Shown: positions 1-64,000 of the stretch, one piece after another
Layout: each line of letters begins with the position of its first letter
Position numbering within the stretch: position 1 is the stretch's first letter
DNA from: Escherichia coli
Lineage (GTDB): Bacteria > Pseudomonadota > Gammaproteobacteria > Enterobacterales > Enterobacteriaceae
Length of the DNA: 64,000 nucleotides
NCBI RefSeq assembly: GCF_011045215.1
Contig: NZ_CP049201.1
Strand: one strand, 5' to 3'
Notes under the pieces: model-generated
The model's input: the letters and a program-made list of their open reading frames with translations, nothing else
Told to the model about the DNA's origin: nothing
Databases searched by the model: none
Made by a program: the position numbers and the translations under genes

Positions 1-687
1 ACTGCCACCTCCAGACTGGAGCTGATTGAACCTCTCATGGGGGAAATTTACGGCAACCCGCAGGCTACCCAGAAAATGCTGGACGATGCCTTCTTCAACG
101 TGGAGGCCTGGATCAACAGCGAGCTGGCAACCGAATTTGCCGAACAGGAAGAAATTGCCTTTACCTCAGGCGATGGCACCAAGAAGCCGAAAGGGTTCCT
201 GGCGTATGAATCCACTGATGAAACCGATAAGGTTCGTGCGTTCGGTAAACTTCAGCATATTGTATCCGGTGAAGCGACGACGGTGACCGCAGACGCCATT
301 ATCAAACTGATTTACACGCTGCGTAAGGCACACCGCACTGGCGCGAAGTTCATGATGAACAACAACAGCCTGTTTGCCATCCGTCTGCTGAAAGACAGCG
401 AGGGTAACTATCTGTGGCGTCCGGGGCTGGAACTGGGGCAGCTGTCCTCTCTGGCGGGTTACGGTATCGCTGAAAACGAACAGATGCCGGATATCGCTGC
501 TGATGCGAAAGCCATTGCATTTGGTAACTTCAAACGGGGTTACACCATCGTTGACCGTATCGGCACCCGCATTCTGCGTGACCCGTACACCAATAAACCG
601 TTTGTCGGTTTTTATACCACCAAGCGCACCGGCGGGATGCTGGTCGATTCGCAGGCCATCAAACTGCTGAAGATTGCAGCGGCGTAA
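1..687 (+). CDS. phage major capsid protein, C-terminal part (5' end lies upstream of the window)
   Basis: Frame is open from nt 1 with no stop before 685-687; the 216-aa tail reads like a phage major capsid protein; sits immediately upstream of connector and tail genes. Confidence 0.75.
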   Translation, partial: TATSRLELIEPLMGEIYGNPQATQKMLDDAFFNVEAWINSELATEFAEQEEIAFTSGDGTKKPKGFLAYESTDETDKVRAFGKLQHIVSGEATTVTADAIIKLIYTLRKAHRTGAKFMMNNNSLFAIRLLKDSEGNYLWRPGLELGQLSSLAGYGIAENEQMPDIAADAKAIAFGNFKRGYTIVDRIGTRILRDPYTNKPFVGFYTTKRTGGMLVDSQAIKLLKIAAA

Positions 688-694
688 TCACTCA

Positions 695-714
695 GGGGCG
701 CGGAACCGCGCCCC
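695..714 (+). terminator. GC-rich stem-loop after the capsid gene (possible terminator or RNA-stabilising hairpin)
   Basis: ggggcgcgg / ccgcgcccc inverted repeat directly after the capsid stop codon; no strong T-run follows. Confidence 0.35.
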
Positions 715-736
715 CTGTTCTGACGGGTGAAGAATC

Positions 737-937
737 ATGATCCTGAAACAAGATCTGAAATGGTCACCGGACGGTATGCGTGTTGAGGTCATTCGGGCCG
801 GTGAGTATGACGACGGGGCGCTTCCTGCCCGGGTGCAGGAGATTGCACTTCAGGCCGGGTTAGCAGAGCGCGGAATCAGTGCAAAAAGCAGTAAAGCGGC
901 AAAAGAGAAAAAAGCCACGACCAGTAAAGAGGGCTGA
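737..937 (+). CDS. hypothetical small phage head-region protein (66 aa)
   Basis: ORF between capsid and connector genes on the same strand; Lys/Ala-rich C-terminus; no recognisable motif. Confidence 0.4.
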   Translation: MILKQDLKWSPDGMRVEVIRAGEYDDGALPARVQEIALQAGLAERGISAKSSKAAKEKKATTSKEG

Positions 938-939
938 GT

Positions 940-1263
940 ATGCTTCTGACAATGGAAGAGATTAAAGCCCAACTCCGGCTGGATGAGGATTTCGATACTG
1001 ATGACCGCCATCTGCAACTGCTGGCCTGTGCGGCACAAAAGCGGACGGAAACGTATCTGAACCGGAAGCTCTATGCACCGGATGAAACCATTCCGGACAG
1101 CGATCCGGACGGGCTGCACCTGCCGGATGATATTCGTCTGGGGATGCTGATGCTTATCAGCCATTTTTACGAAAACCGCTCGTCGGTTACTGAAGTGGAG
1201 AAACTCGACATGCCGCAGAGTTTTGGCTGGCTTGTCGGCCCGTACAGGTACTTTCCGCAATGA
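940..1263 (+). CDS. phage head-tail connector protein (gp6-like)
   Basis: 107 aa; position and sequence character fit the gp6-like connector family; 4-nt overlap with the next gene. Confidence 0.65.
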   Translation: MLLTMEEIKAQLRLDEDFDTDDRHLQLLACAAQKRTETYLNRKLYAPDETIPDSDPDGLHLPDDIRLGMLMLISHFYENRSSVTEVEKLDMPQSFGWLVGPYRYFPQ

Positions 1264-1670
1264 AAATTCGTCAGGCGCAGACCAGCGCAACCTACATTCT
1301 GCCGGACCCCGGTGAACTGAATAAACGCGTCCTGATCCGCCAGCGGGTGGATATGCCCGCGGATAACTTTGGCGTGGAGCCTCAATACCCGGTTACGTTC
1401 CGGACATGGGCGAAGGTTATCCAGACCAGTGCCACCACCTGGCAGGAAACCGCGCAGACCGGGGACGCCATCACCCATTACATCACCATTCGTTACCGCC
1501 GGGGGATCACTGCTGATTATGAGGTGGTCTGTGATGACAGTGTGTACCGGGTGAAACGTCAGCGTGATCTGAACGGGGCGCGGCGCTTTCTGCTGCTGGA
1601 GTGTACGGAGCTGGGCGAATGTAGGCAGAGTCACGGAGGCAGCAATGGCGACTCCCTTTTTTCACGTTGA
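1260..1670 (+). CDS. phage head closure / head-tail adaptor protein
   Basis: 136 aa, translationally coupled after the connector; typical position in a head-completion cluster. Confidence 0.6.
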   Translation: MKIRQAQTSATYILPDPGELNKRVLIRQRVDMPADNFGVEPQYPVTFRTWAKVIQTSATTWQETAQTGDAITHYITIRYRRGITADYEVVCDDSVYRVKRQRDLNGARRFLLLECTELGECRQSHGGSNGDSLFSR

Positions 1671-2151
1671 TGTTCAGCAGCCCGCCGAGATGCGCTTTAA
1701 CCGCGCCCGTGTCCGGCGGGCGTTTGTCACGATTGGGCAGCGTCATATGCGTGATGCCCGTCGGCTGGTGATGCGCCGTGCGCGGTCGGTACCAGGTGAA
1801 AACCCCGGTTATCAGACCGGACGCCTGGCTCGTTCGATTGGTTATATGGTGCCGAGAGCCAGTAAAAAGCGAGCCGGTTTTATGACACGCATTGCCCCTA
1901 ACCAGCGCAACGGGAAGGGGAACCGGATGATCTCTGGTGACTTCTATCCGGCATTTCTGTTTTTTGGTGTCCGGGGAGGAGCAAAACGTCGTCGTAGTCA
2001 TCATCGTGGTGCATCCGGTGGCAGCGGCTGGCGACTGGCTCCACGTAATAACTTCATGGTGGAAACTCTTGAAAAGAACCGCAGCTGGACACGCTATTTT
2101 CTGGCGCGGGAATTGCGTAAATCACTGAAGCCGGAGCGACGACACAGATGA
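1645..2151 (+). CDS. HK97 gp10-like tail-completion protein
   Basis: 168 aa basic protein; position between head-completion and tail genes. Confidence 0.55.
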   Translation: MATPFFHVDVQQPAEMRFNRARVRRAFVTIGQRHMRDARRLVMRRARSVPGENPGYQTGRLARSIGYMVPRASKKRAGFMTRIAPNQRNGKGNRMISGDFYPAFLFFGVRGGAKRRRSHHRGASGGSGWRLAPRNNFMVETLEKNRSWTRYFLARELRKSLKPERRHR

Positions 2152-2708
2152 AACTGACGCCTGTTATTGCTGCACTGCGTGCCCGCTGTCCGTATTTTGA
2201 AAACCGGGTTGCAGGCGCGGCCCAGTTCAAAAATCTGCCGGAGGTCGGAAAGCTGAAACTCCCGGCGGCATATGTTGTACCGGGTGATGATTCTCCGGGA
2301 GAAAACAAAAGCCAGACCGACTACTGGCAGGAGCTGAAAGAGGGTTTCTCCGTGGTTGTCATACTGAGTAACGGGCGTGATGAGCGCGGTCAGTTTGCCT
2401 CGTATGATGTGGTGGACGATGTCCGGCAGATGCTCTTTAAGGCTCTGCTGGGCTGGAACCCGGAGGCGTGCGGTAACCCGATTACCTATGACGGCGGCAC
2501 GCTGCTGGATCTGAATCGTCATGAGCTGATTTATCAGTTCGATTTTTCGGTCATCAGCGAGCTGACTGAAGACGATACCCGCCAGCAGGATGACCTGAAC
2601 AGTCTGGATGAACTGCGAACGCTGGCGATTGATGTTGATTATCTCGATCCCGGTAACGGGCCTGACGGCGATATCGAACATCACACCGAAATAACCCTTC
2701 CTTCCTGA
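2148..2708 (+). CDS. phage tail terminator-like protein (DUF1834 / Mu gp37-like)
   Basis: 186 aa; overlapping start with the previous gene; position just upstream of the sheath gene. Confidence 0.55.
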   Translation: MKLTPVIAALRARCPYFENRVAGAAQFKNLPEVGKLKLPAAYVVPGDDSPGENKSQTDYWQELKEGFSVVVILSNGRDERGQFASYDVVDDVRQMLFKALLGWNPEACGNPITYDGGTLLDLNRHELIYQFDFSVISELTEDDTRQQDDLNSLDELRTLAIDVDYLDPGNGPDGDIEHHTEITLPS

Positions 2709-2716
2709 GAATCTTC

Positions 2717-2887
2717 ATGTTTGTGAAACCTGTTAAAGGGCGGTCAGTTCCTGACCCTGCCCGCGGCGACCTTTTGCCCGCCGAAGGGCGAAATGTTGAC
2801 GAGAACAACTACTGGCTGCGCCGTGAAGCAGCGGGTGATATCCGGCGCGTGAATAAAAAGGTGAATACCGATGACGATAAGCTTTAA
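2717..2887 (+). CDS. small conserved Mu-like phage protein (DUF2635-like, 56 aa)
   Basis: ATG at 2717; MFVKPVKGRSVPDPARGDLLPAEGRNVDENNYWLRR...; overlaps the sheath start; absent from the ORF track because it is under 60 aa. Confidence 0.45.
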   Translation: MFVKPVKGRSVPDPARGDLLPAEGRNVDENNYWLRREAAGDIRRVNKKVNTDDDKL

Positions 2888-4367
2888 CACCATTCCGTCG
2901 AATACGCTGGTTCCGTTGTTTTATGCGGAAATGGATAACTCGGCGGCGAATACTGCACAGGACAGCGGAGCATCGCTGCTGATTGGTCATGCCAATAACG
3001 GTGCAGAGATTGTTGCCAACAGTCTGGTACTGATGCCGTCGGCAGACTATGCACGCCAGATTTGTGGTGCGGGAAGTCAGCTGGCGCGTATGGTCGAGGC
3101 TTATCGCCAGACCGACCCGTTTGGTGAGCTGTATGTGATTGCCGTTCCTGAATCCACAGGCGCGGCGGCAACGGTTACGCTGACGGTGACCGGGGCGGCA
3201 ACCGAAACCGGCACGGTGAATGTCTATGTGGGACGTACCCGCGTGCAGGCTCCGGTGACCAACGGCGATAACGTCACGACGATTGCCAGCAGTATCAAAG
3301 ATGCCATCAATGCCGTTCCGGCCCTGCCGTTTACGGCTTCATCTTCGGCAGGCGTGGTCACACTGACCGCGCGTCATAAGGGGCTTTGCGGGAATGAAAT
3401 TCCTGTCAGCCTCAATTACTACGGCTTTGGTGGGGGCGAAGTGCTGCCAGCGGGCGTACAGATTGCCGTGGCGACGGGTACCGCCGGAACGGGTGCTCCG
3501 GTTCTCACCGGCGCGGTGGCTGCAATGGCGGATGAGCCGTTTGATTATATCGGCCTGCCGTTCAACGACACGGCCTCCGTTAACACGCTGATGACCGAGA
3601 TGAACGATACCAGCGGTCGCTGGAGCTATGCGCGTCAGCTGTATGGTCATGTGTATACGGCAAAGATCGGCACGCTGTCAGAACTGGTGACCGCAGGTGA
3701 CCAGTTTAACCAGCAGCACATTACCCTGGCGGGGTACGAAAAAGAGACCCAGACGCCTGCCGACGAACTGGCGGCAAGCCGTACCGCCCGCGCAGCGGTG
3801 TTTATTCGCAACGATCCGGCACGTCCCACGCAGACCGGTGAGCTGGTGGGTATGCTGCCTGCGCCGAAGGGGAAACGGTTCACGATGACCGAACAACAGA
3901 CCCTGCTGTCTCATGGCGTGGCAACGGCGTATGTCGAAAGCGGGGTACTGCGCATTCAGCGTGATGTCACCACGTACAGGAAAAACGCTTACGGGGTTGC
4001 GGATAACAGCTACCTAGACAGTGAGACTCTGCATACCAGCGCGTATGTACTGCGCAAACTGAAATCCGTCATTACCAGTAAGTACGGGCGTCACAAGCTT
4101 GCCAGTGACGGTACCCGCTTTGGTCCCGGTCAGGCGATTGTCACCCCGGCGGTGATCAAAGGGGAACTGCTGGCAACCTACCGTCAGCTTGAGCGTGCGG
4201 GGATCGTGGAAAACTACGCACTGTTTAAGCAGTACCTAGTTGTGGAGCGTGATGCCAGCGATCCGAACCGCCTGAACACGCTGTTCCCGCCTGACTATGT
4301 TAACCAGTTGCGTGTCTTTGCCGTGGTTAACCAGTTCCGTCTTCAGTATTCAGAGGAGTCCGCATAA
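2871..4367 (+). CDS. phage contractile tail sheath protein
   Basis: 498 aa; size and sequence character typical of Mu/P2-type sheath proteins; followed by tube and chaperone genes. Confidence 0.9.
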   Translation: MTISFNTIPSNTLVPLFYAEMDNSAANTAQDSGASLLIGHANNGAEIVANSLVLMPSADYARQICGAGSQLARMVEAYRQTDPFGELYVIAVPESTGAAATVTLTVTGAATETGTVNVYVGRTRVQAPVTNGDNVTTIASSIKDAINAVPALPFTASSSAGVVTLTARHKGLCGNEIPVSLNYYGFGGGEVLPAGVQIAVATGTAGTGAPVLTGAVAAMADEPFDYIGLPFNDTASVNTLMTEMNDTSGRWSYARQLYGHVYTAKIGTLSELVTAGDQFNQQHITLAGYEKETQTPADELAASRTARAAVFIRNDPARPTQTGELVGMLPAPKGKRFTMTEQQTLLSHGVATAYVESGVLRIQRDVTTYRKNAYGVADNSYLDSETLHTSAYVLRKLKSVITSKYGRHKLASDGTRFGPGQAIVTPAVIKGELLATYRQLERAGIVENYALFKQYLVVERDASDPNRLNTLFPPDYVNQLRVFAVVNQFRLQYSEESA

Positions 4368-4723
4368 TGGCCCGTATCGGGGGAACCTGTTATTTCAAAA
4401 TTGACGGTCAGCAGCTATCGCTGACCGGCGGCATTGAGGTGCCCATGAACAGGACGGTCAATGATGACATCATCGGCCTGGACGGTTCAGTGGACCGCAA
4501 GGAAACTCACCGTGCGCCTTATGTCAAAGGGACCTTCAAGGTGCCGAAGAATTTTCCGGTGAGCAAAATCACCTCGTCTGATGAGATGACCATCACTGCC
4601 GAGCTGGCGAACGGTCAGGTCTATGTACTGTCGTCTGCCTGGCTGCACGGCGAAGCGAACCATAATGCCGAAGAAGGCACGGTCGATCTTGAGTTCCACG
4701 GTGAAGAAGGGGATTACCAGTGA
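4367..4723 (+). CDS. phage tail tube protein
   Basis: 118 aa, coupled to the sheath gene by overlapping stop/start. Confidence 0.8.
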   Translation: MARIGGTCYFKIDGQQLSLTGGIEVPMNRTVNDDIIGLDGSVDRKETHRAPYVKGTFKVPKNFPVSKITSSDEMTITAELANGQVYVLSSAWLHGEANHNAEEGTVDLEFHGEEGDYQ

Positions 4724-5043
4724 TTGAGCTTGTACTTAAAAAACCGATCATCGCCCACAAAGAAACACTGCATGTGCTGGAAATACGTGAGCCTACGTAT
4801 GACGAGATTGAGGCGCTGGGGTTCCCTTTCTCTGTTTCGCCTGATGGTGGTATGAAAATGGACAGTCAGGTGGCGCTGAAATATATCCCGCTTCTGGCCG
4901 GGATCCCGCGCTCGTCTGCAGCGCAGATGACGAAGCTGGATATTTTCAAGGCAGGCATGATTGTAATGCGTTTTTTTACCGGCTTGGAGACGGAAGAGAC
5001 CTCCGGAAGCGATTCTACAATGTCGCGTGGTTCTGGAAATTAA
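4720..5043 (+). CDS. phage tail assembly chaperone
   Basis: 107 aa located between the tube and tape-measure genes. Confidence 0.6.
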   Translation: MIELVLKKPIIAHKETLHVLEIREPTYDEIEALGFPFSVSPDGGMKMDSQVALKYIPLLAGIPRSSAAQMTKLDIFKAGMIVMRFFTGLETEETSGSDSTMSRGSGN

Positions 5044-5127
5044 ACCCCCTTGAACTTCGCCGGACGGCTATTTCCCACTTTGCTGATCTGGAGGCAGAGG
5101 CCGTCCGTATAAATGAGGAGATGAAGC

Positions 5128-7035
5128 ATGGCTGATAATTTTCAGCTGAAAGCCATCATCACCGCCGTTGACAGGCTATCCGGCCCGCTTAAAGGTATGC
5201 AGCGTCAGCTTAAGGGATTTCAGAAAGAAGTCTCCAGCCTTGCTCTGGGCGCTGCCGGGGCGGGTACTGCAATAATGGGGGCACTGGTACTCCCTGTAAA
5301 ATCAGCCATCACCCTTGAATCGAAGATGGCTGATGTCCGCAAAGTGGTGGACGGTCTGGATACGCCGGATGCGTTTAAGGCCATGACGGAGCAGGTGCGT
5401 GACCTGTCAACCGAACTGCCTATGTCGGCGGAAGGTATCGCTGAAATCGTGGCGGCGGGTGGTCAGGCCGGGATTGCACGTGATGAACTGATGCAGTTTG
5501 CCACTGATGCGGTGAAGATGGGCGTGGCCTTTGATACCACGGCTGAAGAGTCCGGGCAGATGATGGCCCAGTGGCGTACTGCGTTTAATATGACGCAGGA
5601 TGAAGTGGCCGGGCTGGCTGACAAAATCAACTACCTTGGTAATACCGGCCCGGCGAACGCGAAGAAAATCTCCGATATTGTTACGCGTATTGGTCCTTTA
5701 GGTGGTGTTGCAGGTGTGGCTTCCGGCGAAATCGCGGCAATGGGGGCAACCATTGCCGGGATGGGCGTGGAGTCAGAAATTGCCGCCACAGGGATCAAGA
5801 ACTTCATGCTTTCCCTGACCGCGGGAAATTCTGCGACAAAATCGCAGAAACAGGCATTGCGTTTTCTGCGGATCAATCCGAAGAAATTAGCTGCTGATAT
5901 GCAGAAAGATGCCCGGGGCACCATGCTATCTGTACTGGATGCGATGGCTAAAGTGCCTAAAGAAAAACGGGCAGCTGTGCTGAATGCCCTGTTCGGGAAA
6001 GAGTCTCTGGGCGCGATAGCACCTCTGCTGACTAACCTTGATTTGTTGCGTACCAACTTCAGGCGGGTTGCGGATTCCCAGCAGTATGGCAGTTCGATGC
6101 AGAAGGAATATGCTTCGAGGGCAGCGACGACGGAAAACCAGCTTTTACTTCTGCAAAATCAACTTGATGCCATTTCTTCCACGCTGGGGGAAACGTTTCT
6201 TCCTGAGGTTAATGATGGTCTTGAAGCGGTAAAACCGCTCCTTGAGGAAGTGAGAACGTTTGTCCGTGAAAACCCGGAGCTCGTTAAGACCATTGCTAAA
6301 ATCGGTCTGGCCTTACTGACGGTGGGAGCCGCTGCAGGCTCTTTGTCCAGAATTATGAAAGTTCTCGGCGGTGTGATGAATATGACGCCTGCTAAGGGGC
6401 TGATTGCTCTTCTGGTTGGTGGCGCTTACCTCATTATTGATAACTGGGAAACCGTAGGTCCTGTCATAAAAAAAGTCTGGCACGTGATGGATGAAACGGC
6501 GCAGGCGATGGGGGGATGGGAAACTGTTCTGAAAGCGATTGCCCTGTTTATGGCAACCAAATGGGTTGCTGACGTTACCAAATCCATTACCGCAGTGACC
6601 AGAGAGATGCGTACGCTGGGGAAGGTATCGGCAGAAACGGGATTGATGGGGAAAGGCCGCGGCTTTATCGGGAAGGCCGGGGTATATGGTTTTCTGGGAA
6701 CCCTGATGTATGAGCCGGTTAAAGATACTCTGGAAAGTGTTGTTCCTGAAGATACGGTTAACTGGCTGGATAATAAAGGGCTGTTTCTGGCTTCAGACTG
6801 GACGCCTTTTTTTGATCGTAAAGAGTACGAGCAATATCAGGCCAGCCTGAGTCAGTACAAACCCAATGTTCCGCTGTTGAATCCATCTTCTTCCATGACA
6901 CAGCACAGCGAGCTGAAAGTCACGTTCGAGAATGCTCCGCCAGGTATGAAGATAATTGATGTACCGGACAAAGCCGATCCCCTGATGAAAATCACGCACG
7001 ATGTGGGGTATTCCCCTTTTCGTTTTCCACGATAA
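5128..7035 (+). CDS. phage tail tape measure protein
   Basis: 635 aa, Ala/Gly-rich with a hydrophobic central segment; canonical position. Confidence 0.85.
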   Translation: MADNFQLKAIITAVDRLSGPLKGMQRQLKGFQKEVSSLALGAAGAGTAIMGALVLPVKSAITLESKMADVRKVVDGLDTPDAFKAMTEQVRDLSTELPMSAEGIAEIVAAGGQAGIARDELMQFATDAVKMGVAFDTTAEESGQMMAQWRTAFNMTQDEVAGLADKINYLGNTGPANAKKISDIVTRIGPLGGVAGVASGEIAAMGATIAGMGVESEIAATGIKNFMLSLTAGNSATKSQKQALRFLRINPKKLAADMQKDARGTMLSVLDAMAKVPKEKRAAVLNALFGKESLGAIAPLLTNLDLLRTNFRRVADSQQYGSSMQKEYASRAATTENQLLLLQNQLDAISSTLGETFLPEVNDGLEAVKPLLEEVRTFVRENPELVKTIAKIGLALLTVGAAAGSLSRIMKVLGGVMNMTPAKGLIALLVGGAYLIIDNWETVGPVIKKVWHVMDETAQAMGGWETVLKAIALFMATKWVADVTKSITAVTREMRTLGKVSAETGLMGKGRGFIGKAGVYGFLGTLMYEPVKDTLESVVPEDTVNWLDNKGLFLASDWTPFFDRKEYEQYQASLSQYKPNVPLLNPSSSMTQHSELKVTFENAPPGMKIIDVPDKADPLMKITHDVGYSPFRFPR

Positions 7036-7059
7036 CGCAGTCCTTTTTGAGGTCAGTCT

Positions 7060-8436
7060 ATGGATTTATCCTCATTTCCCACCCGACCTTCATTACTTTC
7101 GTCGTCTTCAGGCTGGCGTGACAGACTTCAGGACGCGTCATTTCGCGGCGTATCGTTTAAGGTTGAAGAAGAAAGTGCGGGAACCGGTCGCCGTGTGGAA
7201 ACACACGAATACCCGAACCGCGACAAGCCCTATACCGAAGATCTGGGAAAAGTTACTTTCCGCCCGTCCATCACGGCTTATGTGGTGGGAGATGACTGCT
7301 TTGACCAGCGCGATCGCCTGATTGATGCGCTGAATAAACCCGGTCCCGGCACGCTTGTCCATCCGACATACGGTGAGCTGAAAGTCTGTGTTGACGGGGA
7401 AGTTCGGGTCAGCACATCGAAAAGTGAAGGGCGTATTGTCCGCTTTGACCTGAAGTTTGTCGAAGCGGGAGAACTCTCTTACCCCACATCAGGTGCGGCG
7501 ACGGCGCAGACGCTGATGTCATCCTGTTCTGCACTGGATGACTGCATCAGTGACAGTTTCAGTGGTTTCAGTATCGATGGCGTGGCGGATTTTGTGCAGA
7601 ACGACGTCGTCGGTAATGCCAGCACAATGCTGGGGTATGTTTCTGATGCGATGAAAGTGGTGGATTCTGCCGTATCGGATGCTGCCAGGCTGTTGCAGGG
7701 GGATATCTCGGTACTTCTGCCGCCGCCATCGTCAGGAAAAAATTTCGTTGAGCAGGTGCAGAAAATGTGGCGTACCGGGAAACGCCTTTATGGTAACGCC
7801 AGCGACCTGGTCACCATGATCAAAACGCTTTCCGGTGTCAGCCTCGGCAGCGATCTGCAACCGCGCGGCGTCTGGAAAACGGACAGTAAAACCACCGCCA
7901 CGGCGACGCAGCAGCGTAACGTGGTTGCCAGCATCCTTCGTACGACCGCAATCAGCGAAGCGGCGTATGCCGTCACCCGATTGCCTGCGCCAACAACTTC
8001 TGCGGTGATGCAGAATGCCGCAGTGGGGCAGTCAACAACACCCGCGCAGAGCTCCGGCTGGCCTTCCGTCACGCATCCGGCACTGAACAATGCACCGGCG
8101 GTGAAAAACACGGTTGACCTGCCAACGTGGGAAGAACTGACCGACATTCGCGACACACTGAATACGGCAATTGATAAGGAGTTGTCCCGTACAACCAGTG
8201 ATGCGCTGTTTCTGGCGCTGCGCCGGGTGAAAGCAGATCTGAATGCGGATATCAACACGCGCCTTGAACAGTCTGCTCGGATCATTCAGCGCACACCGGA
8301 TGAGGTTTTACCCGCGCTGGTGCTGGCGGCGACCTGGTTTGATAACGCGGCGCGTGACGCGGACATTATCCGGCGTAATGCCATTACGCATCCCGGCTTT
8401 GTGCCGGTGATCCCTCTGAAGGTGCCAGTGCAATGA
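7060..8436 (+). CDS. DNA circularization protein (Mu N-like)
   Basis: 458 aa; position after the tape measure, as in Mu-like tail modules. Confidence 0.65.
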   Translation: MDLSSFPTRPSLLSSSSGWRDRLQDASFRGVSFKVEEESAGTGRRVETHEYPNRDKPYTEDLGKVTFRPSITAYVVGDDCFDQRDRLIDALNKPGPGTLVHPTYGELKVCVDGEVRVSTSKSEGRIVRFDLKFVEAGELSYPTSGAATAQTLMSSCSALDDCISDSFSGFSIDGVADFVQNDVVGNASTMLGYVSDAMKVVDSAVSDAARLLQGDISVLLPPPSSGKNFVEQVQKMWRTGKRLYGNASDLVTMIKTLSGVSLGSDLQPRGVWKTDSKTTATATQQRNVVASILRTTAISEAAYAVTRLPAPTTSAVMQNAAVGQSTTPAQSSGWPSVTHPALNNAPAVKNTVDLPTWEELTDIRDTLNTAIDKELSRTTSDALFLALRRVKADLNADINTRLEQSARIIQRTPDEVLPALVLAATWFDNAARDADIIRRNAITHPGFVPVIPLKVPVQ

Positions 8437-9512
8437 ACGACAATGTCACGCTACGGGTAAATGGCCGGGAGTGGAATGGCTGGACATCGGTGCGCATCGG
8501 TGCCGGTATTGAACGGCTGGCGCGGGATTTCAGTGTGGAGATCACCCGCCAGTGGCCGGGTGATGAGGGTATCACCACGCTTCAGCCGCGCATTAAAAAC
8601 GGTTCAAAAGTGGAGGTGCTGATTGGTGATGAGCTGGTGATCACCGGCTGGGTGGAGGCGACGCCCGTTCGTTACGATGCCCGTTCGGTCAGCACCGGTA
8701 TTGCCGGACGTAGTCTGACGGCTGACCTGATTGACTGTGCAGCCGAACCGACACAGTTTAACGGACGCTCGCTGGTGCAGATTGCGCAGGCGCTTGCTGC
8801 GCCTTTCGGCATTGAGGTGGTGAACAGCGGTGCGCCGTCGGGTGTTATTCCTGATGTTCAGCCTGATCACGGTGAAACGGTGATTGAGGTAATCAACAAA
8901 ATACTCGGTCAGCAGCAGGCACTGGCTTACGACGATCCGCACGGCAGGCTGGTGATTGGCGGTATTGGCTCAACGCGGGCACATACCGCGCTGGTACTTG
9001 GGGAAAACATCCTTTCCTGCGATACGGAGAAGAGTATCCGGGAGCGGTTTTCAGTTTACCAGGTGGCGGGGCAGCGTGCCGGAAACGACGATGATTTCGG
9101 TGAGGCCACCACCACCGCGCTGCGGGCCCGCACAGAGGACGCATTTATTGCCCGTTACCGTCCGATGTATATCAGGCAGACAGGGCAGGCCACGGGGGCT
9201 GGCTGTATTGCGCGTGCTGACTTTGAAGCCCGGCAACGGGCGGCGCGGACGGATGAAACCACCTATGTGGTGCAGGGCTGGCGACAGGGTAACGGTACGC
9301 TGTGGCAGCCCAACCAGCGGGTGATTGTCTTTGATCCGGTCTGTGGTTTTGACAATACCGAACTGCTTGTTTCGGAAGTCACGTTTACTCAGGACCAGAA
9401 CGGCACCCTGACGGAAATCCGTGTCGGCCCGCCTGATGCTTATCTGCCTGAACCCGATGCCCCCGGCGCGCAGAAAAAGAAAAAAGCCAGAGTACAGGAG
9501 GACCCGTTCTGA
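8433..9512 (+). CDS. baseplate hub / tail protein (Mu P/gp44-like, P2 gpD-like)
   Basis: 359 aa; overlapping-start gene chain within the baseplate module. Confidence 0.7.
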   Translation: MNDNVTLRVNGREWNGWTSVRIGAGIERLARDFSVEITRQWPGDEGITTLQPRIKNGSKVEVLIGDELVITGWVEATPVRYDARSVSTGIAGRSLTADLIDCAAEPTQFNGRSLVQIAQALAAPFGIEVVNSGAPSGVIPDVQPDHGETVIEVINKILGQQQALAYDDPHGRLVIGGIGSTRAHTALVLGENILSCDTEKSIRERFSVYQVAGQRAGNDDDFGEATTTALRARTEDAFIARYRPMYIRQTGQATGAGCIARADFEARQRAARTDETTYVVQGWRQGNGTLWQPNQRVIVFDPVCGFDNTELLVSEVTFTQDQNGTLTEIRVGPPDAYLPEPDAPGAQKKKKARVQEDPF

Positions 9513-10060
9513 TGAGGACGATTGAAGCCATGCAGCGACAACTTCTCGGCCTGATTGGGCGGGCAGTGGTGAAAAGTATCAGCGCCGCCACGAAATGTCA
9601 GACCGTGGATGTGTCCCTGATTGCCGGTGAACCCAAAGCCGGGGTTGAACATCTTGAACCCTACGGTTTTACCGCAAGGGCAAACAGCGGTGCGGAAGCG
9701 GTGGTGTTGTTTCCGGATGGCGACCGTTCTCATGCGGTGGTTGTTACGGTGTCGGACCGGCGCTACCGCCTGAAAGGGCTGCAGACGGGTGAGGTGGCTG
9801 TCTATGACGATCAGGGGCAGTCTGTGACGCTGACCCGGGAGGGGATCGTGGTGGACGGTGCAGGTAAAACGATCACGTTTCGCAATGCGCCCAGAGCACG
9901 TTTTGAAATGGACCTTGAAGTGACCGGACAGGTGAAAGACCTGTGCGACTCCGGCGGCACTACCATGTCAGCGATGCGGCTTGCCTATAACGGGCATCGT
10001 CACAGAGAGAACGGTCAGGGCAGTAACACCGACAAACCTGATAAAGCGATGGAGGCATGA
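9512..10060 (+). CDS. baseplate assembly protein V (spike, Mu gp45-like)
   Basis: 182 aa; position between the hub and gp46-like genes. Confidence 0.7.
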   Translation: MRTIEAMQRQLLGLIGRAVVKSISAATKCQTVDVSLIAGEPKAGVEHLEPYGFTARANSGAEAVVLFPDGDRSHAVVVTVSDRRYRLKGLQTGEVAVYDDQGQSVTLTREGIVVDGAGKTITFRNAPRARFEMDLEVTGQVKDLCDSGGTTMSAMRLAYNGHRHRENGQGSNTDKPDKAMEA

Positions 10061-10485
10061 TGGAACTGTGGCTGACGGTGAACGGTAAACGCACCTGCGC
10101 CAGCGCACCGCTGGATCCGCTGACCCGCGCCGTGGTGATTTCCATGTTTACCTGGCGGCGGGCGGAGCCTGATGACAACGCCGACGTCCCGATGGGATGG
10201 TGGGGGGATACCTGGCCTGCGGTACAGAATGACCGTTACGGCTCCCGACTGTGGCTGCTTCAGCGCAGCAAACTGACCAATCAGCTGGTGCAGACGGTAA
10301 GGGGGTATATCCGCGAATGCCTGCAATGGATGATTGATGACGGCGTGGTGTCCCGTATTGATCTGGATATCCGCCGCACCGGGATTAATGAGCTGGGTAA
10401 CAGTATCACCCTCTGGCGTCGTGACGGACCGATAATGATTTCTTTTGATGATCTGTGGAGTGCGATAACGCATGGCGGACAGTGA
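10057..10485 (+). CDS. phage GP46 family baseplate protein
   Basis: 142 aa; baseplate module position. Confidence 0.7.
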   Translation: MMELWLTVNGKRTCASAPLDPLTRAVVISMFTWRRAEPDDNADVPMGWWGDTWPAVQNDRYGSRLWLLQRSKLTNQLVQTVRGYIRECLQWMIDDGVVSRIDLDIRRTGINELGNSITLWRRDGPIMISFDDLWSAITHGGQ

Positions 10486-11530
10486 ATTTCAGCGCCCGAC
10501 GCTGGCAGAAAATATCAGTATGCTCCGTAACGATTTATTCGCCAGGCTGGACGTCAGCGACACGCTCCGGCGCATGGATGAAGACGTGCGGGCAAAGGTG
10601 TATGCGGCGGCGCTGCATACGGTTTACGGTTACATCGATTATCTGGCAATGAACATGCTGCCTGACCTGTGCGATGAGTCCTGGCTGGCGCGACATGCTG
10701 CGATGAAACGGTGTCCGCGCAAGGGGGCCACGGCTGCCAGCGGGTATATGCGCTGGGAAGGTGTCAGCGATGGCCTGAAGGTGACCGCCGGGAGCGTGAT
10801 TCAGCGCGCTGACCTGGTTCAGTACACGGCAACTGCTGATGCAACCAGCTCCGGTGGTGTCCTGCGCGTGCCGATCACTTGCTCAAGTGCAGGCGCGGTC
10901 GGTAACGCTGACGACGGTACGGCATTAATCCTGGTCACGCCGGTGAATGGTCTGCCGTCTTCCGGTGTTGCAGATACCCTGACTGGCGGATTCGATACTG
11001 AAGATCTGGAAACGTGGCGCGCCCGCGTCATTGAGCGGTATTACTGGACGCCTCAGGGCGGGGCTGACGGGGACTATGTCGTCTGGGCTAAAGAAGTGCC
11101 CGGCATTACCCGCGCATGGACATACCGTCACTGGATGGGAACGGGAACTGTCGGTGTGATGATTGCCAGCAGTGACCTGATTAATCCCATTCCGGAAGAA
11201 TCAACGGAAACGGCGGCAAGACAACATATCGGGCCACTGGCCCCGGTGGCAGGCTCTGATTTGTATGTGTTCAGGCCGGTGGCACATACGGTGGATTTTC
11301 ATATCCGCGTGACGCCGGACACACCGGAAATACGGGCTGCCATCACCGCGGAGTTGCGTTCGTTCCTGCTGCGTGATGGTTATCCGCAGGGAGAACTGAA
11401 GGTATCGCGTATCAGTGAGGCGATTTCCGGTGCGAACGGGGAATACAGCCATCAGTTGCTTGCACCGGCAGACAATATCTCCATTGCAAAAAATGAACTG
11501 GCGGTTCTGGGGACGATTTCATGGACGTGA
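10472..11530 (+). CDS. baseplate J-like protein (Mu gp47 / e14 JayE-like)
   Basis: 352 aa; size and sequence character of the baseplate J family. Confidence 0.85.
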
Positions 11531-12105
11531 CAAACGATGATTACATCCGTCTGTTGTCGGCACTGTTGCCCCCCGGTCCGGCGTGGTCAGCCAGCGATCC
11601 GGCGATTGCCGGTGCGGCACCGTCATTAACCCGTGTTCATCAGCGTGCGGATGCCCTGATGCGGGAGCTGGATCCGCGCACAACCACCGAACTGATAAAC
11701 CGCTGGGAGCGTCTGTGCGGCCTGCCGGATGAATGTATTCCGGCAGGGACGCAGACCCTTCGCCAGCGTCAGCAACGGCTGGATGCGAAGGTTAATCTGG
11801 CGGGCGGCATCAATGAGGATTTTTACCTTGCACAGCTTGCTGCCCTGGGCAGACCAGACGCCACCATCACGCGATACGACAAAAGCACGTTCACCTGCTC
11901 ATCTGCCTGTACTGACGCGGTGAATGCGCCGGAATGGCGGTATTACTGGCAGGTCAACATGCCAGCCGCCACCAACACCACCTGGATGACATGTGGCGAT
12001 CCCTGTGATTCCGCACTGCGTATCTGGGGCGACACCGTAGTCGAGTGTGTGCTTAACAAACTCTGCCCGTCGCATACCTACGTAATTTTTAAATATCCGG
12101 AGTAA
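11521..12105 (+). CDS. YmfQ-like tail protein (DUF2313, Mu gp48-like)
   Basis: 194 aa with a Cys-rich C-terminus; position directly upstream of the tail fibre gene, as in e14. Confidence 0.75.
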
Positions 12106-12108
12106 TCC

Positions 12109-12642
12109 ATGCATCGTATAGACACGAAAACCGCGCAGAAGGATAAGTTCGGCGCGGGTAAGAACGGTTTTACCCGTGGTAACCCCCAGACCGGCACACC
12201 TGCCACCGATCTGGATGATGACTACTTTGACATGTTGCAGGAGGAGCTTTGCAGCGTGGTGGAGGCATCCGGTACCAGCCTGGAGAAGGGGAGGCATGAC
12301 CAGTTGCTTACCGCACTTCGCGCGCTGCTGTTAAGCCGCAAGAATCCGTTTGGCGATATCAAATCGGACGGCACGGTGAAAACGGCTCTCGAAAACCTTG
12401 GTTTGGGAGAAGCGGCAAAACGGGATGTGGGGACAGGGGAAAATCAGATACCGGACATGGCCTCTTTTGCCAGTGGTGATGGATGGATGAAATTACCCAA
12501 CGGGAAAATCCTGCAATATGGTCGTGGTGCGGTTACGCCGACATTATCGACGCAAACAATGAGAATTACATTCAGCATCCCTTTTCCTAAAAAGTGGACT
12601 GCGCCATGCTTACTCATTCTGGTGATGGTGGTGCGCCTTTAG
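12109..12642 (+). CDS. tail fibre protein: constant N-terminal part fused to the currently selected short variable C-terminal part
   Basis: 177 aa; contains the left crossover site encoding ...ENLGLGE...; the variable part may carry a frameshift near 12585-12600 (alternative frame reads ...[26 protein letters not shown]). Confidence 0.7.
12386..12411. repeat. left crossover site of the Pin-type invertible segment
   Basis: CTCTCGAAAACCTTGGTTTGGGAGAA: fits the Gin/Hin/Pin site form (TTNTCNNAAACC-NN-GGTTT...); inverted copy of the site at 14288-14313 (17/18 identical in the shared half). Confidence 0.7.
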
Positions 12643-12791
12643 GTGCTGGGCGGGGATTCGTGATGACCGCAGAAGGCCCAACATTAACCTGTTTTTAATT
12701 CCGCTTACAGAACTGCATCAACCAGTTCCACAGTATCGATGAATTACAGTTGGTGGGCTGTTGGTGAGTAATTTTATTCAGGGTGATTTAT

Positions 12792-13235
12792 ATGAACGAA
12801 TATGTTTATAGCGCAAGGAATAATGCTTTTTCCCTGTGGATATGATTGATAAATATAAATCAGAGGGATGGGATTTATCAGATGCAAAGGAGGTGAATCA
12901 AAATATTATCAGTGAGTTTATGGCTGAACCGCCACAAGGAAAAATCCGTATTGCCGGAGATGATGGGATGCCTGCGTGGGCAGATATTCCTCCACCCACG
13001 CATGAAGAGCTTATTGAAATTACTGAATCAGAAAGACAGCTACTAATTAACCGGGCCAACGAATACATGAACAGTAAATCTGTGGCCCGGTAAAGCCGCT
13101 ATTGGTCGTCTGAAAGATGATGAACTGGCGCAATATAATTTGTGGCTGGATTATCTGGACGCACTGGAGCTGATCGATACTTCCGGTGCGCCAGATATTG
13201 AATGGCCTACGCCTCCGGCAGTTCAGGCCAGATGA
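12792..13235 (+). pseudogene. tail fibre assembly protein (Tfa) disrupted by two frameshifts
   Basis: N-terminus MNEYVYSARNNAFSLWI* (12792-12845), middle segment in ORF 12836-13093, C-terminus ...AAIGRLKDDELAQYNLWLDYLDALELIDTSGAPDIEWPTPPA in a third frame ending at 13233-13235. Confidence 0.55.
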
Positions 13236-13809
13236 CATCCGGCGCGGTGCTGGTATCTGTTGCCGTCACCGCGTCAATGTAATCCAGCACAGCGTTAAGG
13301 CGGGTTGTTTCTGCCTGCGTCAGATTCCGTCCGGCCTGTAATTTCAGTTGAATCAGACTGATGGAGGCCATTGCAGTATGAATCAGCGACTGGCGCAGTG
13401 CTTCTGCTGCATCTACTGCTGCGCCGTGCTGTGCCTCGGTATCTGTCACCCATTTCTCACCATTCCATTTATCGTATGGCGTTAACGGGGCGATAGTGGT
13501 TGTATTTTCAGGATAATCACCCGGAGCTGTGATTTTTTCGATTCTCCTGTTTCGGTGCTATAGACGATTTCACCACGATGATCTGGCACATATTCCCATG
13601 AATTTAAATCTACAGAGCGACAGATTGCATAACCAGCTTTATGTGTAATAAGCATCCAAACAAGAACATGCCGGGATACCGACGCCGACAGCGAGATATT
13701 CAGTTGATGTAGAAATATATTCACGCGTTTCACCATCATAATTATAAATGATAATGTCTCCCGCTTTTATGGCAATGAGTTCACTATTTAATACAGCTTT
13801 ATTCATCAT
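13207..13809 (-). pseudogene. second tail fibre assembly protein (Tfa') disrupted by two frameshifts
   Basis: Starts ATG at 13809 overlapping the fibre stop (ATGA); frame switches near 13640-13660 and inside the T6/A6 tract at 13533-13538; C-terminus ...RLNAVLDYIDAVTATDTSTAPDVIWPELPEA. Confidence 0.55.
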
Positions 13810-14313
13810 GCAGCCCTCACAATATAATTAAAGGCGATGTTACGTGGACGATTTTCATTTGCTGTTGGAACAACATTTGCCGCCGAGAAGTGAACATCTT
13901 GTCGGATTTTTCGGTCATTAGCGTATGTCATAGACACATTGATGTTATTCCGGACTGAGGTACCTCCGTAAAAGCCCCACTCACACTTTGAACATCGACA
14001 ATTGCATTAATTTCGCTGTTTACGCGCAACTGACCAAAACCGCCAGTAATGTTTCGAATAGCATCTCCTTGCGATGAAAGCAGAGTTCGCCCACTATCCA
14101 CACCACGTTCATCATCCCATCCACGAATAAATTCACCGCGTAAATCAGGCAATTTATTTGTCGGGTAAGCCTTTGCCAGTTCCGGGTATTCTTCAGCAGA
14201 AAAAGCCGCACCATTGCATTTCAGCCAGCCTGTTGGCGGAGTGGCTGAAGGCCACGGAACAGGCACCCCAACCCCACATGCTGAGCCTTCTCCCAAACCA
14301 ACGTTTATGAAAA
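13806..14313 (-). pseudogene. alternative tail-fibre variable C-terminal segment (promoterless; joins the constant part after inversion), frameshifted
   Basis: Begins in frame at the right crossover site (...FINVGLGE...); main frame stops at 13928-13930, while the conserved fibre terminus ...EWGFYGGTSVRNNINVSMTYANDRKIRQDVHFSAANVVPTANENRPRNIAFNYIVRAA lies in another frame ending at 13806-13808. Confidence 0.55.
14288..14313. repeat. right crossover site of the Pin-type invertible segment
   Basis: TTCTCCCAAACCAACGTTTATGAAAA; inverted relative to 12386-12411; 55 bp upstream of the invertase start. Confidence 0.7.
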
Positions 14314-14367
14314 TGCAGAAATAACGAGCAAATGGCATCATTCCTGCTTTTGTCAGGGAGATCTACC

Positions 14368-15850
<1,483 letters not shown>

Positions 15851-15930
15851 CTAACCCTTTGAATTTACATAGCGCAAAAAGATACCTTTCCTCATAATGT
15901 GAGCTAATTTTATGTTTCGTTTGATGATCG

Positions 15931-15993
15931 GGTCGGTCTCGAAAACCGGAGTAGGGGCAACTCTACCGGGGTTCAAATCCCCCTCTCTCGCCA
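15931..15993 (+). tRNA. partial tRNA-Ser 3' fragment (serU-like anticodon/T-arm/acceptor 3' strand; pseudo-tRNA, probable prophage att core)
   Basis: GGTCTCGAAAACCGGAGTAGGGGCAACTCTACCGGGGTTCAAATCCCCCTCTCTCGCCA matches the 3' two-thirds of tRNA-Ser as recalled; the 5' acceptor/D-arm is absent. Confidence 0.6.
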
Positions 15994-16571
15994 CTTTATC
16001 AATGACTTATCTCCCGACTTCCCGTCTTGCTTTTCCTAAACAGAACAATCGTAGAATATTCTTGAAGGGTTAGATCGTCACTGTTTTCTGTTCGATACTG
16101 TGACATTCAGCACTTGATTCGCTATGGATCTGACAGGAAGGTTTTGAGCGAAAATCTGCAGTTATTCAGTCGTTTTCTTATCGGTCACCATTATTCTTTT
16201 AGACATTGATCCTACAAAGCTGCCGCAAAGTTGGTGGTGGGAACTGAAGTTGCGTAGAGAAGGGGTCAATACCCGGAGGCAAACATGGGCTGGCAAAAGT
16301 GTAGCGGTATTAGGCGCAGCTATTTAGCCTAGTTATGTTTTATGAAAACTTGATATCATATAAGTGTCTTACTTATTGGCTGTAAATAAGTTTTTCTAAG
16401 GAATTGTTTCTTGAGTATCATTTGTAACTGTAACGGAATTTATAATCCTTTGCTTTATTGTTACGGTATTTTTATCACACCCTATTTTTAGTGGTTTTTA
16501 TACTGAAGTTTGGCAAAGTGAACTTTATATACATATACTTCATCCTGTTTCAGTTAAATTGGGTGGATGAT

Positions 16572-17315
16572 ATGGCAACTACATGTTCAGTTATATTGAT
16601 TTTGGAGTCCTTTGATGTTTATTTCGGAAAAGAGAGTGTGTTTCTGGAGAGAGGTTCATCTGTACTTGTCGACTCTAGCTCTAGAGATTTTTTCCTGACA
16701 TATCCTGAAAGAGTGATAGTGGCGGATTTTGGCGCTGAGTTTATTAGTCGCTATTTGAAAGCTAATAACTTAAGGGATATTTCTGATTGTAGGGAATATC
16801 CATCTTATTTAAAAATAAACTTTGCTGACTTCAGTTTAATTAAAGGATTAATTAGTTGGGCTAATCACTGTGCTGAATACATAGAAATTTTTGATGAGTC
16901 TATTGCTTTTACATGTCTCTCTGCATTTTCTTCTGAAAAACAATTTGGAGTATTTCTGTTTGGATGTTTGAAAAGCACAGGGGCTAAAGTTAAAACGATT
17001 ATTCATACGGATTTATCTGCACCATGGCGTCTTAAGGATATATCATCAAGATTATATCTCAGCGAAAGTTTACTAAAGAGGAAATTGAAAGAAGAGGGGG
17101 TATCATTCAGTAAGATCATACTTGATGAGAGGATGCAAATGGCTGAATATTTACTCAGCACTCGTTGTTATCCTATTAGTAAAGTAGCTAAGGTCTGTGG
17201 TTATGCCAGTGTCTCATACTTTACTTATGTATTTAGACGTTATTTTGGTGTTTCTCCAAGTCAATACTCTCAGAGGAGTTCAGAAAGTAAAATTCTTACT
17301 CACCAGGGAATCTGA
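16572..17315 (+). CDS. AraC-family transcriptional regulator (AppY/EnvY/Rns-like)
   Basis: C-terminal HTH ...ISKVAKVCGYASVSYFTYVFRRYFGVSPSQY; N-terminus MATTCSVILILESFD aligns with the AppY start MDYVCSVVFICQSFD; AT-rich gene; the first 38 codons of track ORF 16458 are rejected. Confidence 0.8.
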   Translation: MATTCSVILILESFDVYFGKESVFLERGSSVLVDSSSRDFFLTYPERVIVADFGAEFISRYLKANNLRDISDCREYPSYLKINFADFSLIKGLISWANHCAEYIEIFDESIAFTCLSAFSSEKQFGVFLFGCLKSTGAKVKTIIHTDLSAPWRLKDISSRLYLSESLLKRKLKEEGVSFSKIILDERMQMAEYLLSTRCYPISKVAKVCGYASVSYFTYVFRRYFGVSPSQYSQRSSESKILTHQGI

Positions 17316-17321
17316 TCATTG

Positions 17322-17790
17322 TTCTTGCCCCCTTATTTCCAGACAGGGGGTGTATCTTAAGTTAACGTTACCCGCTGACGTCGATATTCTCGCGGAGAGC
17401 GATAACCCAACGCACTGTGCGGATGGTTTTCATTGTAATGTTCGATCGCCACTGCAAGATTATGCAATGCCGTTCTTACATTCGGTTTCGGCATGAACGC
17501 GATGTAGTCTTCCTTCATCGTTTTCACGAACCTTTCTGCAATTCCATTACTCTGAGGACTGCTGATTGCCGTTGTGCAGGGCTCCAGATTCAACTCTCTG
17601 GCGAACTGCCGTGTTTCATGCGCTCTATACGCTGAACCGTTATCTGTCAGCCACTGGATGGACTGTTCCGGTACTTTATCGCCAAAGCGTTTTTCTATCG
17701 CTCCTAACATGACATCCTGCACTGTCGCTTTATCGTAACCTCCCGTGCTTGCGGCCCAGTCTATGGCTTCACGATCGCAACAGTCCAGGG
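17322..17790 (-). mobile_element. IS2 remnant (terminal inverted repeat plus 3' part of the transposase gene; truncated)
   Basis: TTGCCCCCTTATTTCCAGACA end sequence at about 17326-17350; ORF 17357-17722 encodes an IS3-family integrase-core C-terminus (...[17 protein letters not shown]...); only about 0.45 kb of a 1.3-kb element is present. Right boundary is approximate. Confidence 0.55.
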
Positions 17791-18069
17791 CGATTCATCT
17801 GGGCCAATCCTCGCTCATAACAGGCATTCACTTCAGTCATGGCAGAAAGGTATGCATGCTGGAGAAGTCGTGAAAGAAAAGAAGACTGCTGCGCCGTTTG
17901 TCGTCACGTTTATCTTCATTGGCTATGCAAGTCGTAATACAAGGTGGGACAAAACTGAGACACATAAGGCCTCGCAATGGCTTGCAAGGCTTTACATGTT
18001 TTGATGTGGTGGGACGTGTGAGCGCAGTGTTGATGGGGTAATGCTTTGAATTAGAAGCGGATTCTTATA

Positions 18070-18115
18070 ATTCGTAATGCGAAGGTCGTAGGTTCGACTC
18101 CTATTATCGGCACCA
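18070..18115 (+). tRNA. partial tRNA-Thr (thrW) 3' fragment (pseudo-tRNA / att core)
   Basis: ATTCGTAATGCGAAGGTCGTAGGTTCGACTCCTATTATCGGCACCA equals the 3' 46 nt of thrW as recalled; the 5' half is replaced by unrelated sequence. Confidence 0.7.
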
Positions 18116-18280
18116 TTTCAACGTCTTTTCCCGTCTATTAAAATCCAAAAAACCCGCATATACTCTAGCTTTGAGCGCCCCCGATAGTGTTTTAACGTCT
18201 ATCAATATCTCCTAAAATCCACGTCTTTTGGGGGTATATTCGGGGGTATATGCTGTGTGGGCTACTGGAGATACCCCCAA

Positions 18281-19471
18281 ATGAAACTAAATGCCCGTCA
18301 GGTCGATACGGCCAAACCGAAAGAAAAACCCTATAAACTGGCCGATGGTGGTGGGCTTTATCTGCTTGTTAATCCCAATGGTTCCCGGTACTGGCGTTTA
18401 AAGTACCGGGTAGCCGGAAAAGAAAAGCTGTTGGCGCTGGGGGTATATCCCGATGTAACCCTGGCTGATGCCAGGGCGAAACGAGATGAGGCCAAAAGGG
18501 GTATGGCTGGGGGGATCGACCCGAACGAAGCGAAGCGGGAAGAAAAATTGAACCGCGAAGCGCAAATCAAAAACACCTTCGAAGAAATCGCCAGAGAGTG
18601 GCATACAGAACGGCAGAAGAAATGGTCTGAGGGGTACGCCTCGGACATTCTGGAAGCATTCAGTAAAGACATATTCCCTTGGATTGGAAAACGCCCCATC
18701 ACGGAAATAAAGCCCCTTGATTTGCTGAATACGCTTAAACGCATCGAGAATAGGGGAGCGACTGAAAAGGCCCGTAAGGTTCGCCAGTGGTGCGGGGAGG
18801 TCTGGAAGTATGCGATCGTTACCGCCCGCGCAGAATATAACCCCGCCCCTGATCTATCTGTGGCTATGGAAGGACACGAAGGGGAGCACTTCCCCCATCT
18901 GGAAGCCGAAGAGTTACCCGAATTTTTCCAGACGCTGGCGACGGCAAAAAGTAACGTTCAGGTTATTTTGGGGCTGCGTCTGCTTATTCTTGTGGGGTTA
19001 CGTCCGGTTGAATTACGCGCGGCCCCGTGGTCAGAGATTGATTTTGATAATGCCTTGTGGGAGATCCCCAAAGAGCGAATGAAGAAAAGACGTCCGCACG
19101 TTGTCCCGCTTTCTCGCCAGGCTATGGTTATTCTCGGGCAATTAAAAGAGTTGTCGGGCCGCAATCCTTTCATTTTTCCGGGCCGGAACGACCCGCGAAA
19201 GCCAATGAGTGAAGGAGCAATTAATCAGCTAATAAAGCGACTCGGGTATAAGGGCAAAGCTTGCGGGCATGGTTTCCGACATACCATGAGCACAATTTTG
19301 TATGAGAAAGGGTATAACACCGAATGGATCGAAACCCAGCTTGCACATGTTGATAAAAATACCATCCGTGGCACATATAATCATGCCCGCTATCTGGATG
19401 GACGCCGGGAAATGCTTCAATGGTATGCCGACTATATGGAATCGCTGGCGAGTGGCAGGGTAAAAGATTAG
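18281..19471 (+). CDS. P4-type tyrosine integrase
   Basis: MKLNARQVDTAKPKEKPYKLADGGGLYLLVNPNGSRYWRLKYR... is the canonical P4/CP4 integrase N-terminus; C-terminal HxxR...Y catalytic region present; lies 165 bp after the thrW fragment. Confidence 0.9.
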   Translation: MKLNARQVDTAKPKEKPYKLADGGGLYLLVNPNGSRYWRLKYRVAGKEKLLALGVYPDVTLADARAKRDEAKRGMAGGIDPNEAKREEKLNREAQIKNTFEEIAREWHTERQKKWSEGYASDILEAFSKDIFPWIGKRPITEIKPLDLLNTLKRIENRGATEKARKVRQWCGEVWKYAIVTARAEYNPAPDLSVAMEGHEGEHFPHLEAEELPEFFQTLATAKSNVQVILGLRLLILVGLRPVELRAAPWSEIDFDNALWEIPKERMKKRRPHVVPLSRQAMVILGQLKELSGRNPFIFPGRNDPRKPMSEGAINQLIKRLGYKGKACGHGFRHTMSTILYEKGYNTEWIETQLAHVDKNTIRGTYNHARYLDGRREMLQWYADYMESLASGRVKD

Positions 19472-19511
19472 AGAAGGTCTAAGACGGGAATACCGCTAAA
19501 TTAGATGTTAG

Positions 19512-19547
19512 GCGTGGACACTCAGCATCCACGCTTAAACTTTTTAT
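19512..19547 (+). terminator. rho-independent terminator of the integrase gene
   Basis: GCGTGGA-(9 nt)-TCCACGC hairpin followed by a T-rich tract (TTAAACTTTTTATT). Confidence 0.6.
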
Positions 19548-20041
19548 TATCATTTTCAATGAATTATGATTTTGGAAATTTTATAAAAAACACCAAGATT
19601 ACTAATCTATTGATTAATATGAAATATTTCTTTTTTTGATTATTAATTGTGCTCTTGATTGTTGTTTTTATGGTGTTAATTTATAAAAATCTTATTTATA
19701 GGAATTAACATTATATAGTTGGCACTTTTTGCTAAAATCTGTTTTTATTGTGTTTTATTTTTATTTCATTTTTGTTGTTGTTTGTTTGATTTTTAGTGTC
19801 TTTATATCTGGCTAATTGATTTCACTCAAACCATAAATCCTTTCAGAGGCTTCTAGAGTCTTCCTGAGGCTTAAATTGACTTAACTAAAAGTCAAGCCCC
19901 ACATCCCACATACATCTTTTTGACATGCACTTATGGCGTGAATAACAATGACTTCATCCAATCTACAGGCATCCTATAAAGTCAATGTCTGTATATAGAA
20001 AGATATTACATAACGTTTGAATGTTAATAGCGGGTGTGAAT

Positions 20042-20260
20042 ATGAGAAATGATGCAATGCAGCTTTTAAACCAGGGAAAAAGATTGATCCGCCTGCCTGA
20101 AGTTATGATGCTTACGGGGCGGTGTCGCGCCAGTATTTATAAAGATATCAATGCAAATGTCTTTCCAAAGCCGATTAAAACCGGCCCGCGTTCTGTCGCA
20201 TGGGTTGAGGGTGAGATCAGCGACTGGATCGACAACAAAATCAAAGAGCGCAAAGTGTAA
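20042..20260 (+). CDS. alpA: AlpA-family phage regulatory protein (excisionase-like)
   Basis: ...RLIRLPEVMMLTGRCRASIYKDINANVFPKPIKTGPRSVAWVEGEISDWI... matches the AlpA pattern; start is ambiguous (20042 or 20057). Confidence 0.75.
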   Translation: MRNDAMQLLNQGKRLIRLPEVMMLTGRCRASIYKDINANVFPKPIKTGPRSVAWVEGEISDWIDNKIKERKV

Positions 20261-20459
20261 ATCTGATTTTATTCAGAGATGAATATGATTTATTTGAATG
20301 CTAAGGATTTTGTGTATTCTTTTTGTTGTAAATACTCGTAGCATGGGGAGTTGGCAGTATTTATTCAGTATTAGGTTAAGTAGTGATAAAATACCAGGTA
20401 ATGCCGGTTTATGCAGTGTTTAATATATTTGTTGCTGGCGAAAATTTACGGAAAATTAA

Positions 20460-21332
20460 ATGAACATTACTGATATTATCAGCCATCGCGTATATCGTGA
20501 TGCGGATCTTGCTGTCATTAATAACACGGCATTTATTCAGCCTTATGACGGTTGTCACCGTGGGTTGTATGAAATGCGCGTTATTGAACTTTATCGCCTG
20601 AATAAAATGATGCACCTTACCCACGAATATAAATCTATTTCCGGGGAAAGCGTAGGCATTCCGGCGACTAAAGAGGAACTGTTTACACTGGTTAATAAAG
20701 GGCATGAACTTTGCCAGTCTGAACGGGAAAAGCTGGCGGCACTTGAAGCAGAATTGCAGCGTCTGCCAAGCCCGGCTGTAATTCCTGCGCCGCAGACGAT
20801 TAAAGAAGCACAGCAGGCCCGTAAATCACTAGAAGATGAAAGATACAGACTGCATCACGCAGCAATTAAAAATCAAGTCAAAGCACAGCAGGAAGAGTTA
20901 TCCATCAGACAAAACATTCTGGAATTGCTCGCGCCGGTTATTGATGTGTTGTTGGCCGTGGAAGATGTGGAACTGCTCGATCTGCGCCGTTCCCTGCCTA
21001 AGTCATCCCTCGATGCTAAGGCATTCAAAAAGGCGATTTCTGAAATTGAGTGTGCTGACCTTGCCTGGCAGAAAATGGATAAACTGGAGATTGCCCTTAA
21101 CAAGGTGGTGAACAACTGCACATATCGCCCGGAAGGAAGCATTAATCCCCGTTTTGTTAACCCTCTTAATGAAGATAAGCGGGAACGCGCCGAAATATCA
21201 CGCGATTATTACAGCTCTGAAATGGCCTTTATTCATACGGTGATGAGTGCAGATGAATATTTAAATTATATGTTGCCGATCCGTCACCAGCAGCGCGCGC
21301 AACGACTCACATTAGAAAGAAATATCAACTAA
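20460..21332 (+). CDS. hypothetical coiled-coil protein (possible capsid scaffold / size-determination factor)
   Basis: 290 aa with a long Gln/Glu/Leu-rich heptad-like central region; immediately upstream of, and on the same strand as, the capsid-like gene. Confidence 0.45.
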   Translation: MNITDIISHRVYRDADLAVINNTAFIQPYDGCHRGLYEMRVIELYRLNKMMHLTHEYKSISGESVGIPATKEELFTLVNKGHELCQSEREKLAALEAELQRLPSPAVIPAPQTIKEAQQARKSLEDERYRLHHAAIKNQVKAQQEELSIRQNILELLAPVIDVLLAVEDVELLDLRRSLPKSSLDAKAFKKAISEIECADLAWQKMDKLEIALNKVVNNCTYRPEGSINPRFVNPLNEDKRERAEISRDYYSSEMAFIHTVMSADEYLNYMLPIRHQQRAQRLTLERNIN

Positions 21333-21341
21333 GGAAGAATT

Positions 21342-22349
21342 ATGTCTTATGTAACACCAGATTATTTAACGCAGTATCACGAAAACCTGATTAAGTCTTT
21401 TAATATTAAATATAAAAACGAAGATACGGGGTATTTCACCATATCACAGCCGGAAAAAGCATCTCCGGATGCATGGGGATGTTCCACGCTTGATGTTAAA
21501 GGCTCGTCCTGGCTGATTGATAATATTTCATTACTGGACATTATCGGTGCGGATGGCACGACGATCACCATCGGTGATGGTTCCCTTTATACAGGCCGTG
21601 CAAAGGAAGGTCGCTTTCATAAGAAACTAAAAACCAACGGAACACCTTTTTTATTATCAGAAACGGATTCCTGCGCCTCATTGACTTATGAAGAAATGGC
21701 GGTAATGGCAAACGCGAAAAATTTCAGTAATGAAATGATCATTTTTTTCAAGAAGGCCGTGGTGCGGGATATGCTCCGTATTGGATTTAACGGCAAGATG
21801 ATTGCCGAAAATACCAACCCGGAACAATATAAAAACGGCGAAGATATCAATATTGGCTGGCACTCGCTGGCAAAAACATTCAATAACGGTTCACAAATTA
21901 TTTCTGATGCTTTCGCACTGGGGAAAGGCGGTGATTTTGCCGATGTTCACGATCTGGCTGATTGCCTCATCACGTCAAAAATCCCCGAAGGTCAGCGCGA
22001 AGATCCGGGCCTTGTGGTGATGGTTGGCGCGCAACTTGCCGCCCGCGAACGACTGAAACTGTTCAACATGGCCGATCAACCACTGACGCTGACGGCGGGG
22101 GATATGCTGACAAGCAGTGTCGCCGGTCGCTTTGCTTTTATCCCGCCGTTTATGCCGGGTAAGCGCCTGGCTGTTACGACGCTGAAAAATTTGCAGATCC
22201 TGACGCTGAAACACAGCCAACGCTACCGCGCGGAGGATATCCCGCAACGAGGTGTTTATGAGCATGGCTATTTACGTGAGGAAGGTTACGCGCTGGGGGA
22301 TGGCTATCTTTACGCGGCCAGCGATGAGAACGCCGTAACGCTGGTTTAA
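21342..22349 (+). CDS. P2 GpN-family major capsid protein homologue
   Basis: Segment LGKGGDFADVHDLADCLITSKIPEGQREDPGLVVMVGAQLAA parallels P2 gpN VGKGGDYASLDALVMDATNNLIEPWYQEDPDLVVIVGRQLLA (recalled from memory); FNGKM... also parallels gpN FNGVK... Confidence 0.6.
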   Translation: MSYVTPDYLTQYHENLIKSFNIKYKNEDTGYFTISQPEKASPDAWGCSTLDVKGSSWLIDNISLLDIIGADGTTITIGDGSLYTGRAKEGRFHKKLKTNGTPFLLSETDSCASLTYEEMAVMANAKNFSNEMIIFFKKAVVRDMLRIGFNGKMIAENTNPEQYKNGEDINIGWHSLAKTFNNGSQIISDAFALGKGGDFADVHDLADCLITSKIPEGQREDPGLVVMVGAQLAARERLKLFNMADQPLTLTAGDMLTSSVAGRFAFIPPFMPGKRLAVTTLKNLQILTLKHSQRYRAEDIPQRGVYEHGYLREEGYALGDGYLYAASDENAVTLV

Positions 22350-22561
22350 GTATCGAGTACAGCCAGCTTTGACAGTGATGGCCAGATAAAAGAAAACCCT
22401 CTCACCGGAACGAACAAGAAACGATAAGAGGGTTTATCAGGAAGATGATTCTACGTGATGAATTATACCGAGAAACAACCGATGCTTACCAGCAAAAACG
22501 CGTCACTGTTTGTGCAGCTGGCACCGTCCGATCTGACGGTGTTTTCCGGAATGGTAAGGAG

Positions 22562-22753
22562 CTATTCCTTTGCCTTTTTGCGCTGTTCTGCTTTCAGCTT
22601 GCGCCCGCAGGCATCCAGCACCCAAGCGGAAAAACTTGAACCCGGATTATCGACTTTTTCGCGTTCTACGCAGGCATCAATTTCTGCGATCATTTCATGC
22701 GGGAAGCGTATTCCCTTGTATGTTGTTTTGCTGTTTATGTGGTTTTTAGTCAT
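22562..22753 (-). CDS. putative small DNA-binding regulator (ribbon-helix-helix-like), about 63 aa
   Basis: MTKNHINSKTTYKGIRFPHEMIAEIDACVEREKV... has RHH-like strand-helix character; divergent from the downstream operon with operators between; start codon uncertain (M15/M24/M33 of the track ORF). Confidence 0.45.
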   Translation of the reverse strand: MTKNHINSKTTYKGIRFPHEMIAEIDACVEREKVDNPGSSFSAWVLDACGRKLKAEQRKKAKE

Positions 22754-22769
22754 GCTGGAAACTCTTAAG

Positions 22770-22870
22770 TGTTTAAACATCAGTAAAGATACAGTAAAGC
22801 CGGACATAACAAAACTGTTTAAACAAAATCTGTTGACTTGTTTAAACACTCAGCATAATGTGTTTAAACA
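22770..22870. promoter_or_regulatory. operator array: four copies of the palindrome TGTTTAAACA within divergent promoters
   Basis: Exact copies at 22770-22779, 22816-22825, 22839-22848 and 22861-22870; TTGACT (22833-22838) and CATAAT (22854-22859) hexamers interleave with the right-hand pair. Confidence 0.6.
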
Positions 22871-22960
22871 GTTTGCTACGTTGCAAACTGAAAAAACGAA
22901 GCCCGGCAGTGTTGACGCACTAACCGGGCCTCTGACCAACACGTTATTAGGAGTAACGCT

Positions 22961-23164
22961 ATGGCTAGCCATCAGTGTAACCAAACTCGCCCTAAAAATC
23001 GCCTATTTCTCTTTCTCGCGGTATCACGGGCCGACATGCAGGACAAACCACACCGCGAACAAATCACCGCGTACAGCGAACAGGAAGCCCGTTCCATGCT
23101 GGCCGGTCGCTTTATCCTCTGCTTTGCTGGCCGTCTGCCGGTTCAGGAGGTGCACCATGTTTAA
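22961..23164 (+). CDS. hypothetical protein (67 aa), first gene of the coupled operon
   Basis: AGGAG 7-8 nt upstream of the ATG; stop overlaps the next start (ATGTTTAA). Confidence 0.4.
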   Translation: MASHQCNQTRPKNRLFLFLAVSRADMQDKPHREQITAYSEQEARSMLAGRFILCFAGRLPVQEVHHV

Positions 23165-23405
23165 CCCACTGGACAACCGCAAAGCGGCGGCGCTTAACCC
23201 GTTCCACGATGACTGTTACGATCCGCCAGCCTTTATTAAACCGGGTTCAAAAGTAGTGGTTGAAATTGATTCCCGGGAAATGGAGGTCGCTATTCTAGCC
23301 GCTTATGACTACGGACTGGACGCGCTGAACGACGATGGCCGGGAAGAGCTTAACCGCTTAATTGCTGACCTGAAAGACAAGATAACGGAGGCGCGGTATG
23401 CATAA
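23158..23405 (+). CDS. hypothetical protein (82 aa)
   Basis: Strong SD (caGGAGGtg) before the ATG at 23158; acidic protein; the rest of track ORF 22455-23405 is rejected. Confidence 0.55.
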
Positions 23406-23823
23406 TCTGCTTAATTCACCGTTGCCAGTGTCTATGGATCTCTTTCAGGCTGGCGAGATGTGCGGGCATTTTGTCGCGCGGTTAACGGATGAAAGTTGTG
23501 TTGACGAGACTGAACGCGTCGCACTTTGCGGACGTCTGGCTTTTGCCCTGCGTTCTCTTTCATCTCTTTGTGATACAGACTATCCATCGCATATCCAGGC
23601 GCAATTAACCGCGACTGCTATTCCTGCTCCCTGCGTACCTGATGAGTGGATCGACGCGACGATCATGACGGGCTATTGCACCGCCTTAAATGATGCGCTG
23701 CTTAGTCGCTCCCTTCGTATGGACGTTGAAACACAATTACGCTGGCTTTTGCATGACATGATTAATTTACTTGTCAGATATCTGAAACAGCCTTGTATTA
23801 AGGCGGGAGTAGATCATGTCTGA
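23398..23823 (+). CDS. hypothetical protein (141 aa)
   Basis: Start overlaps the previous stop by 8 nt; Cys-containing; no known motif. Confidence 0.55.
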   Translation: MHNLLNSPLPVSMDLFQAGEMCGHFVARLTDESCVDETERVALCGRLAFALRSLSSLCDTDYPSHIQAQLTATAIPAPCVPDEWIDATIMTGYCTALNDALLSRSLRMDVETQLRWLLHDMINLLVRYLKQPCIKAGVDHV

Positions 23824-24214
23824 AATTATGCTCACACCGTTTCACGTTGACCGCCATTTTTACGATCTGGTTTACGGTGCTTCATTTTTTGCGGATGCAT
23901 TACCTGCAATGAATGATATCAAGCAGCAGCGGCTTTATTGTCGATTATTGCAATTAAATCTGGTTGTTTTATTTGAAAAACGGTCGCGGGATATTCCCCC
24001 AATTCAGTCGAGTAAAATAAAAATCGCTGATGAGGTTATATTTCTTAATGTCGATAATATTTATCATGCGCTTTCCCTGACTGCCGGGCTGATAAGTCAG
24101 GATATCAGTAAGGGGATGGAAAAAGAACTGGCTGAATATATCAGGGATATTATTAGTATTATTTTTAATGAAATGCGAATGCAGATGGTTGATTATGATC
24201 CATATGAAATGTGA
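23816..24214 (+). CDS. hypothetical protein (132 aa), AT-rich gene
   Basis: Start overlaps the previous stop by 8 nt; composition shifts to AT-rich. Confidence 0.5.
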   Translation: MSEIMLTPFHVDRHFYDLVYGASFFADALPAMNDIKQQRLYCRLLQLNLVVLFEKRSRDIPPIQSSKIKIADEVIFLNVDNIYHALSLTAGLISQDISKGMEKELAEYIRDIISIIFNEMRMQMVDYDPYEM

Positions 24215-24310
24215 GACGAATAAAACAATAATCGATTTATAAGAACTGAAAAATATTTAATTATAACCGTATTTTAACGGGGGATAATTACGCCCCTGTA
24301 AGGAAAATAT

Positions 24311-24580
24311 ATGTCTGATTTGAATACCATTGCTGTTAATAGTGCTGAAAAATATCTTAGCCTTGAGTGCTTCCATAAACTCAACCGCGCAAGGAATGTT
24401 TCATTCCAGATGCATTTACAGATCCGTCAGTGTGAGATAAACGGCCTGCCACTTTTATGGATTCCAGATATTTTCAGCTATATCAGCGAAGACATATCCG
24501 CCGTTCTGGAAGAAGCCAAAGTACTTGGCCTTTGCGATAAGTTCACAGGCGAAGCCCGGATCGGTCAGGTCAGTCTTTAA
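24311..24580 (+). CDS. hypothetical protein (89 aa)
   Basis: Same strand, between the coupled operon and the primase gene. Confidence 0.45.
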   Translation: MSDLNTIAVNSAEKYLSLECFHKLNRARNVSFQMHLQIRQCEINGLPLLWIPDIFSYISEDISAVLEEAKVLGLCDKFTGEARIGQVSL

Positions 24581-24643
24581 TTTTTTGTATTCCGCGCCGC
24601 CCGCTGCGGCGCATTGTCTTACCCATTAATAAAGGTCATACCG

Positions 24644-27376
24644 ATGCAAGGTAAAAAAGTTTCACAGACAGCAGGACGCGCGGCGGGCCAGTGGGAAAAT
24701 ATTCTTGAACACCTGGGGATTACTGTTCCTGCGGGTGGTCTTCATGGCCCCTGCCCGATCTGCGGCGGTAAAGATCGTTTTCGCTTTGATAATAAAAAAG
24801 GGCGTGGAACCTGGTTCTGCAACCAGTGCGGCCACGGTGACGGGCTGGATCTGGTCAAACTGGCGCTTTCGCTGGACACCGGGCCAGCCGCTGATCGAGT
24901 TGCTGAATTACTTCCGGCCCTTCCTCCGCCTGCGGTCATGCAGCCTGCCAGAAAAGAAGCCAGTGACGAAGGTCGCCCACATGACTACTGGCAACGCCTC
25001 TTTGCCCGTACTCAGCCGGGGGAAAGCCCTTACCTTACGGCGCGGGGGCTGACAGGTTTTGAACTGCCGCTGACCGTTCAGGAGATGAAAACCGCTGGCG
25101 GTGTTTTTCCGGCTGGTTCGCTTTTATTACCGATCACGGACACCGAAGGACGGATGACCGGTGCACAGCTTATCGGCCCGGACAAGGTAAAAGGCTTATG
25201 TGCTGGCACCAGGAAAAAAGGGCGTTTTATCTCTGTCGGGCCGTTCCCGGAGAAAATGCCCGCGCGGATCATTATCTCGGAAGGCTTTGCCACTGCGTTA
25301 AGCGCATCCCTGCTTTCAGAGGGCTGGAGTATTGCGGCGCTGGATAAAGGCAACCTGAAAGACGTTGCGGAGCAAATCCGCCAGAAATGGCCGGACGTGC
25401 AGATCGTTATTGCCGGTGATAATGACTTTTCTGACGGTAAACCCAATCAGGGGAAAGAGTCTGCGATCAAAGCTGCACTGGCCGTTAAGGGATGGATGAC
25501 CATTCCTCCCGGACGGATCAAAGTTGACTGGGATGATTACCGCCGTGAATTTGGCCTCCAGCGCGCCCGTGACGCATTCGCGGAAGAACTGCTTAACCCG
25601 GCAGACACCGAAACGCGTTTACCGCATGGTTTCCGCCTGACGAAGGATTATCTTTGGTTTGATCGCCCGCTCAGTGACGGTAGCGAAAGCGGCCAGACTC
25701 GCCAGGTGAAGATATGTAGCCCGCTCAAAGTGACGGCCATCACCAGCGACGGCGAAGGCGGTAAATTCGGGCGTCTGCTTGAGTGGGAAGACTCCAGCGG
25801 ATTACGGCATGAATGGGCGATGCCAATGACAGTGCTTGCCGGAAGCGGTCAGGAGCTGCGGGAGGTTCTGCTTGATAACGGAATGCACTTTATCAGCGTG
25901 AACGGCGCGGCGCGTAGCTATCTGATGGAATACATTTCTAACTGTCGCCCGGTTCGCCGCGTCACCTGCGTTGAAAAAACAGGCTGGTTTAGCGGTGCGT
26001 ATGTTCTCCAGGATGAGGTGATCGGCAGCGATGCCGGATCGGTCATCCTCCAGTCTGCTATGTCGTCTAAAAATGACTTCCGGGTGAGCGGAACGGTGGC
26101 GGAATGGGCGCAACACGTCGGGCGCTATTGTGCCGGAAATTCCCGCCTGGTGTTCTGCGTCAGTCTGGCGCTGGCCGCGCCGTTACTGAATATTATTGGT
26201 GTTGGCGGCGGCGGTTATCACCTTAAGGGCGAATCCACGGACGGCAAGACAACCACAATGAAGGTAGCGGCGTCTGTCTGCGGCGGGCCTGATTTCTGGA
26301 AAACGTGGCGGGCAACCGGAAACGCGCTGGAAGGTATTGCGCTACGCCGTAATGATGCCGCCCTGATGCTGGATGAAATCAGCGAAGTTGACGGCAGAGA
26401 GGCTAGCCGGATCGCCTATATGCTGGGGAACGGGCAGGGCAAAGCAAGGGGGCGCGTTGATGGCAGCGTCCGCGATCCGGTGACCTGGACATTGCTTTAC
26501 CTGTCCACCGGGGAAATCTCTATTGCGGAACATGCCGCCGAAGCCGGAGAAAAGCGAACCGGCGCGGGTGTCGGTGTGCGTATGGTGCAAATCCCCAGCG
26601 ATACCGGAAAACATGGCGCTTTCGAAAATCTCCACGGCATGGAAGGCGGTAAAGCGTTTGCGGAATACCTTGAACAGACCTGTAAACAATATTACGGCGC
26701 GCCGTTCCGCGAATGGTTGCGCTGGCTGGCGGCAAATCTGACGGAAACCGCGAACCGGGCGCGGGCAATGAAAAAAGAGTATGAACGGACATTATTACCC
26801 GAAGATTCCGGCAAGCAGGTTGGGCGCATTGTGGATCGCTTTGCACTGTTGGCCGTTGCGGGGGAACTGGCGAGTGAAGCGGGGATCACAGGCTGGCAAC
26901 CAGGAGAAGCGTATAACGCTGCAAGAAGCTGTCTGGCGGCATGGCTTAACGATCGTGGACATGCGGCCAACCAGGAAGAAGCCGACGCGCTGGAGAAGGT
27001 GCGGCGCTTTATTACGGCCAATCAGTACACACGCTTTGCTGACTGGTATGACGAGAAAAACCGCCCGTCAAATATGGTTGGCTTTCGCCGGGTGGAGAAA
27101 GGCGGGAACGGTATTGGCATGAGCAAAAAGGAGAACAGCGGCGATACTGTTAAAGACGGGGACGCCACTAAAGAGCCGGAAACCACATTTTATATCCTGC
27201 CCAGCGGATGGAAGGAAATTTGCGGGACGTCGGACAGCGTTAAAACGGCGAGACTATGCGACGAGGCTGGATGGCTTGTAAAGGATGAAGATCGCCAGCG
27301 CCTACAACGTACAGTAAGACTACCGGAAATTGGCTTAAAGAAAGTGTATGTGTTCAGCGGCGAAGTGATCGGATAA
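24644..27376 (+). CDS. P4 alpha-type DNA primase/helicase (zinc-binding, Toprim and P-loop helicase domains)
   Basis: CPICGGKDRFRF...WFCNQCGHGDG zinc motif; Toprim-like IISEGFATALSA...IAGDNDF; Walker-type region further downstream; true start ATG 24644 (the track ORF begins at a TTG). Confidence 0.9.
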   Translation: MQGKKVSQTAGRAAGQWENILEHLGITVPAGGLHGPCPICGGKDRFRFDNKKGRGTWFCNQCGHGDGLDLVKLALSLDTGPAADRVAELLPALPPPAVMQPARKEASDEGRPHDYWQRLFARTQPGESPYLTARGLTGFELPLTVQEMKTAGGVFPAGSLLLPITDTEGRMTGAQLIGPDKVKGLCAGTRKKGRFISVGPFPEKMPARIIISEGFATALSASLLSEGWSIAALDKGNLKDVAEQIRQKWPDVQIVIAGDNDFSDGKPNQGKESAIKAALAVKGWMTIPPGRIKVDWDDYRREFGLQRARDAFAEELLNPADTETRLPHGFRLTKDYLWFDRPLSDGSESGQTRQVKICSPLKVTAITSDGEGGKFGRLLEWEDSSGLRHEWAMPMTVLAGSGQELREVLLDNGMHFISVNGAARSYLMEYISNCRPVRRVTCVEKTGWFSGAYVLQDEVIGSDAGSVILQSAMSSKNDFRVSGTVAEWAQHVGRYCAGNSRLVFCVSLALAAPLLNIIGVGGGGYHLKGESTDGKTTTMKVAASVCGGPDFWKTWRATGNALEGIALRRNDAALMLDEISEVDGREASRIAYMLGNGQGKARGRVDGSVRDPVTWTLLYLSTGEISIAEHAAEAGEKRTGAGVGVRMVQIPSDTGKHGAFENLHGMEGGKAFAEYLEQTCKQYYGAPFREWLRWLAANLTETANRARAMKKEYERTLLPEDSGKQVGRIVDRFALLAVAGELASEAGITGWQPGEAYNAARSCLAAWLNDRGHAANQEEADALEKVRRFITANQYTRFADWYDEKNRPSNMVGFRRVEKGGNGIGMSKKENSGDTVKDGDATKEPETTFYILPSGWKEICGTSDSVKTARLCDEAGWLVKDEDRQRLQRTVRLPEIGLKKVYVFSGEVIG

Positions 27377-27419
27377 GACCTGCTGACACCGCTATAACTA
27401 ACGGTGTTGGCCAGCTTCC

Positions 27420-27700
27420 GGCCCTGGAAACATAGCCAGCCAGGAAGAAGTGATCGCACGTATCATATTTTTTAGTGGAAACAGTGGGAACATAGGGAAC
27501 AGACTTGATTTATAAAGGTTTTATTTGTTCCCAATTACTGTTCCCATATGGTAACAGGTGGTAATGTATTTTAAATCATATGGTTATGTTGATATGCAAA
27601 GCGTTGTTCCCAGTTGTAAAAGAGAGATGGGAACAGGAAAAAGGTATAAATATCAACACTGTTACCATTGTTCCCACTGTTTCCACCATTTTTGACAATA
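27420..27700. repeat. iteron cluster (GGGAACA / TGTTCCC heptamers), putative replication origin or cis replication region
   Basis: At least 7 exact copies in both orientations plus variants (GGAAACA, TGTTACC, TGTTTCC) within about 280 bp directly after the primase gene; resembles P4 ori/crr TGTTCACC iterons. Confidence 0.55.
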
Positions 27701-27724
27701 ACAATATTTAATTTCGGGGAAAAT

Positions 27725-27741
27725 GCTTTTCCCTGGCTGGC
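27725..27741. repeat. 17-bp direct repeat, left copy (GCTTTTCCCTGGCTGGC)
   Basis: Exact copy of 30005-30021; lies 20 bp upstream of the P2-like integrase start. Confidence 0.5.
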
Positions 27742-27760
27742 TAACATCAAAGGTAAAGAA

Positions 27761-28726
27761 ATGAGCATTAAGAAACGTCCTGATGGAAAATGGCTGGTAG
27801 ATATGCGGCCCGCAGGTCGTAAAGGAAAACGTATTCGCAGGGTTTTTAACAGGAAATCGGAGGCCCTGGCATTTGAGATGTATTACCTGGTCCGTTCTCA
27901 ATCGCCGGAATGGGCAACGAACTTCACAGACCGCAGATTATTAAGCGATTTGCGTAAAACATGGTGGGACCTGTTTGGACACGCCAGAAATAACGCAGAA
28001 ACTGAAAAGCGCCAGCTTGATAAAACCATCCGGCAGATGGGAGATCCACCAGTTAACCGGCTTACAATCCGCTTCATTCTGGAATTCAGAGCAGGCCGTG
28101 TTTCAGGGAAATTAAAGGCATCCACGATAAATCGCGATATGTACCGGTTATCAGGCATGTTTACCGAATTAATTAAAGCAGGTGAGTGTAAAAATAATCC
28201 GTTCCGTAGTCTTGAACCGTTAAAGGAAGAACCTTCCGCAGTAACGTTTCTGACCCACGAAGAAATTAGCATGTTACTGGAAAAACTGGAGGGAGATTCG
28301 CGTAAGCTGGCGTTACTGTGTCTTAATACTGGGGCGCGTTTCAGTGAAGCCGCGAATCTAACGGCTGAAATGGTTAACAACCGTCGTGTAACGTTTATTA
28401 AGACAAAGAACGGGAAGCAGCGGACAATACCCATTTCATCTGAACTCGAAAAGGAAATAAAAACAAAAAATTCAGGTCAACTTTTCACGGTGGATTATAA
28501 ATGGTTTTCCCGCAGGTTGAAGGCAATCAAACCGGATTTACCGGATGGACAGGCAACGCATGTATTACGACATACTTTCGCCAGTCATTTCATTATGAAT
28601 GGGGGAAATATTGTTGTATTAAAAGAGATTCTTGGACATGCCAATATTCAGCAAACTATGATTTATGCACACTTTGCGCCTGAATTTCTGGCGCAGGCTG
28701 TAACATTGAATCCATTTAGTAAGTAA
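27761..28726 (+). CDS. P2-like tyrosine integrase
   Basis: MSIKKRPDGKWLVDMRPAGRKGKRIRRVFNRKSEALAFE... parallels P2 Int MAIKKLDDGRYEVDIRPTGRNGKRIRRKFDKKSEAVAFE (from memory); C-terminal HxLRHTFASHF...Y region present. Confidence 0.85.
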   Translation: MSIKKRPDGKWLVDMRPAGRKGKRIRRVFNRKSEALAFEMYYLVRSQSPEWATNFTDRRLLSDLRKTWWDLFGHARNNAETEKRQLDKTIRQMGDPPVNRLTIRFILEFRAGRVSGKLKASTINRDMYRLSGMFTELIKAGECKNNPFRSLEPLKEEPSAVTFLTHEEISMLLEKLEGDSRKLALLCLNTGARFSEAANLTAEMVNNRRVTFIKTKNGKQRTIPISSELEKEIKTKNSGQLFTVDYKWFSRRLKAIKPDLPDGQATHVLRHTFASHFIMNGGNIVVLKEILGHANIQQTMIYAHFAPEFLAQAVTLNPFSK

Positions 28727-28754
28727 CTGCGGATTTTCTTTTGAATGTACAAAA

Positions 28755-29012
28755 CTAACGTTGAAGTAATTCTTTCATGACCGTTTTTTGTTCCGGCGTC
28801 ATCATGTCAATCATTGTTTTTACTGCTTTATCCCCAGTCAGAGCGCTGGGGCTTAGCGTATGGGAGAACGTCATATTCATAACGAAGGTATGCCCACATT
28901 CAACATTATTACAGGCACAATACATATCAGACAGGTGGGGATGCTTGCGCACTGTCTTTTTTGTTGTTGAATTACTTCCACACTCAGGACAAACAATTTT
29001 ATGGCTGCGCAT
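28755..29012 (-). CDS. Ogr/Delta-family zinc-finger transcriptional activator
   Basis: CPECGSNSTTKKTVRKHPHLSDMYCACNNVECGHTF: a CxxC...CxxxxC zinc finger typical of P2 Ogr / P4 Delta; convergent with the integrase, 28 bp apart. Confidence 0.8.
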   Translation of the reverse strand: MRSHKIVCPECGSNSTTKKTVRKHPHLSDMYCACNNVECGHTFVMNMTFSHTLSPSALTGDKAVKTMIDMMTPEQKTVMKELLQR

Positions 29013-29430
29013 AATAATCACCACTCGTAAAAGGCGCATTATTATACCACTATTTGCATTAAACAAAAAAAAGAAATTGATATAAATTATCAATAATATC
29101 ATCGTGTTATGTCATTCCATTCTTTCTTTGCTTTTAACTTAGTGTCACGCAATTTGATTTTTTTTGTTTTAATTTTCATATGGTTACGTTATTTTGATTA
29201 AAGATTGAATTTTACGATGACTGTAATTATTGAAATCCTTTTCAACTGATTGCATTTTTTTCAGTCTCAAATTTCATGTAAAACCCCGTTTAACGCCTGT
29301 TCTGGCGCTTCTTTCCTGCAATTTTCCAAACTGAAAAAATTCTCACTACGTAAACACCGTGGGCGTGCGGGTGAGCGCGGTTTTGGTCCCGCTGGCGTTT
29401 GCGTCGTAACAAGTCAGAAACATACAACCA

Positions 29431-29452
29431 CATGTACAACTAGCTGTACATA
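29431..29452. promoter_or_regulatory. putative YefM-type operator (paired TGTACA hexamers)
   Basis: caTGTACAactagcTGTACAta lies 45 bp upstream of the antitoxin start. Confidence 0.45.
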
Positions 29453-29495
29453 TGCAATACTTACGACGTAATAACTTGGCGGACGGAAAAACACT

Positions 29496-29741
29496 ATGCA
29501 ACACGTAAACTATACCGATGCTCGACAGCATTTAGCTGACCTGATGCAGCAGGCTAATGATGATCGTGCGCCAATCCTGGTTACGCGTAAGGGTGCTAAA
29601 AGCGTAGTAATGATCGATGCGGAAGAGTTCGCATCGATTCAGGAAACGTTACACCTGTTCAGTAACCCGGCGAACGCCGCACACATTGAAGCCAGCCTTG
29701 CATCGCTCGAACGCGGCGATTATGAGGAACTGGACATTTAA
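29496..29741 (+). CDS. type II antitoxin, Phd/YefM family
   Basis: 81 aa; ...RAPILVTRKGAKSVVMIDAEEFASIQETLHLFSNPANAAHI... matches the YefM pattern; 1-nt overlap with the toxin gene. Confidence 0.85.
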   Translation: MQHVNYTDARQHLADLMQQANDDRAPILVTRKGAKSVVMIDAEEFASIQETLHLFSNPANAAHIEASLASLERGDYEELDI

Positions 29742-30001
29742 TGAAAGTCAGGATATCCCCGCAGGCAAAAGGCGATCTTCAGTACTGGGCTGAGAATGAC
29801 CCAAAGACGTATAACAAGGTAATGGAGCTAATCAAATCGGCTAAGGAAAGCCCCTTCAAGGGGATAGGGAAGCCGGAGGCGCTAAAGCATCGTAAGCCGC
29901 TTTGGTCACGTCGAATCACGAAAGAACATCGCCTGGTGTATTACGTTGAGCAAGGCGATCTGTACATTGTTGCGTGTCGCTATCACTACACCACGATTTA
30001 A
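29741..30001 (+). CDS. type II toxin, YoeB/Txe family mRNA interferase
   Basis: 86 aa; ...GIGKPEALKHRKPLWSRRITKEHRLVYYVEQGDLYIVACRYHY is the conserved YoeB C-terminus. Confidence 0.85.
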   Translation: MKVRISPQAKGDLQYWAENDPKTYNKVMELIKSAKESPFKGIGKPEALKHRKPLWSRRITKEHRLVYYVEQGDLYIVACRYHYTTI

Positions 30002-30004
30002 ACA

Positions 30005-30021
30005 GCTTTTCCCTGGCTGGC
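30005..30021. repeat. 17-bp direct repeat, right copy (GCTTTTCCCTGGCTGGC)
   Basis: Exact copy of 27725-27741; begins 4 bp after the yoeB-like stop. Confidence 0.5.
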
Positions 30022-30320
30022 GGGTTTACCTTAACTTTGCCAGCACTGTTTAAACGCCCGCCGCTCTCTCCCAAATACAGTATAAAAAGCAATCAATTAT
30101 TGTGGACGTAAAAGCGCATGGGGGTACAATTGGGGGTACGTTGGTTATCCATTATGTAATAAATTCATAATAAACATGGTGTTATATTGCATGTTTAACT
30201 CTTATTATCTACCCCATATTCAAATACACCACGTTTCCTCCTGTGCCGTATTTATGCCATTGTAACCCTGGCAATTAATCAAAATACTGTTCTGACATCA
30301 GGCAATGCAGGTGCAGACAT

Positions 30321-31220
30321 TTAAGCCAATTGCTGCCGCCATTCCTTAACGTGGTCAATCAGAGCGCGGAGCTTTGGTGCAATATTGCGACGCTGTGGGA
30401 AATACAGATAGAAGCCCGGAAATTGTGGAAGAAAGTCATCAAGCAGAGATACAAGCTTACCGCTTTCAATATATGGCCTGAAAGTTTCCTGAGTGGCAAT
30501 TGTTATTCCTCCGCCGGCAAGAGCCAGCCTCAACATCAGACGCAGATCATTAGTCGTAATCTGTGGTTCAATCGCAAGGTCGAAAGCTCTCCCGTTTTCT
30601 TCAAATGGCCAGCGATAAGGCGCAACATCCGGGGATTGACGCCAGCCGATACACTTATGATTCACAAGTTCACGCGGATGAACAGGTGTGCTGTTGGCTG
30701 CGAGATAGGAGGGAGAGGCAACGACCATTTCACGCTGACTGCCGGTAAGGGGCACAGCAATCATGTCTTTTTCAATGACCTCTCCGAGCCTTACGCCAGC
30801 ATCGTAACCTGCGGCCACGATATCGAATTCCTCATCCGTGACAACAATATCAAGCGTAACGGCTGGATTGGCTGCTGCAAACGAAGCGATTAGCGGACCT
30901 GAAAGAAATTCTTCAGCTATTGACGTCACTGCGATTCTGAGAAGTCCACGTGGTACATGATCAGAAACCATCTCTTCGAACGCTGTCTCAATACCGGATA
31001 AAGGTAATGACAGCGATTTATGCAGCCGTTCTCCTGCTTCTGTCAAATTAACTGAGCGCGTGGTCCGCATTACAAGCATTGTCCCGAATGCATCTTCAAG
31101 GCGTCTTATTCCCTGACTGACCGCTGAACGGGTAACGCCCAGCCGTGCGGCGGCTTTACTGAAATTACTCTCTTCTGCTACCGCGATAAAAATGGGTAAA
31201 AGATTAAGATCGATTTTCAT
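30321..31220 (-). CDS. LysR-family transcriptional regulator
   Basis: 299 aa; N-terminal HTH (...FSKAAARLGVTRSAVSQGIRRLE...) and LysR substrate-binding region; divergent from the SDR gene. Confidence 0.85.
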   Translation of the reverse strand: MKIDLNLLPIFIAVAEESNFSKAAARLGVTRSAVSQGIRRLEDAFGTMLVMRTTRSVNLTEAGERLHKSLSLPLSGIETAFEEMVSDHVPRGLLRIAVTSIAEEFLSGPLIASFAAANPAVTLDIVVTDEEFDIVAAGYDAGVRLGEVIEKDMIAVPLTGSQREMVVASPSYLAANSTPVHPRELVNHKCIGWRQSPDVAPYRWPFEENGRAFDLAIEPQITTNDLRLMLRLALAGGGITIATQETFRPYIESGKLVSLLDDFLPQFPGFYLYFPQRRNIAPKLRALIDHVKEWRQQLA

Positions 31221-31318
31221 TGTTTAATGCCGCTAACCACTGAGTACATTGAAAGCAGGATACTGGAACCAATCATAAAGTTCTATTCTCTCTCCGAACA
31301 CATTTGAAGGAGAACGTA

Positions 31319-32041
31319 ATGGATAAGGTCATATTAATTACCGGCGCATCAAGTGGTATTGGGGAAGGTATTGCCAGAGAGCTTGGACCGACAGGTGCAA
31401 AGGTTTTACTGGGAGCACGCAGAGTTGAGCGTATCGAAGCCATTGCAACCGAAATTTGCCGCGCAGGAGGAATTGCTAAAGCGCGGGAGTTGGATGTCAC
31501 AGACCGACAGTCCATGGCAGATTTCGTGCAAGTAGCGCTGGATAGCTGGGGGCGAGTTGATGTTCTTATCAATAATGCGGGCGTTATGCCGCTTTCACCG
31601 CTTGCAGCAGGAAAACAGGATGAATGGGAGCTCACTATTGACGTGAATATCAAAGGTGTACTGTGGGGAATTGGCGCTGTACTTCCGGTGATGGAAGCAC
31701 AGGGTTCCGGTCAGATAATCAATCTTGGTTCTATTGGTGCCCTTTCTGTTGTGCCCACAGGCGCAGTCTATTGTGCATCAAAATTTGCAGTACGGGCTAT
31801 TTCTGATGGCTTACGGCAGGAAAGCTCGAAAATCCGTGTGACCTGCGTAAATCCTGGCGTTGTCGAAAGTGAACTGGCTTCAACCATTACCCATGTGGAA
31901 ACCATGAAGGCAATGGACGCCTACCGTTCTGTTGCACTTCAACCTGCGGATATTGCCCGTGCGGTAAGGCATATTATTGAATCTCCCGAAAGCGTTGATA
32001 CAACCGAAATTACCATCAGACCCACTGCATCTGCAAACTGA
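31319..32041 (+). CDS. SDR-family oxidoreductase
   Basis: TGASSGIG Rossmann motif and YxxxK active-site spacing; AAGGAG SD before the ATG at 31319 (the track ORF begins at a TTG). Confidence 0.85.
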   Translation: MDKVILITGASSGIGEGIARELGPTGAKVLLGARRVERIEAIATEICRAGGIAKARELDVTDRQSMADFVQVALDSWGRVDVLINNAGVMPLSPLAAGKQDEWELTIDVNIKGVLWGIGAVLPVMEAQGSGQIINLGSIGALSVVPTGAVYCASKFAVRAISDGLRQESSKIRVTCVNPGVVESELASTITHVETMKAMDAYRSVALQPADIARAVRHIIESPESVDTTEITIRPTASAN

Positions 32042-32254
32042 AGAATAACTTTTACATTCACGTTTTATTAAATAGGTCAGAAGGAAGATTTATATATCCC
32101 TGTGTTTTTCATAGCAAGATGCATTATGTATTGCTCACCCCGAAGGAGATGAAGGTTTAATTACAGAAAGATTATTTTCACAGGAAGTAAACATGACTCA
32201 TGTTTAATGCCTTTATATATAAAACTCATCCTCTCAATTGTCAGGAGAATTAGC

Positions 32255-32485
32255 ATGAATACTATCTGTTCTTTAATTGTTGTGGTTACACTGTCTTTAT
32301 TATCATTCAGTAGCGTCGCCAAAACGATTACTGCCGTCGGTTCAACCATTGACAGCACTGAAAAAGAAATTTCTTTACAGGCAGAAAAACAAGGGAAATC
32401 ATATAAAATTCTGGGCGCGTTTTTTAAGAACAGAGTTTATATGATAGCAAAGTTAACACCAGTCAGTAAAAATGATGCTTCATAA
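32255..32485 (+). CDS. DUF1471 (YdgH/BhsA/McbA-like) small secreted protein
   Basis: Signal peptide MNTICSLIVVVTLSLLSFSSVA, about 76 aa; CAGGAG SD 8 nt upstream. Confidence 0.55.
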   Translation: MNTICSLIVVVTLSLLSFSSVAKTITAVGSTIDSTEKEISLQAEKQGKSYKILGAFFKNRVYMIAKLTPVSKNDAS

Positions 32486-32769
32486 GGCTCATGGTATAAT
32501 TTTAAGACATGATCAAGAAGCACGTCTATTGATTCAAAATTATCATTATGATGGAAATGGAATGCCCGACAAATGACGCTACACCCACCTTCTGTACCAG
32601 TCGTTCTGCTAATTCTACCGATGCTTCGGTCTGGAGTAGTAAAGTAATATTGGACACAGTTTTATTTTCTCTCTTTTTCGAGGGCTGTATATCAACAGGA
32701 AGAATACATCCCTAAGCGGTTAATGCTGGCGTAATCAATAGACCAGCATTAATCACAGATGATTACCAA

Positions 32770-32842
32770 TCAGACAGAAATGGTTAAATCGTCGAATTCA
32801 TATTTAATACGTTTTCTTACGCCGCTGAACAGCTTGAAAAGG
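32770..32842 (-). pseudogene. remnant of an rpmJ-paralog (ykgO-like) 3' end
   Basis: Closely similar to the ykgO 3' end and its downstream flank at 51391-51470 (encodes ...AVQRRKKTY* versus ...AVQGRKKKR*); the upstream coding sequence is missing. Confidence 0.45.
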
Positions 32843-32908
32843 ATGCATATTTTAAATATCAGTGAAATGAACAGTTTATTGCCGTTATTAATAGAAATGG
32901 AGGGATAA
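32843..32908 (+). CDS. putative 21-codon small ORF (MHILNISEMNSLLPLLIEMEG), copy A
   Basis: AAAAGG-ATG; conserved with copy B at 52160-52225 inside a 120-bp repeat of about 90% identity. Confidence 0.3.
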   Translation: MHILNISEMNSLLPLLIEMEG

Positions 32909-33185
32909 ATACGCGTATTCTACTGTTGCAACAAAAACAACGATATTGATCGGTTTTCATAATGAAGTAACCTGACAGATATAAAAATGTTGATTGAGGC
33001 TAAATTCCCGGATGAAGGTTGTTGAGGGAGCCAGGTAGTTTTTTCTTTTGGGTGATCTCCATTGCTGGATAGTCCCCTTGTACAGATAAGTCCGCTCTTT
33101 CTCGCTCAAAGCGGCCCCTGGAATTGAACGCAGAGTGACTACCTGACACAATATTGCACAGTGAAGAGTCGGTCGTTGTTAACGT

Positions 33186-34070
33186 TCAGATTTTCAATGT
33201 ATCAATGACCATCCGCAGAGCGGGGGAGACGTTGCGATGAGGGTAATAGAGAAACAATCCCTCCAATCGCAGGCTGTAACGCTGCAACACTCTGATAAGC
33301 TTACCGTGTTCTAAATCATCCGCGACCAGTTCAACAGGAACATAGGCCAACCCGAGGCCCAGCCGGGCTGCTTCTGCTTCCATATAGCTGTCGGATAGGG
33401 CCCATTGCCCTTCAGGGCGATGAGTGATTTTTTTATCATCCTGATTGAGTTCCCACTGGTATACGCTGCCGTCGGCAAACTGATAGGCGATACAGGGATG
33501 CGCCTTTAAATCCGCCGGAGTTTGCGGAAAACCATAGCGACGAAAATGTTCCGGAGTCCCCACAATTGCCATCTCCATATCGGGCGTGATGCGTACCGCG
33601 ACCATACCCTGGCCGACTTCAGGCCCCAGGCGGACACCTGCATCGAATCTTTCCTCGATGATATCGACGAACCGGCTCTCATTTATCAGTTCAAGCCGGA
33701 TATCAGGATATCGCTGTTTAAATACCGCCAGCTTTGGCAGCAGGCATTTATCAATCGCATGCTGGCTGGCATTGATGCGCACCGTGCCGGAGGGCGTCTC
33801 TCGATAGTGCGCCAGCGTGGCAAGCCCAAGATCTAACATTTCAAATCCAGATGCCGTCTTCTGGTAGAGCTGCTCGCCTGCTTGCGTCAGAGACAGTTTA
33901 CGCGTGGTGCGCACCAGCAGCTGGACGCCCAGCCTTTCTTCAAGCTCGCGAACAGAACGGCTGACTCCTGACTGCGCAAGACCCAGCCGTTTAGCCGCTG
34001 CGGTAAAACTGCCTTCTTGCACCACCTGCATAAACAGGTACAGCTCGTTGTAGTTCTCCCTTTTCGCCAT
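33186..34070 (-). CDS. LysR-family transcriptional regulator
   Basis: 294 aa; HTH ...FTAAAKRLGLAQSGVSRSVRELE...; divergent from the hydrolase/MFS genes. Confidence 0.85.
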   Translation of the reverse strand: MAKRENYNELYLFMQVVQEGSFTAAAKRLGLAQSGVSRSVRELEERLGVQLLVRTTRKLSLTQAGEQLYQKTASGFEMLDLGLATLAHYRETPSGTVRINASQHAIDKCLLPKLAVFKQRYPDIRLELINESRFVDIIEERFDAGVRLGPEVGQGMVAVRITPDMEMAIVGTPEHFRRYGFPQTPADLKAHPCIAYQFADGSVYQWELNQDDKKITHRPEGQWALSDSYMEAEAARLGLGLAYVPVELVADDLEHGKLIRVLQRYSLRLEGLFLYYPHRNVSPALRMVIDTLKI

Positions 34071-34235
34071 TGAAACATCCCCCCTTCATGCCGGCAATCT
34101 TCGCATTAATTTATAACAATATGGTATTAATCTTAGCATTAATCGCCCCCTAATCAGCACTAATTCTGCTCACTATAATGACCCCATCAAAGTAAAGCAC
34201 CGCAGCGTTGTCCGTCGGAAACCTGTATCTCTCTG

Positions 34236-35393
34236 TTGTTTTTTATGGGGATTTTTATGAAAGCCTTCACCCGAACGCTAAAAACCGCGATGCCGGCCAT
34301 GCTGCTTTTCGCATCATTAAGTGGAGTCACGACAATGAGTTATGCTGATTCAACCAATCCTAATGCCCCTGTGTCCATGACAGATAAATGGGATAAAACG
34401 TTCGCCGAGAGCCAGAAAGTCGATCATCGTAAAGTATCGTTCCCGAACCGATATGGCATCACCTTAGTGGGCGATCTTTACCTGCCTAAAGACCGTGGCG
34501 ATCGCAAGCTGGCGGCGATTGCGGTCAGTGGGCCATTTGGCGCGGTGAAAGAGCAATCCAGCGGCTTGTATGCGCAGACGCTGGCGGAACGAGGGTTTGT
34601 TACCCTGGCGTTCGATCCTTCTTACACCGGGGAAAGCGGCGGCTATCCGCGAAACGTCGCCTCACCGGATATCAACACTGAAGATTTCAGCGCGGCGGTG
34701 GATTTCTTAGGGCTGCAAAAAGAGGTAGATCGCAACCGTATCGGGCTGCTCGGTATTTGTGGCTGGGGTGGCATGGCGCTGAACGACGCGGCGATGGATA
34801 CCCGCGTTAAAGCGGTTGCTACCAGCGTGATGTATGACATGAGCCGGGCGATGGGCCATGGTGTGGGGGATGGCGAAGACCGTTATTCTACCGCCGACCG
34901 TCGTGCTGTTCTGCAATATCTGAATGAACAGCGCTGGAAGGATGCGCAGAGCGGAACGTTCGCTCACGGTGGTCATGATATTAATGTCGATAGCAACGGC
35001 AAGGTCAGTGCGGGCGAGCGCATTCTGCCAGAAACGCTGCCGGCAAATCCTCATCCGGTACTGAAAGAGTTCTTTGACTACTATCGCATGCCGCGCGGCT
35101 TCCACGAACGTTCCGTTAACTCTACCGGGGCGTGGACGGCAACGATGCCGCTGTCATTTATGAATATGCCGCTGTTGAGCTACGCCAGTGAAATAACCAT
35201 TCCGACGCTGATTGTGACCGGTGAGAAAGCACATTCACGCTATTTTGCTGAAGATGCTTACAAGGCGGTTGGCAGTAAAGACAAAGAGTTGGTGGTGGTA
35301 CCAGGAGCAAATCACGTGGACCTGTACGATAACGTGGCCGGAAAAATACCTTTCGCGAAGTTCGAACAATTTTTCCAGACCAAACTGAAATAA
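34236..35393 (+). CDS. secreted alpha/beta-hydrolase-fold protein
   Basis: Signal peptide (MKAFTRTLKTAMPAMLLFASLSGVTTMSYA) and GxCGWGG nucleophile-elbow-like motif; start may be 34257. Confidence 0.7.
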   Translation: MFFMGIFMKAFTRTLKTAMPAMLLFASLSGVTTMSYADSTNPNAPVSMTDKWDKTFAESQKVDHRKVSFPNRYGITLVGDLYLPKDRGDRKLAAIAVSGPFGAVKEQSSGLYAQTLAERGFVTLAFDPSYTGESGGYPRNVASPDINTEDFSAAVDFLGLQKEVDRNRIGLLGICGWGGMALNDAAMDTRVKAVATSVMYDMSRAMGHGVGDGEDRYSTADRRAVLQYLNEQRWKDAQSGTFAHGGHDINVDSNGKVSAGERILPETLPANPHPVLKEFFDYYRMPRGFHERSVNSTGAWTATMPLSFMNMPLLSYASEITIPTLIVTGEKAHSRYFAEDAYKAVGSKDKELVVVPGANHVDLYDNVAGKIPFAKFEQFFQTKLK

Positions 35394-35468
35394 AACCTCT
35401 CCTGAATTGATGCAAAGCCACCGGTCTATGGCCGGTGGCTTTTATCCTGATCTTTGTGAAATTTCACT

Positions 35469-36662
35469 ATGTCGACACTAAGCCAAACACCATCACCTCA
35501 TCATCAGCACGCATACTGGGGCGGTATTTTTGCCATGACCCTGTGCGTGTTTGTGCTGATTGCTTCTGAATTTATGCCCGTCAGCCTGCTCACGCCGATT
35601 GCCCGTGACCTGGGCGTGACGGAGGGGCTGGCAGGGCGGGGGATTGCTATCTCCGGTGCGCTGGCGGTTCTGACCAGCCTGACGCTTTCAACGCTAGCTG
35701 GAAAGATGAATCGTAAGTTCCTGCTGCTGGGGATGACGGTTCTGATGGCCGTATCGGGGCTTATTATTGCGCTGGCTACCAGTTATCTGATGTATATGGT
35801 CGGTCGTGCGATGATTGGTGTGGCCATTGGCGGATTCTGGTCGATGTCAGCGGCAACGGCGATTCGTCTGGTGCCGCAGCATCAGGTCACGCGTGCGCTG
35901 GCGATTTTCAACGCCGGTAATGCGCTGGCGACGGTCGTGGCCGCGCCGCTGGGAAGCTATCTGGGGGCTACGGTCGGATGGCGAGGCGCTTTCTTGTGCC
36001 TTGTGCCCATGGCGGTTGTCGCCTTTATCTGGCAGTGCATTAGTCTGCCCAGCATGGATGCGAATAAAAGCCACACGTCATGTGGCGCGGTATTCCGCTT
36101 ATTTAGCCGCCGCATGGTTGTGCTCGGCATGATAGCTTGTGGCCTGTTTTTCATGGGGCAGTTTGCGCTATTCACCTATGTGCGCCCGTTTCTGGAGTCG
36201 GTGACACGGGTTAATTCCTTAGGCTTGTCGTTGATTTTGCTGATTATCGGCGTGGCCGGTTTTATTGGCACGCTGGTTGTTTCGACATTTCTCAACAGAA
36301 AATTCTACCCCACGCTGATGGCCATACCCGGACTGATGGCCGTCATTGCCATCGGTCTGATGCTTACCGGGCATCACGTCTGGACGGTCTCGCTGCTGTT
36401 AGGACTCTGGGGCATGCTGGCCACCGCCGCGCCAACCGGATGGTGGACATGGATTGCGCGTACGTTGCCTGACAACGCCGAAGCCGGAGGCGGGCTCATG
36501 GTCGCGGTGATTCAGCTCGCCATCGCCCTTGGATCAACGGCAGGAGGCATCGTGTTTGACCGCCTTGGCTGGCAGAGTACGTTTGCCATGAGTAGTGTGC
36601 TGCTCCTTTGCGCGGGCGTACTGACCTTTGTTACCGCACGCCAGAAGGCCGGTGCGCTTTAG
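35469..36662 (+). CDS. MFS transporter
   Basis: 397 aa with about 12 hydrophobic segments. Confidence 0.85.
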   Translation: MSTLSQTPSPHHQHAYWGGIFAMTLCVFVLIASEFMPVSLLTPIARDLGVTEGLAGRGIAISGALAVLTSLTLSTLAGKMNRKFLLLGMTVLMAVSGLIIALATSYLMYMVGRAMIGVAIGGFWSMSAATAIRLVPQHQVTRALAIFNAGNALATVVAAPLGSYLGATVGWRGAFLCLVPMAVVAFIWQCISLPSMDANKSHTSCGAVFRLFSRRMVVLGMIACGLFFMGQFALFTYVRPFLESVTRVNSLGLSLILLIIGVAGFIGTLVVSTFLNRKFYPTLMAIPGLMAVIAIGLMLTGHHVWTVSLLLGLWGMLATAAPTGWWTWIARTLPDNAEAGGGLMVAVIQLAIALGSTAGGIVFDRLGWQSTFAMSSVLLLCAGVLTFVTARQKAGAL

Positions 36663-36840
36663 TCCGGCGAGGGCGCGCGTTGCTGAATAAGTTACACAAG
36701 GCGATGAGCACCCACTATGGGTAGGGCGCTCTTTTAAACGATTTAGGTGATTTTCTAAAACGGCTACTGCAGATTTTTCTCTTAATTTATGATATTTCCC
36801 CCGGAGGTGAGAAAGCGCTTCCCACGCCCGGCCGCAAGGA

Positions 36841-37797
36841 TCAGGACGACGGGGGCAGGTATGAATCCTCCTCCTGATGGAGACGTACAGAGGCGACTTC
36901 TGCCAGCACGGAGAGGGCCAGTGTATGCGCATCCCGGGCTTTGGGAAATATCCCGACGGGTGCCCGGATTTGCGCTGTCTCCTCCCTGGACCATCCCAGC
37001 TCGTGGAGCTTTTGCAGACGTAAAGTGTGGGTTCGATAGCTGCCCAATGCGCCGAGATAAAAGGGTTTTGCTTCTCGCGCGGCCTGCAACACTGGCAGCT
37101 CCCGGTTGAGATCATGGCACAGCAAAATGACCGCCGTATCGGTATCGATCTGAGCGCTGGCTGAGGCCGGAAAAAGATCGAAGATATGGCTGTCATAGCC
37201 TGTGGCTGCTGCAAGACTCGCGGCTGCCTGCGCCTCAAGAGAACGTCCGTAAATCATCAGCCTGACGCATGGCCTGAACCCCACCTCAAAGCCATTGAGA
37301 TTCCAGCCCGTTCGGGTTTGCGTGGGCAGGCACACCAACGATTGTGCTTGCGGATCGTAGCGCAGCCCCGCCGGTTTTCTCTGTTCCAGGCGGTTCAGCA
37401 CGGCGAGCAGAGGCTGTGCCGAGCGTAGTTTATGGAGCGTCAGCGTGATCCCACCGCCGCAGGGCAGAACGATGTCAAACCACGGCGAACCTTCGCCATA
37501 GCGAATTTCGCGATCGCAGCCTGAGCCCATCATCTCCAGCGCTTCAAAAGCGGCAGCGGCCTCCACGCAGCCGCCAGAGACAAAACCGCAGTAACGACCA
37601 TCTTCGCGCACCACCATCTGCGCCCCGAGCGGGCGCGCCGCGCCGCCGCGTATCTCCACCAGCGTCACCAGCACCGCTCCTTTACCGGACATTAGCGCCT
37701 CTACGGCGAAGCGCAGAATGGTCCGGTGGTCATCGGTGAGAAACGCCTGCTCTGGCTTATGCCAGTGTTCGTCTTTATCAAAAAGCGGGTATGACAT
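36841..37797 (-). CDS. paoD: XdhC-family molybdenum cofactor insertion chaperone PaoD
   Basis: 318 aa; directly downstream of paoC on the same strand, in the conserved yagQRST order. Confidence 0.8.
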   Translation of the reverse strand: MSYPLFDKDEHWHKPEQAFLTDDHRTILRFAVEALMSGKGAVLVTLVEIRGGAARPLGAQMVVREDGRYCGFVSGGCVEAAAAFEALEMMGSGCDREIRYGEGSPWFDIVLPCGGGITLTLHKLRSAQPLLAVLNRLEQRKPAGLRYDPQAQSLVCLPTQTRTGWNLNGFEVGFRPCVRLMIYGRSLEAQAAASLAAATGYDSHIFDLFPASASAQIDTDTAVILLCHDLNRELPVLQAAREAKPFYLGALGSYRTHTLRLQKLHELGWSREETAQIRAPVGIFPKARDAHTLALSVLAEVASVRLHQEEDSYLPPSS

Positions 37798-37806
37798 TGT
37801 TCCTCC

Positions 37807-40005
37807 TTAAACCACATCCGGCAGCTTATCGAGCAGCTTATCCAGAGTGATGGGATAATCGCGTACCCGAATACCGGTGGCGTTATACACCGCGTTGGCG
37901 ATAGCCGCGCTCACGCCGCACAGGCCCAGCTCACCGACACCTTTGGCCTTCATCGGGGAGGATATGGGGTCGGTATCATCCAGGAAAATCACTTCCTGTT
38001 TTGGGATATCCGCATGGACCGGCACCTCATACCCCGCCATATCGTGATTAACGAAGTAACCCAAACGGTCATCCACCGCCAGCTCCTCCATCAGTGCCGC
38101 GCCCATGCCCATAGTCATTGCGCCAATGACCTGGCTGCGTGCAGTTTTCGGATTCAGGATGCGTCCTGCAGCACACACAGCGAGCATACGCCGGACCCGA
38201 ACTTCTCCCGTCGCTCTATGCACGCCGACCTCCACAAAATGCCCGGCAAAGGTCGACTGCTGGTACTCCTTGCTCAGTGTTCCGAATTCAATGCTCTCTT
38301 CCGCTGTCAGTCTGCCGCCTGCGGTGGCCTCATGTAGCATGGCGCTTCGGGTACCGTTGGTAATCTTGCCGTCGGCAAACTGCGACTGCTCAGGATCAAA
38401 CCCGACTGCCGAGGCAATCATTTCGCGAAGCTTCACACAGGCGGCGTAAACGCCGGAGGTGGAGGTATTCGCGCCCCATTGTCCACCAGAACCCGCAGAA
38501 ACCGGGAAACTGGAATCGCCGAGGTGAACCGCAACCTGCTCCAGCGGTACGCCAAGCATTTCCGCTGCCGTCTGGGCCAGAATGGTGTAGCTGCCGGTGC
38601 CAATGTCGGTCATGTCCGTTTCCACGGTAACGGTGCCGTTTGGTTCGAGGTGAACCCGAGCCCCCGATTTTTCCAGCAGATTATTGCGAAAGCCCGCCGC
38701 GACGCCGTGGCCGACTAGCCACTCTCCGTCGCGTACCTGTCCGGGTGTGGCGTTGCGCTGCTTCCAGCCAAATTTATCCGCTCCGGTGCGCAAGCACTCG
38801 ATAAGCTGACGGCGAGAGAAGCGGCGCGTCGGGTCGGCGGGGTCAACCTGAGTGTCATTCAGGATGCGAAACTCGACGGGATCGATGCCCGCTTTTTCCG
38901 CCAGTTCGTCGATCGCGATTTCGAGCGCCATCAGACCGGGGGCTTCGCCGGGCGCACGCATGGCGTTCCCTTCTGGCAAATCAAGCGTGGCGAGCCGCAG
39001 GCCGGTATGACGGTTTGCCCCGGCGTAGAGTAATTCGCTTTGCTGTACCGCCGTTTCCGGCGTGCCGCCGGGCAGGTTTCCGGACCAGCTTTCATGTGAG
39101 ATAGCGGTGATTTTCCCGCTCTGGTCGGCACCGATACGCAAGTGCTGAAGGGTGGCGGGGCGGTGCGTGGTGTTATTGGGAATAGAGGGGCGGGGGAGCA
39201 TCACTTTAACCGGACGTTTCACCGCTCGGGCGGCGAGGGCCGCCAGCAGCGCATCGCTTCTCAGGAACAGCTTGCCGCCAAACCCTCCGCCGATATACGG
39301 GGAGATAATACGCACATTCTCCACGGGCACTTTTAGCGTTTTTGCCAGATCGGTGCGGCACCAGTCAATCATCTGATTTGAGGTCCAGAGAGTAAGCTTA
39401 TTTCCATCCCAGACGGCCATCGAGGCATGCGGCTCCATCGCCATATGGCTCTGGTCCGGGGTCGTGTAGGTAGCATCAATCTTCACCGCAGCGGAGGTGA
39501 AAGCCCCGTCAAAGTCACCGACGTTTTTGTCGGGCGTGTCTTCCGGCGGCTGACTGACGGCCTGTTTTTCGTCCGCCAGGGAGTAAGCTCCTTTATTACG
39601 GCGATAGTGCGCCTGCACCAGCGAGGCCGCCGCTCGCGCCTGTTCGAAGGTCTCGGCCACTACCAGCGCAATGGCCTGATGATAGTGCTCAATAGTGGGA
39701 CCGCCTAACAGCCTGGCGGTGTTTTTGTCGCCTTTGCCGAGTGCCCCGGCGTTACTGGCGGTAATGACAGCCAGTACGCCCGGCGCTTTTTGCGCGGCGT
39801 CCGTATCAAGGGCGGTGAGGCGTCCTTTGGCAATGGCGGAACCGACGATATAGCCATAGGCGGCGTTGGGGGATTCTTCATGCCATTCGTAGGCGTAGCG
39901 TGCCGTGCCGGTAGTTTTCAGCGGTCCGTCGATGCGGTCATAGGGACGACCGACAACCTTCAGCTGATCGATCGGGTTTTCCCCTGCGGGTTTATCAAAT
40001 TTCAT
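37807..40005 (-). CDS. paoC: periplasmic aldehyde oxidoreductase, molybdopterin-binding subunit PaoC
   Basis: 732 aa with xanthine-dehydrogenase-family molybdopterin-subunit character; operon context. Confidence 0.9.
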
Positions 40006-40958
40006 GCTTGTGCCCTCGCTTCAGCCAGTACGGAGGCAAGCGTTCGCTTCGCCAACAGGAGTTTAAAGGTGTTTTCAGCGGTGGGATGGGCGCTGGCGAA
40101 CAGCGCGTCATATACGGCCTGCGCCCCCTGGGATAGCTGAGCATCCGCAGCCTCAATGCGCCAGGGCTTATGTGCTACTCCGCCCAGCGCGACGCGCCCG
40201 CTGCCGTCAGGCTGAATAATCGCCGCGACCGATACCAGGGCAAAGGCGTAGGAGGCGCGATCGCGCACCTTACGGTAGATATGTTTTCCGCCGAGCGGCG
40301 GAGGTAACGTCACCGCAATGATAAGCTCACCGGGAAGCAGGGCGGTTTCAATGTGCGGCGTTTTCCCCGGTGGGTGATAAAAATCAGCCAGTGTGATACT
40401 GCGAGTCTTTCCCTCCGGCGTGATGGTTTCCACCACCGCATCCAGCAACCGCATTGCGACCGCCATATCGCTCGGATGGGTGGCAATGCAGGCTTCGCTT
40501 ACGCCTACCACCGCGTGCTGACGGCTAAAGCCTTCAAGCGCCGCGCAGCCGCTCCCGGGCAGGCGCTTATTGCAGGGCTGATTGGTGTCGTAAAAATAGG
40601 GGCAGCGCGTGCGCTGGAGCAGATTACCTGCGGTGGTTGCCTGATTGCGTAACTGACCAGACGCGCCAGCGAGCAGGGCGCGGGAGAGTACCGCGTAATC
40701 ACGACGCACGCGCTCGTGAGCCGCCAGGTCGGTGTTCCGTACCAGTGCGCCGATGCGCAGCCCACCCGCGTCGGTCACTTCGATCTTATCGAGCCCGAGG
40801 CCGTTCACATCGATAAGGTGGGTGGGCGTTTCAATTTCCAGCTTCATCAGGTCCAGCAGATTGGTCCCGCCCGCGATAAATTTTGCGCCGGGTACGCGCT
40901 GAGCGCTAAGTGCCGCCTCGGCTGGGGTGTTCACTCGTTCATAGGTAAACGCCTTCAT
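40002..40958 (-). CDS. paoB: aldehyde oxidoreductase FAD-binding subunit PaoB
   Basis: 318 aa; overlapping-start operon with paoA and paoC. Confidence 0.9.
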
Positions 40959-41644
40959 GATTTTATCTCCCCCGCAGCGTCTTCAATGGCGGCAAGGATG
41001 TTAGCGTATGCACCACAGCGACAGATGTTGCCGCTCATACGTTCACGGATCTCATCGGCAGTTGTTTCTGGAGGGGAAACCAAATCGACCGTGACGTGAC
41101 TGGGAATGCCGTCCTGAATCTCTTTTAGCACCGCTACTGATGAGCAAATTTGCCCGGAAGTGCAGTAGCCGCACTGGAAGCCATCATGCTTGATAAAGGC
41201 CGCCTGCATGGGGTGAAGATTATCTGGTGAACCCAGGCCTTCAATGGTGGTGATCTCGGCCCCCTGATGCATGACTGCCAGCGTCAGGCAGGCATTAAGC
41301 CTGCGACCATTGACCAGCACGGTACAGGCTCCGCACTGTCCGTGATCGCAACCTTTCTTGGTACCGATCAGATGCAGATTTTCACGCAAAGCGTCCAGTA
41401 GCGTGGTTCGGGTATCCACCTCAAGCTGCTCGGTTTTGCCGTTCACCTTAAGTGTCAGGGGCATTATCTCTGGCGCGGGTGTAGCTGCCGGAACGCTTGC
41501 CGCAAGCGTAGAATGAGGATAAACCACGGCGGTCGCCGCCGTTGCGGCGCTCACTTTAATCAGATCGCGACGGGTCAAACTAAAATCGTGCGGCTCGTGC
41601 TTCCCAACCCGATTATCTTCGGGGTATTCGCCTTGGTTGCTCAT
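40955..41644 (-). CDS. paoA: aldehyde oxidoreductase iron-sulfur subunit PaoA (Tat-exported)
   Basis: Twin-arginine signal ([19 protein letters not shown]) and 2Fe-2S cysteine motifs ([11 protein letters not shown]; CGYC...C). Confidence 0.9.
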
Positions 41645-42060
41645 ACCAGGCCTCCGGTATTCTAAAGGGGAAAATAAGAGTGCGTTGTGAGAGTGCTGAT
41701 GCTTTTTTAAACGTTAAGCATAGTCGGCGACAGCAGGAGGATTATTCTTAAAACGCGAATGCAGCTATGAGCCCGGCTAATAAATTCATGTTCGCCGGGA
41801 TGTTGATGAGGATGGGAGCTGGTTTATTGCTTTAGTTGTACGATGCAAAACCGATAAGGAAACCTGTGATTGTCAGCTCTGCATCACCCTGCAAATCTTT
41901 GTCACTTCTAATATAAAAATATGGAGAAATGATGGTGCTTATATTCATTGGCGATTAGGCAACCATCATTTTATACAAAACAATACAGTTCTTTACATTT
42001 GCCTTGTTTTATGAATACTCCTAAAGAGGTGTATAACATAATGGTACAAGCAGGGTAGAT

Positions 42061-42675
42061 ATGAATATATTTGAACAAACTCCTCCGAACCGCAGACGTT
42101 ATGGTCTTGCTGCATTCATTGGGCTGATTGCTGGCGTTGTTTCCGCATTTGTGAAGTGGGGGGCTGAAGTTCCATTGCCGCCACGTAGCCCGGTGGATAT
42201 GTTTAATGCAGCGTGTGGCCCGGAATCATTAATCAGGGCTGCTGGGCAAATTGATTGCTCGCGTAATTTTCTCAATCCTCCGTATATTTTTCTTCGAGAC
42301 TGGCTGGGGCTGACAGATCCCAATGCGGCTGTTTATACCTTTGCCGGGCATGTCTTTAACTGGGTTGGTGTTACGCACATTATCTTTTCGATAGTGTTTG
42401 CTGTCGGTTATTGTGTGGTCGCTGAAGTATTTCCAAAAATTAAACTCTGGCAGGGCTTACTGGCAGGTGCTTTAGCCCAACTTTTTGTTCATATGATTTC
42501 ATTCCCTCTCATGGGACTGACACCACCTCTGTTTGATCTCCCGTGGTATGAGAATGTTTCTGAAATTTTTGGACATTTAGTCTGGTTCTGGTCCATTGAA
42601 ATTATTCGCAGAGATTTACGAAACAGAATTACTCATGAGCCAGACCCTGAGATCCCTTTAGGCTCAAACAGATAA
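42061..42675 (+). CDS. yagU: inner-membrane protein YagU (DUF1440)
   Basis: 204 aa, multiple TM segments; conserved position between pao and ykgJ. Confidence 0.8.
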
Positions 42676-42689
42676 TGCATTGAATGATA

Positions 42690-42718
42690 AAAATGGCGCA
42701 AATACAGCGCCATTTTTA
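42690..42718 (+). terminator. rho-independent terminator of yagU
   Basis: AAAATGGCGC-loop-GCGCCATTTTT hairpin with a T-run, 15 bp after the stop. Confidence 0.7.
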
Positions 42719-42863
42719 TAGGTTAAAAACATTGCTTTTTATATTCTGATGCAGATAGCCAGTGAGTATATCGTGCCACTTCAGGATGATGTAGATCCGA
42801 AGAACGCTACAGAAGAGAGGCATTGTTGCTGGCAAATACAAGAAGTATCGGGTTTTGTTGCCC

Positions 42864-42899
42864 CTAAAAACGAAGCCCCGCTATTACAGTAGGCGGGGC
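42864..42899 (-). terminator. rho-independent terminator of ykgJ
   Basis: GCCCCGC-(11 nt)-GCGGGGC hairpin followed on the minus strand by TTTTT. Confidence 0.6.
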
Positions 42900-42917
42900 A
42901 GTGCAATTAATTTATGT

Positions 42918-43247
42918 TTATAACGGTGTCAGCCCGTATTTAGCCCTTGCACGATTGCAAGCCTCATTGACGACTCCGTTCTCACCAGACATGGCGAATT
43001 CTCTGCATGTGGACGATCGATTTTTATATATCGTGCAGCAGGCATTTTTGCCCGGGGTTCCTGCAAGGGCAATACATCGGGGGTTTTTCTGATTGGTACC
43101 GCTCATGCATCGGTGAAAAGGGGATATTTGTTCAGTGAGCCTGGCGGGAATAGTGCCGCCAGCATCGTCGGCTTCGGCCCAGTAGAAAGAGACGCGGAAA
43201 AATGCACAACAGGCACCACACGTCATGCATGGATTCAGATTGCTCAT
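42918..43247 (-). CDS. ykgJ: YkgJ family cysteine-cluster protein
   Basis: 109 aa; CMTCGACC...C cluster; conserved position upstream of the ecp operon. Confidence 0.8.
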
Positions 43248-43559
43248 AATTCACCAGTACAGCTATAAATCGTAAAGAGAACAGCGGTACATCGTATGTA
43301 AGAACGTACCGCGGTTGGCTGGTGTACTTTCGATAGTGTGAGTATTGAATGATTTCCAGCCGTTACCGATTTTACGTACTAATTCGTGAATAAACCACTC
43401 GTTAGCAGGCAGCCTGATACCTTTCCGTGTCTCCTGAACACTATGGTGTGCATATGGGAAAGCCCATCGTTACAGGTGATATTGACGATCGCTTCCACAT
43501 CATTTAAACGATTTTTGAGTCTCTGAGGTGGAATTCTTCCCTCGACCGATGGATAAGTA

Positions 43560-44270
43560 TCAGTCCGCCGAAGGGGGCTTAGCCGGACAGGAATCGCTAA
43601 TCTTAATGAATTTGTCGTTATAGACCAAATAATGATTCCCCGGCTGACGTAACTCAGGCTGATGAACCACGTCTCCCGGACGTAGATACCAGGCATCGCC
43701 TTCCTCTTCGGTCGAATCACATCCTGGTTTAATCAATAGCTTAAACCACGTGTTGCCGATGTTACTTACCGTTCCTGTCACCTGGTCGAAGGACCATTTA
43801 AACTGGACCTGACGTGGTCGTACTACCAGAATGGTATCCATCACCACCACCGGCTCCGTGCTGACCTCGCCGCCGGTTGGGCTGCGTCTTGTCTGGTTAC
43901 GAGTGGGGACCTCGCGAAATGAGACCCGGTAGTAGCGCTCGCGGTTATCCTGTGGACCATGATAGTAAAATTTAAAATACTCGCTCTCACCAGCCTGCAA
44001 CGCCAGCTGGCGGGGGGCGAAAAGCAGTTCACCATCCACCGGTCGGGTGCGCAATTCACTGCTGCCCGGGCTATCAATAGCACTGATGGCAATACGGTAT
44101 ATCCGTGCGCTTTTGTTGTTATTCACTACACGTTTGCTGACAAAGTCAGTCTCGGACGGCAGTGAAAAAGTCAGATTGCCGACCGAAATCGCCTGTGTCA
44201 AAGGTGCCGCCAGCATACAGACCGCTGTCAGCAGGGCCTTAGTTAATGTTACGCCACGTCGCCTGAACAT
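43560..44270 (-). CDS. ecpE: E. coli common pilus chaperone EcpE
   Basis: Signal peptide starting [27 protein letters not shown]; last gene of the ecp operon; start taken at the internal Met of the track ORF. Confidence 0.8.
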
Positions 44271-45882
44271 GAATTTCTCCTGAAGCGCTGACTTCGCCAA
44301 ACCAGCCGTTATCATCTACCGTACGCAGCGAAATGGCGTTATCCATTGGAATCGAAAATTTGACTGTGGTCTTATCCATCTGCCCCACTTCGCCAGAGAT
44401 ATCAGTCCACGGTGTGGTCAGCCACAGCGCATCGGTCATATCCCGCCAGCTATCATCGCACCCGGCATCGTAGGTTTTTGTAGCTCCGTTGCGAGTAATA
44501 AAGGAAAGCGTCGCCGGGAACGGTACTTTCGCCTTACCGTCATCGGAGCTGAAGACACAATAGGAGCGCCCGCCAATCACCTGCGCGGGTCCGGTCACCT
44601 TGATCAGCACTTCGTCGGCAGCTGTTTTACCGCTGGTGGTTACGATATAGCCGAAATCGAGTGCCGACTCGCCGCTGCCGACATATCCCTCCCGCGACGG
44701 TGTCTGAGTATATTCATCGGAGATAATACTGATGCTGAAATCACGGGGTTTGATAAGCAGCGTGTTGGAGGTAGAAAATTCATACCAGCCAGACTCCGGT
44801 GATGTGGTGTTCTGAAAGCGAAAGTTGAATAGATCTTTGGTGTTGATATCGCTGATCCCGAGGTTCACCATCTGCTTAAAGAAGTTGCTCGAGAAGAAAA
44901 CATAGATCGAGTCTGCGCTCTTCATCTCGTTGAAGGTGTAGTAATAGGCAGTATTGCTCACCGGTTTCCATGAACTGCCATTCAGACTGAACTGCATATC
45001 GTACGCCCCGACGGCCGAGGCTAATGATGAGTTGGCGATCGCCGGGAATATATGGATTGAGATGTTGCTGAGTCCGTTTGTTTGCAGGGTGTAGTTGACC
45101 ATCTTACAACTTAATCCTGAAAGGCTGCCGATGGTTTGCGTCCGGCAGTCGGCGTTCCCTTCGCCCAGAGTCGGTACTCCGTCGCTGTTGATAAATACCT
45201 CCGCCAGCGAGTGGGTATTTATTAACCGCAGATTTGCTGCTTTCGTATGGGTGACATTGCGAACATACCAGTTTCCGGAGGCCTGATCCTTACAACGCGC
45301 GCCGCTGCTGGCGTCATAGTTCACAGAGGTCTGACAGGTATTGATGGTCATTGTAAAGCTGCTGCCGACGGGCATTTGTTGCATATACTGGTAAAACGCG
45401 TCTGACAACATGCCGTGCATCCATTTCGCGCCGCCGCTGGTCACCGTCGCGCCATAAAATCCACTGGCGTCGGTGGTTTGCGGCAGGATAAGACTGGTGG
45501 TCATATTACACCCTGCGTACCAGTTGATGCAGCGTAAGCCAGTTAAAGGAGATGAAACCGGCGAATTTTCCAGCCACATATCAAACTTCCAGTTGGTATA
45601 GAGGCCGGTGTTGTAACCGTTATCAATGTAGCCGAGGCTTTGTTGATAAATGGTTCCTGAGCCAGTGTATTTTAAACCGGTCCAGCGGTTGGCACCGGTC
45701 AGGCGCGGATCCAGCGCCCCGCCAGGCGTGACGAAAAAGTTGTCGTCTGAGTTGTTTTCGACAAACACAAACTCGCTTGCCGGTGCATCCGCCCAGGTTG
45801 TTTTGCTCACTGCCGCTCTGAGCGCAGTTACTGGCCAGATTAGCGCGAAAATTATCATCGTTATTAGTAGGTTAACTCTCAT
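44239..45882 (-). CDS. ecpD: E. coli common pilus tip adhesin EcpD
   Basis: 547 aa with signal peptide; operon position. Confidence 0.85.
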
Positions 45883-48397
45883 TCTCTTCTCCTGTCTGCG
45901 TCACCGCCGCCCACGATGAGAGGCCGCTGCAGACCACATCACCGACCCAGACGGCACCGCGCGCCTGGTTGAGTTCCAGAGCCACTTCGCAGGTTTTATT
46001 GCCACTGTAGCGAAAATCGATAGTGGGGTATTTCTTATCCACGTCCATGACAAACTCGCCGTTTTCATCGGTTCGGGTTCGGCCGATATGGTTGTTAATC
46101 CGTGCGTTAGCCAGCAGTGTGCCGTCTTCCGCACGGATACGACCGGAGACGGTAACCATCTGCTTCACCTCTGGCTCAATGACAGCGACATTGCCTGGAT
46201 AGAGAGTCAGATGACTTTTGCGGCCGCTGACGATATCGTAACTGTCGAGTGAGTTTTTGCTGTTCTGTAACTCCACCTCATATCTTCCATAGGGAGAGAG
46301 CGGGAGATAGTTACGCTTGCCGTGAAGCGGGAAAATCCGCCCGTTGATTTTGGCGCTGATCTGACCGTCGTCCTCCAGCCCGGTGTTGAATATCACCCCA
46401 GCGTTGCCATCAGTCCGCCCGCTGGCAGCAATGTTTTTACCCTGCCAGCCGACGCTGCCATTGGCGGTTAAATTGGTATTGACGTAGCCGTCCGCCGCGC
46501 TATTGACGTTCAGCGTTCCGCTGGCGTAGCGAGCGTCGAACTGTGCATACGCCCCACCACTGAGAGTTTTGTCATCACCTGTATCGCCGGAGATGGCTCG
46601 TGACAGATTGGCACCAACAGTGCGAATGGTCCCTTCATCAAACTGCTTGCATGCTGACAGGTTTGCCATGGTGTAGCCGTTTTGATGAGTCATCCCTGCG
46701 CTAAACCAGTTGCCCAGTGGTAGCGAGAGATCGAGAGCGATATATTTCCCTGTATTGGCGTTGCTGTCGCCGTTGTTATAGCGCTGAATACCGGCCCGCA
46801 GGCCAAGCGAACCAAAGGGACCGCTGTAGACATTTTGATAGTAATCTGCCGTGTAATAATGGCTGTTGTAACGGCGGTCATCATTGTAGCTGATGCTGAA
46901 TGTGCCCAGCTTCGACCACAGTGAGTTCAGGTTGAGTGTGCCGCCGATTGCACGGTTGTCGGCATCGCTACGTCGCAATTGATTGCCAATGCGGGTTTTT
47001 TCCTGGTTAACCCACAGCGAACTAAAGCCTCCCGGTAGAGTGGCGCTGATGCTGGCGATGTTGCTCCATGAGCTGTCACTGGCCAGCATATTTTGCAGGT
47101 TAACGTTGATCGCTCCCCCAAGCGGCAGCGTCAGACGGGTTTCACCCACCGCCTGATTATCGTATCCATATCCCGTTGCCGCCCAGCTAAGCGTACTCAG
47201 TGAGCCGGAGGTCGAGGCACCTGCCAGCCAACTCTCTTTAGCTGGTCGCGTCTTTTTCCCGTTTTCCGACCAGCGATCCATATGAAAGCTACCGCCCCAT
47301 ATCTGCCACGCCAGTGGTGCACCGACGCCGCGCCCCCGGCTAAACAGCTTATTGACCCGCTGGGTGCGTTTGCTGATCACGCGACCGTTAACGATCACCT
47401 CAACTTCCACATCGTAAATACCGTACGGTAGACCCCGGGTATCCACTTCATGATTGCCCATAGTGAAGTTCTGAACGCTTAGTAGCCGCCCATCACGGGT
47501 GAGATGTACTTCACCCGCCGCCGGTAAAAAGGCGATCACTGGCGTGGCTGACTGGCTGCTGTCGAAGATGGTGGAGCTGGCCTGGTTTCCCCAGGAAAGG
47601 CCGTAAATCTTCCCTGCTGAAATGGCGGTCATCGGCCCTAAGGACTGCAAGTTCCAGGTGTCGAGCATTCCACCGGCAAATCGGTGACCGGCAAAATCGC
47701 GTTCATACATCGCTTTATATAATTCACTGTCCTGTTGACCGCTACCGATCCCGTACAGCGAGCCGTCGAGCACCACATGATGTTCGCGCAGTGCAGTAAC
47801 GTTATTCAGCGACAGATAGCTGGATGTGTTGCTCCCGCCGTTACGCAACTGGTTGTTATAGATGCCGAAGTTATAGCTCAGATTACTGCTGAGGGTGTTA
47901 ACACTGGACTGCCCGATGTCTTCGCTACGTGAGCGTAGTACAGTGCCCAGCGCTTCGCGCTTGACCACCAGCTGCAGCAGCAGTTGGCGCAAGCTGAGAT
48001 CCAGCTGCGCGTTGTCAGTCAGGGGGATGGTAAGGGCCTCATTGAACGGGGCGTTCGCCAGAGCCATCAGCTGCTGTCGAGTTTGTTCGCTGACACTGGC
48101 GTTATCTTCACTCTCTTCCAGCTGTATTTTCCGGATGCGTAGCTGTCCATCATCCAGCCAGATAAAAGCGCTGCCGATTCGCTGATCGTCCTGGCGACCC
48201 TGGCTACCGGCGAGATGAATATAAAGCGGGACGCTCATGCCGTCCTGGAGCGCCTGACTGAAGGCCTGCGGAATAATCACCCCACCTATTTGCTGCGCAC
48301 TTATGTCAGCAGCGCTGGCATCGGGCTGAACGAACAAAAAGACCATGCCGAAGGCAAACTGGGCTTTCAGTCCTGGGGAGAACAGTCGTAAAGGCAT
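45872..48397 (-). CDS. ecpC: E. coli common pilus usher EcpC
   Basis: 841-aa outer-membrane usher-sized protein; operon position. Confidence 0.85.
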
Positions 48398-48422
48398 TGT
48401 CGTTATCCATCTGCACAGCTAT

Positions 48423-49091
48423 CTATTTCACGGGAATGAACTTATCACCCTGCCAAAGTGCAACCCGTCCTTTGTTATCCGCAGTGTCCACGCGGGTAAA
48501 ACGACGCGACTTGCCCGGCATCAGGTAGTAATTCTCTTTACACTCCTTACCGTTGGCGGCTTTCAGGCAAGGGCCGTAGGCGAGGATCCGCAGCGTCGCA
48601 TTTCCTGTATTTGTCAGGGAGCCGTTGGCGTACTGAAAGTGGTAGTTCGCCTGGCGAGGGGCGACGACCAGAATGGTGCCGATGCGGGCGGAAGCAGTGG
48701 CCACAGCGCTGCGGTTGGCATTATCGCGCTGCGCATCACTGAGGGCCTGATCAAACCAGACAATGCGGTAGTAGCGCTCTTTTTCATCTGCGGGTCCCTT
48801 ATAGAAGAAGCGGATCACTTCGCTGGCTTGGGCGGGTAGCAGCAAGCTGGCGGGAGTGAGTAGCAACTCATCCGGCTTGTCCATTGAGATAACCTGCCCG
48901 TCGTCAAGCGGTGAAGAGAGCCGTTCGAGACGGATATTGATAAGGCGACCACTGTCGGTACTGTTTTTGATCGTTTTGCTCAGCGTGCTGCTGTCACTGT
49001 TCATAAACGATGATATATCGCCGACATCCAGCGCCTGGGCCGGAGATATTCCGGAAAACAGCAGAGCGAGAGGCAGAAGGTGCTTTTTCAT
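48423..49091 (-). CDS. ecpB: E. coli common pilus chaperone EcpB
   Basis: 222 aa with signal peptide; operon position. Confidence 0.85.
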
Positions 49092-49148
49092 AACAATTCC
49101 GTCCAGGAATAAAGCAGGGGGGCTACCCCTGCTGGTACATCAGAGAGA

Positions 49149-49736
49149 TTAACTGGTCCAGGTCGCGTCGAACTGTACGCTAACGTCGCCGCTCCAGATG
49201 CCTTCCGGTAGAGTGCTGTAGTCGGTTACTGCGGTGGTACCATTGGTGGTGCCGCTGATGATGGTGAAGGTGAAACCATCCTGTGCAGTGGTACGATTGC
49301 TGGCATTGTAACCGTTAGCCAGCGGGCTAAGGTTGCCGCCCAGTACGCCGTTGGCGGTATCGATCATCACGGTATCGCCAGTTTTTTCGACTGCCGCGCC
49401 GTTATAATCCACGCCCACATTCAGTGTGGAACCTGAGGTATCCAACTGGGTTAATGTGTTGGTGATAAGACGTGAGGTCAGTTTAAAGGCGGTAGCCGTT
49501 GAGTCACCTTCGATAGCCACGTCAAATAGACCTTTCTGTGAGTTAAAACCTTTAATGCCTTCGGCATACTGGAACGCCAGGCTACCGAGTGGCGTCACAA
49601 CCAGCTTACTGGTGGTGTCTTTTTTGGCTGTTGCCGACCAGGTCGCTACAGCCTGAGCTGTTACGTCAGCAGCCTGCGCCACACCCATGCCGGTAAACAC
49701 CGTTACCAGAGCTATTGCCAGAACCTTTTTTTTCAT
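49149..49736 (-). CDS. ecpA: E. coli common pilus major pilin EcpA (MatB)
   Basis: 195 aa, signal peptide [22 protein letters not shown], Thr/Ser-rich pilin. Confidence 0.9.
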
Positions 49737-49810
49737 TGCATTTCTTCCCGAGTTGAATTGAGGACGTGATGTCCCAGTGAGTCATTTTTTAAAACTAACT
49801 TGCCTGGAGT

Positions 49811-50422
<612 letters not shown>

Positions 50423-51176
50423 TTACAGGTGCATTCAGTTTCCTTAGTAAACCGGAAGTAAATAAGATACGTAGTACATATCAATAAAGGTTAAACGAGA
50501 TTAAGTTTAATTATTTTCGATTGGGCTTAAATTTATGTTTTTTTCCCGATGAGTGTCAATATGTGAACGAAAAAGGAATTCAATGGTTAAGTCAATATTT
50601 AGAAAAAACTGAAAATATTGCTTTTTTGATAAGAAGAAAAAGACATTTAGTTTCATAAGGTTATTGGCAATATAACGTTCATTTCTTACTTGCATTTTAT
50701 ATTGGTCAGGAACTTTGCCCTGAAGTGTTAGGAATAGTCTTAATGCGCTGTGTGATGGACTAGTAAAAAAACAAGTTTTAACGGTAAGGGATAGAATATA
50801 AAACTATGATGAGCTGTCATTGAAGATGATTTGCCAATCAGTAAGATATTTTAATGGATTAACATGCCGCACAAAATGGTTACAGGTGTTCATTCCAATA
50901 AGTGATGGAAAATTGAATGGGCGTATGTACGTCATCTGTTCGGTAAGCCCCCAAGAGCCAGATTAAGTGAAGTTAAACGAAGGCTGCCAGCTGTCACAGG
51001 AACGATGGCCTCTTTGTCAGGGCACTGAGTGCAGTTATCTGTGCGCCTTACTCTAACTGGCACTCGAACGTCGGCGACGGGGGTACCGGTGGATCAGACT
51101 GTTCCTGTGGCGTAAACGTTTTTATGTTAGTACCAACAGATTTACCACATTTATCATCTTAACAGTTTGAGTGAAA

Positions 51177-51404
51177 ATGCAGGCTGCGCCGCAAAGGGAG
51201 GAGACTGAGTGGCGTGTTCAGTCTAAAAGAGAGTTGATGCCAGCATACAGGGGCGAAGCTGGTCAACAAGTCAACATTAAGATAATGGAATATTCGGAGA
51301 GAAACGTCAGGCAGTTGGCCTCAAATGAACAGGAAGAATATATCCGCAGGAAAATTAATGTTGGTGTTATAAACACACCAACATTAAACCGATCTGATTA
51401 TTAA
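51177..51404 (+). CDS. hypothetical small protein (ykgL-position ORF)
   Basis: ORF between ecpR and ykgO; first ATG at 51177 (track ORF begins with GTG 51171); no motif recognised. Confidence 0.3.
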   Translation: MQAAPQREETEWRVQSKRELMPAYRGEAGQQVNIKIMEYSERNVRQLASNEQEEYIRRKINVGVINTPTLNRSDY

Positions 51405-51438
51405 TCAGACAAATATCGTTAATTCGTCGAATTTTAAA

Positions 51439-51579
51439 TCAACGTTTTTTCTTACGACCCTGAACGGCCTTAAAACGTGGATTAGATTTACAAATCACAT
51501 ATAGCCGTCCTTTTCGCTTCACAATCTGACAGTCTGGATGGCGTTCTTTTGCGGTACGAAGAGAGTTAAGAACTTTCAT
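51439..51579 (-). CDS. ykgO: ribosomal protein L36 paralogue (zinc-independent type), YkgO/RpmJ2
   Basis: 46 aa [46 protein letters not shown]; ATG overlaps the ykgM stop (ATGA); below the ORF-track size cut-off. Confidence 0.85.
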
Positions 51580-51842
51580 CACGCCCCCTTTTTCGTGCTA
51601 ACAAAACGACCAAAACGTTGGGTGAATCGTGCAACATTTCCTTCTGATGCCACTGTTCTCAGCTTCCCTGTATAGAACGGGTGCGATTTAGAAGAGACAT
51701 CAATTGTCACGTATGGATACGTTACGCCATCCAGCTCAATCTCACGGTCTGTTTTGATAGTCGAGCCGATTTTAAAGTACTCATCAACACTGGTGTCGTG
51801 GAACACCACAGTACGATACTCAGGATGGATATTGGGTTTCAT
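51579..51842 (-). CDS. ykgM: ribosomal protein L31 paralogue type B, YkgM/RpmE2
   Basis: [59 protein letters not shown]...; start taken at the ATG for MKPNIH. Confidence 0.85.
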
Positions 51843-51853
51843 CATTTTCACCT

Positions 51854-51871
51854 GTTATGTTATAACATAAC
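51854..51871. promoter_or_regulatory. Zur box upstream of ykgM-ykgO
   Basis: Perfect 18-bp palindrome GTTATGTTATAACATAAC, 12 bp upstream of ykgM; matches the Zur operator form and the known Zur control of this operon. Confidence 0.7.
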
Positions 51872-52159
51872 CGTAAAGATACATGCTCATCCGGATCATT
51901 TCAACACCCAATCCCTGTGACCCTTTGTGGATGTGGAATTTCCGCAACGGGGAACTCTGGCATTGTTAGCAGCCGTTGGCGACGCTCCCATAAACGCCTG
52001 GATGAGTGATTGATGATGGTTTTGCTGAGAGTATGGATTTTTCGAGAATGGAGGTTATCTCCACTTTACTGGCCGATGATTTATCGCAGTATGATTGATT
52101 ACCTGACAGCGTGTATTCCTCTCCCACGGATATAATAATTACTTACAAAAAGGGAGAGG

Positions 52160-52225
52160 ATGCATATTTTAAATATCACTGAAGTGAACAGTTTATTGCC
52201 GTTATTAATAGAAATGGAGAAATAA
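52160..52225 (+). CDS. putative 21-codon small ORF (MHILNITEVNSLLPLLIEMEK), copy B
   Basis: GGGAGAGG-ATG; the peptide is conserved with copy A despite nucleotide substitutions. Confidence 0.3.
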   Translation: MHILNITEVNSLLPLLIEMEK

Positions 52226-52779
52226 ATAGGCGTATTCTACAATTGCGACAAAAACAACGATATTAATCAGTTTATGACTGATTTGTTGTACTTTATTCTC
52301 TTTCATTGGTACTTCCTCGCTTTAAAAAAGAGCGCACTTCGTAAGTGCCCTTATATAAATAACGAGTTTGGTCAACCAATTTTTTGACATGTATCACAAA
52401 TTTGAATAGATGTATTACATCGGCTATCTTTTATTGCACCAACGTCATTGATATATGTCGCCTGAAGTCAGTTCCGGGAATGAGTCTGATCTCAAGACTG
52501 GCCCAGTCCTGGCGTTGATTGGCGCTGAGGAGCATATCGCATCTCATTATAATGTCGTATCTCCTGGGGTGTTATACAAGATATCGTTGTTGGTAACCTG
52601 GGCGAGGAATTGAGCTCTATTAAACCGTCAACTATGCCGGATACATACTGGATTACACTGAAGGCACGCCTTATGAGAGAACGTGCCGCAGTGACGGGTT
52701 AATTATCTGAAAGAATTTGTGAGGCTGTATCGGTTACTCATTGATTTGATAGTTTTACTCTCGGGAGAGTAATAGATAT

Positions 52780-53922
52780 TTAATCCATTAACGGAAACCA
52801 GCCAGTTCCTTTCGATGCCTGAATTTGATCCCATAGTTTATCCGGAATGGTTAATTCAGGAACAAGTTGTGGATTAAGGGTTGTTTGAATTTCATGGCCT
52901 CTACCTGATTCAGCTAAAGTCACCCATTCTGGATTTATCACCAGCCCTTTACCGATCGCAACAAGTGGCAGGCCAGTGGAAATTGCTTCTTGAGCCTGAG
53001 ACGGTGTGCGTATTTTACCTGCAGCGATTACCGGCACTCTGCCTGCAATATGATTTAAAATCAATTCAATAGTTCGGGGGCCATTTGGCGACTCAACAGG
53101 GTAGCTATCGTTAATACTGACCAGCGAGGTATGTATATACGAAATACCGGATGAAATGAGCCGATCAAGGAGTTTATAAGTATCCTCTATCCGCAGCCCC
53201 CCTGTTGCAGATTCTTCAGGAGATATTCTGTAACCGATGGCAAAGGGCTTTGTCGCATATTCATAGACTACATTTTTTACTTCCTGTAATACGGCCAGCG
53301 GGAAGCGCATACGTCCTTCGAGATCTCCTCCCCATCGGTCATTACGCTGGTTAAATAGAGGGGAGAAGAAATTCTGTAGAAGGAATCCGTGCGCACCATG
53401 AAGTTCAATGCCATCAAAACCTGCTTTAATCGCCCTTTTTGTGACATCTCCGAATGCTCTAATGGTTTCCTGAATTTCGTTTTCAGTCATTTCCCTGCTT
53501 TGTACCACTCTCTTCATAAAGTCACCAGATTTTACGCTTGATGCGCTGGCACTAATAACATCGTTATTTGGTACAAGCTCCGGGATGGCTTTATTACCGG
53601 CGTGGAAAATCTGCAAAATAGCCGGAGCACCCCCACTTTTGGCTGCCGCTGCTAACTTTTCAAGGCTGTTAATGAAACGGTCGTCATACGCGGCAAATTC
53701 ATGAGTAAACCCAATGCCGCTTGGCGTGACATAGGTACATCCTGTTATTACTAAACCAACATTTTGTGAGCGGCGTTTATAAAATTCGAGTTCTTGCTCA
53801 GAGATGGTTCCATCAGGATTCGCTGACCAGGTCGTCATAGGAGCCATAACGATACGATTACGTAGCTTTATTTTTTCTGTCAGCATAAAAGGAGAAAACA
53901 ATGATGGGTGTTTATTTGTCAT
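52780..53922 (-). CDS. Old Yellow Enzyme family NADH:flavin oxidoreductase
   Basis: 380 aa; sequence character of the OYE/NemA-like TIM-barrel flavoenzymes. Confidence 0.8.
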   Translation of the reverse strand: MTNKHPSLFSPFMLTEKIKLRNRIVMAPMTTWSANPDGTISEQELEFYKRRSQNVGLVITGCTYVTPSGIGFTHEFAAYDDRFINSLEKLAAAAKSGGAPAILQIFHAGNKAIPELVPNNDVISASASSVKSGDFMKRVVQSREMTENEIQETIRAFGDVTKRAIKAGFDGIELHGAHGFLLQNFFSPLFNQRNDRWGGDLEGRMRFPLAVLQEVKNVVYEYATKPFAIGYRISPEESATGGLRIEDTYKLLDRLISSGISYIHTSLVSINDSYPVESPNGPRTIELILNHIAGRVPVIAAGKIRTPSQAQEAISTGLPLVAIGKGLVINPEWVTLAESGRGHEIQTTLNPQLVPELTIPDKLWDQIQASKGTGWFPLMD

Positions 53923-54156
53923 AACAATACCTCAAATGTTTATCTGATTTTGATGCGTATGTTTTAACTGGTTAGTTGTTGCCAGCTTTGGAACCAAGAG
54001 TTCTGGCTTTATTTATAATCCCTTTAAAGGGTTTCTAATAATTGAGTTGCTGCTTTTTTGTTTTTTAATGAAATTTCTTTTTGAGTAATTTTATTATTGT
54101 TGTGTAGTCAATAAAGGATAAATGTCAGGGAGATAAGGAATCTCCCTGTAAAATTA

Positions 54157-55077
54157 TTACAAATGTGTTTTATAAAAAGGAATTAATTTATCGAGTGCCT
54201 GTTTTACAGGTTCTGGCTTATCATACAGGTCGTAATGTGAATAACCTTCAACCACGACCAGCTCTTTATGTTTTGAAGCAGCGCGGCCAATAATTTCGCA
54301 GCCGTCACGGTAGGCACCAAATGCGCCCACTCTATCGCCCACCACAACCATTATTGGTTGAGTTAACAGGACTTCTGCAAGATGAAATGCATCCCAACCC
54401 ACGGCAACAGTCTGATGTGAGAATAGCGAACGATTTACCCCATTAGGTGCATAGCCTCGTGGCGAACGATAATATTCTGTGGCTTCAAAAAGGTCTATTT
54501 CTGTTAATCCCGCTTCAAGAGCTGCATCCGGAGAAGAGGGGAGTAAATCATCTACGCGAAGTTTTGCGCCGTTAGCTTCGTCTGTTCTTTGTTGCGCCAT
54601 TGCTTCGAGTGCTCCGATAGGATTAAACGCTGTAAATCCCTCACGCATAAGACGCCCGTAGTTTGCACCCGTGACAGTACCAATAGCTTTAATTCGACGT
54701 TCTGTCATTGCGGCATTAATGGCATATCCACCTCCACCACAAATACCCAGTACACCAATACGCCCGGCATCAACGTAAGGTAAGCTGGTAAGGTAATCAA
54801 CGACAATGCTGAAGTCTTTTACTCGCATTGTTGGATCTTCCAGATAACGCGGTTCCCCACCGCTGCTTCCCTGAAAACTGGCATCAAAAGCAATGACGAT
54901 AAAGCCAGCTTTTGCCAGGGCGGCACCATACACACTACCCGATGTCTGTTCTTTGCAGCTTCCAATTGGATGGGCGCTGATAATGGCAGGATACTTTTTT
55001 TCACTATTAAAATCGTCAGGGAAATAGATATCAGCAGCTATATCCCAGTAAGTGTGTTTTATCGAAACAGTTTTCAT
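54157..55077 (-). CDS. alpha/beta-hydrolase-fold protein (dienelactone-hydrolase-like)
   Basis: 306 aa; GICGGGG nucleophile-elbow-like motif; paralogous in pattern to 34236-35393 but lacks a signal peptide. Confidence 0.7.
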   Translation of the reverse strand: MKTVSIKHTYWDIAADIYFPDDFNSEKKYPAIISAHPIGSCKEQTSGSVYGAALAKAGFIVIAFDASFQGSSGGEPRYLEDPTMRVKDFSIVVDYLTSLPYVDAGRIGVLGICGGGGYAINAAMTERRIKAIGTVTGANYGRLMREGFTAFNPIGALEAMAQQRTDEANGAKLRVDDLLPSSPDAALEAGLTEIDLFEATEYYRSPRGYAPNGVNRSLFSHQTVAVGWDAFHLAEVLLTQPIMVVVGDRVGAFGAYRDGCEIIGRAASKHKELVVVEGYSHYDLYDKPEPVKQALDKLIPFYKTHL

Positions 55078-55233
55078 TTCAAGCTCCGGGGATTTGCCTA
55101 AACAGATTTAAATATCATTTCTATTATCCGCAACTGGCATTTGTGTTCATATCGAGAACGGCGTAATAGTATGACTTGTATTGGTTATCATCAATGGTCT
55201 AATATCTATCACAGTGTTAAGTTAAGGTTTACA

Positions 55234-56160
55234 ATGATGAAAATAGAGCCTTCAATTTTGCCTTCTCTTGCCTGGTTTGCGCTTATTGTTCGTGCCGGCA
55301 GTTTTTCCAGAGCCGCTTCTGAAATGGGTATTACGCGGGCCGCATTGTCCCAGAATTTAAAATCTCTTGAGGAACGTCTTAACACCAAGCTGATATACCG
55401 TACGACCCGCAATATGTCGCTTACTGAGGAAGGACAGCGTCTGTATGAAGTGCTGGTGTCGGCTTTGGGGCAAATTGATGATGCTTTGAAAGATGTTGGT
55501 GATACCCAACTTGAACCTACAGGCCTGTTGAGAATAAATTCCTCCCGTGTTGCAGCACGGATGCTTGTTGAGCCTCATATTGGCGAGTTTCTTACTCGTT
55601 ACCCCAAAACAAAGATAGAACTCATTATGGATGACGGTTTATCTAACATTATTGCGGACGGCTGTGATGTGGGCATACGTCTTGAGCAAGGACTGGATGA
55701 GCATATGACTGCCGTTCCTGTTGCTCCGCTTATTAAACTGGTTACTGTGGCATCGCCAGATTATTTAAAAGAACACGGTATTCCTGAAACGCCTCAGGAA
55801 CTGAGTAACCATAATTGCCTTCGGTTGCGGCATAAAAGTAGCGGTGCACTCTCTGCATGGGAGTTTTCTAATGTTGCGGGCGGGAATGAAGAGTTCGAAA
55901 TAGAGGTTTCAGGTAAGTATATTTCTAATGATGACGAAAGCATGATACGAATGGCGCTGAATGGAACGGGTATCATTCAACATCTGGATTTTGCAATCGC
56001 TGAACATATCAATGCGGGCAAGTTACAGCCGATTCTTGAGGATTGGGCTGTTTCATTTCCTGGATTTTATATTTATGTTTCATCACGGGTGAGAATGCCC
56101 TCTAAAGTTCGTGCTTTTATTGATTTTATGGTGGAGAAAAGAGTAAAACTCGAAAATTGA
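55234..56160 (+). CDS. LysR-family transcriptional regulator
   Basis: HTH ...FSRAASEMGITRAALSQNLKSLE...; start taken at the ATG for MMKIEPS. Confidence 0.8.
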   Translation: MMKIEPSILPSLAWFALIVRAGSFSRAASEMGITRAALSQNLKSLEERLNTKLIYRTTRNMSLTEEGQRLYEVLVSALGQIDDALKDVGDTQLEPTGLLRINSSRVAARMLVEPHIGEFLTRYPKTKIELIMDDGLSNIIADGCDVGIRLEQGLDEHMTAVPVAPLIKLVTVASPDYLKEHGIPETPQELSNHNCLRLRHKSSGALSAWEFSNVAGGNEEFEIEVSGKYISNDDESMIRMALNGTGIIQHLDFAIAEHINAGKLQPILEDWAVSFPGFYIYVSSRVRMPSKVRAFIDFMVEKRVKLEN

Positions 56161-56300
56161 TGATATGTGTCAGAATATCGGTAAGAAGAATGGCGCAATC
56201 GTGAGGATACGTTTATTCATAATAAATCTCCTGAAAGTTTAGAATTATTTTCGATACAGCCAGATTATCATTGTTACTAATAATGTGGCTAAAATAATAG

Positions 56301-59167
<2,867 letters not shown>

Positions 59168-59717
59168 TTATCGTTCATGAGAAGCATAACGTAAAGAGAA
59201 GAGCTCGATTAGACGGCAGGATTTGTCAGGGGTTATGAACGAAATTCATAAATCTGTTTGAGTGTTGCGATGGGTAGTGCAAGTTCGATATCTCCGCAAT
59301 TTACAGTCCGATAAAGGAAAATTAATATCCATAAAAAATATATCGGTTTATCCTGGCGTATATACCTACTTCGACGTATTTCTAATAGTTGCTAATTAAA
59401 GGCAGGTCATTATTATTCACTCTGAATAATGAATTATTCACTGTCCGCAGAGTAAGAAATATAACTTAAGTATCTATTTAATGACTTGCACAAAAAGCTA
59501 AATTTTCACCCATAAATAAAAATATAATCCCGCGCCCAACCACCTGATGAGTGGCTACAGGCACTGGATATATTAGGTGGCGGTGTACTTTCTTACATAA
59601 AGGTATTTCCTTTTCTGCGGAAAAGGAAACCGGGAAATCCCCGGTTTTTCTGACAAGCAGACGCCATTATTTGTGTCTGCCTATGTTCGTTAATTCGTTC
59701 ATCAGGAAATTATCTCA

Positions 59718-62700
59718 ATGTCACGTTATAAAACAGGTCATAAACAACCACGATTTCGTTATTCAGTTCTGGCCCGCTGCGTGGCGTGGGCAAATATCTC
59801 TGTTCAGGTTCTTTTTCCACTCGCTGTCACCTTTACCCCAGTAATGGCGGCACGTGCGCAGCATGCGGTTCAGCCACGGTTGAGCATGGGAAATACTACG
59901 GTAACTGCTGATAATAATGTGGAGAAAAATGTCGCGTCGTTTGCCGCAAATGCCGGGACATTTTTAAGCAGTCAGCCAGATAGCGATGCGACACGTAACT
60001 TTATTACCGGAATGGCCACAGCTAAAGCTAACCAGGAAATACAGGAGTGGCTCGGGAAATACGGTACTGCGCGCGTCAAACTGAATGTCGATAAAGATTT
60101 CTCGCTGAAGGATTCTTCGCTGGAAATGCTTTATCCGATTTATGATACGCCGACAAATATGTTGTTCACTCAGGGGGCAATACATCGTACAGACGATCGT
60201 ACTCAGTCAAATATTGGTTTTGGCTGGCGTCATTTTTCAGGAAATGACTGGATGGCGGGGGTGAACACCTTTATCGACCATGATTTATCCCGTAGTCATA
60301 CCCGCATTGGTGTTGGTGCGGAATACTGGCGCGATTATCTGAAACTGAGCGCCAATGGTTATATTCGGGCTTCTGGCTGGAAAAAATCGCCGGATATTGA
60401 GGATTATCAGGAACGCCCGGCGAATGGTTGGGATATCCGCGCAGAGGGCTATTTACCTGCCTGGCCGCAGCTTGGCGCAAGCCTGATGTATGAACAGTAT
60501 TATGGCGATGAAGTCGGGCTGTTTGGTAAAGATAAGCGCCAGAAAGACCCGCATGCTATTTCTGCCGAGGTGACCTATACGCCAGTGCCTCTTCTGACAC
60601 TGAGCGCCGGGCATAAGCAGGGCAAGAGCGGTGAGAATGACACTCGCTTTGGCCTGGAAGTTAACTACCGAATTGGCGAACCTTTGGCGAAACAACTCGA
60701 TACGGATAGCATTCGCGAGCGTCGGGTACTGGCAGGCAGCCGCTATGACCTGGTTGAGCGTAATAACAACATCGTTCTTGAGTACCGCAAATCTGAAGTG
60801 ATCCGTATTGCTCTGCCTGAGCGTATTGAAGGTAAGGGCGGTCAGACACTTTCCCTGAGGCTTGTGGTCAGCAAAGCAACTCACGGACTGAAAAATGTGC
60901 AGTGGGAAGCGCCGTCATTACTGGCTGAAGGTGGCAAAATTACCGGTCAGGGTAGTCAGTGGCAAGTAACGCTCCCTGCTTATCGTCCAGGCAAAGACAA
61001 TTATTATGCGATTTCTGCGGTTGCCTACGATAACAAAGGCAATGCCTCAAAACGCGTGCAGACAGAGGTGGTCATTACCGGAGCAGGTATGAGCGCCGAT
61101 CGCACGGCGTTAACGCTTGACGGTCAGAGCCGTATTCAAATGCTTGCTAACGGTAATGAGCAAAAACCGCTGGTGCTGTCTCTGCGCGACGCCGAGGGCC
61201 AGCCAGTCACGGGCATGAAAGATCAGATCAAGACTGAACTAGCCTTCAAACCGGCTGGAAATATTGTGACTCGTTCCCTGAAGGCCGCTAAATCACAGGC
61301 AAAGCCAACACTGGGTGAGTTCACCGAAACTGAAGCAGGGGTGTATCAGTCTGTCTTTACTACCGGAACGCAGTCAGGTGAGGCAACGATTACTGTTAGC
61401 GTTGATGGCATGAGCAAAACCGTCACTGCAGAACTGCGGGCCACGATGATGGATGTGGCAAACTCCACCCTGAGCGCTAACGAGCCGTCAGGTGACGTGG
61501 TTGCTGATGGTCAGCAAGCCTATACGTTGACGTTGACTGCGGTGGACTCCGAGGGTAATCCGGTGACGGGAGAAGCCAGCCGCTTGCGATTTGTTCCGCA
61601 AGACACTAATGGTGTAACCGTTGGTGCCATTTCGGAAATAAAACCAGGCGTTTACAGCGCCACGGTTTCTTCGACCCGTGCCGGAAACGTTGTTGTGCGT
61701 GCTTTCAGCGAGCAGTATCAGCTGGGCACATTACAACAAACGCTGAAGTTTGTTGCCGGGCCGCTTGATGCAGCACATTCGTCCATCACCCTGAATCCTG
61801 ATAAACCGGTGGTTGGGGGGACAGTTACGGCAATCTGGACGGTAAAAGATGCCTATGACAACCCTGTGACCAGCCTCACGCCGGAAGCGCCGTCATTAGC
61901 GGGTGCCGCTGCTGTAGGTTCTACGGCATCGGGCTGGACAAATAATGGTGATGGGACGTGGACTGCGCAGATTACTCTCGGCTCTACGGCGGGTGAATTA
62001 GAAGTTATGCCGAAGCTAAATGGACAGGATGCGGCAGCAAATGCGGCAAAAGTAACCGTGGTGGCTGATGCGTTATCTTCAAACCAGTCGAAAGTCTCTG
62101 TCGCAGAAGATCACGTAAAAGCCGGCGAAAGCACAACCGTGACGCTTATTGCAAAAGATGCACATGGCAACGCTATCAGTGGTCTTTCGTTGTCGGCAAG
62201 TTTGACGGGGACCGCCTCTGAAGGGGCGACCGTTTCCAGTTGGACCGAAAAAGGTGACGGTTCCTATGTTGCTACGTTGACTACAGGCGGAAAGACGGGC
62301 GAGCTTCGTGTCATGCCGCTCTTCAACGGCCAGCCAGCCGCCACCGAAGCCGCGCAGTTGACGGTCATCGCCGGAGAGATGTCATCAGCGAACTCTACGC
62401 TTGTTGCGGACAATAAGGCTCCGACCGTCAAAACGACGACGGAACTCACCTTCACCGTGAAGGATGCGTACGGGAACCCGGTCACCGGGCTGAAGCCAGA
62501 TGCACCAGTGTTTAGCGGTGCCGCCAGCACGGGGAGTGAGCGTCCTTCAGCAGGAAACTGGACAGAGAAAGGTAATGGGGTCTACGTGGCGACCTTAACG
62601 CTGGGATCTGCCGCGGGTCAGTTGTCTGTGATGCCGCGAGTGAACGGCCAAAATGCCGTTGCTCAGCCACTGGTGCTGAACGTTGCAGGTGACGCATCTA

Positions 62701-63971
62701 AGGCTGAGATTCGTGATATGACAGTGAAGGTTAATAACCAACTGGCTAATGGACAGTCTGCTAACCAGATAACCCTGACCGTTGTGGACAGCTATGGTAA
62801 CCCGTTGCAGGGGCAAGAAGTTACGCTGACTTTACCGCAGGGTGTGACCAGCAAGACGGGGAATACAGTAACAACCAATGCGGCAGGGAAAGTGGACATT
62901 GAGCTTATGTCAACGGTTGCGGGAGAACACAATATTTCCGCTTCGGTGAATGGTGCTCAGAAGACGGTCACGGTGAAATTCAACGCGGATGCCAGCACCG
63001 GTCAGGCAAACCTGCAGGTAGACACCGCCGTTCAAAAAGTGGCAAACGGCAAAGATGCCTTTACGCTGACGGCGACCGTTGAGGATAAAAATGGTAACCC
63101 TGTTCCAGGGAGCCTGGTGACCTTTAATCTGCCCCGGGGTGTCAAGCCGCTTATAGGCGATAATGTCTGGGTGAAAGCCAACGATGAGGGGAAAGCCGAG
63201 TTGCAGGTGGTTTCAGTGACTGCCGGAACGTATGAGATCACGGCATCGGCAGGGAATAGCCAGCCTTCGGATACGCAGACTATAACGTTTGTAGCCGATA
63301 AGGCTACCGCAACCGTCTCCGGTATTGAGGTGATGGGCAACTATGCGCTGGCGGACGGCAAAGCCAAACAAACGTATAAAGTTACGGTGACTGATGCCAA
63401 TAACAATTTGGTGAAAGATAGCGACGTGACGCTAACTGCCAGCCCGGCTTCGTTAAACCTGGAACCGAATGGCACTGCGACAACGAATGAGCAAGGGCAG
63501 GCTATTTTCACCGCCACCACTACTGTTGCGGCGACATATAAACTCACGGCGCAAGTGAGTCAGACCAACGGTCAGGTATCAACGAAAACTGCCGAATCTA
63601 AATTCGTCGCGGATGATAAAAACGCGGTGCTCACCGCATCATCTGATATGCAATCTCTGGTGGCGGATGGGAAATCGACTGCGAAGCTGGAGGTGACCCT
63701 GATGTCGGCAAATAACCCCGTTGGCGGGAATATGTGGGTCGACATTCAGACGCCGGAAGGGGTGACGGAGGAGGATTATCAGTTCCTGCCGTCGAAAAAT
63801 GACCATTTCGTGAGCGGAAAAATCACGCGTACATTTAGTACCAGCAAGCCTGGTGTCTATACATTCACATTTAACGCCCTGACCTATGGCGGGTACGAAA
63901 TGAAGCCAGTGACGGTGACCATTACCGCGGTGGATGCCAATACGGCAACGGGCGAGGAGGCGATGAAATAA
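59718..63971 (+). CDS. fdeC: intimin/invasin-like inverse autotransporter adhesin FdeC (EaeH), apparently intact
   Basis: 1417 aa; N-terminal beta-barrel region followed by many repeated Ig-like segments (...TLTAVDSEGNPVTG..., ...TVKDAYGNPVTGL...); conserved position after ykgM. Confidence 0.85.
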   Translation: MSRYKTGHKQPRFRYSVLARCVAWANISVQVLFPLAVTFTPVMAARAQHAVQPRLSMGNTTVTADNNVEKNVASFAANAGTFLSSQPDSDATRNFITGMATAKANQEIQEWLGKYGTARVKLNVDKDFSLKDSSLEMLYPIYDTPTNMLFTQGAIHRTDDRTQSNIGFGWRHFSGNDWMAGVNTFIDHDLSRSHTRIGVGAEYWRDYLKLSANGYIRASGWKKSPDIEDYQERPANGWDIRAEGYLPAWPQLGASLMYEQYYGDEVGLFGKDKRQKDPHAISAEVTYTPVPLLTLSAGHKQGKSGENDTRFGLEVNYRIGEPLAKQLDTDSIRERRVLAGSRYDLVERNNNIVLEYRKSEVIRIALPERIEGKGGQTLSLRLVVSKATHGLKNVQWEAPSLLAEGGKITGQGSQWQVTLPAYRPGKDNYYAISAVAYDNKGNASKRVQTEVVITGAGMSADRTALTLDGQSRIQMLANGNEQKPLVLSLRDAEGQPVTGMKDQIKTELAFKPAGNIVTRSLKAAKSQAKPTLGEFTETEAGVYQSVFTTGTQSGEATITVSVDGMSKTVTAELRATMMDVANSTLSANEPSGDVVADGQQAYTLTLTAVDSEGNPVTGEASRLRFVPQDTNGVTVGAISEIKPGVYSATVSSTRAGNVVVRAFSEQYQLGTLQQTLKFVAGPLDAAHSSITLNPDKPVVGGTVTAIWTVKDAYDNPVTSLTPEAPSLAGAAAVGSTASGWTNNGDGTWTAQITLGSTAGELEVMPKLNGQDAAANAAKVTVVADALSSNQSKVSVAEDHVKAGESTTVTLIAKDAHGNAISGLSLSASLTGTASEGATVSSWTEKGDGSYVATLTTGGKTGELRVMPLFNGQPAATEAAQLTVIAGEMSSANSTLVADNKAPTVKTTTELTFTVKDAYGNPVTGLKPDAPVFSGAASTGSERPSAGNWTEKGNGVYVATLTLGSAAGQLSVMPRVNGQNAVAQPLVLNVAGDASKAEIRDMTVKVNNQLANGQSANQITLTVVDSYGNPLQGQEVTLTLPQGVTSKTGNTVTTNAAGKVDIELMSTVAGEHNISASVNGAQKTVTVKFNADASTGQANLQVDTAVQKVANGKDAFTLTATVEDKNGNPVPGSLVTFNLPRGVKPLIGDNVWVKANDEGKAELQVVSVTAGTYEITASAGNSQPSDTQTITFVADKATATVSGIEVMGNYALADGKAKQTYKVTVTDANNNLVKDSDVTLTASPASLNLEPNGTATTNEQGQAIFTATTTVAATYKLTAQVSQTNGQVSTKTAESKFVADDKNAVLTASSDMQSLVADGKSTAKLEVTLMSANNPVGGNMWVDIQTPEGVTEEDYQFLPSKNDHFVSGKITRTFSTSKPGVYTFTFNALTYGGYEMKPVTVTITAVDANTATGEEAMK

Positions 63972-64000
63972 TATTAAGAGTATGAAAGTAACATTCTAAT

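Follow-up and report, generated by a model that had tools for sequence, protein, structure and literature searches.

An unannotated inverted repeat of Escherichia coli as a probable relic of the stem-loop between ykgL and ykgO

Introduction

In E. coli K-12 MG1655 a curated RNA 3′ end was mapped by Term-seq to position 312325 of the + strand (PMC7815308). It was detected in LB at OD 0.4 and in M63, was classified as lying within ykgL and antisense to ykgO, and received a Rho score of 0.91 (“No”) and an intrinsic-terminator score of 2.35, below the threshold of 3 (PMC7815308). The ykgL-ykgO pair is also found in the list of convergent overlapping transcription pairs (PMC12288877). The terminator of the ykgM-ykgO operon itself is the subject of no statement in the published Zur/L31p study. 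Stem-loops without a U-tract form a described class of RNA 3′ ends: such elements (REP elements and the processed 3′ ends of PMC7815308) halt 3′-to-5′ exonucleases after downstream, often Rho-dependent, termination.

The present work deals with an inverted repeat from an intergenic region of an E. coli genome. It is located at 32720–32752 of a stretch of 64,000 nucleotides, which was analysed as a whole and is called the window below. This repeat is designated copy A, and its homologue in the same window is designated copy B.

Results and Discussion

Sequence and predicted fold of copy A

The window is Escherichia coli-like, and the locus is 98–100% identical to E. coli genomes. The order of genes in near-identical RefSeq loci is as follows: a LysR-family gene, an SDR oxidoreductase, a small hypothetical protein (hyp), an unannotated gap with the repeat, a partial ykgR pseudogene, a second LysR gene, an alpha/beta hydrolase and an MFS transporter. 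The repeat is found 235 nt beyond the hyp stop on the + strand and ~430 nt beyond the stop of the LysR gene 33186–34070 on the − strand. The original prediction described it as a perfect 10-bp inverted repeat with a 13-nt loop, situated between genes and followed by no T-run on either strand. Reading of the arms demonstrates that they are complementary throughout (Table 1); the identical sequence carries no annotation in RefSeq E. coli genomes, which agrees with an intergenic position; and the tails are TCACAGATG on the + strand and CCGCTTAGG on the − strand. The consensus scan gives no terminator-like site at the repeat on either strand, so the statement that it is not a canonical terminator also holds.

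The stem is AT-rich, with 4 G-C pairs out of 10. Its apparent loop is formed by the decayed upper stem and the loop of an ancestral 13–14-bp hairpin: the upper part consists of a 2×2 internal loop, then 2 bp, then a 5-nt loop, and on the − strand the internal loop is 1×1 with a G·U. The predicted RNA fold of a 66-nt stretch with copy A has an energy of −18.6 (+) and −21.6 (−) kcal/mol with z about −3.5. Within 32400–33250, the scanned region that spans the hyp-LysR intergenic space, no local structure on either strand is more stable than copy A.

The symmetry of the repeat, taken alone, is not beyond chance expectation: perfect 10-bp inverted repeats with loops of 3–20 nt are expected ~1.1 times in 64 kb of shuffled sequence, and the window contains 8 distinct ones. 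This expectation is what a chance inverted repeat with neither history nor function would have in its favour. Such an origin is refuted by the homologous copy, which has the same spacing and flanks and is present both in the window and across Escherichia, so that its probability is practically nil. The repeat is non-random because of its homology to the second copy and its presence in related loci. The small ORFs over or near it (32548–32715, 32759–32908, ykgL and hyp) gave no families in the Pfam scan, therefore no hidden gene accounts for it.

Two other repeats of the window may be mentioned. Within the hyp coding sequence, in its 3′ part at 32398–32445, there is a further perfect inverted repeat of 10 bp (ATCATATAAA / TTTATATGAT), whose arms are separated by 28 nt. 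The self-complementary 10-mer TGTTTAAACA occurs four times, at 22770, 22816, 22839 and 22861, the last three copies being ~22–23 bp apart. This array (22770–22870) is inside or adjoining the ORF 22455–23405 and upstream of a 920-aa ORF (24614–27376), and it looks like iterons or operators of an integrated mobile element.

Table 1. Features of locus A and of the intact ykg locus in the window.
Feature	Position	Strand	Description
hyp	32207–32485	+	Escherichia-restricted small secreted-type protein; BhsA-like according to one source; without Pfam match
Block X1-A	32691–32840		Homologue (74%, blastn) of the ykgL 3′ end, hairpin and ykgO 3′ end at 51325–51475
Copy A, left arm	32720–32729		TTAATGCTGG
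Copy A, 13-nt “loop”	32730–32742		CGTAATCAATAGA
Copy A, right arm	32743–32752		CCAGCATTAA
Small-hairpin remnant	32760–32772		5 bp, TGATT/AATCA; 7 bp in copy B at 51393–51409
ykgO (rpmJ2, L36 type B) remnant	32804–32842	−	Last 12 codons and stop: PFQAVQRRKKTY-stop
ykgR-region segment	32840–32956	−	91% to 52157–52273; directly abuts X1-A
Truncated ykgR′ pseudogene	32888–32956	−	N-terminus missing; partial PGAP annotation in near-identical loci
LysR-family regulator	33186–34070	−	
ykgL ORF	51177–51404	+	Convergent with ykgO; contains hairpin B
Copy B hairpin	51355–51387	−	13-bp stem TTAATGTTGGTGT/ACACCAACATTAA, 7-nt loop, tail TTTTCCTGCG
Intact ykgO (L36 type B)	51439–51579	−	
Intact ykgM (L31 type B)	51579–51842	−	
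Zur-box-like palindrome	51852–51873		Upstream of ykgM; the sole such site in the window; absent from copy A
Hairpin downstream of ykgR	52119–52160	−	CCTCTCCC...GGGAGAGG
Intact ykgR	52205–52306	−	33 aa

Homologous hairpin at the intact ykg locus

The search of the window with the arm sequence revealed another inverted repeat whose arms are likewise 13 nt apart (TTAATGTTGG, 13 nt, CCAACATTAA), which had been overlooked in the original prediction. This copy B is embedded in the 3′ end of the ykgL ORF. On the − strand the terminator scan accepts it (13 pairs, 7-nt loop, tail TTTTCCTGCG), and in the ykgO-sense (−) RNA the hairpin is followed by UUUUCC. The stop codon of ykgO occupies 51439–51441, which places the end of the hairpin (51387) 51 nt past the stop. 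The same distance is found at locus A, where the stop codon of the ykgO remnant is at 32804–32806 and the hairpin ends at 32752. The “rpmJ-like remnant” beside the repeat, as it had been called, is genuine: the − strand at 32804–32842 translates to PFQAVQRRKKTY followed by a stop and aligns with the YkgO C-terminus. Repeat and remnant belong to one decayed block, which the original prediction had not recognized.

The homology between the two loci is divided into two segments. The first one (A 32691–32840 vs B 51325–51475; 74% over 155 aligned positions with ~150 nt per copy, blastn E = 4e-20) contains the ykgL tail, the hairpin with its smaller neighbouring hairpin, and the final codons of ykgO. 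The second one (A 32840–32956 vs B 52157–52273; 91%, blastn) corresponds to the ykgR region. The segments abut at locus A and are ~680 bp apart at locus B. In copy A ykgM is wholly absent, as is the Zur box, ykgO is lost save for its last 12 codons, and of the hairpin downstream of ykgR just the last 3 nt are left at the junction; together the loss comes to ~680 bp.

Copy A is accordingly a second, decayed copy of the stem-loop between the convergent ykgL and ykgO. It was carried along in a ~270-bp fragment with the ykgL tail, the hairpin, the last 12 ykgO codons and part of ykgR, and this fragment is without the ~680 bp listed above, the hairpin downstream of ykgR being the putative ykgR terminator.

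RNA 3′ ends of K-12 at the hairpins

The K-12 sequence at hairpin B is the same as that of copy B. The 3′ end at 312325 (+) falls 3 nt beyond the equivalent MG1655 hairpin (312290–312322), so that in K-12 a + strand RNA demonstrably ends at hairpin B. On the − strand it is likely the intrinsic terminator of the Zur-repressed ykgM-ykgO operon. We infer this second role from the anatomy and the consensus scan, since the operon is off (Zur-repressed) in the Term-seq media.

The hairpin downstream of ykgR (52119–52160, −) coincides with a very strong “orphan” Term-seq 3′ end at MG1655 313047 (−) with a read count of 48,378, and this hairpin is probably the ykgR terminator. It was lost in the deletion that gave rise to copy A. 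As for ykgL itself (MG1655 312112–312339), the 312325 (+) end is 14 nt before its stop codon; such transcripts would therefore be without a stop codon. The ORF has no Pfam family, and the E. albertii sequence diverges at ykgL. Taken together, these observations raise doubt about ykgL as a true protein-coding gene.

Hairpin family across species and alleles

Eighty ykgM-ykgO loci from other species were retrieved by the YkgM protein, a choice unbiased as to the hairpin. In all 80 of them ykgO directly follows ykgM. A homologous AT-rich hairpin is found among these loci in Escherichia only (E. albertii L006 and also L007). In other genera the sequence downstream of ykgO is unrelated, and several of them carry GC-rich canonical terminators. 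The T-run after the stem is confined to the E. coli B alleles; it is present neither in E. albertii and L007 nor in any A copy. The arms of the A type are identical to those of E. albertii, so the A-type arm sequence would probably be the ancestral one.

The alleles differ at stem pair 7. Read on the − strand, copy A and E. albertii have C-G at this pair, the K-12 allele has U-A, and B2, a common E. coli allele, has U·G; stem pair 12 is G-C or A-U. B2 apparently stands between the C-G and U-A forms, and it is roughly as frequent as the K-12 allele: it accounts for 43 of 120 metagenome hits and fits the 90–95% identity class of ~2,200 complete genomes. The B2 hairpin, TTAATGCTGGTGTAATAAATACACCAACATTAA (L087 and 42 other metagenome contigs), has C·A on the + strand and U·G on the − strand at pair 7. 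The metagenome scan used a pattern with 14 of 20 arm bases fixed and served for allele discovery alone, not for measurement of conservation. It returned ykg-type loci and 3 unrelated chance hits.

Among 13 alleles 88.7% of cells are paired vs 25–54% in slid controls, and two pairs are changed on both sides. Most alleles of this alignment were fetched by the pattern fixing 14 of 20 arm bases, and the covariation test over them did not exceed shuffle controls, as 88 of 500 shuffles reach the observed percentage of paired cells and 118 of 500 reach the covariation score. The covariation is hence modest support and not proof of pairing, and statistical support is not claimed. The non-Watson-Crick cells comprise 9 G·U on the − strand vs 1 on the + strand (by lineage, six events vs one), a strand bias across alleles that is suggestive only.

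Conservation of copy A

A-type copies are present in ~912 of 5,426 complete E. coli genomes, O157:H7 included, and B-type copies in 5,060. For the analysis of conservation the copy A loci were found via the neighbouring hyp protein, which is unbiased as to the hairpin, and were compared with the window. The repeat is retained in nearly all homologous loci examined, so conservation in related genomes, which the original prediction had named as the check on the palindrome, is observed. The hairpin is identical in L214–L219 at a flank divergence of 2–5%, and in L001 and L213 one loop base is different. In L004 and L222 (flanks ~8.5% diverged) one terminal arm base is changed, giving C·A on the + strand and G·U on the − strand. 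In L206–L208, with flanks diverged by 5.5%, two right-arm substitutions break the stem. The most diverged loci, L209 and L220 (flanks ~17%, ykgR intact), have 0 of 20 arm bases changed and 1–2 loop changes, and in L209 the loop change adds an 11th pair, C-G. Absence of the palindrome from homologous loci, which would have spoken against it, is thus not what is seen, the arms surviving in most of them, including the ~17% diverged clade.

In the 33-nt hairpin of L209 and L220 there are 1–2 differences vs ~5.5 expected (P about 0.02–0.07), which hints at continuing constraint instead of free decay and, like the unchanged arms, speaks against a mere relic. Summed over independent lineages, 3 arm changes are seen vs ~6.6 expected (P about 0.1). 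The junction of an AbiE/RT island takes away 4 of 10 left-arm bases (L003 and 5 metagenome contigs). By these comparisons copy A is usually retained and is dispensable in at least two lineages, and selection on it is not demonstrable.

In the island haplotype (L003, E. coli JMK_KBN3987, 3091–4011 and 4001–4122; also L115, L120 and L133) the LysR-SDR-hyp side gives way to an island that encodes AbiEi/AbiEii and a reverse transcriptase. The junction of this island is inside the left arm (...GAGAGGGTGCTGG...), and the AbiEii frame ends on the TAA of the hairpin loop.

This position of the junction is one reason to consider a cruciform or quasi-palindrome that acts at the DNA level, attracting rearrangements or island junctions, with its symmetry kept by template-switch correction and not by selection. 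The locus does border a highly variable region, and arm changes on both sides could come from intrastrand templating. However, just one type of junction is found, the other block boundaries (32691, 32840 and 32956) are away from the repeat, and B2 (~2,200 genomes) has an imperfect palindrome with C·A on one strand, which means that the symmetry is not restored. The rearrangement explanation is therefore very improbable.

The original prediction offered a protein-binding palindrome or an RNA structure. The RNA half of it gains from the homologous 3′ stem-loop of ykgM-ykgO, the terminator scan and the K-12 3′ end. The protein-binding half finds no support: copy A is not a Zur box, is situated in neither LysR promoter region and is older than its present neighbours. 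A duplex-DNA site of a dimeric regulator, e.g. Zur or one of the flanking LysR-family proteins, would have perfect symmetry over 10 bp and LysR-family genes on both sides to its credit, but its half-sites would be 23 bp apart centre to centre, and it would be placed 235–430 bp beyond the gene ends, outside the divergent promoter regions 31220–31304 and 34070–34236. The same hairpin exists beside ykgO in genomes without these LysR genes. The window search for the Zur box (GAAATGTTATAWTATAACATTTC-type palindrome, up to 3 mismatches) hits 51852–51873 only and not copy A. Finally, arm changes are tolerated as G·U on one strand, which is the signature of an RNA and not of a DNA site. Regulator binding is thus hardly credible, and the protein-binding, DNA-rearrangement and chance readings are improbable even when taken together.

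Origin of the two loci

In the single-copy haplotypes L004, L117, L209, L220 and L222 the A-type block is directly followed by intact ykgR and the K-12 ykgR-flanking genes, without ykgO and ykgM. As judged from this arrangement, the A-type block looks like an old allelic form of the locus lacking ykgOM. Genomes like the window have both forms owing to the ~18.4-kb block (LysR ... pao ... ecp ... ykgL-ykgO-ykgM-ykgR), presumably joined inside ykgR.

The ~18.4 kb (LysR, hydrolase, MFS, pao, yagU, ykgJ, ecp, matA and ykgL) lie between the direct partial repeats 32691–32956 and 51325–52273, and the single-copy haplotypes are without the whole block. Such an arrangement suggests either that two allelic haplotypes were joined within ykgR or that the DNA between the repeats was deleted.

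On the other side of the locus, a pair of YefM (Phd) antitoxin and YoeB toxin genes (29496–30001; Pfam E = 2e-22 and 8e-29) is directly left of the LysR-SDR-hyp genes. In strain PapRG-06-5 (L001) thrW is ~130 bp from the LysR gene of this side. ARAGORN found no tRNA in the whole window, although thrW is close in PapRG-06-5; hence there is extra DNA between thrW and the locus here.

Possible role of copy A

Copy A is probably a relic of a terminator stem-loop and at most a passive 3′-end stem-loop. It cannot act as a canonical terminator, because its U-tract is gone and its upper stem is mismatched. Any transcript running across it, whether hyp read-through (+) or LysR/ykgR′ RNA (−), would still form the fold (~−18 to −21 kcal/mol), and copy A could at most play a passive role in which 3′-to-5′ exonucleases would be blocked and a 3′ end fixed, as happens to + strand RNA at hairpin B in K-12. 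Most likely, copy A persists in this genome as a leftover that serves no dedicated role. This reading is preferred since the former client genes of the − strand are gone (ykgO and ykgM) or truncated (ykgR′). We infer that the function of copy A is passive or absent.

It is also conceivable, with a clearly lower probability, that the relic has been re-used as a functioning U-tract-less RNA 3′-end hairpin for the ykgR (−) and hyp (+) mRNAs. The hairpins of block X1 are the first stable structures downstream of ykgR (−) in the single-copy A-type haplotypes, where ykgR is intact but deprived of its own terminator hairpin, and also downstream of hyp (+); they would set the 3′ ends of both mRNAs and stabilise them. 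At the deletion junction one arm is missing from the ykgR hairpin with the strong K-12 3′ end 313047; on the + strand an RNA 3′ end without a U-tract is located 3 nt beyond hairpin B; and copy A is the strongest local fold in 32400–33250. The unchanged arms (0 of 20) at ~17% flank divergence in L209 and L220, where ykgR is intact, and the 11th C-G pair gained by L209 would fit as well. Against this, the ykgR′ beside copy A is truncated in the window and without its promoter side, which leaves no − strand client. The two arm changes tolerated in L206–L208, the partial loss of the left arm in the AbiE-island haplotype and the summed arm changes (~6.6 expected vs 3 seen, P about 0.1) likewise count against re-use, and the loop is as conserved as the arms, unlike what selection for pairing alone would give. 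That a terminator hairpin without its operon was kept and re-used in the ykgOM-less haplotype as a 3′-end stem-loop for ykgR (−) and the BhsA-like gene (+) is, on the sequence data, a rather doubtful proposal. If true, it would explain the unchanged arms of the ~17% diverged clade, would make copy A a two-strand 3′-end module travelling with the variable thrW-ykg region and would offer a modest example of new neighbouring genes taking over the relic of a terminator.

With the relic reading, an unannotated palindrome of about 900 of 5,426 complete E. coli genomes is explained as part of a decayed ykgL′-hairpin-′ykgO-ykgR′ block, and a probable terminator of the Zur-regulated ykgM-ykgO operon is put forward. 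The change of a stem pair from C-G through U·G to U-A among natural alleles is a small, clean example of its kind. Copy A itself adds one more example to a well-known kind of element and matters little beyond annotation.

Comparison with known elements

Copy A shares with Rho-independent terminators a stable stem-loop just past a (former) stop codon, and its paralogue or ancestor fits the consensus. Unlike them, it has no U-tract, its stem is AT-rich and its apparent loop of 13 nt exceeds the usual 3–8. The predicted fold is stable, yet its AT-rich stem of 10 bp encloses a 13-nt loop or internal loop, and the consensus scan is silent at this site. A U-rich tract 3′ of the stem is found on neither strand of copy A, and in copy B it is found on the − strand.

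Several other classes were considered. A search of both copies against Rfam 15 at permissive thresholds produced sub-threshold chance hits only (snoRNA models and the S15 leader), none of them on the repeat. REP/BIME elements were rejected, as no REP consensus is present and there are two copies per genome, both at ykg loci. A LysR operator was rejected too: the repeat is 235–430 bp past the gene 3′ ends, its arms are 23 bp apart centre to centre, and a promoter dyad with T-N11-A-type spacing is not seen. The Zur box, the operator of ykgM and znuABC, is similar as an AT-rich palindrome of the ykg region with an ATG(T/C)T...A(A/G)CAT flavour, and differs in spacing and sequence.

Hairpin B on the + strand behaves like the U-tract-less 3′-end stem-loops: the RNA ends 3 nt after the stem, is not Rho-scored and has an intrinsic score below 3. 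The predicted + strand stability of copy A is equal to that of hairpin B.

The closest relative of copy A is thus the Escherichia family of hairpins downstream of ykgO, with which it has in common the hairpin, homology in both flanks and the fixed 51-nt position. In comparison with copy B it keeps the 33-nt frame and the flanks, is likewise accompanied by the small hairpin and stands equally 51 nt past the ykgO stop; in the arms one pair is different, being altered on both sides. Copy A departs from copy B in having 10 bp instead of 13–14, the − strand tail CCGCTT instead of TTTTCC, and no operon or Zur box, both of which are deleted in A. With the pseudogene blocks of the thrW-ykg variable region copy A shares the partial ykgR′ annotated by PGAP, the ykgO tail and the deletion junction; unlike in such blocks of gene remnants, the hairpin in the block of copy A is better preserved than its coding neighbours.

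Follow-up and report, generated by a model that had tools for sequence, protein, structure and literature searches.

The segment at 32691-32956 of the window (the whole stretch of 64,000 nucleotides of Escherichia coli contig NZ_CP049201.1 that was analysed) is very probably a non-functional relic of a second ykgL-ykgO-ykgM-ykgR locus, with a small plus-strand ORF that is accidental and a right-hand piece that was presumably kept young by exchange with the intact locus. The main value of the analysis lies in a correction: the apparently conserved small ORF is the shadow of ykgR on the other strand, a gene that the initial annotation of this DNA had overlooked. The structural half of that annotation, a paralogous relic of the ykgO/ykgM locus, was right, as could be seen from the blastn matches and the junction between them; the functional micro-protein at which it had hinted was not supported. 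The relic combines elements of known kinds (a ykgR pseudogene that is annotated in RefSeq, fragments of ykgO and ykgL, and a short repeat that recombines with its parent locus) and is in that sense ordinary and essentially already annotated. Its only demonstrable present-day consequence is the short repeat that it has in common with the intact locus.

Architecture of the relic and of the intact locus

Comparison with RefSeq genomes and with K-12, together with the ORFs of the window, identified the second locus (copy B) as the standard E. coli ykgL-ykgO-ykgM-ykgR locus. The features of this locus and of the relic (copy A) are collected in Table 1. The relic was aligned to the intact locus by blastn in two pieces: i) 32691-32840 matched 51325-51475 (73.5% identity over 155 nt, 4 gaps, E 4e-19); and ii) 32840-32956 matched 52157-52273 (91.5% over 117 nt, no gaps, E 1e-43). 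Beyond these two matches no further similarity was found between the neighbourhoods of the copies. The similarities that had been reported before, of 32770-32842 to the 3' end and flank of ykgO and of 32843-32955, at about 90%, to a segment upstream of ykgM, thus hold in this dot-plot-type comparison, and the left piece was found to reach the 3' end of ykgL, some 80 nt further to the left than the position 32770 at which the relic had been taken to start. The two matches abut in copy A, and in the intact locus they are separated by 681 nt (51476-52156), in agreement with the earlier estimate of about 0.7 kb. This interval holds codons 1-34 of ykgO, the whole of ykgM, the Zur-box palindrome, the region upstream of ykgM and most of the hairpin in the ykgR 3' region. 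At the same junction, related alleles carry 9 extra nt (AAAAGCAGA).

The ykgM-ykgO operon encodes zinc-independent paralogues of the ribosomal proteins L31 and L36 and is repressed by Zur. Copy A resembles the intact locus in the arrangement of the ykgO 3' end, the spacer between ykgO and ykgL, and the ykgL 3' end, whose order and orientation are unchanged. It differs from the operon in that it has lost ykgM, the Zur box and codons 1-34 of ykgO; the rest has diverged by 26%, contains indels and cannot code for a ribosomal protein. The pattern search recovered the Zur box upstream of the intact ykgM only, with none at copy A, and where a member of the family would have a complete 46-codon ORF downstream of ykgM and under a Zur box, ykgO' has 12 codons and a stop left. 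The ykgL' and ykgO' fragments were without annotation in the RefSeq genomes inspected, although they lie beside the annotated ykgR pseudogene, and their description is of use for annotation.

We propose that the second locus lost the remainder of ykgO and the complete ykgM, along with the Zur-regulated promoter of the latter, through an internal deletion of 681 nt, and that ykgR was cut off upstream by another breakpoint, so that its 48-nt 3' UTR and its final 22 codons remain. The right piece would have stayed young (about 5% divergence in the UTR, against about 26% in ykgL'/ykgO') through recombination or gene conversion with the intact locus at a distance of 19 kb. An origin of the breakpoints from an att site or a tRNA fragment was considered and rejected, since the window contains no tRNAs and the boundaries show no meaningful repeats. 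A match of 9-10 nt (ACCTGACAG), located to the right of the relic and to the left of the hairpin in the intact locus, was compatible with chance.

Table 1. Features of the relic (copy A) and of the intact ykg locus (copy B), in coordinates of the window
Feature	Position	Strand	Evidence
ykgL', decayed 3' end of a second ykgL copy, one frameshift, stop lost	32691-32769	+	blastn, alignment
Remnant of the ykgL-ykgO intergenic spacer	32770-32803	.	blastn, alignment
ykgO', last 12 codons and stop of a second L36 type B gene (PFQAVQRRKKTY, then stop)	32804-32842	-	translation, blastn
Deletion junction, 681 nt of the intact locus absent	32840-32842	.	abutting blastn matches
Copy of the 48-nt ykgR 3' UTR (stop codon to hairpin), 2/48 differences from 52157-52204	32840-32887	-	alignment
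ykgR' pseudogene, codons 12-33 and stop (KPINIVVFVATVEYAYLSLHFY, then stop)	32888-32956	-	translation, NCBIfam NF041474, PGAP
21-codon ORF, copy A, judged to be a chance ORF	32843-32908	+	ORF list, translation
Intact ykgL	51171-51404	+	RefSeq/K-12 comparison, window ORFs
Intact ykgO (L36 type B)	51439-51579	-	RefSeq comparison, window ORFs, translation
Intact ykgM (L31 type B)	51579-51842	-	RefSeq comparison, window ORFs
Zur-box palindrome (TGTTATGTTATAACATAAC), just upstream of ykgM	51853-51872	.	pattern search
Hairpin in the ykgR 3' region, 9-bp stem (UCCUCUCCC / GGGAGAGGA)	52117-52160	-	stem comparison, fold
21-codon ORF, copy B	52160-52225	+	window ORFs
Intact ykgR, 33 aa (MKENKVQQISHKLINIVVFVAIVEYAYLFLHFY)	52205-52306	-	K-12/RefSeq annotation, window ORFs, NF041474

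Distribution of the two copies

The intact locus was found in 5062 of the 5426 complete E. coli genomes and the full-length relic in about 912. The relic alleles fall into two classes that were defined by identity bands: about 374 genomes carry an allele that is at least 99% identical to that of the window, and about 536 one that is identical at roughly 94%. Outside E. coli the core of YkgR was traced with a degenerate DNA pattern, which finds only those loci that keep VVFVA.VEYAY; it recovered E. albertii and Escherichia sp. E1V33, plus two tiny contigs. The arrangement ykgR-ykgM-ykgO is intact in E. albertii. In E1V33, ykgR is followed by an integrase-like ORF of 333 aa (10450-11451 of locus L009) in place of ykgM/ykgO. 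Similarity to the window stops directly after the hairpin, a pattern suggestive of an island that was inserted at this point or replaced the original sequence. The same pattern (VVFVA.VEYAY) gave no match to a second, relic-type copy in the E. albertii and E1V33 genomes. Since the intact locus occurs in nearly all of these E. coli genomes and in E. albertii, and the relic in about 912 genomes only, the intact arrangement is ancestral and copy A is derived and degenerate.

The two tiny contigs belong to assemblies of unrelated Firmicutes, Sulfoacidibacillus thermotolerans (403 nt, L007) and Alkalicoccobacillus porphyridii (264 nt, L008), are 98% identical to the E. coli ykgR region, and are probably contamination with E. 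coli DNA.

The conserved block is the 3' part of ykgR

On the minus strand, the block that is conserved between the two copies corresponds to the 3' UTR of ykgR (52157-52204), the stop codon and codons 33 down to 12 (52205-52273). YkgR is a known small membrane protein, for which expression, detection and cross-linking to SRP have been reported (PMC7549839; PMC12648545). The 91.5% identity of the right piece is thus identity to the 3' UTR and codons 12-33 of ykgR (b4671, NF041474). Codons 1-11, the start codon and the promoter region are lacking from the remnant, the homology ending at codon 12, and its translation revealed an in-frame TGA directly upstream (32957-32959). With the NCBIfam model for YkgR (NF041474, curated cut-off 40 bits) the 22-aa remnant scored 44.6 bits, over profile positions 14-33, and the intact ykgR of the window 78.1 bits. 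As the remnant scores above the cut-off of the model but is without a complete 33-codon ORF, it should be considered a pseudogene and not a member gene. In each of the six RefSeq genomes inspected, an O157:H7 strain among them, PGAP calls the 69 nt of 32888-32956 'small membrane protein YkgR, incomplete, missing N-terminus'.

The differences in ykgR between E. coli and E. albertii (Sd 5, Nd 4; pS 0.27, pN 0.05) and between E. albertii and E1V33 (Sd 8, Nd 1) give a pN/pS between species of 0.03-0.19, and the remnant differs from the intact ykgR mostly at synonymous positions (Sd 5, Nd 1-3). These substitution counts clearly point to purifying selection on ykgR, on the minus strand. The identity of the right piece is high because the piece is ykgR, which is under such selection, and presumably also because of recombination or conversion between the copies.

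The ykgR stop codon is followed, after 45 nt, by a G+C-rich hairpin. Its stem is kept in E. coli, in E. albertii (about 5160-5205 of locus L006) and in E1V33 (about 9970-10015 of locus L009), with G-U changes only and no compensatory pairs across the three species, and a fold of 126 nt that contains it had a z of -2.2. The hairpin is not followed by a U-tract and is therefore not a classical intrinsic terminator; it may mark the 3' end of the ykgR mRNA.

The plus-strand ORF of 21 codons

Both copies indeed carry an open plus-strand ORF of 21 codons, with the translations MHILNISEMNSLLPLLIEMEG (copy A) and MHILNITEVNSLLPLLIEMEK (copy B), the former sharing its frame with an ORF of 49 aa that begins at 32759. 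Each of the two overlaps ykgR in antisense by 21 nt and lies for the remainder in the ykgR 3' UTR. The initial annotation had considered the peptide to be conserved despite nucleotide substitutions, and a functional micro-protein that is kept in both copies would account for two ORFs that are open, equal in length and identical at 18 of 21 residues, for the GGAG that ends 3 nt before the ATG in copy B, and for the unusual similarity between the copies of the 48 nt that contain most of the ORF. We nevertheless hold such a protein to be very unlikely indeed. The 18 identical residues follow from 62 identical bases out of 66, and the four differences between the copies are all nonsynonymous (S/T, M/V, G/K; Sd 0, Nd 4; small counts), an outcome that has a P of 0.012 under strong purifying selection (omega 0.1) and of 0.48 under neutrality, so that conservation of the peptide as such is not what the substitutions reflect. 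Further replacements (L to F, L to W) occur in K-12 and in PapRG-06-5 (L001), and the comparison with E1V33 yielded Sd 2 and Nd 5 (pN/pS about 0.5, again with small counts).

The frame itself is not maintained in homologous loci either. Two orthologous loci from outside E. coli were compared: the one of E. albertii lacks the ATG, carries a deletion of 2 nt and is interrupted by an in-frame TAA, and in E1V33 the stop is lost (TAA to CAA), which results in an ORF of 50 aa in which four residues differ. Within E. coli, the ATG is ATA in all three sampled alleles (L003, L010, L011) of the commoner copy-A class, that of about 94% identity. The disrupted orthologues, an outcome of the kind that the initial annotation had named as refuting its proposal, by themselves already largely refute the reading of this ORF as a micro-protein. 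The SD sequence that was thought to precede both ORFs holds weakly for copy B, where the GGAG is located within the 3' arm of the 9-bp hairpin (plus-strand GGGAGAGG), and not for copy A, from which the deletion removed GGGAGAGG and where AAGG alone abuts the ATG.

The length of the ORF carries little information, as 61 ORFs of 20 aa or more overlap the surrounding 4 kb and an ORF of 21 codons is thus no more than can be expected by chance here. No family of NCBIfam was matched, and a literature search for the peptide MHILNI found no paper. A search by sequence of the initiation peaks in Table S1 of Stringer et al. (10.1101/2021.07.02.450978) gave no entry in the part of the table that was covered, which is a weak result because that part is incomplete, the table relates to one growth condition and its coordinates are off those of NC_000913.3 near 310 kb. 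The ORF resembles the validated small proteins of E. coli (those established by ribosome profiling and tagging and annotated in K-12) in its length of 21 codons, its ATG and its intergenic/antisense site, but it differs from them in that the frame is not kept in orthologues, synonymous bias is lacking and the K-12 annotation has no plus-strand feature between ykgM and ykgR. Judged by its sequence, it is very probably an accidental reading frame, a by-product of the ykgR tail on the opposite strand, that does nothing.

Uneven divergence and probable exchange between the copies

The relic appears to have a mosaic history, its two pieces differing in age. In the ykgL'/ykgO' piece, copies A and B differ at 38-41 of 152 positions (about 26%), to be compared with 48-50 of 153 between E. 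coli and E. albertii. For codons 12-28 of ykgR the corresponding numbers are 5-6 of 52 between the copies, 4 of 52 between E. coli and E. albertii and 6 of 52 between E. coli and E1V33; for the 48-nt ykgR 3' UTR they are 2-3, 14 and 6 of 48, respectively. Divergence in the left piece (41/152) and in the UTR (2/48) is clearly unequal (Fisher P = 0.00045), with a sharp break at the deletion junction. Going by these counts, the left piece looks nearly as old as the split between E. coli and E. albertii, and the UTR piece younger than the split between E. coli and E1V33. For the coding portion the similarity is accounted for in part by constraint on YkgR; for the UTR it is not. From the discordant divergence we infer gene conversion or recombination that was limited to the shared block of 117 nt; the junction of the 681-nt deletion and the already diverged ykgL'/ykgO' sequence would halt a conversion tract on the left.

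A constraint specific to E. coli would also render the UTR closer between the copies than between the species. The shared 48-65 nt would then have been selected in E. coli, and not converted, either as a young E. coli-specific protein of 21 aa, encoded opposite the ykgR 3' UTR, or as an RNA element by which the relic cross-talks with the ykgR mRNA, and we consider this very improbable. Among the copy-A alleles the UTR part is just as variable as the remainder, and B-type states occur in patches; both observations speak for exchange with the intact locus and against selection on the relic.

Exchange between the copies is also suggested by a hybrid single locus that was found in 3 of the 5426 genomes, namely in the strains wlxctx60, 6EVA and GF4-3 (the loci are on NZ_AP045833.1, L004 2432-2864; NZ_CP053258.1, L013 4001-4437; and NZ_CP138428.1). 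The order of genes in these hybrids is: LysR, SDR, hypothetical gene, ykgL'/ykgO' remnant, intact ykgR and fdeC. Missing is the 19-kb interval that in our window carries the ecp operon (pilus genes) and ykgM/ykgO. The three hybrids share one junction, with the 9 extra nt AAAAGCAGA (about 2575-2590 of L004), and one mixed pattern of A and B states, and they encode a YkgR protein that is identical to the standard one, all differences being synonymous. The hybrid locus would most simply have arisen when recombination between the two copies deleted the interval; possibly it is instead the older state, and the 19 kb were then acquired by Campbell-style integration through one crossover in ykgR. With the same junction and the same state pattern in all three, these genomes count as one event, or possibly as an arrangement of greater age. 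Because the hybrids are explained most simply by inter-copy recombination, the relic, which forms a repeat pair of 117 nt with the intact locus, can be regarded as a recombination marker in the variable region that flanks the ykg locus on its proA/tRNA-Thr side.

In GF4-3 the 9-mer GAACAGCTT is present three times in tandem (L013, about 4090-4130). The alleles compared indicate that the deletion junction itself is unstable.

Other potential products of the relic

In principle, the 48-65 nt common to both copies (3' UTR and final codons of ykgR) might constitute a functional RNA or DNA element that is under selection in each of them, acting as a 3'-UTR regulator or as a trans-antisense transcript from copy A; in the latter variant, plus-strand read-through from the BhsA-like gene at 32207-32485 through copy A would produce an RNA with about 91% complementarity to the ykgR mRNA over 117 nt. 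The distances between the copies in the UTR are indeed smaller than the 6-14 of 48 found between species, CGTTATTAATAGAAATGGAG is invariant in all B-type loci, in the hybrids and in most of the A alleles examined, other species included, and no terminator-like site was found between the plus-strand gene upstream of copy A and the relic. The variation within copy A does not spare this part, however, with 4 variable sites in the first 65 nt versus 5 in the last 52 nt (three alleles), and copy A is devoid of the hairpin, the only conserved structure. The relic is moreover absent from about 83% of the E. coli genomes. A search of 30000-55000 against Rfam 15 (E <= 1) gave nothing at either copy, the only matches being IS009 and a sub-threshold CssrB, and scans for promoters and terminators around both copies returned counts at the level of shuffled sequence. 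As recombination between the copies, which is supported by the hybrid loci, explains the similarity without function, we regard a selected element as highly unlikely and retain the reading of a non-functional relic.

The 92-aa gene at 32207-32485 (plus strand), which reads towards the relic, is hypothetical in RefSeq (WP_001301751.1 in O157:H7), and its match to the BhsA stress-protein model is weak and sub-threshold (22 bits, with a cut-off of 90). The Rfam family IS009 (RF02111) is present in full length between the copies, at 42681-42879 on the plus strand (189 bits, E 6e-46).

That the relic still yields a small protein from the minus strand is extremely improbable. Such a product could be the truncated C-terminus of YkgR, whose frame has the upstream TGA and is without a start codon, or the translation of a 33-aa ORF in an alternative frame (32859-32960, minus strand; MKTDQYRCFCCNSRIRVFIPPFLLITAINCSFH), the ATG of which was created at the right-hand breakpoint of the ykgR remnant. 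The alternative frame is open in all six copy-A alleles examined and encodes a hydrophobic stretch, but no SD-like sequence precedes its ATG, it has no family match and no PGAP call, and it differs at four residues between the allele classes (QY to HH, F to S, F to L).

Genomic surroundings of the relic

The left boundary of the relic differs by strain: in one strain a gene for an AbiEii/AbiGii toxin lies directly to the left, and in another a truncated LysR gene and tRNA-Thr (L011 1-275, NZ_CP098210.1; L003 2118-2348). In the window, similarity to most genomes begins only at about 30211, with a different island to the left of it. Matches to plasmids were found in 14 places in all. Among the records deposited as plasmids, NZ_AP023209.1 (pMTY18781-4, 68.5 kb) contains the chromosomal block ecpC-ecpR-ykgL-ykgO-ykgM-ykgR-fdeC, with a ykgR region that is 100% identical to that of the window; this record could represent an excised chromosomal circle or an assembly artefact.

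Follow-up and report, generated by a model that had tools for sequence, protein, structure and literature searches.

The ykgM-ykgO locus of an Escherichia coli genome: genes for the type B ribosomal proteins bL31B and bL36B and their Zur operator

Results

Gene content of the locus

The stretch of E. coli DNA analysed here, 64 kb long and called the window below, carries on its minus strand two adjoining genes for ribosomal protein paralogues. The first, ykgM (51842..51579; ATG at 51842, stop TGA at 51581-51579), encodes the 87-aa type B, zinc-free 50S ribosomal protein L31 (bL31B), and the second, ykgO (51579..51439; ATG at 51579-51577, stop at 51441-51439), encodes the 46-aa type B 50S ribosomal protein L36 (bL36B). 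The ecp operon with ecpR (43560-50401) and the plus-strand gene ykgL (51171-51404), which is convergent to ykgO, lie on one side. The other side holds ykgR (52205-52306, minus strand), which in the RefSeq E. coli annotation encodes a 33-aa small membrane protein (MKENKVQQISHKLINIVVFVAIVEYAYLFLHFY), then an accessory island of about 6.6 kb (52780-59152), and fdeC from 59718 onward. The island holds genes for an NADH-dependent flavin oxidoreductase, an alpha/beta hydrolase, two LysR regulators and two aldo/keto reductases; K-12 and DH5alpha lack it, and it is found with at least 80% coverage in 1,784 of 5,426 complete E. coli genomes. An Rfam scan of the whole window returned nothing at the ykgMO locus, its sole match being IS009 (RF02111; 42681-42879, plus strand) with 189.4 bits for a gathering score of 117.

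As the preliminary description of this DNA had pointed out, ykgO is hidden by the 60-aa cut-off of the default open reading frame list, which contains three ORFs between 51300 and 52400 and not this one. The 46-codon gene that had been placed after ykgM was recovered, running from the ATG at 51579 to the stop at 51439, and RefSeq annotates the same gene. The cut-off thus conceals real, conserved small genes (ykgO with 46 aa and ykgR with 33 aa), and the same list includes a spurious 79-aa ORF that starts with GTG at 51681-51920 on the plus strand. This ORF is an antisense shadow of ykgM, crossing the Zur box and the promoter, and we found no annotation or family evidence for it as a gene. As a discovery the ykgMO case carries little weight; its practical lesson is methodological.

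When the threshold was lowered to 20 aa, ykgM was listed as a 90-aa ORF (51579..51851) beginning at an in-frame GTG at 51851, and ykgO as a 47-aa ORF (51439..51582), likewise from GTG. Since the list takes as a start the first ATG, GTG or TTG after the preceding stop codon, this mechanical extension mis-set the start codons of both genes. In the RefSeq annotations of E. coli DH5alpha and XH990, the start of ykgM corresponds to the ATG at 51842 and that of ykgO to the ATG at 51579. The former lies 6 nt after AGGTG (51849..51853, minus strand), which we read from the sequence as the Shine-Dalgarno motif of ykgM, whereas the alternative ATG at 51845 follows this motif by just 3 nt. The GTG at 51851 falls inside AGGTG and is missing in K-12, where the motif reads AGGTA. 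A purine-rich block is also kept at this place in the cross-species profile. On the grounds of the RefSeq starts, the Shine-Dalgarno spacing and the absence of the GTG from K-12, we accept ATG 51842 as the start of ykgM and adopt 51842..51579 and 51579..51439 as the extents of the two genes.

YkgM and YkgO as type B paralogues of L31 and L36

The alignment to L31 and L36 paralogues, on which the preliminary description had staked its reading, supports it for both proteins. YkgM scored 87.1 bits against Pfam PF01197 (Ribosomal_L31) and 122.9 bits against NCBIfam NF002462 (type B 50S ribosomal protein L31), above the cut-off of 86 for membership, and it remained under the cut-offs (70) of the type A L31 equivalog models NF000612 and NF001809. 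YkgO scored 68.6 bits against Pfam PF00444 (Ribosomal_L36) and 91 bits against NCBIfam NF002021 (type B L36), for which membership requires 70. Residues 1-68 of YkgM match chain D7 ('L31 type B') of the solved E. coli ribosome PDB 6i7v at 100% identity, residues 1-45 of YkgO are 100% identical to chain C5 of the same entry ('L36 2'), and other type B L31 chains in the PDB come from several species. The YkgM protein is moreover identical to WP_000803998.1 of E. coli XH990. The match to chain D7 indirectly suggests that YkgM would occupy the L31 site in the ribosome.

To compare the zinc ligands, we used E. coli L31A and L36A reference sequences that match PDB chains exactly. In the alignment to L31A, the four cysteines C16, C18, C37 and C40 are replaced in YkgM by T, V, S and S, and YkgM has a 12-residue insertion and no cysteine at all. 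YkgM thus shows both marks of a type B L31: the CxC...CxxC zinc ligands of L31A are gone, and there is an extra loop. A cysteine-free YkgM is found in 78 of 80 orthologues (the 81 sequences being the 80 related loci plus the window, with one locus omitted). In YkgO the loss is partial. Compared with the L36A ligands C11, C14, C27 and H33, C11 is replaced by H14 and H33 by F36, and C14 and C27 are kept as C17 and C30, so that two of the four ligands are replaced and the zinc-ribbon set is incomplete. His14, Cys17 and Cys30 occupy three of the four positions that hold zinc ligands in L36A; from Escherichia to Vibrio, 80 to 81 of 81 orthologues have these same residues.

The ykgM-ykgO junction and the 3' end of the operon

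The minus-strand sequence of the junction is ...GGG GCG TGATG AAA GTT..., and in the TGATG (51577..51581) the stop codon of ykgM and the start codon of ykgO share base 51579. An ATGA overlap had been reported for this junction; this proved incorrect, the overlap being of 1 nt and not 4 nt. The letters ATGA do occur there, but their TGA is out of the ykgM frame. RefSeq likewise has a 1-nt overlap (ykgO 4140-4280, ykgM 4280-4543), and a true ATGA junction is found in E. albertii. The 3' end of ykgM contains a G-rich, Shine-Dalgarno-like run, AAGGGGG (51590-51584), 4 nt ahead of the start codon of ykgO.

In each of the 80 related loci described below, tblastn placed ykgO directly downstream of ykgM and on its strand; a regular-expression search for ykgO had missed most of them, most orthologues starting MQV and not MKV. 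The junctions range from -4 to +5 nt in 73 of the 80 loci. The sole exception to the tight junction is Brenneria sp. 4F2, which has a 197-nt spacer. The tight junctions and the AAGGGGG run are consistent with translational coupling, and ykgO translation is probably coupled to that of ykgM through TGATG.

A terminator scan detected a terminator-like hairpin at 51355..51387 on the minus strand, 52 nt past the ykgO stop, with a 13-bp stem followed by TTTTCCTG. The 111-nt region that contains it folds at -31 kcal/mol (z = -4.84), and none of 200 shuffled sequences was equally stable. We infer that this putative terminator ends the ykgMO transcript. The hairpin sequence also belongs to the 3' coding end of ykgL, the convergent gene, in which it encodes ...INVGVINTPTL..., and could serve both convergent transcripts.

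The palindrome upstream of ykgM and its match to the Zur box

The intergenic region upstream of ykgM contains a perfect 18-bp palindrome, GTTATGTTATAACATAAC, at 51854-51871. No other inverted repeat was found in 51780-52000, and no perfect palindrome in the window is longer, the only other one of at least 14 bp being at 32363-32376. Its last base is at -12 relative to the ykgM ATG, with 11 nt (51853-51843) in between, and both the palindrome and the distance of 12 bp had been described correctly beforehand. Palindromes of at least 18 bp arose in 17 of 100 first-order Markov simulations of 64 kb with the same composition, so that the length by itself is not remarkable at the scale of the window. 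The significance of the site as an operator rests on its position and its motif match, not on the length of the palindrome.

The palindrome forms the core of a Zur operator, or Zur box, at 51853..51872. The structure-based Zur box TGWNAYRWTATAWYRTNWCA is matched here at 19 of 20 positions, including the central TATA. The scan for a Zur motif that had been proposed as a check gave, at no more than one mismatch, this single match in the window, and no match in any of 100 dinucleotide-preserving shuffles. The two-dimer skeleton RNNNYRNNRYNNYRNNNY is matched by the palindrome at 18 of 18 positions; on its own it is uninformative, with 468 matches in the window. The older 23-bp proteobacterial (Panina-type) consensus GAAATGTTATANTATAACATTTC was not matched anywhere in the window when three mismatches were allowed. 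Its best match has six mismatches, and its four best matches in the window all lie at the ykgM operator; the poor fit is explained by the even-centred symmetry of the ykgM site. We rejected GAAATGTTATANTATAACATTTC as a membership criterion since the K-12 operator, a proven Zur site with an identical 20-mer, does not pass it either; for even-centred Zur sites this consensus is a poor guide.

The 20-mer at 51853-51872 is identical to the PL31p operator of K-12, for which Zur binding has been measured, and the proposed fit of the palindrome to a Zur operator is thereby upheld. At PL31p, Zur binds cooperatively with a Kd-app of 0.025e-18 M^2 and represses 560-fold in vivo, and this is the tightest Zur operator measured in K-12 (PMC4219657).

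A predicted promoter next to the operator

A consensus scan placed a candidate sigma-70 promoter at 51876..51904 on the minus strand, with a -35 hexamer TTGAAA (51904-51899), a 17-nt spacer and a -10 hexamer TATCTT (51881-51876) that ends 4 nt upstream of the palindrome. The consensus scan alone performs at chance level (2 promoters found, 2.7 expected). However, in 79 orthologous upstream regions, information-content peaks were observed at TTG and TAnnnT with the same spacing, which supports the predicted placement of the -35 and -10 hexamers. The expected transcription start would fall inside the upstream half of the Zur box. No extra conserved elements were seen upstream of the -35 hexamer in the information-content profile across genera.

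Published work further notes that ykgMO is induced when cells enter stationary phase, although zinc stays constant (PMC9959377), which suggests that Zur may not be its sole control. No conserved upstream element that would explain this induction was seen in the orthologue profile.

Conservation of the operator and the gene pair

A search with YkgM, restricted to one genome per species, yielded 80 loci from Escherichia, Citrobacter, Kluyvera, Enterobacter, Klebsiella, Salmonella, Serratia, Photorhabdus, Brenneria, Vibrio and Pseudoalteromonas. A Zur box with at most two mismatches is present within 60 nt upstream of the ykgM ATG in 78 of them; the best box within this distance has no mismatch in 5 loci, one in 58, two in 15 and three in 2. 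The distance from the end of the box to the ATG ranges from 9 to 25 nt and is 11 to 13 nt in 70 loci. No box with up to two mismatches was found elsewhere in the 80 loci (about 507,000 positions, both strands). When the sequences were anchored on the box, information content was highest over the box itself, with smaller peaks at TTG, TAnnnT and the Shine-Dalgarno motif. Outside the genus, the left half-site and the centre keep their sequence, and the outer right arm of the palindrome varies without compensating changes.

Within E. coli, the 701-bp ykgMO segment is present in 5,061 of 5,426 complete genomes, annotated as ykgM, ykgO and ykgL. None of the 5,426 matches 51300-52000 at 99% or more, the best reaching 98.3% with 12 differences over 701 bp, a small sample; complete E. 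coli genomes come closer to the flanks, with up to 99.4% identity on the left and 99.3% on the right. The window is thus E. coli-like, yet identical to none of these complete genomes. The ecp-ykgMO segment (44000-52000) was also encountered at 13 places on E. coli plasmid records, and these copies may be chromosome-derived inserts or mis-assigned replicons.

Discussion

Taking these data together, we are nearly certain that the locus is the Zur-controlled ykgMO operon, which encodes bL31B and bL36B, the L31 and L36 paralogues without the zinc-binding motif. Nothing in the sequence contradicts this. All of this is already known: the operon, with its Zur operator and its contribution to zinc economy, has been described since the early 2000s and characterised structurally and thermodynamically, and its promoter has been used as a calprotectin biosensor. 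The preliminary description was right to call the feature well known.

When zinc is sufficient, zinc-loaded Zur would bind the palindromic operator as a dimer of dimers, in agreement with the published finding that Zn-Zur binds the operator in this form and represses the operon (PMC4219657). The operator lies between the predicted -10 hexamer and the Shine-Dalgarno motif. The Zur footprint is about 30 bp (PMC4219657), and a footprint of this size centred at 51862/51863 would span approximately 51848-51877, so that binding would cover part of the -10 region, the start site, the 5' end of the leader and the Shine-Dalgarno motif. Such coverage would keep RNA polymerase off, that is, it would repress by promoter occlusion. 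When zinc is scarce, Zur would lose its zinc and leave the DNA, and the operon would be transcribed. YkgM and YkgO would then replace L31 and L36 in ribosomes, which would lower the demand for zinc and may free some of it. YkgM and YkgO do enter ribosomes at the L31 and L36 sites (PMC9959377). In E. coli Nissle, zinc chelation by calprotectin induces ykgM about 2,500-fold and ykgO about 1,000-fold, and recent published work describes repression of rpmE translation by bL31B (L31p).

Two qualifications of the Zur-controlled switch deserve mention, although we see only a slim chance that either of them applies. The residues retained by YkgO at three of the former ligand positions raise the possibility that bL36B may still weakly bind metal or sense redox, in which case the switch would, on its L36 side, be more than a plain exchange for a metal-free protein. 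The second and weaker possibility concerns the substitutions at 51873 and 51849 relative to K-12, which might alter Zur affinity or ykgM translation in the lineage of the window. The first lies just upstream of the box and the second in the Shine-Dalgarno motif (AGGTG in the window, AGGTA in K-12). Both flank the box core within the published 30-bp footprint, and the change at 51849 gives a stronger Shine-Dalgarno match as well as the in-frame GTG from which the 90-aa ykgM ORF was called.

Readings in which the site is not a Zur operator fare far worse. All boxes of the Fur family consist of AT-rich inverted repeats whose half-sites resemble one another, and the palindrome could on that account serve another Fur-family member such as the iron sensor Fur, or an unrelated regulator. 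However, the Fur consensus GATAATGATAATCATTATC is unmatched in the window at up to three mismatches. The window operator does have the central TATA, which according to the Zur-DNA structure paper is specific to the Zur box and absent from the Fur box (PMC4219657). The genes that it would control encode zinc-free paralogues, the canonical Zur regulon. Control by such a regulator in place of Zur is thus hardly credible.

We give just as little credence to the notion that the palindrome is no DNA operator and instead affects translation or stability as an RNA hairpin in the 5' leader. A 51-nt stretch does fold at -9.2 kcal/mol, but this is unexceptional (z = -1.49, with 17 of 200 shuffles folding equally well), and the stem is A-U rich and unpaired with the Shine-Dalgarno motif. 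The predicted transcription start inside the palindrome would moreover leave the full hairpin untranscribed, and the outer right arm varies in other genera without the compensating changes that would maintain a stem. The idea that the palindrome arose by chance in AT-rich intergenic DNA and has no operator function, with ykgMO controlled elsewhere, draws on the simulated frequency of palindromes of this length (17 of 100) but is effectively refuted, its probability being negligible, by the 19-of-20 match that no shuffle reproduced and by the box, which recurs at this place in 78 of the 80 loci and is found nowhere else in them, to which are added its position within 12 nt of the start codon and the binding of Zur in vitro to the identical K-12 sequence (PMC4219657).

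The Zur-controlled ykgMO operon of the window can be set most directly beside ykgM-ykgO of K-12 (b0296/b4506) with PL31p. Gene order, strands and neighbours are the same (ecpR, ykgL, ykgO, ykgM, ykgR, then fdeC), and K-12 shares an identical YkgO, the 20-bp operator, the 1-nt TGATG junction and the -35 and -10 hexamers. The two differ by 14 substitutions over 51300-52300, among them those at 51873 and 51849; YkgM ends in ...KKGA in the window and in E. coli XH990 but in ...KKGS in K-12, and the window has the 6.6-kb island between ykgR and fdeC.

The other Zur operators of E. coli, those of znuABC, zinT and pliG, follow the same TGWNAYRWTATAWYRTNWCA pattern, in which TATA forms the centre and RNNNY repeats accommodate two Zur dimers (PMC4219657); none of them lies within the window. 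Unlike these operators, the ykgM site is a perfect palindrome. The ykgM and zinT operators form a high-affinity, strongly repressed class, with 560-fold repression at ykgM compared to 7- to 8-fold at znuC and pliG (PMC4219657). Further afield, B. subtilis ytiA/rpmEB, the altRP operon of Mycobacterium and rpmE2 of Neisseria follow the same logic, in which a zinc-ribbon protein is replaced by a cysteine-free paralogue under Zur, but their gene sets and Zur-box sequences differ from those of ykgMO. A type B L36 gene placed right after a type B L31 gene, as in the window and all 80 related loci, is the enterobacterial and gammaproteobacterial arrangement.
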